Source: a virus (taxonomy: Duplodnaviria; Caudoviricetes). Taken from it: 25,049 bases of DNA. Positions 1 through 25,049 of this stretch are shown here, piece by piece. Under the pieces are notes generated by a model that had not been told where the DNA came from, ran no database searches, and saw only the letters and a program-made list of their open reading frames with translations. Positions within the stretch are counted from its first letter, which is position 1, and the number at the start of each line of letters is the position of its first letter. The position numbers and the translations under genes were made by a program. The stretch covers positions 1 to 25,049 of IMG/VR virus record IMGVR_UViG_3300017914_000656. The stretch is one strand, 5' to 3'.

Positions 1-1
1 A

Positions 2-340
2 CAAGTCGAAAGGATGGCCGCTTACCTGAATCAAGAGCAAATCGCCGCTGTGCTTGGAATTGCGCCGGATACTTTGCGAAGGATTATGAGGGAGAATGAG
101 TCTGTTTCTATCGCGTACAAAAAGGGACGCGCCTCGAAGGTCGAGCTAGTCGCCCAGTCCCTCTTCAACAATGCGACGCAGAAAAACAACGTGCTTGCTC
201 AAATCTTCTATCTGAAAGCCCGTGGCGGCTGGGTCGAGAGTCAGCCCGAGCAGGAGCGTCCGACCATAAACATCAGCTACGGCCAAGCACCGGAACGGAT
301 CGAGCGCGGAGTGGTGATCGATCAGGACTCGAGCGAATGA
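2..340 (+). CDS. terS: Terminase small subunit, probably 5'-truncated by the window edge
   Basis: Frame is open from position 2 (QVER-MAAYLNQEQIAAVLGIAPDTLRR, HTH-like). C-terminal AQIFYLKARGGW resembles HTH-type TerS. Lies directly upstream of terL. Confidence 0.8.
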   Translation, partial: QVERMAAYLNQEQIAAVLGIAPDTLRRIMRENESVSIAYKKGRASKVELVAQSLFNNATQKNNVLAQIFYLKARGGWVESQPEQERPTINISYGQAPERIERGVVIDQDSSE

Positions 341-495
341 CCGGAGGGGCGGGGTACATCCCCCCAATCCGACCGCCCTACGGCGCGACATCCCCCCATA
401 ACAACAGGGGAAGAATCGTCTTCACAAACGAAGGCGCAAAATTAACAACGGCCTCGAGGGTAGTAGTCCTCGATTGTAAACTTTATGCATATTGA
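337..495 (+). CDS. Possible 52-aa ORF bridging terS and terL (not in ORF track)
   Basis: ATG overlaps the terS stop (ATGA 337-340). Translates MTGGAGYIPPIRPPYG...LDCKLYAY with TGA at 493-495, 11 nt into terL. No recognisable motif. Confidence 0.2.
   Translation: MTGGAGYIPPIRPPYGATSPHNNRGRIVFTNEGAKLTTASRVVVLDCKLYAY
356..398. repeat. 11-bp direct repeat ACATCCCCCCA x2 in a G/C-tract-rich spacer
   Basis: Copies at 356-366 and 388-398, 32 bp apart. The first is flanked by GGGCGG (347-352) and CCGCCC (373-378). Confidence 0.8.
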
Positions 496-1744
496 GCTAA
501 CAAAACCGCAAATCGAGTACATTGAGACTGGGGCGAAGTATCCTGCGATGGTTGCTGGCTTTGGTGCGGGTAAGACTGAGGCGGCTGTTTTTCGTTCGAT
601 ATTTGGATTGATCCGTACTGCGAATCAGTGTGGAAAAGGGTTTAATCCTGTTCGAGGATTTTACGCTCCGACGTTTGACTTGATTCGAGTCATTGCTTGG
701 CCGAGATTTGAGGCTGTGCTTGACAGGTTAGGCATACCATACCGACTTCAGAAGAGTCCGTTGAATCGGATTATTATTGAAGGGATGGGTGAAGTCCTGT
801 TCCGGTCAATGGAAAACCCGTCTCGGATTATTGGTTACGAGCATTGTGATGCTGATGTGGATGAGTTAGATACTCTGAAACCAGAGGATGCGGCTGAAGT
901 CTGGCGAATGATCTTGGCTCGTAATCGTCAGTACAAACCAGATGGCTCTCCAAACACGATTGGAGTGACGACCACTCCTGAAGGGTTTCGATTTGTTTAC
1001 CAGACTTGGAAGCAAGACCCGAAAACTGGGTATGAGATTATTCAAGCCCCTACGCACTCGAATCCTTACCTACCCGAAGGATATATTGATTCGTTAAGGG
1101 ATATGTATCCATCGAATCTGTTGGATGCGTATTTGTATGGCCAGTTTGTCAACTTGCAGTCTGGAACGGTTTACTCTTCGTTTGATCGTAAATCATGCCG
1201 TAGTGATGAAACGATTCGCCAAGGGGAGCCGTTATATATTGGTTGTGACTTTAACGTGATGAATCAGGCCGCAACGGTGTTTGTTCAAAGGCAGGGGGTA
1301 TGGCACGCCGTAGCCGAGCTATCGAAAATGCGTGACACTCCAAAAATGATAGAGGCTATAAGGGATCGCTGGCAGATGAAGGGTCATGCGATTTATATCT
1401 ATCCTGATGCGTCAGGCGCGGCCACAAAATCGGTTAATGCCAGTATTTCTGATCTCGCTTTACTGGAAGAGGCAGGATTTACAGTCCGAGCGAACAAGGC
1501 CAATCCGAGAATTAGAGATCGAGTTGCGGCGATGAATGCGGCTCTGGAATATGGGAGGGTAAAAGTGAACCCCCTCACTTGCCCCACAGTGGCTGACTGC
1601 TTGGAACAGCAGACCTATAAAAATGGGGAGCCAGATAAGGCCAGCGGTCACGATCACCAGAATGACGCAACGACGTATCCCATTGCATATGAGTTCCCAA
1701 TCAGGAAGCGAGTGGCAGATGTCCCCTTTGCTTTTGCGGTATAA
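485..1744 (+). CDS. terL: Terminase large subunit
   Basis: Walker A AGFGAGKT, Walker B ADVDE, coupling motif TTTPEG, nuclease acidic motifs IGCDFN, YPDASG and DHQNDA. Confidence 0.95.
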   Translation: MHIELTKPQIEYIETGAKYPAMVAGFGAGKTEAAVFRSIFGLIRTANQCGKGFNPVRGFYAPTFDLIRVIAWPRFEAVLDRLGIPYRLQKSPLNRIIIEGMGEVLFRSMENPSRIIGYEHCDADVDELDTLKPEDAAEVWRMILARNRQYKPDGSPNTIGVTTTPEGFRFVYQTWKQDPKTGYEIIQAPTHSNPYLPEGYIDSLRDMYPSNLLDAYLYGQFVNLQSGTVYSSFDRKSCRSDETIRQGEPLYIGCDFNVMNQAATVFVQRQGVWHAVAELSKMRDTPKMIEAIRDRWQMKGHAIYIYPDASGAATKSVNASISDLALLEEAGFTVRANKANPRIRDRVAAMNAALEYGRVKVNPLTCPTVADCLEQQTYKNGEPDKASGHDHQNDATTYPIAYEFPIRKRVADVPFAFAV

Positions 1745-1763
1745 TTATGGTTGAGGATACAAT
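1734..1763 (+). promoter_or_regulatory. Candidate sigma70-like promoter upstream of portal
   Basis: TATAAT at 1740-1745; alternatively TTGCGG(1734-1739)-N18-TACAAT(1758-1763). The -35 match is weak. Confidence 0.3.
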
Positions 1764-1790
1764 AGAGCAAACGTATCGAAGGTTTATGCC

Positions 1791-3224
1791 ATGCCAGTAA
1801 GCACTGAACACCCAGATTATCAGAAATATCTACCGACTTGGACGCAAACCCGCGATGCAGTAAAGGGTTCTGTCGCAGTCAAAGAGAAAAAGCATAAATA
1901 CTTACCAGTACCCGACAATTCTTCTGGCGATGAGCGCAAAGGAACTGAAACGGTACGTTACCGTCAGTACATTAAGCGTGCTTTGTACGCCAATTTTACC
2001 GGACGAACGAAAAATGCACTGGTTGGCGCGGCATTTCGAAAGAATCCTTTGATCGAACTTCCCGAAGGGCTTCAATACCTCATCAACGATGCGACTGGCG
2101 ACGGCCTCTCTCTGACTCAGATGGCAAAAGACGAGTTATCGAATGTGCTAGAGACTGGTCGATCTGTTCTGTTAGTAGATTATCCACAGGCTGATGAGAA
2201 CCTGAGTGCTGAAGATGTGGCCCGTCTGGACTTGCGTGCGTCGATTATTCCGTACACTTGCGAACAAGTTATCAACTGGAAGACTGATGTTCGCAGAGGG
2301 CGCAAGGTAATTACCAGTGTGGTGATCGCTGAGTATTACATGGCCGGAGATGATGAGTTCGATCACAGCAAAGAGGTTCAGTATCGCGTCTTACGCTTAC
2401 GCCCAGATGGGTACACTCAGCAACTCTATCGTGAAAACGAACCATACACTGCCGAGTTCTACCCAAAGAAAGCGGATGGGTCAAACTGGGACGAGATTCC
2501 GATCATGTTCGTTGGGTCAAAAAATAATGACTCGACAATCGATGATGCGCCATTGTGCGACATTGCAGAGATCAACATTGCTCACTTCCGCAACTCAGCA
2601 GACTACGAAGAGTCATGCTTTCTTGTAGGTCAGCCATCTCTATTCCTGACCCACTCGTTGTCACTCGAACAGTTCAGGGAGTATAACCCGCAAGGGATCA
2701 AGCTCGGCTCTCGCGCAGGTCATGTTTTGGGCGAGTCAGGCTCCGCAAGTTTGCTTCAAGCGAATCCGAACCAGTTGGTGATGGAGGCAATGAAAGCCAA
2801 AGAAGACCAGATGGTCGCTATCGGAGCAAGAATCATTACTGATCGAGCTGATCGAGAGACTGCTGAGGCCGCCCGTATTCGCTTTGCATCGGAGAACTCA
2901 GTGCTTGGCGATGTTGTCGGAAATATGTCTGAAGCGATTACGAAGTGCGTTATGTACGTCGGTAAGTTCATGGGCGTTGATGCAGATTCAACTCGATTCG
3001 AGATTAACAGAGAATTCTACGACAAGAGCATCGATCCGCAGTTGATTATGTCGATGGTGACATTGCTCGACCGCGAGATCGTTGCAGAGCAAGACATCTT
3101 TGATCGCTTAAAGTCAGCAGGAATCGTCAATCCAGAAAGAACGATTGAGGATGTCCGAGATGAGCGGGGTATGGCTCCGCCACTTCAGTTAGGAGTTCCA
3201 AATGGCGACGGCCAAGAAAGCTAA
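1791..3224 (+). CDS. Portal protein (DUF4055-like)
   Basis: 477 aa, follows terL. Motifs HPDY, YLP, RALYANFTGRT, NIAHFRNSADYE and MVAIGARII are typical of this portal family. Confidence 0.9.
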   Translation: MPVSTEHPDYQKYLPTWTQTRDAVKGSVAVKEKKHKYLPVPDNSSGDERKGTETVRYRQYIKRALYANFTGRTKNALVGAAFRKNPLIELPEGLQYLINDATGDGLSLTQMAKDELSNVLETGRSVLLVDYPQADENLSAEDVARLDLRASIIPYTCEQVINWKTDVRRGRKVITSVVIAEYYMAGDDEFDHSKEVQYRVLRLRPDGYTQQLYRENEPYTAEFYPKKADGSNWDEIPIMFVGSKNNDSTIDDAPLCDIAEINIAHFRNSADYEESCFLVGQPSLFLTHSLSLEQFREYNPQGIKLGSRAGHVLGESGSASLLQANPNQLVMEAMKAKEDQMVAIGARIITDRADRETAEAARIRFASENSVLGDVVGNMSEAITKCVMYVGKFMGVDADSTRFEINREFYDKSIDPQLIMSMVTLLDREIVAEQDIFDRLKSAGIVNPERTIEDVRDERGMAPPLQLGVPNGDGQES

Positions 3225-3573
3225 TCCAAAACTTTGGGAAAAAGCCAAGGCTCAAGCCAAGGCTAAGATGGGCGGAAAGCATTCTGCCAGAGCAATGCAG
3301 TTAGCGACCAAGATTTATAAAGAGAAAGGCGGTAAATACGTCGGCGCGAAATCTTCTTCCAATAGCCTGAAAAAATGGGGCAAGGAGAAATGGGACTATG
3401 TCGGCAAGGAGGGCAAGTCGCGGTACTTGCCGGAAAAGGCACGCAAATCACTTTCAGCAGGTGAAAAAGCCGCAGGAAGTAGAGCCAAAAACAAAGCGAC
3501 CAAATCTGGAAAGCAAACAGCAAAATACACTCCCGCCGAAAGGAAAGCGGTAAGGAAGGCAACCCGTGGCTGA
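3202..3573 (+). CDS. Highly basic small protein (DUF5872-like)
   Basis: SD AGGAG upstream. About 36 K+R vs 8 D+E in 123 aa. Motifs SARAMQLA..YKEKGGKY, LKKW.KEKW and RYLPEKA recall DUF5872 (from memory). Confidence 0.75.
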   Translation: MATAKKANPKLWEKAKAQAKAKMGGKHSARAMQLATKIYKEKGGKYVGAKSSSNSLKKWGKEKWDYVGKEGKSRYLPEKARKSLSAGEKAAGSRAKNKATKSGKQTAKYTPAERKAVRKATRG

Positions 3574-3853
3574 GAAAGACCCAAGACTCAAAAGAGCTGG
3601 AGTCAGCGGCTATAACAAGCCCAAGAGAACTCCGAACCATCCCAAGAAATCCCATGTTGTCGTTGCCAAAGTCGGCGACAAAGTAAAAACGATTCGCTTC
3701 GGTGAGCAAGGAGCAAAGACTGCTGGCAAGCCAAAAGCAGGTGAGTCTGAGGCGATGAAGAAAAAACGTGCGTCGTTTAAAGCCCGTCATGCCAAAAACA
3801 TCGCCAAAGGAAAAATGAGTGCGGCCTATTGGGCGGATAAAGTTAAATGGTGA
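3566..3853 (+). CDS. Highly basic small phage protein of unknown function
   Basis: GTG start overlaps the previous gene. About 27 K+R vs 7 D+E in 95 aa. IRFG.QG...RASFKARH...SAAYWA..VKW signature is familiar from aquatic phage hypothetical proteins. Confidence 0.8.
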   Translation: MAEKDPRLKRAGVSGYNKPKRTPNHPKKSHVVVAKVGDKVKTIRFGEQGAKTAGKPKAGESEAMKKKRASFKARHAKNIAKGKMSAAYWADKVKW

Positions 3854-3856
3854 TCG

Positions 3857-4906
3857 ATGTCTCTTTCTGAAGACATACAAGATGCCATCACTCGGCATCA
3901 AGTATATATGCTCAGATATTCTGCTGGCAGGGAAGCTGAAGCGGCAGAGTACATAGATCGCATCACATCCAAGATTGTTAATGAGCTGCAAAATAATGAT
4001 GATTTATCAACAATGGAGTTACAAAAACTCCAAAGCGTCCTAGCCGATATTGTCGAGTTCGCCGATGAAAATTACATTCAGTTAGCAGAAAAAATGATCG
4101 ATGACGCAAGTCGTCTTATCGAGGCAGAGATCGACTGGAACGGATCGATATTCAGCAGTTTGCTGTCACAAGACATCATCAGTCCAGATAACTTAACGAC
4201 CGAGATCGCCGTCTTTGCGGCTGGGATTGCAATCGACAAAGGCATGATGTCCTTGCGTAATGCCGTCGATGGCTTTCGAAACAATAAGCGTCGCCAGTTG
4301 TTACAGCAAATTCAGGACGGTCTTGCCATGTACGAAAGCAACCAGCAAATGGAAGAGCGAATCCGTATGCAGAATCCATTGCAAAAAAGACAGGCGGCAA
4401 CTCTAATCCGCACGATTTCAAACCATGTTTCAAATAAGACCAGAGATGCTGTACTCAGAAACAATATTGGATTGTTTGATGGTTACAAATGGGTAGCAAT
4501 TCTGGATTCAAGGACATCGTTGATCTGCGCGAGCCGAGACGGCAAGGTTTATCCGCTGACAGATGATCCGGTCAAATCGCCGAAGCCTCCGGCTCATTTC
4601 TCGTGCCGCTCGACCATCACTCCGCAAGTTAAAGCAGGATTTGAAGACCGAGTAGAAAAACAGCCTCGAAGGACTGCCGAGGGTGCGAAAGGCAAAAAAT
4701 TTGTACAGTTCAAAACGAATTATGAGTCTTGGCTCAAAAGGCAACCAGCCTCGTTTCAAGATGACGTATTAGGGCCATCCCGCGGAAAGCTATTTCGTAA
4801 CGGAGGTCTATCCCTTTCTAAGTTCATTGATATGTCTGGTAAAACTTTGACGCTCGATGAGTTGAGAAAACTCGAACCCGATGTCTTTAATAGGGTAAAA
4901 TTGTAA
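3857..4906 (+). CDS. Head morphogenesis / minor head protein (Mu gpF, SPP1 gp7 family)
   Basis: WVAILDSRTSLICASRDG...PPAHFSCRS signature; lies between portal and scaffold. Confidence 0.9.
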   Translation: MSLSEDIQDAITRHQVYMLRYSAGREAEAAEYIDRITSKIVNELQNNDDLSTMELQKLQSVLADIVEFADENYIQLAEKMIDDASRLIEAEIDWNGSIFSSLLSQDIISPDNLTTEIAVFAAGIAIDKGMMSLRNAVDGFRNNKRRQLLQQIQDGLAMYESNQQMEERIRMQNPLQKRQAATLIRTISNHVSNKTRDAVLRNNIGLFDGYKWVAILDSRTSLICASRDGKVYPLTDDPVKSPKPPAHFSCRSTITPQVKAGFEDRVEKQPRRTAEGAKGKKFVQFKTNYESWLKRQPASFQDDVLGPSRGKLFRNGGLSLSKFIDMSGKTLTLDELRKLEPDVFNRVKL

Positions 4907-4946
4907 CTGTGGCTTGAGGCCGAACGTGCAACGCTAGAGGTGACGC

Positions 4947-5621
4947 ATGGAATTTTTAAATGAAGTAGAGCTTGATGATTCTATCAAAGAGCAAATTAAA
5001 GCGAAGTTTGATGAAACTTTGAATCAAACTGTAGAGCAAAAGATCGCTGAAGAAGTCGCAGGACTGAAAGCGAAAAATGATGAATTGTTGGCCGAGAAAA
5101 AGGCCGCGCAACGCCAAAAGGAAGAGATCGATGCCAAGGCCAGAGCTGAAGAAGAAAGGTATGCTAAAGAAAACGGGCAGTACCAAGAACTCTATGAAAG
5201 CCAAAAAGCAGAAGCCAGTGCGCTACGCAAAAAAATCGAAGAAATGAATTCACAGGTTGCGCGACAAAAAGTGCAATCTGAAGCTACTAAGATCGCGGCT
5301 ACGTTGACAAAAGATGTGGCTAAGGCAAAATTATTAGAGGAGAAGTTGGGCCAGAGGCTGACACTTCTCGATGGTGAACTGCGAGTGACTGATGATTCAG
5401 GTCAATTGACAGTCAGTTCACTCGACGATTTGGTTGGAACTGTCAGGAACGATTTCCCGTTCTTGATCGACGGCAACCAAGCAACTGGTGGCGGGGCCAC
5501 TCGTTCACAAGGCGGGGCTGATGTGGGCAACAAAGAAATTAGTCGTTCTGAGTTTGAAGGAATGAATCACGGTCAACGTGCCAAGTTCTTCAAGGAAGGC
5601 GGCAAAGTCTATGATGATTAA
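4947..5621 (+). CDS. Capsid scaffolding protein
   Basis: SD GAGGTG. Acidic coiled-coil (GLKAKNDELLAEKK), FPFL..GGGA linker, directly before the capsid gene. Confidence 0.85.
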   Translation: MEFLNEVELDDSIKEQIKAKFDETLNQTVEQKIAEEVAGLKAKNDELLAEKKAAQRQKEEIDAKARAEEERYAKENGQYQELYESQKAEASALRKKIEEMNSQVARQKVQSEATKIAATLTKDVAKAKLLEEKLGQRLTLLDGELRVTDDSGQLTVSSLDDLVGTVRNDFPFLIDGNQATGGGATRSQGGADVGNKEISRSEFEGMNHGQRAKFFKEGGKVYDD

Positions 5622-5633
5622 GGAGAAAGCCAC

Positions 5634-6779
5634 ATGGCTAACGTATTAACCGATCTCGCGGCAGATATCTACAAAGCCGCCGACGTTGTAGGGCGGGAGC
5701 TGGTAGGCTTCATTCCTGCTTCAACAATCAATGCTGATGGCTCAGAGCGTGCGGCTAAGGGCGACGTAGTTCGTGCGGCGTTCACACGCGAAGCGACAGC
5801 GGTCAACGTATCAGAGTCTATGACTATTCCAGAAGGAACAGACCAGACTGTTGATAACAAGACACTGAGCATCACAAACGCTCGCGCAGTACAAATTCCA
5901 TACACTGGTGAAGACGTCCTTCACCTCAACAACGGTGTTGGATTCGAAACTGTGTACGGTGACCAGATTGCTCAAGCAATGCGTACTCTCACTAACGAGA
6001 TGGAAGCTGATCTTGCCGAAGAGGCGTATCAAAACGCATCTCGCGCATTTGGTACAGCAGGTACTACGCCATTTGGCTCAAACTTCTCTGAAGTTGCTGA
6101 AATCCGCCAGATTCTGGTAGACAACGGAATGCCACAAAACGACGGTCAGGTATCTTTGGTACTGAACACGTTGGCTGGTACTAACTTGCGTCAACTTGCT
6201 CAGTTGCAGAAAGCAAACGAGGCTGGTGGCACTAACTTGCTACGCCAAGGTGTATTGCTCGACCTTCAAGGTCTTGCGATCCGCGAATCTGCTGGTGTGA
6301 TTTCACACACTAACGGTACTGGCACAAGCTACCTCGTCAATGACGCTTCATCAGCAGTAGGCGATACAACAATCGCGGCTGACGGTGGTTCAGGTACGAT
6401 TATTGCAGGTGACATCATTACTATTGCTGGCGACAGCAACAAGTATGTCGTAAACACTGCCCTTTCTGGCGGTGAGCTGGTTATTGGCGCAACTGGTCTT
6501 CGCTCTGCGGCGGCTGACAATGCGGCAATCACTGTAGGCGGCGACTACACTGCGAACGTAGCGTTCCATCGCCGTGCGTTAGAACTTGCAGTTCGCGCAC
6601 CAGCAGTGCCACAGGGTGGCGACTCAGCAGACGATGCATTGACAGTTCAAGACCCAACTTCAGGTCTGATCTTCGAAGTCCGTGTTTATAAGGGCTATCG
6701 CAAGACTATGATCGAAGTAGCGGCATCTTGGGGTGTTAAGGCATGGAAGTCTGACTTCATTGCTACACTGCTTGGCTAA
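5634..6779 (+). CDS. Major capsid protein (P22 coat-like, with beta-rich insertion domain)
   Basis: Strong SD TAAGGAG; 381 aa; C-terminal WGVKAWK; follows scaffold and precedes a terminator. Confidence 0.92.
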   Translation: MANVLTDLAADIYKAADVVGRELVGFIPASTINADGSERAAKGDVVRAAFTREATAVNVSESMTIPEGTDQTVDNKTLSITNARAVQIPYTGEDVLHLNNGVGFETVYGDQIAQAMRTLTNEMEADLAEEAYQNASRAFGTAGTTPFGSNFSEVAEIRQILVDNGMPQNDGQVSLVLNTLAGTNLRQLAQLQKANEAGGTNLLRQGVLLDLQGLAIRESAGVISHTNGTGTSYLVNDASSAVGDTTIAADGGSGTIIAGDIITIAGDSNKYVVNTALSGGELVIGATGLRSAAADNAAITVGGDYTANVAFHRRALELAVRAPAVPQGGDSADDALTVQDPTSGLIFEVRVYKGYRKTMIEVAASWGVKAWKSDFIATLLG

Positions 6780-6785
6780 GACTAG

Positions 6786-6807
6786 CGGGGGCTTCGGCCC
6801 CCGTTTT
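6786..6807 (+). terminator. Rho-independent terminator after the capsid gene, likely leaky
   Basis: CGGGGGC-TTCG-GCCCCCG stem with a cUUCGg tetraloop, followed by only four T. Confidence 0.85.
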
Positions 6808-6830
6808 AGCTTCTGAAAGAGGAAATCGGC

Positions 6831-7010
6831 ATGGCAGAGACAAAAACAACGAAGAAAGCACCAGCTAAAAAGCCAGCGGCTAAAAAGCCAGCACCCAAGA
6901 AAGAATCTAGTTCTCTTGTTAAAATGGTACGAGAGGACGGCAAAACGGCAGATGTACACCCATCAATGGTTGATGATTACAAGTCTGGCGGGTACACGGA
7001 GGCCAAGTAA
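6831..7010 (+). CDS. 59-aa protein with basic PAKK-repeat N-tail (paralog A; not in ORF track)
   Basis: SD GAGG. MAETKTTKKAPAKKPAAKKPAPKKESSSLVKMVREDGKTADVHPSMVDDYKSGGYTEAK*. Stop overlaps the next ATG (TAATG). Confidence 0.9.
   Translation: MAETKTTKKAPAKKPAAKKPAPKKESSSLVKMVREDGKTADVHPSMVDDYKSGGYTEAK
6864..6892. repeat. Tandem GCTAAAAAGCCAGC x2 (15-bp period) encoding AKKPA
   Basis: Copies at 6864-6877 and 6879-6892. Confidence 0.85.
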
Positions 7011-7186
7011 TGACCACAAAGAAATCTGAAGTAGTCGAGTCTCCAGAAGAAGTTACAGTTGAAGAGACTGTGGCCGAAGAGGCTCCGATTGGGCCTACTA
7101 AGCTGGTTCATCCTGATGGGCGTGTAGCCTACGCGCACGATTCAATGATCCCAGCATATAAATCAGCAGGATTCAAAGAGGCTTAA
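7010..7186 (+). CDS. 58-aa protein with acidic N-tail (paralog B; not in ORF track)
   Basis: SD GGAGG. MTTKKSEVVESPEEVTVEETVAEEAPIGPTKLVHPDGRVAYAHDSMIPAYKSAGFKEA*. C-terminal half is homologous to 6831-7010. Confidence 0.9.
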   Translation: MTTKKSEVVESPEEVTVEETVAEEAPIGPTKLVHPDGRVAYAHDSMIPAYKSAGFKEA

Positions 7187-7188
7187 TC

Positions 7189-7662
7189 ATGGCATTGGTT
7201 ATCGAAGACGGTTCCGTCGTATCTGGCGCAAACTCGTATGTGACAGCAGATGAGTATCGGACTTGGGCAAATGATCGCGGTATTGACGTAGAAGCGAATT
7301 CTTTACTTGAAAGATCGATATTGCGTGCGATGGACTACTTCGAGCAACTGCAATTTATTGGAAACAAGGCCAATGAGAATCAGCCATTGCAGTGGCCTCG
7401 CACAGAGGCTCTGATTGACGGCTATTATGCTGATGCTACCGAGATACCAACTCCAGTCAAAACGGCGCTCTACGAGGCTATAAAGGTTGAAATTGACGGT
7501 TATTCAGAACTCAATAACCAAGACCGAAGAACAATCCGAGAGAAAATTGGTGATATCGAGGTTCAGTACGCATCGAACAGCGAGACTCGAACGGTAACGC
7601 CAGCTTTGACTCATGCACTAAAGAAGATTCTATCGCCAGCCACTCAGGTCTTTAGAATATGA
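7189..7662 (+). CDS. Head-tail adaptor (DnaT-like phage family)
   Basis: MALVIEDGS..GANSYV, QPLQWPR and EKIGDIEVQY motifs; first neck gene. Confidence 0.85.
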   Translation: MALVIEDGSVVSGANSYVTADEYRTWANDRGIDVEANSLLERSILRAMDYFEQLQFIGNKANENQPLQWPRTEALIDGYYADATEIPTPVKTALYEAIKVEIDGYSELNNQDRRTIREKIGDIEVQYASNSETRTVTPALTHALKKILSPATQVFRI

Positions 7663-8009
7663 GTTTCAACTTTACTCCGTTACAGGGTAGTGCGAGTACG
7701 CTACTCAAGAATTTCGGTAAAGAGCTGACTTTTACACGCAAGACCGATGCGGCTTACGATCCAGCCACAGGGCAGAAAACGCAAACCACAACGACGTTTA
7801 AGAAGTTTGGCTGTGTATTTGATTACAGCGCCCAAGAAATAGCTTTGGATAATATTCAAGCAGGAGATCGCAGAGTTCTTGCTGAAGGCCATTCCTACAA
7901 GGTTGGTGATACAGTCACCTTAGACAGTGAGGCTTATCGAGTGATCGCTGTTTCTAACGTCCAGCCAGCGGGAACCATCGTTGCTTGTAACTTACAGGTG
8001 AGAAAGTGA
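7659..8009 (+). CDS. Head closure / stopper protein
   Basis: 116 aa, beta-rich; YDPATG, IQAGD and C-terminal LQVRK; gene order. Confidence 0.75.
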   Translation: MSFNFTPLQGSASTLLKNFGKELTFTRKTDAAYDPATGQKTQTTTTFKKFGCVFDYSAQEIALDNIQAGDRRVLAEGHSYKVGDTVTLDSEAYRVIAVSNVQPAGTIVACNLQVRK

Positions 8010-8449
8010 GCATCAACGCGAATATTGGTAAGGCTATTGATAAAGCGACTACAGAGCTTTTATCTCGTGCCAATAAGAGATATGTCAATCTTATCCGGTC
8101 TGTATGTTATGACATCATCGATCAAACGCCAGTTGATACAGGGAAGCTGAAAAATAATTGGTTCCCGACAATCAATAAGCCTTCAACTAGGTTCACAAAT
8201 TCAGTTGATCCGTCAGGCAATAAGTCGAAGGTTCGAGTCAATAATCTACTAGCAAGAATCAAGCTGGGGCAGAACTTCCGTTTCACCAATAACGCTCCGT
8301 ACGCTGACGTGGTTGAATATGGGAAATACCCTAATCCGCCAAAGAATCCTACGGGCAAGACTATCAATGGATTTTCCAAGCAAGCGCCTAGAGGTATGCT
8401 TCGCATAGGGCTTAAGAAAGGCATAGCTAGAGCGAGGAAGATGAGGTAA
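8006..8449 (+). CDS. Tail completion / neck protein (HK97 gp10-like)
   Basis: TPVDTGKLKNNW, NNAPYA.VVEYG and SKQAPRGM motifs. Confidence 0.85.
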   Translation: MSINANIGKAIDKATTELLSRANKRYVNLIRSVCYDIIDQTPVDTGKLKNNWFPTINKPSTRFTNSVDPSGNKSKVRVNNLLARIKLGQNFRFTNNAPYADVVEYGKYPNPPKNPTGKTINGFSKQAPRGMLRIGLKKGIARARKMR

Positions 8450-8856
8450 TGGCAACGCATTTCAACGACATACAGGCCGCTTTAGACGCAAGGTTAAATT
8501 CTTTGACTGGCGGATATGAGGTTGCTTGGCCCAACACTGTGTTTGAGCCAGAGGCAGATCAGACGTTCTTGAGTCCTTCTTTTCTTCCGGCTGACAGCGT
8601 TCAAGCAAGCCTTGGCTCGAATGGCAAAGATGAGACAAATGGGATTTATCAAATTGACGTTGTGTACCCAGCAGGGACAGGGCGCTCAACAATACCAGAT
8701 TCGGTAGCCGACCATTTTAAGAGAGGGACGGTTTTATCGTATAATGGGGTTAATGTTAGGATTCGGTCGGTTTCGATTAGTCCTGCTTTAACCGAAGGCG
8801 CATTTCATTTTGTGCCTATTTCGGTTGACTTTCAAACCTATACTAACGCGAGGTAA
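8449..8856 (+). CDS. Tail terminator protein
   Basis: VAWPN..F.P, GIYQIDV.YPAG.G and HFKRG motifs; directly before the tail tube gene. Confidence 0.8.
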   Translation: MATHFNDIQAALDARLNSLTGGYEVAWPNTVFEPEADQTFLSPSFLPADSVQASLGSNGKDETNGIYQIDVVYPAGTGRSTIPDSVADHFKRGTVLSYNGVNVRIRSVSISPALTEGAFHFVPISVDFQTYTNAR

Positions 8857-8862
8857 GGCAAA

Positions 8863-9780
8863 ATGACTATCGCAAACGGCGCACAACACTCACTGCATTA
8901 CATCGCAGAGAGTACCTATGGGACAACACCATCCACTCCGACTTGGACTCCGCTTCCTCACAACGCTACTTCTTTGGCGTTGACGAAAGATGCCATCGAA
9001 TCAGAGAAATTGCGTGGTGATCGTCAGGTCGAGGATTTCCGTCATGGAAATAAGCAGATCGGTGGAGATATTACGTCTGAACTAGAATATGGCGCGATGG
9101 ATGACATCATTGAAGCTGTCATGTGCGGCACATGGACTACAAATGTTTTAAAGTCCGGTTCAACACGGCGTTCGTTTACGCTGGAGAGAAAGTTTGCCGA
9201 TCTGGATACGCCGGAGTTCCATCGGTACACAGGTTGCGAATTCAACACTATGTCGATGTCTATCAGCCCCAACGCGCTAGTTACGACAACATTTGGGGTT
9301 ATTGGCAAAGACCTATCATTAGCTACAGCAGAGGTAGCATCATCAACGTACTCTGCTGACGTAGGGAACTCTCCGTTTGATTCATTTACTGGATCGATCA
9401 CAGAGGGTGGCTCATCAATTGCGACAGTGACTAGCCTCGAGTTTTCCGTTGAGAACGGACTCGAGGCACTTTTTTCTGTTGGATCAGCCACGACAAACCG
9501 CCCATCAATCGGCAAGTCTCGAGTGAGCGGTACGTTGACTACTTACTTTGATAGCAAGACTTTGTATGAGAAGTTCCTCAATGAAACTGCGTCAGAGATT
9601 GTCTGTACATTGACTGATGCTGATGGCAATGATTTACAGATCGACATTCCGAATGTTAAATACAATTCAGGACAACCAGATGTTTCTGGAGAGGGGGCGG
9701 TAACGGTAACAATGGACTTTGTTGCTCTGTATAACACATCAGATGCTTCTCAGTTGGTGTTTACTCGAACTGCCGGATAA
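8863..9780 (+). CDS. Major tail tube protein
   Basis: 305 aa; ESTYGTTP, ESEKLRGDR, SFTLER and VSGTLTTYF; precedes chaperones and tape measure. Confidence 0.9.
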   Translation: MTIANGAQHSLHYIAESTYGTTPSTPTWTPLPHNATSLALTKDAIESEKLRGDRQVEDFRHGNKQIGGDITSELEYGAMDDIIEAVMCGTWTTNVLKSGSTRRSFTLERKFADLDTPEFHRYTGCEFNTMSMSISPNALVTTTFGVIGKDLSLATAEVASSTYSADVGNSPFDSFTGSITEGGSSIATVTSLEFSVENGLEALFSVGSATTNRPSIGKSRVSGTLTTYFDSKTLYEKFLNETASEIVCTLTDADGNDLQIDIPNVKYNSGQPDVSGEGAVTVTMDFVALYNTSDASQLVFTRTAG

Positions 9781-9788
9781 AAAAATAT

Positions 9789-9809
9789 ATAAAACCTAGG
9801 GGGTTTTAT
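9789..9809 (+). promoter_or_regulatory. Hairpin covering the SD and start codon of the tail chaperone gene
   Basis: ATAAAACC (9789-9796) is the reverse complement of GGTTTTAT (9802-9809), around TAGGG. ATG is at 9808. Confidence 0.55.
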
Positions 9810-10179
9810 GGACTTAAATCAACTGGTAACAGTTGAGAGACACGAAGCTGGGGCGGAGTTCCAGCTCGTTGATCCGCTAACAGGAGAGAAGGAAGACGTT
9901 ACATTCCTTGTCAAAGGAATGGACTCAAAGGCTTGGCGGCTTGCTCAGAAGAGGCAACGCCGCGAATTCGAGGCGGAAGATGATGTTGATATCTTCGATC
10001 ACGAATACTTATGGCCGATGATCGCAAGCGTCATTGTTGGATGGGATAAATTGGAAAAGGATGGAGAGCCTTGGGAGTGGTCTGAACAAAATGCTCAGGA
10101 ACTCTGTAAGAACTCGCCAATCGTTGTAAACCAAGTGTTCTCATTCGTTATAGACCGGAGCAATTTTACCGGAGACTGA
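9808..10179 (+). CDS. Tail assembly chaperone (lambda gpG analogue)
   Basis: Acidic 123-aa ORF between tube and tape measure, ending DRSNFTGD. Confidence 0.85.
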   Translation: MDLNQLVTVERHEAGAEFQLVDPLTGEKEDVTFLVKGMDSKAWRLAQKRQRREFEAEDDVDIFDHEYLWPMIASVIVGWDKLEKDGEPWEWSEQNAQELCKNSPIVVNQVFSFVIDRSNFTGD

Positions 10180-10475
10180 TTGATGAGTTTGTGGCGTACG
10201 GGAAATGGTGTTACTACATTAACGGATTTCCCGAAGGCTCAACGATCAGTCGATTGACGACACTAAAGCAAGTTGAGAAGAGTCGCGGAGTTACGCCGCC
10301 TGAGCTACTCAATGCCCCACAGTTGTCATGGCAACTTACGGACTGCTGGAAGGTATATACGTCGCTCAGAGATCACACATATCCTGAGCTAGAGAGTTAC
10401 ATGAGACTCACTGATTGCGTATTAGATTGGTGGGAGATTGAAGCTATCATGGAGCTGGCAAAGCACAAGGTTTAG
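10164..10475 (+). CDS. Tail assembly chaperone extension (gpT analogue), probably reached by -1 frameshift
   Basis: In the -1 frame relative to the upstream ORF; open from 10110 to TAG at 10473-10475. Its own GTG at 10191 has a weak SD. Confidence 0.7.
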   Translation, partial: FYRRLIDEFVAYGKWCYYINGFPEGSTISRLTTLKQVEKSRGVTPPELLNAPQLSWQLTDCWKVYTSLRDHTYPELESYMRLTDCVLDWWEIEAIMELAKHKV

Positions 10476-10477
10476 GT

Positions 10478-12445
10478 ATGGCGACCCAATACGAAAAGTT
10501 AGTTCTCTTAATCGAAGATGTCGGAGTCAAAGAAGCTGGCAAAGCATTTGATGAAGCTCGAAAGAAGATTAAGGGAGCTGGCGACGCGGCAGAGACTGCT
10601 GGCAAGAAAGCCAAAGGTGCTGGCACAGCCTTCAAAGGATTCAGAGGCTCTACTTCAGCCCTAACAAATACCACGGGTCAGTTATCCGTACAGTTGCAGG
10701 ACGTTGGGGTTCAGCTTCAACAAGGAACTGATTACGTTCGAATATTTGCACAGCAGGGGCCGCAAATTGCGTCGATTTTTGGCCCAACTGGTGCTGTCTA
10801 TGGTGCATTGATTGCGTTTAGTGCGTTAATTGCGGGGCCATTCATACAAAACCTTCTCGCGGGCAATAAAGCATTAGACGATGCTCGTAAGTTTATTCAA
10901 GAATACTCAAAGAACTTTGATGAGCTAACAGATGCTCAGAAAGCCGCGAAAATACAGCAAGTAACTCAACAGATAGAGATTCTAAAGTCAGCGCAAAAAG
11001 ATGCATCAGAGGAAGCTGATGCTCTCGGTTACACAATAGGCCGAATGACTAAACAAGTCGAAGATAGCGCAATAGCTCAGAAACTGATTGGCAGTCAGCT
11101 TGAAGATAATAGGGAAGAATACATAGAAACGACTGCGGCTGTAGACACTCTCAATCAAAAAATAAAAGAAAAAGAAGATTTGCTAGACATTCTTACTGGC
11201 GCTGTAGAAGAACAAACTGATGAAACAAAAGCGCAGAAAAAAGCGCTTGATTCTTTGGTTGCATCAATTACGGAAGAGGTAGCAGTTTTAGGTCTTAGTA
11301 ATGCTCAAAGGAAAGTTAGAGAGGTTGCTTTAGCTGGAGGAAATTTAGCGCTACAAGACGCGATACGAACTCAGTACGAATATATTGAATCCTTCTTGGA
11401 AACTAAAAGAGAACAGAAGAAAGCGAAGGAAGCGGCAGAGCAATTTACAGCTAGGGTAACGGAACAAGCAGATAAAATTGGCCTTACTCGGTCTGAAGTT
11501 TTGCGTATGCAAGCCGCACAGCAGGAACTCACCAAAGAGCAAAAACTAGCTGTTGAAGTAGCTATCCAATTATTAGAGAAAGAAGAAAAAAGAGTTAAGG
11601 CTCTGAAACATCAAAAGACAGCTACTGATGAGTTGATTGAGGCTGGGAGGGAGTTCAGAGCATTAGTAGATCAAGAGCAAAAAGATATCGAAGCTCGGGA
11701 GAAGAATCGAAAAAAAGCGGCACAGGATCGAATAGATGATGAAAACGACGCTCTGGCCGATATTGAGAGAGCGCTCGCAGAAGAAGACAGGATGCGAGCT
11801 GAAAGAGCGGAGCGCGAGAAACAATACAATCAGATGATGGCTGATGACGCAATCAGGCTTCAAAACCAAGAAGACAAAGAAAGACTAAGAATAGCAAGTC
11901 AAGCCACTGACGGGTTGCTTGCACTTGAAGATAAGCTCCTAAAAGGTAAAACAGAAAAGCAAAAGCTAGGCTTTAGAACTTTAGTCAATTTCTCAAATGC
12001 CACACGCAGACAAAACGCAATTCAAATTATCTCAGATTCTAAGGTGGCTGGTGCGGCGGCTCAAAAAGCACTCGCTGGGATACCGATTGTTGGCCCAATT
12101 CTAGGTGCGGCGGCAATGGCATCTATTATCGCTGGAGGCTACACGCTTGCGGCTCAGTCATTAGCAGGTAGAGCTTTAGGCGGGCAGGTGCGGCAGGGCG
12201 AGTCATACGTCGTTGGTGAGCGCGGCCCAGAGGTTCTGACAATGGGTTCCGGTAGTGGAAGAATTATTCCTAATGAACAGCTCAGAGGGCAACAGCCAGC
12301 AGTTAGCAAAGTTGCTAACGTCACCTTCAATATTACTGCGAATGACACCGCAGGATTTGATAGACTGATTCAAAGCCGAAGAGGTCAAATTGTCTCGATT
12401 ATCAATCAGGCTTTGAATGAAAGAGGTAGGCCAGCAATCGTATGA
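10478..12445 (+). CDS. Tape measure protein
   Basis: 655 aa, helical, A/E/K/Q-rich; QLQDVGVQLQQG..FAQQGPQI near the N-terminus; RALGGQV...VGERGPE near the C-terminus. At roughly 0.15 nm per residue this implies a tail near 100 nm (inference). Confidence 0.93.
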   Translation: MATQYEKLVLLIEDVGVKEAGKAFDEARKKIKGAGDAAETAGKKAKGAGTAFKGFRGSTSALTNTTGQLSVQLQDVGVQLQQGTDYVRIFAQQGPQIASIFGPTGAVYGALIAFSALIAGPFIQNLLAGNKALDDARKFIQEYSKNFDELTDAQKAAKIQQVTQQIEILKSAQKDASEEADALGYTIGRMTKQVEDSAIAQKLIGSQLEDNREEYIETTAAVDTLNQKIKEKEDLLDILTGAVEEQTDETKAQKKALDSLVASITEEVAVLGLSNAQRKVREVALAGGNLALQDAIRTQYEYIESFLETKREQKKAKEAAEQFTARVTEQADKIGLTRSEVLRMQAAQQELTKEQKLAVEVAIQLLEKEEKRVKALKHQKTATDELIEAGREFRALVDQEQKDIEAREKNRKKAAQDRIDDENDALADIERALAEEDRMRAERAEREKQYNQMMADDAIRLQNQEDKERLRIASQATDGLLALEDKLLKGKTEKQKLGFRTLVNFSNATRRQNAIQIISDSKVAGAAAQKALAGIPIVGPILGAAAMASIIAGGYTLAAQSLAGRALGGQVRQGESYVVGERGPEVLTMGSGSGRIIPNEQLRGQQPAVSKVANVTFNITANDTAGFDRLIQSRRGQIVSIINQALNERGRPAIV

Positions 12446-13020
12446 GTGGTACATATCCTACAGACCCTGAGTTTCAGGCGATCAATGTCAGCAGTAAGCA
12501 CCGCAATGCTTTCAGTGAGTCAATTAGCGGCAGAGTTCAAGCTAGGGCTATTGGCGGCCAGCAGTTCACATTTACTGCGAAGTACAACCCGATGACTCGC
12601 GCTGAAATGATGCCTGTATTTGCTTTTGTTATGTCTCAACAGGGCCGCATTGGAACATTCAGCATCACGCCTCCGGTCATTAGCGATACAAGCGGTACGG
12701 CAACTGGAAGTATGTTAGTCAATGGGGCGCATACTGCTGGAGATAGCACTATTGCAGTAGATGGATTTACTGGAACGATTAAGGCTGGAGATTTCATCAA
12801 GTTTGCAAATCATGACAAAGTTTACATGGTTACTGCTGATCTATCTGGCGCAGGAACAATGTCGATTGAGCCAGCGATAACATCAGATTTGTCTGATAAC
12901 GAGGCAGTTACTTACAATAGTGTGCCGTTCAAGATGCGCCTTGGTAACGATGTGCAGGAATATAATCTGGCATCGAATGAGTATTTTGAGTACGAAATAG
13001 ATATGATCGAGGCTCTCTAA
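12442..13020 (+). CDS. Distal tail protein with inserted beta domain
   Basis: First gene after tape measure, 192 aa; SGRVQ.R..GGQ and terminal IEAL. Confidence 0.75.
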   Translation: MSGTYPTDPEFQAINVSSKHRNAFSESISGRVQARAIGGQQFTFTAKYNPMTRAEMMPVFAFVMSQQGRIGTFSITPPVISDTSGTATGSMLVNGAHTAGDSTIAVDGFTGTIKAGDFIKFANHDKVYMVTADLSGAGTMSIEPAITSDLSDNEAVTYNSVPFKMRLGNDVQEYNLASNEYFEYEIDMIEAL

Positions 13021-13577
13021 TGGCCCGTACGATTGATTCAGCGACTCTCACAGCATTACAAAGCGATGGATTTCGCATCTGCAATCTCATTGATATTGAT
13101 CTCGGCACACAGCTTTATCTGACTGATAGCCCGTTCGATGTCACCTATAGCTCTCAAACTTATTCAGCAGAGCCGTACGTCTCCGGAGTCAGTTCTTCTC
13201 GTGAGTCCACTGATTTAAGAGTTGGAACGATAACACTGAATTTCTCGACTGTGAGTTCAACACTGCGCGGTTATTTGTTTTCGAACGATATCGTAAACAG
13301 GCCAGTTCAAATATATAAAGCAGTGCTTTCAGATGCGACAGGGGCAATTGTCGGCAATCCGATTCCTACATTTAAAGGATATATTAACTCTTTCACAGTC
13401 AACGATTCTGGCGACAGGAGTACGGCGAGCATCAATGTATCATCTCACTGGGCAGACTTTGAAAAAAAGAATGGCCGAATGACAAATGACAACTCTCAGC
13501 AGTATGTATTCTCTGGTGACCTTGGGATGGAATATGCCGCCAACACCGTTAAAAACTTAGAATGGGGCGGTAAATAA
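13020..13577 (+). CDS. Tail tip hub protein (DUF2163-like)
   Basis: LYLTD, SHWADFEK, T.D.SQQ..F.GD.G.EY and terminal WG motifs; gene order. Confidence 0.75.
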   Translation: MARTIDSATLTALQSDGFRICNLIDIDLGTQLYLTDSPFDVTYSSQTYSAEPYVSGVSSSRESTDLRVGTITLNFSTVSSTLRGYLFSNDIVNRPVQIYKAVLSDATGAIVGNPIPTFKGYINSFTVNDSGDRSTASINVSSHWADFEKKNGRMTNDNSQQYVFSGDLGMEYAANTVKNLEWGGK

Positions 13578-16267
13578 TGTCGCTTTTCGGTGAAATTCAA
13601 GAGTTCTTCAACGACCCTATAGGTTACACCAGCGAGGCTGTCGACACGATTGGAAGTAATGTCACCAGAATTATAGGCGAAGGTGTCGCTTGGCTCACTG
13701 GTCTTGATGATCTTCCAGACCCGAACGCAGAGAGAAACGTCCTCTTAAACAAAGAATCAAATGTCGCGCCAATACCTGTTGTTTATGGCAGAAGAAAAAT
13801 AGGCGGCACAAGAGTAGCTGTTGGACTGTCGAGCGATAAAAAGGATTTATACATTGTTTTGGCGATGTGCGAAGGAGAAATTCAGGAAATTGAGTCTATC
13901 TACATCAACGACATCATTAGCACAGACTCAAGGTTCTCCGGAAAGGTAACGATAAACCAATATCTCGGGACTGACTCACAAACAGCCGACTCAATGTTGA
14001 CCACAGCTTTTCCGACGTTGTGGACTTCAAATCATAGACTGCGCGGAATCGCTTATTTAGCGTGTAAGTTTACCTATGACCCCGAAGTTTTCAGGTCAGT
14101 TCCTGAGATCACAGCAATTGTTAAGGGTCGTAAAGTTTATGATCCTAGAGACACAACTACGGCCTACAGCGATAACCCAGCATTATGCTTGTTGGATTAT
14201 TTAACGAACTCTCGTTACGGCAAGGGGTTAGCTTTATCAGACATCGATACGACAGCGTTTGGGAGTGCCGCGACTGATTGCGAGGATTTAGTTACAAAGT
14301 ACACTGGCGCACCAGCAGATACAGAGATATTCACTTGTAACGCAGTCTTACCTACTGACAAGACAATCTTTGATAATGTCAAAGTTTTGCTTTCTGGCAT
14401 GAGAGGGTTACTCCCATACCAAAATGGCAAATATGGACTGAGGATCGAGCAAGACGAAGCGTCTGTAATGTCTTTTGATACAGACAATATGGTCGGCGGC
14501 GTATCAATTCAGTTTCTCGGCAAACAAAGAAGATATAATAAAGTCACAGCTCGTTTCGTGAATCCAGACGCAAACTGGCAAGCAGATACGGTTGTTTGGC
14601 CTCCTGCTGGATCGACAGAAGAAAGCACTTTTGCAACAGAAGATGATGGCTTTGAGTTATCTACTGAAATCAATCTTCCAACTTGCACTGACTTCTATGC
14701 GGCAAGGGATTTGGCAAGACTTGTTTGTCTCGCCTCGAGAAACAACAATTATGCAGTTTCATTTTCAGCAACGTCGGATGCGTTGAAAGTTGAGGCCGGA
14801 GATATCATTGATATCACTTATGACACGCCAAATTGGTCTAGTCAGAAGTTCAGGGTCAACGAGATTCAGGTTAACGCTGATGGTACGATAGGAATTTCAG
14901 CTCAGAAGCATGACGCGACTATTTATCCTTGGGATACATCAACTGAGTTCACTGATCTAGGGGATTTTGGAGAGATCACTCAATACTCCACTGTTGATGC
15001 GCCAACAAACTTGTCAGCGTCTAGTTCAATTGTTACGCAAGAATCTGGCGAACAGTTCATTAAGGTTGTTTTGTCTTGGACTGCCAGCAGTCAATACAAT
15101 TTGCTCAACTACGAGGTGCAATGGAAGAAGTCGTCGGATACCTCATATCAATCTGCGTTTACGACAGATACCTCACTTGAAGGCGGTGGCATTGAGGCAA
15201 ACACTTCATACAACGTCAGGGTCAAAGCTATTACGACCGATGGCGGAGAGTCGTCCTATCTGACAGGAACATTCAGTTCTGCAACTGGCATGACAACCAG
15301 CTTGAGAGAAGGTGATGCCGCCTCTGATGTCAATTCAAACAGCACAACGGTCAACGGAACAAAGATCACAGCGAACACAATATCTGCTGATCGCATTCAG
15401 TCCAACACAACAAAGACAGCTAATAATACTGAGTTTGGCTTAGGAACTGGCACTACGTTTGAAGGCATTCAGTCTGGAGGTCAGTTCATCGCCGACTCAT
15501 CTAGTAAGTTCGGCCTTGTTGTGGCAAACGAAAACACATCTGGTCATGCGTTAGCTGTCGGCACTAGGAGTACCACGGCAGATAAATGGGCGATCCTCGC
15601 GGGTAGTGGGGCTAATTCATCTTTTACCACATTCTCTCATGCTGTCGGTATTTGCGACGGCGCGATGGCTGGCAACTTTATTGATGTTGGTAGCTCAGAA
15701 ATTGAGTTGGCAGTAGGCGGTTATGCTTACTATATCCAATCAGGCTCTGGAGGGCCATTTACAGGAGCGCACGATGGCCTGTTCTTGAAAACAAGTGTCA
15801 AGCCTAGCGCTGGCGATATTCTTGTAGATCAATCGGTCGTAGGGCGCAACGGAGTATCTGACACGATTACAGAAGTTGCTACATCAACTAGCACAAATCA
15901 AAAAAATGTCATTGGCGTTTACGCTGGCCAATCTGCATCAAATCATAGCCCAACAGCCTTAACTGAAAACGTAGCGTCTCAAGGCGAGCGCCCAGATAGA
16001 CAGCTTAAATCAGAACACTCAAATGTTTTCGATACTTATGACGCGGTCATCGTAAATTCACTTGGCGAAGGTCAAATCAATGTATGCAACGAAGGCGGGA
16101 ATATCGAAGCAGGTGACTTGATCGTCACTAGCTCAATGACTGGTAAAGGCATGAAGCAGTCAGATGATATTATTAGGAATTATACGGTCGCAAAGGCTCG
16201 TGAAGCAGTGACATTCAGCTCTGCTAGCGATGTTCAGCAAATTGCCTGTATTTACCTTTGCGGATGA
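13577..16267 (+). CDS. Tail tip / central fibre protein (gpJ-like) with Fn3 domain and C-terminal chaperone-like domain
   Basis: PIPVVYG, CEGEI, HRLRGIAY, VKGRKVYDPR and NPALCLLDYL; Fn3 pattern APTNLS..LSW..YEVQW..YNVRVKA; C-terminal FTGAHD...GEGQINV...GDLIVTS. Confidence 0.88.
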   Translation: MSLFGEIQEFFNDPIGYTSEAVDTIGSNVTRIIGEGVAWLTGLDDLPDPNAERNVLLNKESNVAPIPVVYGRRKIGGTRVAVGLSSDKKDLYIVLAMCEGEIQEIESIYINDIISTDSRFSGKVTINQYLGTDSQTADSMLTTAFPTLWTSNHRLRGIAYLACKFTYDPEVFRSVPEITAIVKGRKVYDPRDTTTAYSDNPALCLLDYLTNSRYGKGLALSDIDTTAFGSAATDCEDLVTKYTGAPADTEIFTCNAVLPTDKTIFDNVKVLLSGMRGLLPYQNGKYGLRIEQDEASVMSFDTDNMVGGVSIQFLGKQRRYNKVTARFVNPDANWQADTVVWPPAGSTEESTFATEDDGFELSTEINLPTCTDFYAARDLARLVCLASRNNNYAVSFSATSDALKVEAGDIIDITYDTPNWSSQKFRVNEIQVNADGTIGISAQKHDATIYPWDTSTEFTDLGDFGEITQYSTVDAPTNLSASSSIVTQESGEQFIKVVLSWTASSQYNLLNYEVQWKKSSDTSYQSAFTTDTSLEGGGIEANTSYNVRVKAITTDGGESSYLTGTFSSATGMTTSLREGDAASDVNSNSTTVNGTKITANTISADRIQSNTTKTANNTEFGLGTGTTFEGIQSGGQFIADSSSKFGLVVANENTSGHALAVGTRSTTADKWAILAGSGANSSFTTFSHAVGICDGAMAGNFIDVGSSEIELAVGGYAYYIQSGSGGPFTGAHDGLFLKTSVKPSAGDILVDQSVVGRNGVSDTITEVATSTSTNQKNVIGVYAGQSASNHSPTALTENVASQGERPDRQLKSEHSNVFDTYDAVIVNSLGEGQINVCNEGGNIEAGDLIVTSSMTGKGMKQSDDIIRNYTVAKAREAVTFSSASDVQQIACIYLCG

Positions 16268-16273
16268 TATAAT
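16265..16273 (+). promoter_or_regulatory. Extended -10 promoter candidate TGATATAAT
   Basis: Perfect TGnTATAAT built on the tip gene stop codon, 40 nt before the next ATG. Confidence 0.55.
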
Positions 16274-16312
16274 GTTAAAATGTAAGCAGGACTGACCTAG
16301 GAGAGCTTTAAC

Positions 16313-16735
16313 ATGGCATCACTTGTTTATAATAGCTGTATTCGTGACACTGTTACGGGACAGATCGACTTTGATACTGATACTTTTTACATGATGCTGG
16401 TAACCTCATCATACACCCCAGATCAAGATACCCATTTGGATCGCGCTGACGTAACTAACGAAGTTACAGGTACGAACTACACTTCTGCTGGTCAGGCTGT
16501 GACTGTGACTGTTGGTTCTGTTGATACAGCCAATGATCGCGTGGACATTAGCTTTGCTGATGTTACATGGTCAAGCTCAACAATTACTGCGGCGGCGGCT
16601 GTTGTATACAAGTACACAGGAACTGCGGCAGATGATTTGCTGGTTGCGTATTTGGACTTTGGCGGAGACGTATCGTCTACATCTGGTGACTTTACTGTAA
16701 GTACAACGACACCACTACGTTTCGCAAACTCCTAA
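16313..16735 (+). CDS. Small acidic beta-rich virion protein (candidate fibre/filament subunit)
   Basis: SD AGGAG. IDFDTDTF..MLV..SYTP..NEV.GT.YT..G and LVAYLDFGGD.SST.GDFT resemble a widespread minor virion family. Confidence 0.65.
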   Translation: MASLVYNSCIRDTVTGQIDFDTDTFYMMLVTSSYTPDQDTHLDRADVTNEVTGTNYTSAGQAVTVTVGSVDTANDRVDISFADVTWSSSTITAAAAVVYKYTGTAADDLLVAYLDFGGDVSSTSGDFTVSTTTPLRFANS

Positions 16736-16752
16736 GTTAAAAAGGTGACAGC

Positions 16753-17628
16753 ATGGCTTCTATCACGACGAGGGCTGGCAAAGGGTCGGCTCTTACTCAT
16801 ACAGAGTTAGACGATAACTTTACCAATCTCAATACTGAGCTTGGTCAAAAACTCGTCGCATCTTCAAACCTATCGGATGTAGGTAGTGCTGACACCGCAT
16901 TAAATAATCTAGCTGGTAACGGTGACGTAGACTTTGGGTCATACAAAATTTTGTATTCCAATGTGTACTCTTCGGAAGGTGATTTGCCTTCAGCATCAAC
17001 GTATCACGGTATGTTTGCTCATGTTCATGGAACTGGCGCGGGCTATTTTGCTCACGGCGGGAACTGGATAAAACTGGTTAACTACGACACATCTGGCAAC
17101 GTCACGATCTCTGACGACTTAACAGTTTCTGGCGACTTAACAGTTTCTGGAACGACTACCACAGTAAACTCAACGACACTCGATGTCGCAGATTTGAATA
17201 TCACGATTGCAGATGGCGCGGCAAATGCGGCGGCGGCAGACGGTGCTGGTATTACTGTTGACGGGGCAAGCGCAACAATTATCTATGACTCGACAAATGA
17301 CGAGTGGCAGTTCAATAAGCCCATTCAGGGAACTTACCAAGACCTTCATCCAGAAGTCAGCACGATCACTACTGCGATTGATATGAACAAGCCGTTCATG
17401 ACGGTCACTCTATCTGCGGCTACGACGTTCACTGCTACAAATCTAGCAGAAGGCAGTGTATCAATCCTGAAGTTCAAACCCGCGAGCTACACACCAACAT
17501 GGCCTTCATCAATCAACTGGGCAGATGCTACTGAGCCAACATGGGGCGACTACAATACTTGGGTGATCTCTTTGGTATGCGACTCAGGCACTGACATCTT
17601 AGCTTCAGCAACAGGACACACAGTGTAA
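16753..17628 (+). CDS. Short fibre protein with N-terminal TRxGKG anchor and C-terminal adaptor domain
   Basis: MASITTRAGKGSALTHTELDDNFTNL; His-rich knuckle LPSASTYHGMFAHVH; DLTVSG beta repeats; C-terminal TWPSSINW..EPTW. Confidence 0.75.
   Translation: MASITTRAGKGSALTHTELDDNFTNLNTELGQKLVASSNLSDVGSADTALNNLAGNGDVDFGSYKILYSNVYSSEGDLPSASTYHGMFAHVHGTGAGYFAHGGNWIKLVNYDTSGNVTISDDLTVSGDLTVSGTTTTVNSTTLDVADLNITIADGAANAAAADGAGITVDGASATIIYDSTNDEWQFNKPIQGTYQDLHPEVSTITTAIDMNKPFMTVTLSAATTFTATNLAEGSVSILKFKPASYTPTWPSSINWADATEPTWGDYNTWVISLVCDSGTDILASATGHTV
17115..17150. repeat. Perfect 18-bp tandem duplication CGACTTAACAGTTTCTGG (DLTVSG x2)
   Basis: 17115-17132 is identical to 17133-17150. Confidence 0.95.
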
Positions 17629-19208
17629 TGGTTTTGCCAGTTGGGTTTACAGTAGCAAGAATTGCTTCCTCGGCAGGAGGAAGTTATTGGGTAGCTGAAG
17701 ATACTGGACTTGCCGCAAGTATGACGAACTACGGGTTTGCTGTTAAGAGTAATCCATCAGCAGACACGGTTTATGTAGTCATTTCTAGGGCAAGTGGTCA
17801 AGCAGGTGAAGGGGGGATGCTATATTCCTTGGACATCAATGACCCTACAACTGAAAACTATGCACTGAGGTTTCGAGGTTACGCTAGCGGTACTAATGAT
17901 TTTTATTTAGGCGGAACAAATCAAGGCGGATCGAATTACAATGGTGCTTCTTATGGCACGCAAAATTGCTTTTTCGTCAACGACACTTATCTGTATTTCT
18001 TAGGCACATATGAAACAAGTAGTTCAACAGATACCGCGCACCCTGTCCTTGTAATAGCCAATGCCAGTAATGGCTCTATTAACTCAGTTATAAATTTTGA
18101 CGACGAAGCAACGCACGACACTTATCCTAGAGGTGGGTTAGGCGGAATGATGGGTCATAACAATGGCTCGCTTTGGTTGCATCCTTACAGGTCAAAATCA
18201 GATGGCTCCAGCACGAAGGCAGATTACGGGTACGCAAAAGTTACTGGAACTACATACAATTTGTTTGAGTCAGTCACTGCGACTGTTACTGCCAATTTGA
18301 CTCATCAAATGAGCGTACCATGTCATATGTCAGCAAATGGCAATCACGGATTACAAATTAGCTCATGGAACGTCTACACAAACTCTAATGTCTTAAGCAA
18401 TGGGTTAAACTGGGCTACTTTTGTTGAAAACAATTCAAGGTCTTTTGCTTACCTCAACACTCAGGGAGATGCTCAAGGAAATATTAATAGGCGAGGTATC
18501 GCTACTTGTATAAATAATAGTAAGGATGCTTATTTAGCGCATGGGACTCGCTTACAGTTATTTAAGTTTTCGGACGGAGATTACACTGTTACTAGATCAT
18601 CATCTTACGATGACTATCAATTTGGGTCTTACGCAAAGAATTTCACTATCAGCAACTCTGGGACAATAGCACTTTGCTCCATGCAACTAGACCCGAGCGA
18701 AGCATATCTTTATTTGGCTTATGCTTGTGAGAACGATAATTCAATAATTATTTTTAAGAGAGATGCTTCAGACTTATCAGCAGTAAGCTCTATGAGGATC
18801 ACTCATTCTGACTCGGGATATGTGCCTTTTGATGACGGCAGTTACGCGAATCCGAAGAATCTGACTATGGAAGTTGTAGACGATGACACCTTGTTATTAG
18901 GGGTAGGGGCTTTCGCAAAGATGTTTGTAATTAAGATTCCATCTGATTTAAGCACAACCGGAACATACGGTAATTTCACTTTTGCGTCAGGCGATGGTAT
19001 TTATCTCAATTCTGGAGGAAGTGTATTGACCGCGCCAGTAGCTCCAAACAGTTTATCTTATCCGCGATGGCATTGGTCGTCATCAATGACACAAGGTACG
19101 AGTAACGGATCAGGCATAAGTGGTAGCAATAAGGCAAGCACTGGTAGTTACCAGTTTTCTACTTCAGTGGATTACTTTGACTTCAATCCATCTAAAACTG
19201 ACGTTTAA
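17628..19208 (+). CDS. Putative receptor-binding / adhesin protein, possibly beta-propeller
   Basis: 526 aa rich in S/G/N/Y; coupled to the fibre gene by TAATG overlap; AT-richer DNA than the core genes. Confidence 0.55.
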   Translation: MVLPVGFTVARIASSAGGSYWVAEDTGLAASMTNYGFAVKSNPSADTVYVVISRASGQAGEGGMLYSLDINDPTTENYALRFRGYASGTNDFYLGGTNQGGSNYNGASYGTQNCFFVNDTYLYFLGTYETSSSTDTAHPVLVIANASNGSINSVINFDDEATHDTYPRGGLGGMMGHNNGSLWLHPYRSKSDGSSTKADYGYAKVTGTTYNLFESVTATVTANLTHQMSVPCHMSANGNHGLQISSWNVYTNSNVLSNGLNWATFVENNSRSFAYLNTQGDAQGNINRRGIATCINNSKDAYLAHGTRLQLFKFSDGDYTVTRSSSYDDYQFGSYAKNFTISNSGTIALCSMQLDPSEAYLYLAYACENDNSIIIFKRDASDLSAVSSMRITHSDSGYVPFDDGSYANPKNLTMEVVDDDTLLLGVGAFAKMFVIKIPSDLSTTGTYGNFTFASGDGIYLNSGGSVLTAPVAPNSLSYPRWHWSSSMTQGTSNGSGISGSNKASTGSYQFSTSVDYFDFNPSKTDV

Positions 19209-19243
19209 AAACAACCTCTTGATATAGGGATTAAGGATTTGAT

Positions 19244-19345
19244 ATGACAACAATCGTAACTCGATCAGGAAAGGGCGAAGAACTCACATTTGCTGAGATG
19301 GATTCCAGCCTCACAAAAGGGATTGAAAATGGCGTTAGTCGTTAA
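19244..19345 (+). pseudogene. 33-codon relic of a second TRxGKG-anchor fibre gene
   Basis: SD TAAGGA (19232-19237). MTTIVTRSGKGEELTFAEMDSSLTKGIENGVSR* matches the N-terminus of 16753-17628, then stops inside the next gene. Confidence 0.7.
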
Positions 19346-22046
19346 GGATCGAGTCAAAGAAACTACAACGACCACAGGAACAGGTACATATACTGTTGCT
19401 GGTGCGGTCGCTGGCTTTCAATCGTTTGCCGATGCACTGACAGATGCTGACACCACTTGGTACGGTTGTGAGAACGGCACTGATTGGGAAGTGGGCTTAG
19501 GCACTTGGGACGAAACCGCAGGAACTATTGCTCGCACACAAATCTATGCATCTTCAAACTCAGGAAATGCTGTGGATTGGAGCGCTGGCGATAAGAATAT
19601 CTTTGTCACTCTACCTGCTTCGCGCCTTTCAACGACTGTGGTTTATGACACTATCGATGACCTACCGCTCACTGGCGATGTGCTAGAAGGCGACCAAGCC
19701 TACGTCGCTGGAAATAACAGACTGTATCTGTACAACGGTACTGGCTGGTACAACATTGCTCTGGTCAACACCACGCCAACTCTATCAGGAAATCTTGCGT
19801 CTTATACTTTGGCTACTGACGGCACGGCTACTGTTGTGACAATGACGGGAACTGACGCAGAAGGTATTCCGCTTACATGGTCAGCGACCACATCAGGCGA
19901 TACAGACGCGGCTACAGTCACCAATGTCGATAACGTCTTTACGATTACCCCGTCAACAGATTCGGCTGACTCAGGAACAATCACAGTCACATTCAAAGCA
20001 TCTGACGGCGTAAATATCGGCACAGCAAGTTCTGAGTTTGAGCTTACGTTTATTAACATAAACTGGAAGTTGTATGCCCAGTTTAGTCTCGGCACTAGCG
20101 GAACTGACGCACAAGATGAATACGAGTTTGTTGATCGTTCATCAAATGCCCACACCATTACAGCCACTGGCTCAACAGATTTAAGAGTTGGCTCTGTCAG
20201 CCCATTCAGGGGCGCAGGAGGATATTCAATATGGATTCCTTCTGGCGAGTATATGAGAAGCGACTTTGACGGAAACTCAAATTACTCTGCGATAGGGACA
20301 AGCGAAGACTTCTGTATCGAGATGTTCGTGTTGATGGACGGCACGTCAGTCAGTAACTACAGGAATCTATTTGACTTTAATAACTATCTGGCTGTGCGGT
20401 TTGCTAGCAACCAGTTTGAGGCGGCAAAAACAGGGACAACAAGTTTTGTAAATCTAACCACAAAGCCTGATATTAAATTCGGAGAATGGATTCATATCGC
20501 CATTTGCCGGAAGAGCGGGACAACAAAATGGCTGATCGATGGTACAGAGGTTTACTCTAAGTCTAGCGATACGCATGGCTACGACTTTTGGCAGATGTAC
20601 CTGCATAAAGGCAACACAGATAACGAAGTAGATGTTCCGACGTACTACTCAAACATCCGTGTCGTCAAAGGTGATTCTGTTTACTTCGACTCTTACACCA
20701 GACCGACGGCAGGACTGACAGAAATTACGGGAACGGCGGCTCTTTGGAATAGCTTCAATTACGATGATGCTGTTGAAGGGTATAGTGCGTGGGGATCAAA
20801 CGTCTCAGATTATGGTCACAGAATCGTATCTGTTAGCCCTTTTAACGAAAGCGAGGCTTTGAACGATAACGATATTGGATCAGCATCTTTTGAGAATAAT
20901 GACAGTTATTTGACTGTTGACCTTAGCTCTACGCTTTCGGACGGAATAGGAAGTGATGATGACTTTACGTTTGAGTTCTGGCTTAAAAATGACCTCAAAA
21001 CATGGAACAGTTACGCTGGAGAGGTGTTCTTTTTCGGGACAGGAAACAGCAACAGAGTTGTAGCCTTGCGTTGCTCCAACCGGAACCAATTCCTTCTATA
21101 TTCATGGAATAACGACATTACTATTACCATCCCAACTTCGGCAGAAGGCCCAACATATTGGGGATGGGTTAAATCAGGATGGAATCATATTGCCATCGTC
21201 AAGAACGGAAACAATCGTGATCTCTATTGGAATGGTGTTCGAGCGGGCGGGGATACAAACTGGGGTTCACTAGCCATCACATCCGCAGACCTTGCAACGT
21301 GCAAGATTGGTTCGGGGCAGAATGGCACAATGAACGGTGAGCTAGCTGATTTTGCATTCAGCATGACGGCTAAATATACGTCAGACTTCACTCCGCCAAC
21401 AGAGCCGATTGGCGCGTCAGGAACTACATTGTATTTACCATTTGACAGCGCGGGCATCTTTGATAAGACAGGGACGACTGAAGTAATCTCAGCGGGTAAC
21501 GCGCAGACTGATACGACGGAAACCAAATACGCCACAACGTCTCTTCAGACTGCGGCGGCAACTGACTACATCACGACGCAAGAAGTTATCCCGACTGGTG
21601 CTGATGACTTAACAATCGAAGGTTGGTTCAATTTCGATTCTGCGAGCGGTAACGTGTATATCGCAAGCCATAATACGACTTACGCTGGAAACAATAATAT
21701 GTTTCAGCTTGGCTTGGGTAGCGGGATTCCGGCATGGTGGATTGGAGGCTCCTCAAATAAAGCATCTTCTGGCGCGTTGAGTGCAGATACTTGGTATCAC
21801 ATCGCATGGGTCAAAGAAGGAACCTCATACGAAATATTTGTCGACGGTACGTCAGTACACACCTTTACAAACAGCAACGCAATCAAGTCATACCAATGGC
21901 GCATCGGGAATGCATATGACGGAGCGTCTCAAGGATTCACGGGACACATTGAGAACTTTCAGATTCTTAACGGGATTGCCAAGTACACAGAGAACTTCAC
22001 TGCGCCCACTGTAGAGCAAGGTATTACTACACAGGTAACTAGCTAA
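19329..22046 (+). CDS. Large fibre/adhesin with an Ig-like domain and three LamG/concanavalin-A-like domains (905 aa)
   Basis: Likely start ATG 19329 after AAGGGA (MALVVKDRVKETTTTTGTG). Three LamG-type repeats: FCIEMF..WIHIAICR, FTFEFW..WNHIAIVK, LTIEGW..WYHIAWVK. Confidence 0.8.
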   Translation: MALVVKDRVKETTTTTGTGTYTVAGAVAGFQSFADALTDADTTWYGCENGTDWEVGLGTWDETAGTIARTQIYASSNSGNAVDWSAGDKNIFVTLPASRLSTTVVYDTIDDLPLTGDVLEGDQAYVAGNNRLYLYNGTGWYNIALVNTTPTLSGNLASYTLATDGTATVVTMTGTDAEGIPLTWSATTSGDTDAATVTNVDNVFTITPSTDSADSGTITVTFKASDGVNIGTASSEFELTFININWKLYAQFSLGTSGTDAQDEYEFVDRSSNAHTITATGSTDLRVGSVSPFRGAGGYSIWIPSGEYMRSDFDGNSNYSAIGTSEDFCIEMFVLMDGTSVSNYRNLFDFNNYLAVRFASNQFEAAKTGTTSFVNLTTKPDIKFGEWIHIAICRKSGTTKWLIDGTEVYSKSSDTHGYDFWQMYLHKGNTDNEVDVPTYYSNIRVVKGDSVYFDSYTRPTAGLTEITGTAALWNSFNYDDAVEGYSAWGSNVSDYGHRIVSVSPFNESEALNDNDIGSASFENNDSYLTVDLSSTLSDGIGSDDDFTFEFWLKNDLKTWNSYAGEVFFFGTGNSNRVVALRCSNRNQFLLYSWNNDITITIPTSAEGPTYWGWVKSGWNHIAIVKNGNNRDLYWNGVRAGGDTNWGSLAITSADLATCKIGSGQNGTMNGELADFAFSMTAKYTSDFTPPTEPIGASGTTLYLPFDSAGIFDKTGTTEVISAGNAQTDTTETKYATTSLQTAAATDYITTQEVIPTGADDLTIEGWFNFDSASGNVYIASHNTTYAGNNNMFQLGLGSGIPAWWIGGSSNKASSGALSADTWYHIAWVKEGTSYEIFVDGTSVHTFTNSNAIKSYQWRIGNAYDGASQGFTGHIENFQILNGIAKYTENFTAPTVEQGITTQVTS

Positions 22047-24040
22047 TGAGCTTCGGTGGTGAACTATTTGGCGCACCACTAGGCGCACCTGAACAGCAAT
22101 CTGTCGATGCGATTGCGTATGCTCAGGGGCCGATACTTTATGTTGCTGACGATTTTGTAGAGGATGGGTATGTAACTGAGCCAATTGATGTCACAGTTTC
22201 TGCCCCTGCTGTTTCGGCGTTTCAAGTAGTCGCAGGAAATGCATCTGTCTCCTCGAACACGATCAACGTAAGCGCACCAGAGGTCACGATCACTATTTCG
22301 CAAATTATTGTCGAAGTAGACTTCCCCCAAATTACGATCACCGACCCAATAGTAACTACAGATACTGTCATCAATGCAGTCGCATACCCACAAGGCATCG
22401 TCCTGTATGTCGCAGATGATTTCGTTGAAGACGGTTATGTCACAGAGCCTATCGACGTAACCATCACAGTACCTCAAGTGACTACAACGACTTCTGTTGA
22501 CGCATCAGCTCAAGCGGCGATGGCAACAGTTTCGCTGTCTGCGGCAGAAGCCAGCGCGACTGGCGCGGCTACTGCGACCTTTGGCGCGTTACTTGTATCT
22601 GCGACTGCGCCGAGCGCGACCGCAACAGGTACAGCGACAGCATCTGTATCTGGCGGAACAATCAACATTAGTTCGCCTGAGATATCTGCTCAAGGTGTAG
22701 CAAGCTCCACAGTCTCTCCATCATTTAACATCAATGTAAGTTCTCCAAACGCATCAGCAACTGGTGGCGGTACTGGTTCTGCGACGATCCCAGAGATCAT
22801 AATTACTAAACCTTCGGTCTATGAGTACGCGACCGAGTTTCCGAATACTATTCCGGCAGTTCAAATCAGTGCGCCTGAGCCAACGCCATCTGCTGACTCA
22901 GCAACAGATGCGGCGGTCGGTACTATTACTGTCAACTCTCCAGACGCAACGGTCTCTGTCGTCAACACTATCGACGTAAGTTCAAACACGATAAATGTCA
23001 CATCTCCTGCTGTCACCGCATCTGGCGGTACTGGTGCAACAGCGGCGACCCAAGGTGCTATCGAATACGTTGTTGATGATTATGTTGAAGATGGTTATGT
23101 AGTCGAGTTCCAGCTTGTAAGTGTCTACTCACCACAAGGCGAGGCTTCGATTGTTGAGAGTGTTTCTACATCGGCAGATGTCGGCACGATTAACATCTCT
23201 TCGCCAGCAGCCACAGTCACTGCGGGCGTGACACATAACGAAGACTATCAGTCAGTCACAATTAGTAGCCCAGAAGCTACACTGTCAGCAGAAGTTAATA
23301 TCAGTGTTTCTGCACCTACGATCACGATCTCTGCGCCAAGTGTGTTCGAGGAAGTAACAGAGTTCCCTGTAACTATTCCAGAGATCACTGTCTCTGCGCC
23401 ACTTGCTAGTGTCAACGGCATAGCAACGATTGATGTAGACTTCCCATCGGTCACAGTCTCAGCGCCAGTAGTATCAGCGACTGGTACAGCTAATACGCAA
23501 GTTAGCGCACCGACAGTCCAAGTTCAGCCTCCGCAAGTCTTCGAAACTGTACGAGAGTTCCCTAGAACTTTGCCAGCAGTTCAAGTATCAGCACCACAGG
23601 CCACTGGGACTGGTATTGCGAACATCAGCGTAGACAACGCATCCGTTACGATAACGTCTCCGTCCGTCTTTGCAGATACTGGTGGCGATGCCTTTGCGAG
23701 TGTTGACGTAACTGTTGTCGTAAGCAGTCCAGAAGTTGAAGTAACCAATAGCTCTGTTCCATCGATCACCGACACGCCTTCAGTAGCGGTGACTGCGCCT
23801 GTAGTAACCGCAACAGGAATTCAGTTCTCGAACGGCCTAGCAGAGGTAAGTTTCGGAACTATAACGGTTTCTCCAATACTTGCAGGGGCTTCTGTATTTG
23901 TTACTGATGCAGAAAGAACTATAATTGTACAAGCTGAAGATCGAGTGGTATCGGTACAGTCCGACGATGCGACAGTTGTTGACGCGCAGGATCGAGAGAT
24001 CACTGTGAAATCAGAAAATAGAACTATTGTGGTGACTTAA
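22046..24040 (+). CDS. Acidic V/T/S/A/P-rich repeat protein (about 24 repeats of ~22 aa), candidate fibre ruler/scaffold
   Basis: Recurring (T/S)(I/V)x(I/V)(S/T)xP; only 2 Lys in 664 aa; three YVxDDxVEDGYV inserts and three VxExxxEFP units. Confidence 0.75.
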   Translation: MSFGGELFGAPLGAPEQQSVDAIAYAQGPILYVADDFVEDGYVTEPIDVTVSAPAVSAFQVVAGNASVSSNTINVSAPEVTITISQIIVEVDFPQITITDPIVTTDTVINAVAYPQGIVLYVADDFVEDGYVTEPIDVTITVPQVTTTTSVDASAQAAMATVSLSAAEASATGAATATFGALLVSATAPSATATGTATASVSGGTINISSPEISAQGVASSTVSPSFNINVSSPNASATGGGTGSATIPEIIITKPSVYEYATEFPNTIPAVQISAPEPTPSADSATDAAVGTITVNSPDATVSVVNTIDVSSNTINVTSPAVTASGGTGATAATQGAIEYVVDDYVEDGYVVEFQLVSVYSPQGEASIVESVSTSADVGTINISSPAATVTAGVTHNEDYQSVTISSPEATLSAEVNISVSAPTITISAPSVFEEVTEFPVTIPEITVSAPLASVNGIATIDVDFPSVTVSAPVVSATGTANTQVSAPTVQVQPPQVFETVREFPRTLPAVQVSAPQATGTGIANISVDNASVTITSPSVFADTGGDAFASVDVTVVVSSPEVEVTNSSVPSITDTPSVAVTAPVVTATGIQFSNGLAEVSFGTITVSPILAGASVFVTDAERTIIVQAEDRVVSVQSDDATVVDAQDREITVKSENRTIVVT

Positions 24041-24316
24041 ATGGCTTATACAACTTTTGAAAAAAGTCCGGCTTCTGTATTGGATTATTCATTCGATTGG
24101 TCAGATTGGCTAGAGGCGGGTCAAACTGTTGCGACAAGCTCGTGGACTGCTGATACCGGATTAACCATCGATTCAGACACGAATACGACAACCAAAACGA
24201 CAGCTTTTGTATCTGGCGGAACTGAAGGCAACAGTTACTTTGTTTCGAATACCATGACTACAAATGACGGACTGACAGTAAAGCGCAGTTTTTTGATTAA
24301 AGTAGTGTTTAGGTAA
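24041..24316 (+). CDS. Small Ig-like virion protein, candidate fibre adaptor
   Basis: KSPASVLDYSFDWSDWL and SGGTEG..Y match the KxPxxxLDYxxDW phage family (from memory). Confidence 0.65.
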   Translation: MAYTTFEKSPASVLDYSFDWSDWLEAGQTVATSSWTADTGLTIDSDTNTTTKTTAFVSGGTEGNSYFVSNTMTTNDGLTVKRSFLIKVVFR

Positions 24317-24320
24317 CGTT

Positions 24321-24515
24321 ATGGAAAAGCGCACAACAGCAGAAGCACACAAACGAATCGATAGCATTGAAACGCGATTAGAAGCGCATGAAGCTGTTTG
24401 TGGCGAAAGATGGAAAGAGACCATCCTACGAATAAAAAGAATCGAGAGCGTAATGATAGCGGCGGCAGGGAGCATCATTGCCATGCTTGTTGCAATCTTG
24501 ATCAAGGTGACCTAG
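24321..24515 (+). CDS. Small coiled-coil plus single-TM protein (XhlA/holin-like)
   Basis: HEAVCGERW...RIKRIE followed by hydrophobic VMIAAAGSIIAMLVAILI. Confidence 0.65.
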   Translation: MEKRTTAEAHKRIDSIETRLEAHEAVCGERWKETILRIKRIESVMIAAAGSIIAMLVAILIKVT

Positions 24516-24517
24516 CC

Positions 24518-24967
24518 ATGATCTTTGAGGCCATCGCCGCGATTAAGCTAGCTAACGAAGCGGTAGGCGCGATCCGAGAGATGTGTTCTAACGTACAGTC
24601 TGTCGGTCAGATGGGGTCACATTTAACCAAGCTCGCTGATGCCAAAGAAGAGATCAAGAGGAAGGCAGAGAATGGTGACATGGAAGCGTTCATGGCACTG
24701 GAAGACATCAAGAACCAAGAATCTGAAATCAAACGTACTTTTATCTACCAAGGGCGGGCGGGTCTTTGGGAGGATTATCAGAGATTTATGCGGACTCGCA
24801 AGGAACTAAAAGAAAAAGAGCGTAAACGTGCAGAGGCTAAGGCAATGGCTCGAAAAAAAGCCATCAAGGATGGACTCACTTATGGTGTTGTTGGCATTTC
24901 TATCCTCGGTATTGTGGGCGGGGCCGTGGCCCTATTACTTTATCTTATTAGTCTTAAAGGGAAATAA
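24518..24967 (+). CDS. Membrane-anchored coiled-coil protein (149 aa), lysis-region hypothetical
   Basis: ATG 24518 after AAGGTG (MIFEAIAAIKLA); C-terminal TM GVVGISILGIVGGAVALLLYLI. Confidence 0.7.
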   Translation: MIFEAIAAIKLANEAVGAIREMCSNVQSVGQMGSHLTKLADAKEEIKRKAENGDMEAFMALEDIKNQESEIKRTFIYQGRAGLWEDYQRFMRTRKELKEKERKRAEAKAMARKKAIKDGLTYGVVGISILGIVGGAVALLLYLISLKGK

Positions 24968-24970
24968 GTT

Positions 24971-25049
24971 ATGACGGAATTAGAGAAGTATGACAAAAAT
25001 GGTAACGGCATTATCGATCCAGATGAGCTTGCTCTCATTGAACTTGAGG
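24971..25049 (+). CDS. EF-hand-motif protein, truncated by the window end
   Basis: MTELEKYDKNGNGIIDPDELALIELE...; DKNGNGIIDPDE fits the 12-residue EF-hand loop consensus. Confidence 0.65.
   Translation, partial: MTELEKYDKNGNGIIDPDELALIELE

Follow-up and report, generated by a model that had tools for sequence, protein, structure and literature searches.

The genes at 16313..24316 of the window (the whole 25,049-nucleotide stretch of viral DNA analysed here) likely encode an accessory, chain-like fibre of the virion of an uncultured phage. In the reading that we favour, with a probability of about 0.72, a 664-aa repeat protein (the rope) would carry dimers of a 140-aa protein (the bead), would be anchored to a 91-aa protein of the Gp77 family, and would present a cap motif and YV loops by which other fibres are attached as branches. 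We hold the rope-and-bead core with high confidence and the anchoring of the rope to Gp77 with good confidence, and we lean slightly towards the cap and YV sockets. The core is itself likely a known design, with the branching motifs as the new part.

All ORFs of the block were located where the earlier note had placed them (Table 1), and its statement that the tail is complete by 16267 holds: a siphovirus head, neck and tail set was found, of which the last gene encodes a J-like central fibre. The note had also given the block its own promoter candidate. A sigma-70 consensus scan listed no plus-strand site before 16313, and the sites in the scan were not in excess over shuffled sequences (13 found against 15.5 expected); what stands is an extended -10 element, TGnTATAAT at 16265, which is the sole such site in the window, together with an overlapping TGnTA(A/C)AAT kept in 3/3 relatives that share the same upstream gene. 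We treat it as a plausible promoter candidate only.

Table 1. Positions of the features of the fibre block in the window
Feature	Position	Strand	Description	Match or basis
Candidate promoter	16265..16281	+	Extended -10, weak; two overlapping TGn-TAnAAT sites	
140-aa bead subunit	16313..16735	+	Remote Gp80-type; predicted dimer	phrog_644
291-aa fibre	16753..17628	+	N-terminal TRxGKG..LT..E.D.NF.NLN motif, start MASITTRAGKG	phrog_9729 tail fibre, E 3e-17
526-aa variable protein	17628..19208	+	Likely beta-propeller tip adhesin of 291-aa fibre	
33-aa ORF	19244..19345	+	Truncated second TRxGKG gene	
905-aa adhesin	19329-22046	+	MALVVKDRVKE N-terminal domain, cadherin-like stretch, three LamG stretches	
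664-aa rope	22046-24040	+	24 repeats, three YV inserts, N-terminal cap motif, C-terminal anchor motifs	
Cap motif	22046..22087	+	Rope N-terminus, FGGELFGAPLG	Sequence
YV loop 1	22109..22177	+	Candidate socket	
YV loop 2	22376..22444	+	Candidate socket	
YV loop 3	23045..23101	+	Candidate socket	
Rope C-terminal anchor	23909..24037	+	RxIxVxxExR at residues 624 and 650	
91-aa Gp77-type fibre adaptor	24041..24316	+	Collar subunit	PF23148, 8jou_D

The bead, the rope and the Gp77 adaptor

The 140-aa product had been described as a beta protein, and its AlphaFold model (pLDDT 94) has a helix and a beta body besides a short strand at the N-terminus, the topology given for the Bas63 whiskers (PMC12609058). 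The best fold match in the PDB by Foldseek was the tail wing arm gp31 of mycobacteriophage Bxb1 (PDB 9D93; probability 1.00, TM 0.56/0.72, E 0.015), which was also matched by the bead profile in the whole PDB (E 0.0011) and is the nearest solved relative by fold and sequence. No 8jou chain was among the Foldseek matches listed for the bead, and its PDB matches to uL23 and antibody chains were dismissed as chance or compositional similarity.

Relationship to gp80 of Ralstonia podophage GP4 was found at a greater distance. Direct sequence comparison gave no match, the PF23140 (Gp80) HMM gave none on the window bead at E up to 1, and shallow profiles either failed or reached E values of 0.001-0.003, and only deep profiles passed. 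Profile-profile comparison by hhalign gave an alignment of 121 columns between the bead and the Gp80 class (probability 87%, E 4.3e-6). A Gp80-class HMM scored 18.2 bits on the window bead, where reversed controls reached 7.1 at most. PF23140 is the closest named Atlas family (0.85, a lead only), and its HMM is passed by the second bead of the relative L004 and by gp72 of Caulobacter phage phiCbK. We regard the bead as a remote homologue of gp80, which has an N-terminal helix and an incomplete beta-sandwich, in a divergent class outside PF23140. The KPP25 counterparts of A1002 gp40/gp41 gave nothing convincing against the bead profile (E 0.002 at best, from a test with four sequences). Among the top 150 representatives of bead homologues, 27 are of double length (255-315 aa) and contain two bead domains in every case (27/27); these can be read as natural fused dimers.

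The rope had been called strictly periodic. Its repeats are real: the autocorrelation of identity has maxima at lags of 22 (z 4.4) and 65 (z 5.6) against 200 shuffles, and a repeat matrix recovers 24 units against a mean of 0.5 (maximum 2) in 30 shuffles, a partly circular result from a matrix built from 22 of the rope's own repeats. The spacing, however, varies from 20 to 24 aa, and three YV inserts of approximately 20 aa are present. The earlier note would have abandoned its proposal had the protein folded confidently alone; modelled by itself, the rope gave no confident fold (pLDDT 29), which is weak evidence because the alignment holds four sequences. In its tandem units of ~21-24 aa and, more weakly, in giving no confident fold alone, the protein resembles a GP4-type rope. 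A tblastn search of the rope against cultured phages gave no match. Many ropes are fused to lectin-like domains. A tail tape measure is a helical protein of the tail-tube lumen whose gene follows the tail chaperones; the rope is V/A/T/S/P-rich with no such match, and the true tape measure gene lies at 10478-12445 in the window. From the earlier proposal of a second tape measure, the ruler idea fits the solved architecture, but the rope would be external and not inside a tube.

The 91-aa product, previously termed adaptor-like, is a small Ig-like fibre adaptor of the Pfam family Gp77 (PF23148, the GP4 fibre-tail adaptor; E 4.6e-27, 94.8 bits against a cut-off of 27) and matches GP4 chain PDB 8jou_D (E 8e-4). 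A rope-like gene adjoins Gp77 in seven of the eight Gp77 lineages inspected, and a bead gene is present in 13 of 20 Gp77 loci. Conversely, Gp77 was found in 0/26 bead-seeded loci of at least 12 kb, and the anchor gene is therefore not obligatory in the bead family.

Following the solved relatives, the rope would run extended through the grooves of bead dimers formed via the N-terminal helix and first residues, a rope strand would complete the incomplete beta-sandwich of the bead, and the C-terminal RxIxVxxExR strands would anchor to a predicted Gp77 collar sitting at the neck. The earlier note had each repeat binding one 140-aa unit; the repeated subunit stands, but since beads are dimers on the rope in solved relatives, a dimer per repeat is likelier than a monomer. 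The chain would then hold 24 dimers and measure ~65 nm at the mean pitch of the fibre of Pseudomonas podophage A1002 (300 Å per 11 dimers; PMC13730344), or up to ~175 nm when fully stretched.

Rope motifs and their partner genes

Fibres with two types of N-terminal motif had been reported for the block, and both genes are present, although the second TRxGKG gene is merely a 33-aa remnant. Relatives carry a fibre cassette of ~3 kb at this site, and the 33-aa ORF is the scar of the deletion that removed the cassette; contigs of two studies bridge the deletion junction. A frameshift linking it to the 905-aa gene (length counted from the ATG of MALVVKDRVKE) was discounted, since both genes are intact in relatives and lie ~3 kb apart there. 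The MALVVKD domain had no PDB match, and its homology to the N-termini of GP4 gp75/gp76 is unsupported (E 0.3-0.4). In relatives, other proteins of 210 and 466 aa that share its N-terminal start stand in place of the 526-aa protein; Atlas leads for it had features <0.9 and TM 0.61 to low-confidence models, and it probably forms a beta-propeller adhesin at the tip of the 291-aa fibre. The rope gene is flanked by lectin-type (LamG) and hypervariable genes, and these are exchanged between relatives.

We infer that the 291-aa fibre is a trimeric side branch bearing the 526-aa variable protein at its tip, and that the 905-aa adhesin is the distal cap. The cap motif FGGELFGAPLG, a variant of MFGxxxFxxxPF shorter by one residue, would hold the 905-aa LamG adhesin by the adhesin's N-terminal domain at the distal end of the rope, and each of the three YV loops would bind the TRxGKG start of a 291-aa fibre. 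Both motifs have three aromatics about five apart, which would suit one peptide wrapping a threefold trimer. Together these parts would form a branched appendage, long and flexible, that searches for hosts and has its tips swapped by recombination.

Co-occurrence was counted in 258 loci, in 90 loci after clustering (dereplicated) and in 49 clusters at stricter clustering. The TRxGKG and MALVVKD fibre N-termini were the best 80 of 332 and the best 80 of 549 viral-contig matches, respectively, and motif patterns were composed after positives had been seen; the window's own cap escapes the cap pattern, and one of the three window loops is found by the strict YV pattern. Contig truncation accounts for only part of the loci lacking a motif.

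New here is that each rope motif travels with its own proposed partner gene. YV loops occurred in 30/84 loci with TRxGKG fibres and 0/174 without (9/31 and 0/59 after clustering to 90 loci), the cap in 33/110 loci with MALVVKD and 9/148 without (10/31 and 0/59), and the RxIxVxxExR anchor in 25/36 loci with Gp77 and 1/222 without (10/15 and 1/75), while all six non-cognate motif-partner pairings were not significant in the 90 loci (p 0.058 to 1). A crude rope detector was positive in 59 of 112 bead loci and in six of 23 without a bead (p 0.02). The three motif-partner guesses of the earlier note were thus each borne out at the level of co-occurrence: the cap with the LamG adhesin, the YV inserts with TRxGKG fibres, and the C-terminal repeats with the 91-aa protein. 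The bead-seeded loci devoid of Gp77 count against the proposed anchoring.

The same counts also bear on a plain rope-and-bead fibre without branches, in which the 291-aa and 905-aa fibres would be attached to the baseplate or the neck, and the motifs would accompany them through common descent or have some other use. The motifs are missing from most TRxGKG and MALVVKD loci (YV not seen in 54/84 TRxGKG loci, or 22/31 after clustering; cap not seen in 77/110 MALVVKD loci), and therefore these fibres may also dock elsewhere; YV motifs were also found on non-rope proteins (L119, L152). Significance drops under stricter clustering (YV p 0.023, cap p 0.031; shared ancestry not fully removed), and the available parts of the sources describe no rope branches for GP4, A1002 or Bas63 (PMC13730344, PMC12609058). 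On the other hand, YV never occurred without TRxGKG in either set of loci, the pairings are partner-specific, and the relatives L002 and L004, which keep more fibre genes, have at least four YV loops. We consider an unbranched fibre unlikely.

Related fibres and the phiCbK head filament

The combination of repeat ruler, repeated subunit and anchor put forward earlier for the branched fibre matches the solved fibre I of GP4, the chain-like fibre of A1002 and the collar-whisker of Bas63. Fibre I of GP4 (PDB 8JOU) consists of gp80 dimers, a separate rope protein and the gp77 fibre-tail adaptor, and bead, rope and Gp77 are likewise all present in the window as separate genes. The gene order in GP4 and UAM5 is bead, 325-aa repeat protein with an anchor-like motif, fibre and Gp77; the GP4 candidate rope shares the ~22-aa repeats and has a C-terminal RxLxVxxDxR-like motif. 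Unlike podophage GP4, the window phage is a siphovirus with a bead outside PF23140, its rope has 24 repeats against five reported GP4 dimers, and the repeat consensus differs (TIxVxxPxA vs GxAxIxLDAxG). The GP4 candidate rope has about ten 22-aa units for its five dimers, which speaks against taking one dimer per repeat for granted. Neither YV loops nor TRxGKG and MALVVKD fibres were found in the GP4 region examined.

In A1002 (PMC13730344), dimers are bound in tandem by beta-augmentation with ~21-24 rope residues per dimer, and the rope is fused to a nozzle part and has its own Ig-like domain at the end; the window differs in that its rope is free, its beads are of one class and its anchor is Gp77. 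In A1002 a single rope can take two classes of bead, as it does in the window relative L004, which hints at a possible general code of repeat class to bead class. Bas63/Sf14 resembles the window in being a long-tailed phage with an Ig-like neck collar and beads on a rope; its rope is fused to the collar with two dimers only, and the available part of the paper describes no adhesin genes on it (PMC12609058). Bxb1 gp31 is a siphovirus accessory part that links to an adhesin-like 'brush', and differs in its 106 aa and six chains per tail tip; the Bxb1 region fetched held no long repeat rope and no Gp77.

An anchoring role at the head-tail interface is discussed for Bas63 (PMC12609058), and receptor binding by beads is speculation in the available parts of the A1002 and Bas63 papers (PMC13730344, PMC12609058). 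The beaded chain might accordingly brace head to tail, as proposed for the Bas63 whiskers, or serve as decoration, and not be an adhesive organ. This appears improbable, as 24 repeats are far above the two Bas63 dimers, the LamG and hypervariable genes beside the rope are exchanged among relatives, and lectin-like domains are fused to many ropes. Alternating V/I/T/S repeats can form solenoids and the rope has weak PDB matches to an LRR protein, but it is very improbable that the 664-aa protein self-folds as a beta-solenoid or trimeric fibre with the 140-aa protein an unrelated low-copy tail accessory, given that the rope alone gives no confident fold, the LRR matches were rejected as compositional, the bead and Gp77 are homologous to a solved rope complex, and the linkage recurs.

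Components of the proposed branched rope-and-bead fibre have relatives in phiCbK, where gp75 is 63% identical to the window bead, gp72 belongs to Pfam Gp80, and gp76 carries the window's repeat class over ~860 residues plus a LamG-type domain. The 2012 genome paper held gp76 to be the likely head filament, but it was undetected and its conformation unknown (PMC3556154). PhiCbK differs in that these genes lie in the head gene cluster and the rope is fused to glycine-rich and lectin domains; the 30-kb region fetched contained no Gp77. Also new here, these bead and repeat relatives point to a possible make-up of the phiCbK head filament.

We tentatively propose, at somewhat less than even odds, that the rope acts as a programmable scaffold whose code lies in short motifs. 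The 22-aa repeats would set the number of bead dimers, RxIxVxxExR would plug into the Gp77 collar, and the cap and the YV loop, both aromatic peptides of pseudo-threefold character, would each take hold of the N-termini of one trimeric fibre class, to build a branched adhesive tree with swappable tips. In the same proposal, this system (gp75 and gp72 beads, ~37 gp76 repeats) would also form the head filament of ~200 nm with which phiCbK holds on to the Caulobacter flagellum. The rope-and-bead core is unsurprising in itself, having been solved in several phages. The prediction for phiCbK, a head filament made of a chain of gp75/gp72 dimers on gp76 repeats, can be tested in a cultured model phage. 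Should the motif pairings reflect real binding sites, two widespread fibre N-termini would gain docking partners, and each rope could be read as the wiring diagram of a branched receptor-binding tree.

Composition and variation of the block behind the tail genes

The window is occupied by a long-tailed phage's structural operon, with genes for terminase and portal, head and neck, tail tube, tape measure, distal tail, hub and J-like central fibre, and the genes that the earlier note had listed after the tail were confirmed; the promoter ahead of them is a weak candidate. A 1.2-kb stretch of the window was present in runs of study P1, labelled seawater metagenome and possibly including the window's own source, and of study P2, labelled viral metagenome.

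Coordinates of features in the window and in fetched relative loci (L-numbers; L004, close relative; L081, phiCbK)
Locus	Start	End	Feature
Window	10478	12445	Tape measure
Window	14900	16267	C-terminal third of J-like fibre, which ends here
Window	16313	16735	140-aa bead
Window	16753	17628	291-aa TRxGKG fibre
Window	17628	19208	526-aa variable protein
Window	19244	19345	33-aa ORF
Window	19329	22046	905-aa MALVVKD LamG adhesin
Window	22046	24040	664-aa rope
Window	24041	24316	91-aa Gp77
Window	24321	24515	64-aa protein
L004	2923	3738	Two bead classes in tandem
L004	6026	9027	TRxGKG stub and following genes
L004	11680	13737	Rope
L006	10442	10843	Third bead class
L108	9714	10157	Third bead class
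L081	11933	25343	Genes 72-78
L100	2413	11805	Rope-adhesin fusions

The 664-aa protein, termed here the rope, had been called strictly periodic; it does contain 24 repeats of the consensus h-x-TI-x-V-x-x-P-x-A, but their spacing ranges over 20-24 aa and the array is broken up by three inserts of ~20 aa with YVxDD(F/Y)VEDGYV (YV loops). Two RxIxVxxExR anchor motifs (residues 624 and 650) close its C-terminus. The YV loops follow the pattern Y-x4-Y/F-x4-Y, and aromatic residues five apart also occur in the caps, the N-terminal motifs, of other ropes; judged from sequence, the cap or YV peptide may be wrapped round a trimer. Phage fibres are generally trimers, and the window's fibres were assumed to be trimeric on that ground.

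Of two claimed TRxGKG fibres the first is whole, whereas the second is reduced to a 33-aa ORF, a deletion scar. Its DNA tracks the whole gene of L002 and L004 to ~19318 and then passes into the region where the 905-aa gene starts; compared with L002, L003 and L004, ~3 kb with four fibre-related genes is missing, and the L004 cassette at the corresponding place encodes 110-, 195-, 470- and 152-aa proteins. Because the junction is bridged by contigs of both P2 (19244-19484, 5 differences) and P1 (19274-19577, 0 differences), it is a deletion and not an assembly error. Upstream of 19244 a P2 contig carries other sequence, and L002 and L004 have other genes in place of the 526-aa one; tip genes are variable among relatives. 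Another swapped region is the C-terminal third of the J-like fibre, unlike that of L002 with both ends conserved. L004 may branch at a second level: behind a 66-aa TRxGKG stub come genes for a 110-aa protein and a MAYIGKAP fibre, then a variable tip gene, then a Phage_tail_APC chaperone. The 64-aa protein behind the block is likely holin-like and the first of the lysis genes; it has a hydrophobic helix at the C-terminus and matches XhlA below threshold.

Bead, Gp77 and their rope-bearing relatives

Pfam places the 91-aa protein in Gp77, which in podophage GP4 is the fibre-tail adaptor. The bead is a member of a very large family without a name (2553 matches among 2592 candidates; 12,302 clusters at 50% identity). 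A Pfam HMM search of the window protein gave no membership of PF23140, the family of the GP4 bead Gp80; a deep bead profile gave a 121-column alignment to the Gp80 class (87%, E 4.3e-6). In the reverse direction, 35 of 129 bead-family members scored above 10 bits with the Gp80-class HMM, versus 0 of 127 reversed controls. The bead model was confident (pLDDT 94), its nearest fold being the Bxb1 tail wing arm gp31, which connects to the wing brush (PMC12646305). All 27 double-length matches in the top 150 contain two bead domains, as expected if the bead unit is a dimer; these proteins (P0135-P0266, 255-315 aa) are natural tandem fusions. A third, A1002 gp40-like class was seen in L006, adjoining a window-class bead, and in L108.

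The core of the block is an already known design, and the window very probably encodes such a rope with beads. The GP4 rope has a gene of its own and carries five gp80 dimers, whereas the A1002 rope, ~300 Å long and made up of residues 243-468 and two further short segments, takes part in an augmented beta-sheet with every one of eleven dimers of two proteins (PMC13730344). The Bas63 collar rope is wrapped by whisker dimers 'as beads on a string' and completes their incomplete sandwiches; the GP4 rope is reported to interlock with an Ig-like collar (PMC12609058). Between gp80 and the GP4 fibre genes we found a repeat protein of 325 aa that bears an anchor-like motif; this putative GP4 rope had no sequence match in the PDB.

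Repeat proteins with a period of ~22 often directly follow the bead gene, 13 of 20 Gp77 loci include a bead gene, and a rope-like gene adjoins Gp77 in 7 of 8 lineages inspected. Gordonia phage Vasanti combines bead, Gp77 and a rope with an anchor-like motif at its N-terminus; ropes elsewhere end in other tails. Gp77 was found in 0 of 26 bead-seeded loci of at least 12 kb, which counts against strict bead-Gp77 linkage; the L004 contig holds Gp77 beyond the fetched flank (L188). L004 carries two beads, one PF23140 and one window-class, and a rope with apparently two repeat types, which recalls the A1002 dimers of two proteins on one rope. The first part of the L004 rope has TIxVxxP repeats and the last part GP4-like GxAxIxxxSxxSA repeats; a code pairing bead class with repeat class is possible. 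A single phage (L100) has several rope-adhesin fusions, two Gp77 copies and, as far as seen, one bead gene.

Pairing of rope motifs with candidate partners

Loci of the best 80 of 332 TRxGKG starts and the best 80 of 549 MALVVKD domains were combined with the window and with the loci collected for the bead and for Gp77, giving 258 loci after exclusion of eight annotated records. YV occurred in 30/84 loci with TRxGKG versus 0/174 without, the cap MFGxxxFxxxPF in 33/110 with MALVVKD versus 9/148 without, and the anchor in 25/36 with Gp77 versus 1/222 without; these patterns were composed after positives had been seen, and the window's cap is too short to match the cap pattern. When each of 90 clusters was represented by a single locus, the counts were 9/31 versus 0/59, 10/31 versus 0/59 and 10/15 versus 1/75, respectively, and none of six non-cognate pairings was significant. 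At 49 clusters they were 4/20 versus 0/29 (p 0.023), 3/11 versus 1/38 (p 0.031) and 8/11 versus 1/38. The majority of fibre loci lack the paired motif, and YV is present on non-rope proteins as well. Anchoring of the rope to Gp77 is probable, and a role of cap and YV loops as sockets is slightly more likely than not.

The phiCbK head filament and a proposed assembly

The bead's nearest cultured relatives lie in Caulobacter phages (39 of 97 records); phiCbK gp75 is 63% identical (E 2e-38), and the bead-related gene sits in the head cluster. phiCbK gp72 is a PF23140 protein (E 1.7e-16), and the window repeat matrix gave 9 matches on gp76 versus 0.1 in shuffles. The repeat tract of gp76 spans about residues 1710-2570 and has, as a rough estimate, ~37 units. 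Gill et al. considered gp76 the best candidate for the flexible, ~200-nm head filament of phiCbK; gp76, gp72 and gp75 were absent among the eight virion proteins that they detected, with loss in purification suggested (PMC3556154). This non-detection speaks against the filament reading or is at best neutral. From stacked to stretched pitch, 37 units would span ~100-270 nm, which brackets the observed length. Our searches, with subscription journals mostly outside their coverage, found neither a later account of this filament nor literature on branch sockets on ropes.

In phiCbK the two bead genes, gp72 (PF23140) and gp75 (window class), flank gp76. A GE(I/L)xxN/DxxDxxL-like stretch is common to gp77, gp78 and the C-terminal part of gp76, where it could build a trimeric base of mixed composition. 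The last residues of gp74 are IDGGTF; motifs of this type have a docking role.

The known design and the motif-partner co-occurrence support in part the branched filament first suggested for this block. Most likely, a Gp77 collar, placed at the neck by analogy with GP4 and Bas63, would grip the C-terminus of the rope. The rope would be stiffened and metered by bead dimers and capped at its far end by the LamG adhesin, and three of its loops would bear TRxGKG fibres as branches with variable, propeller-like tips. We put the probability of this whole picture at about 0.7, with an unbranched variant counted separately.
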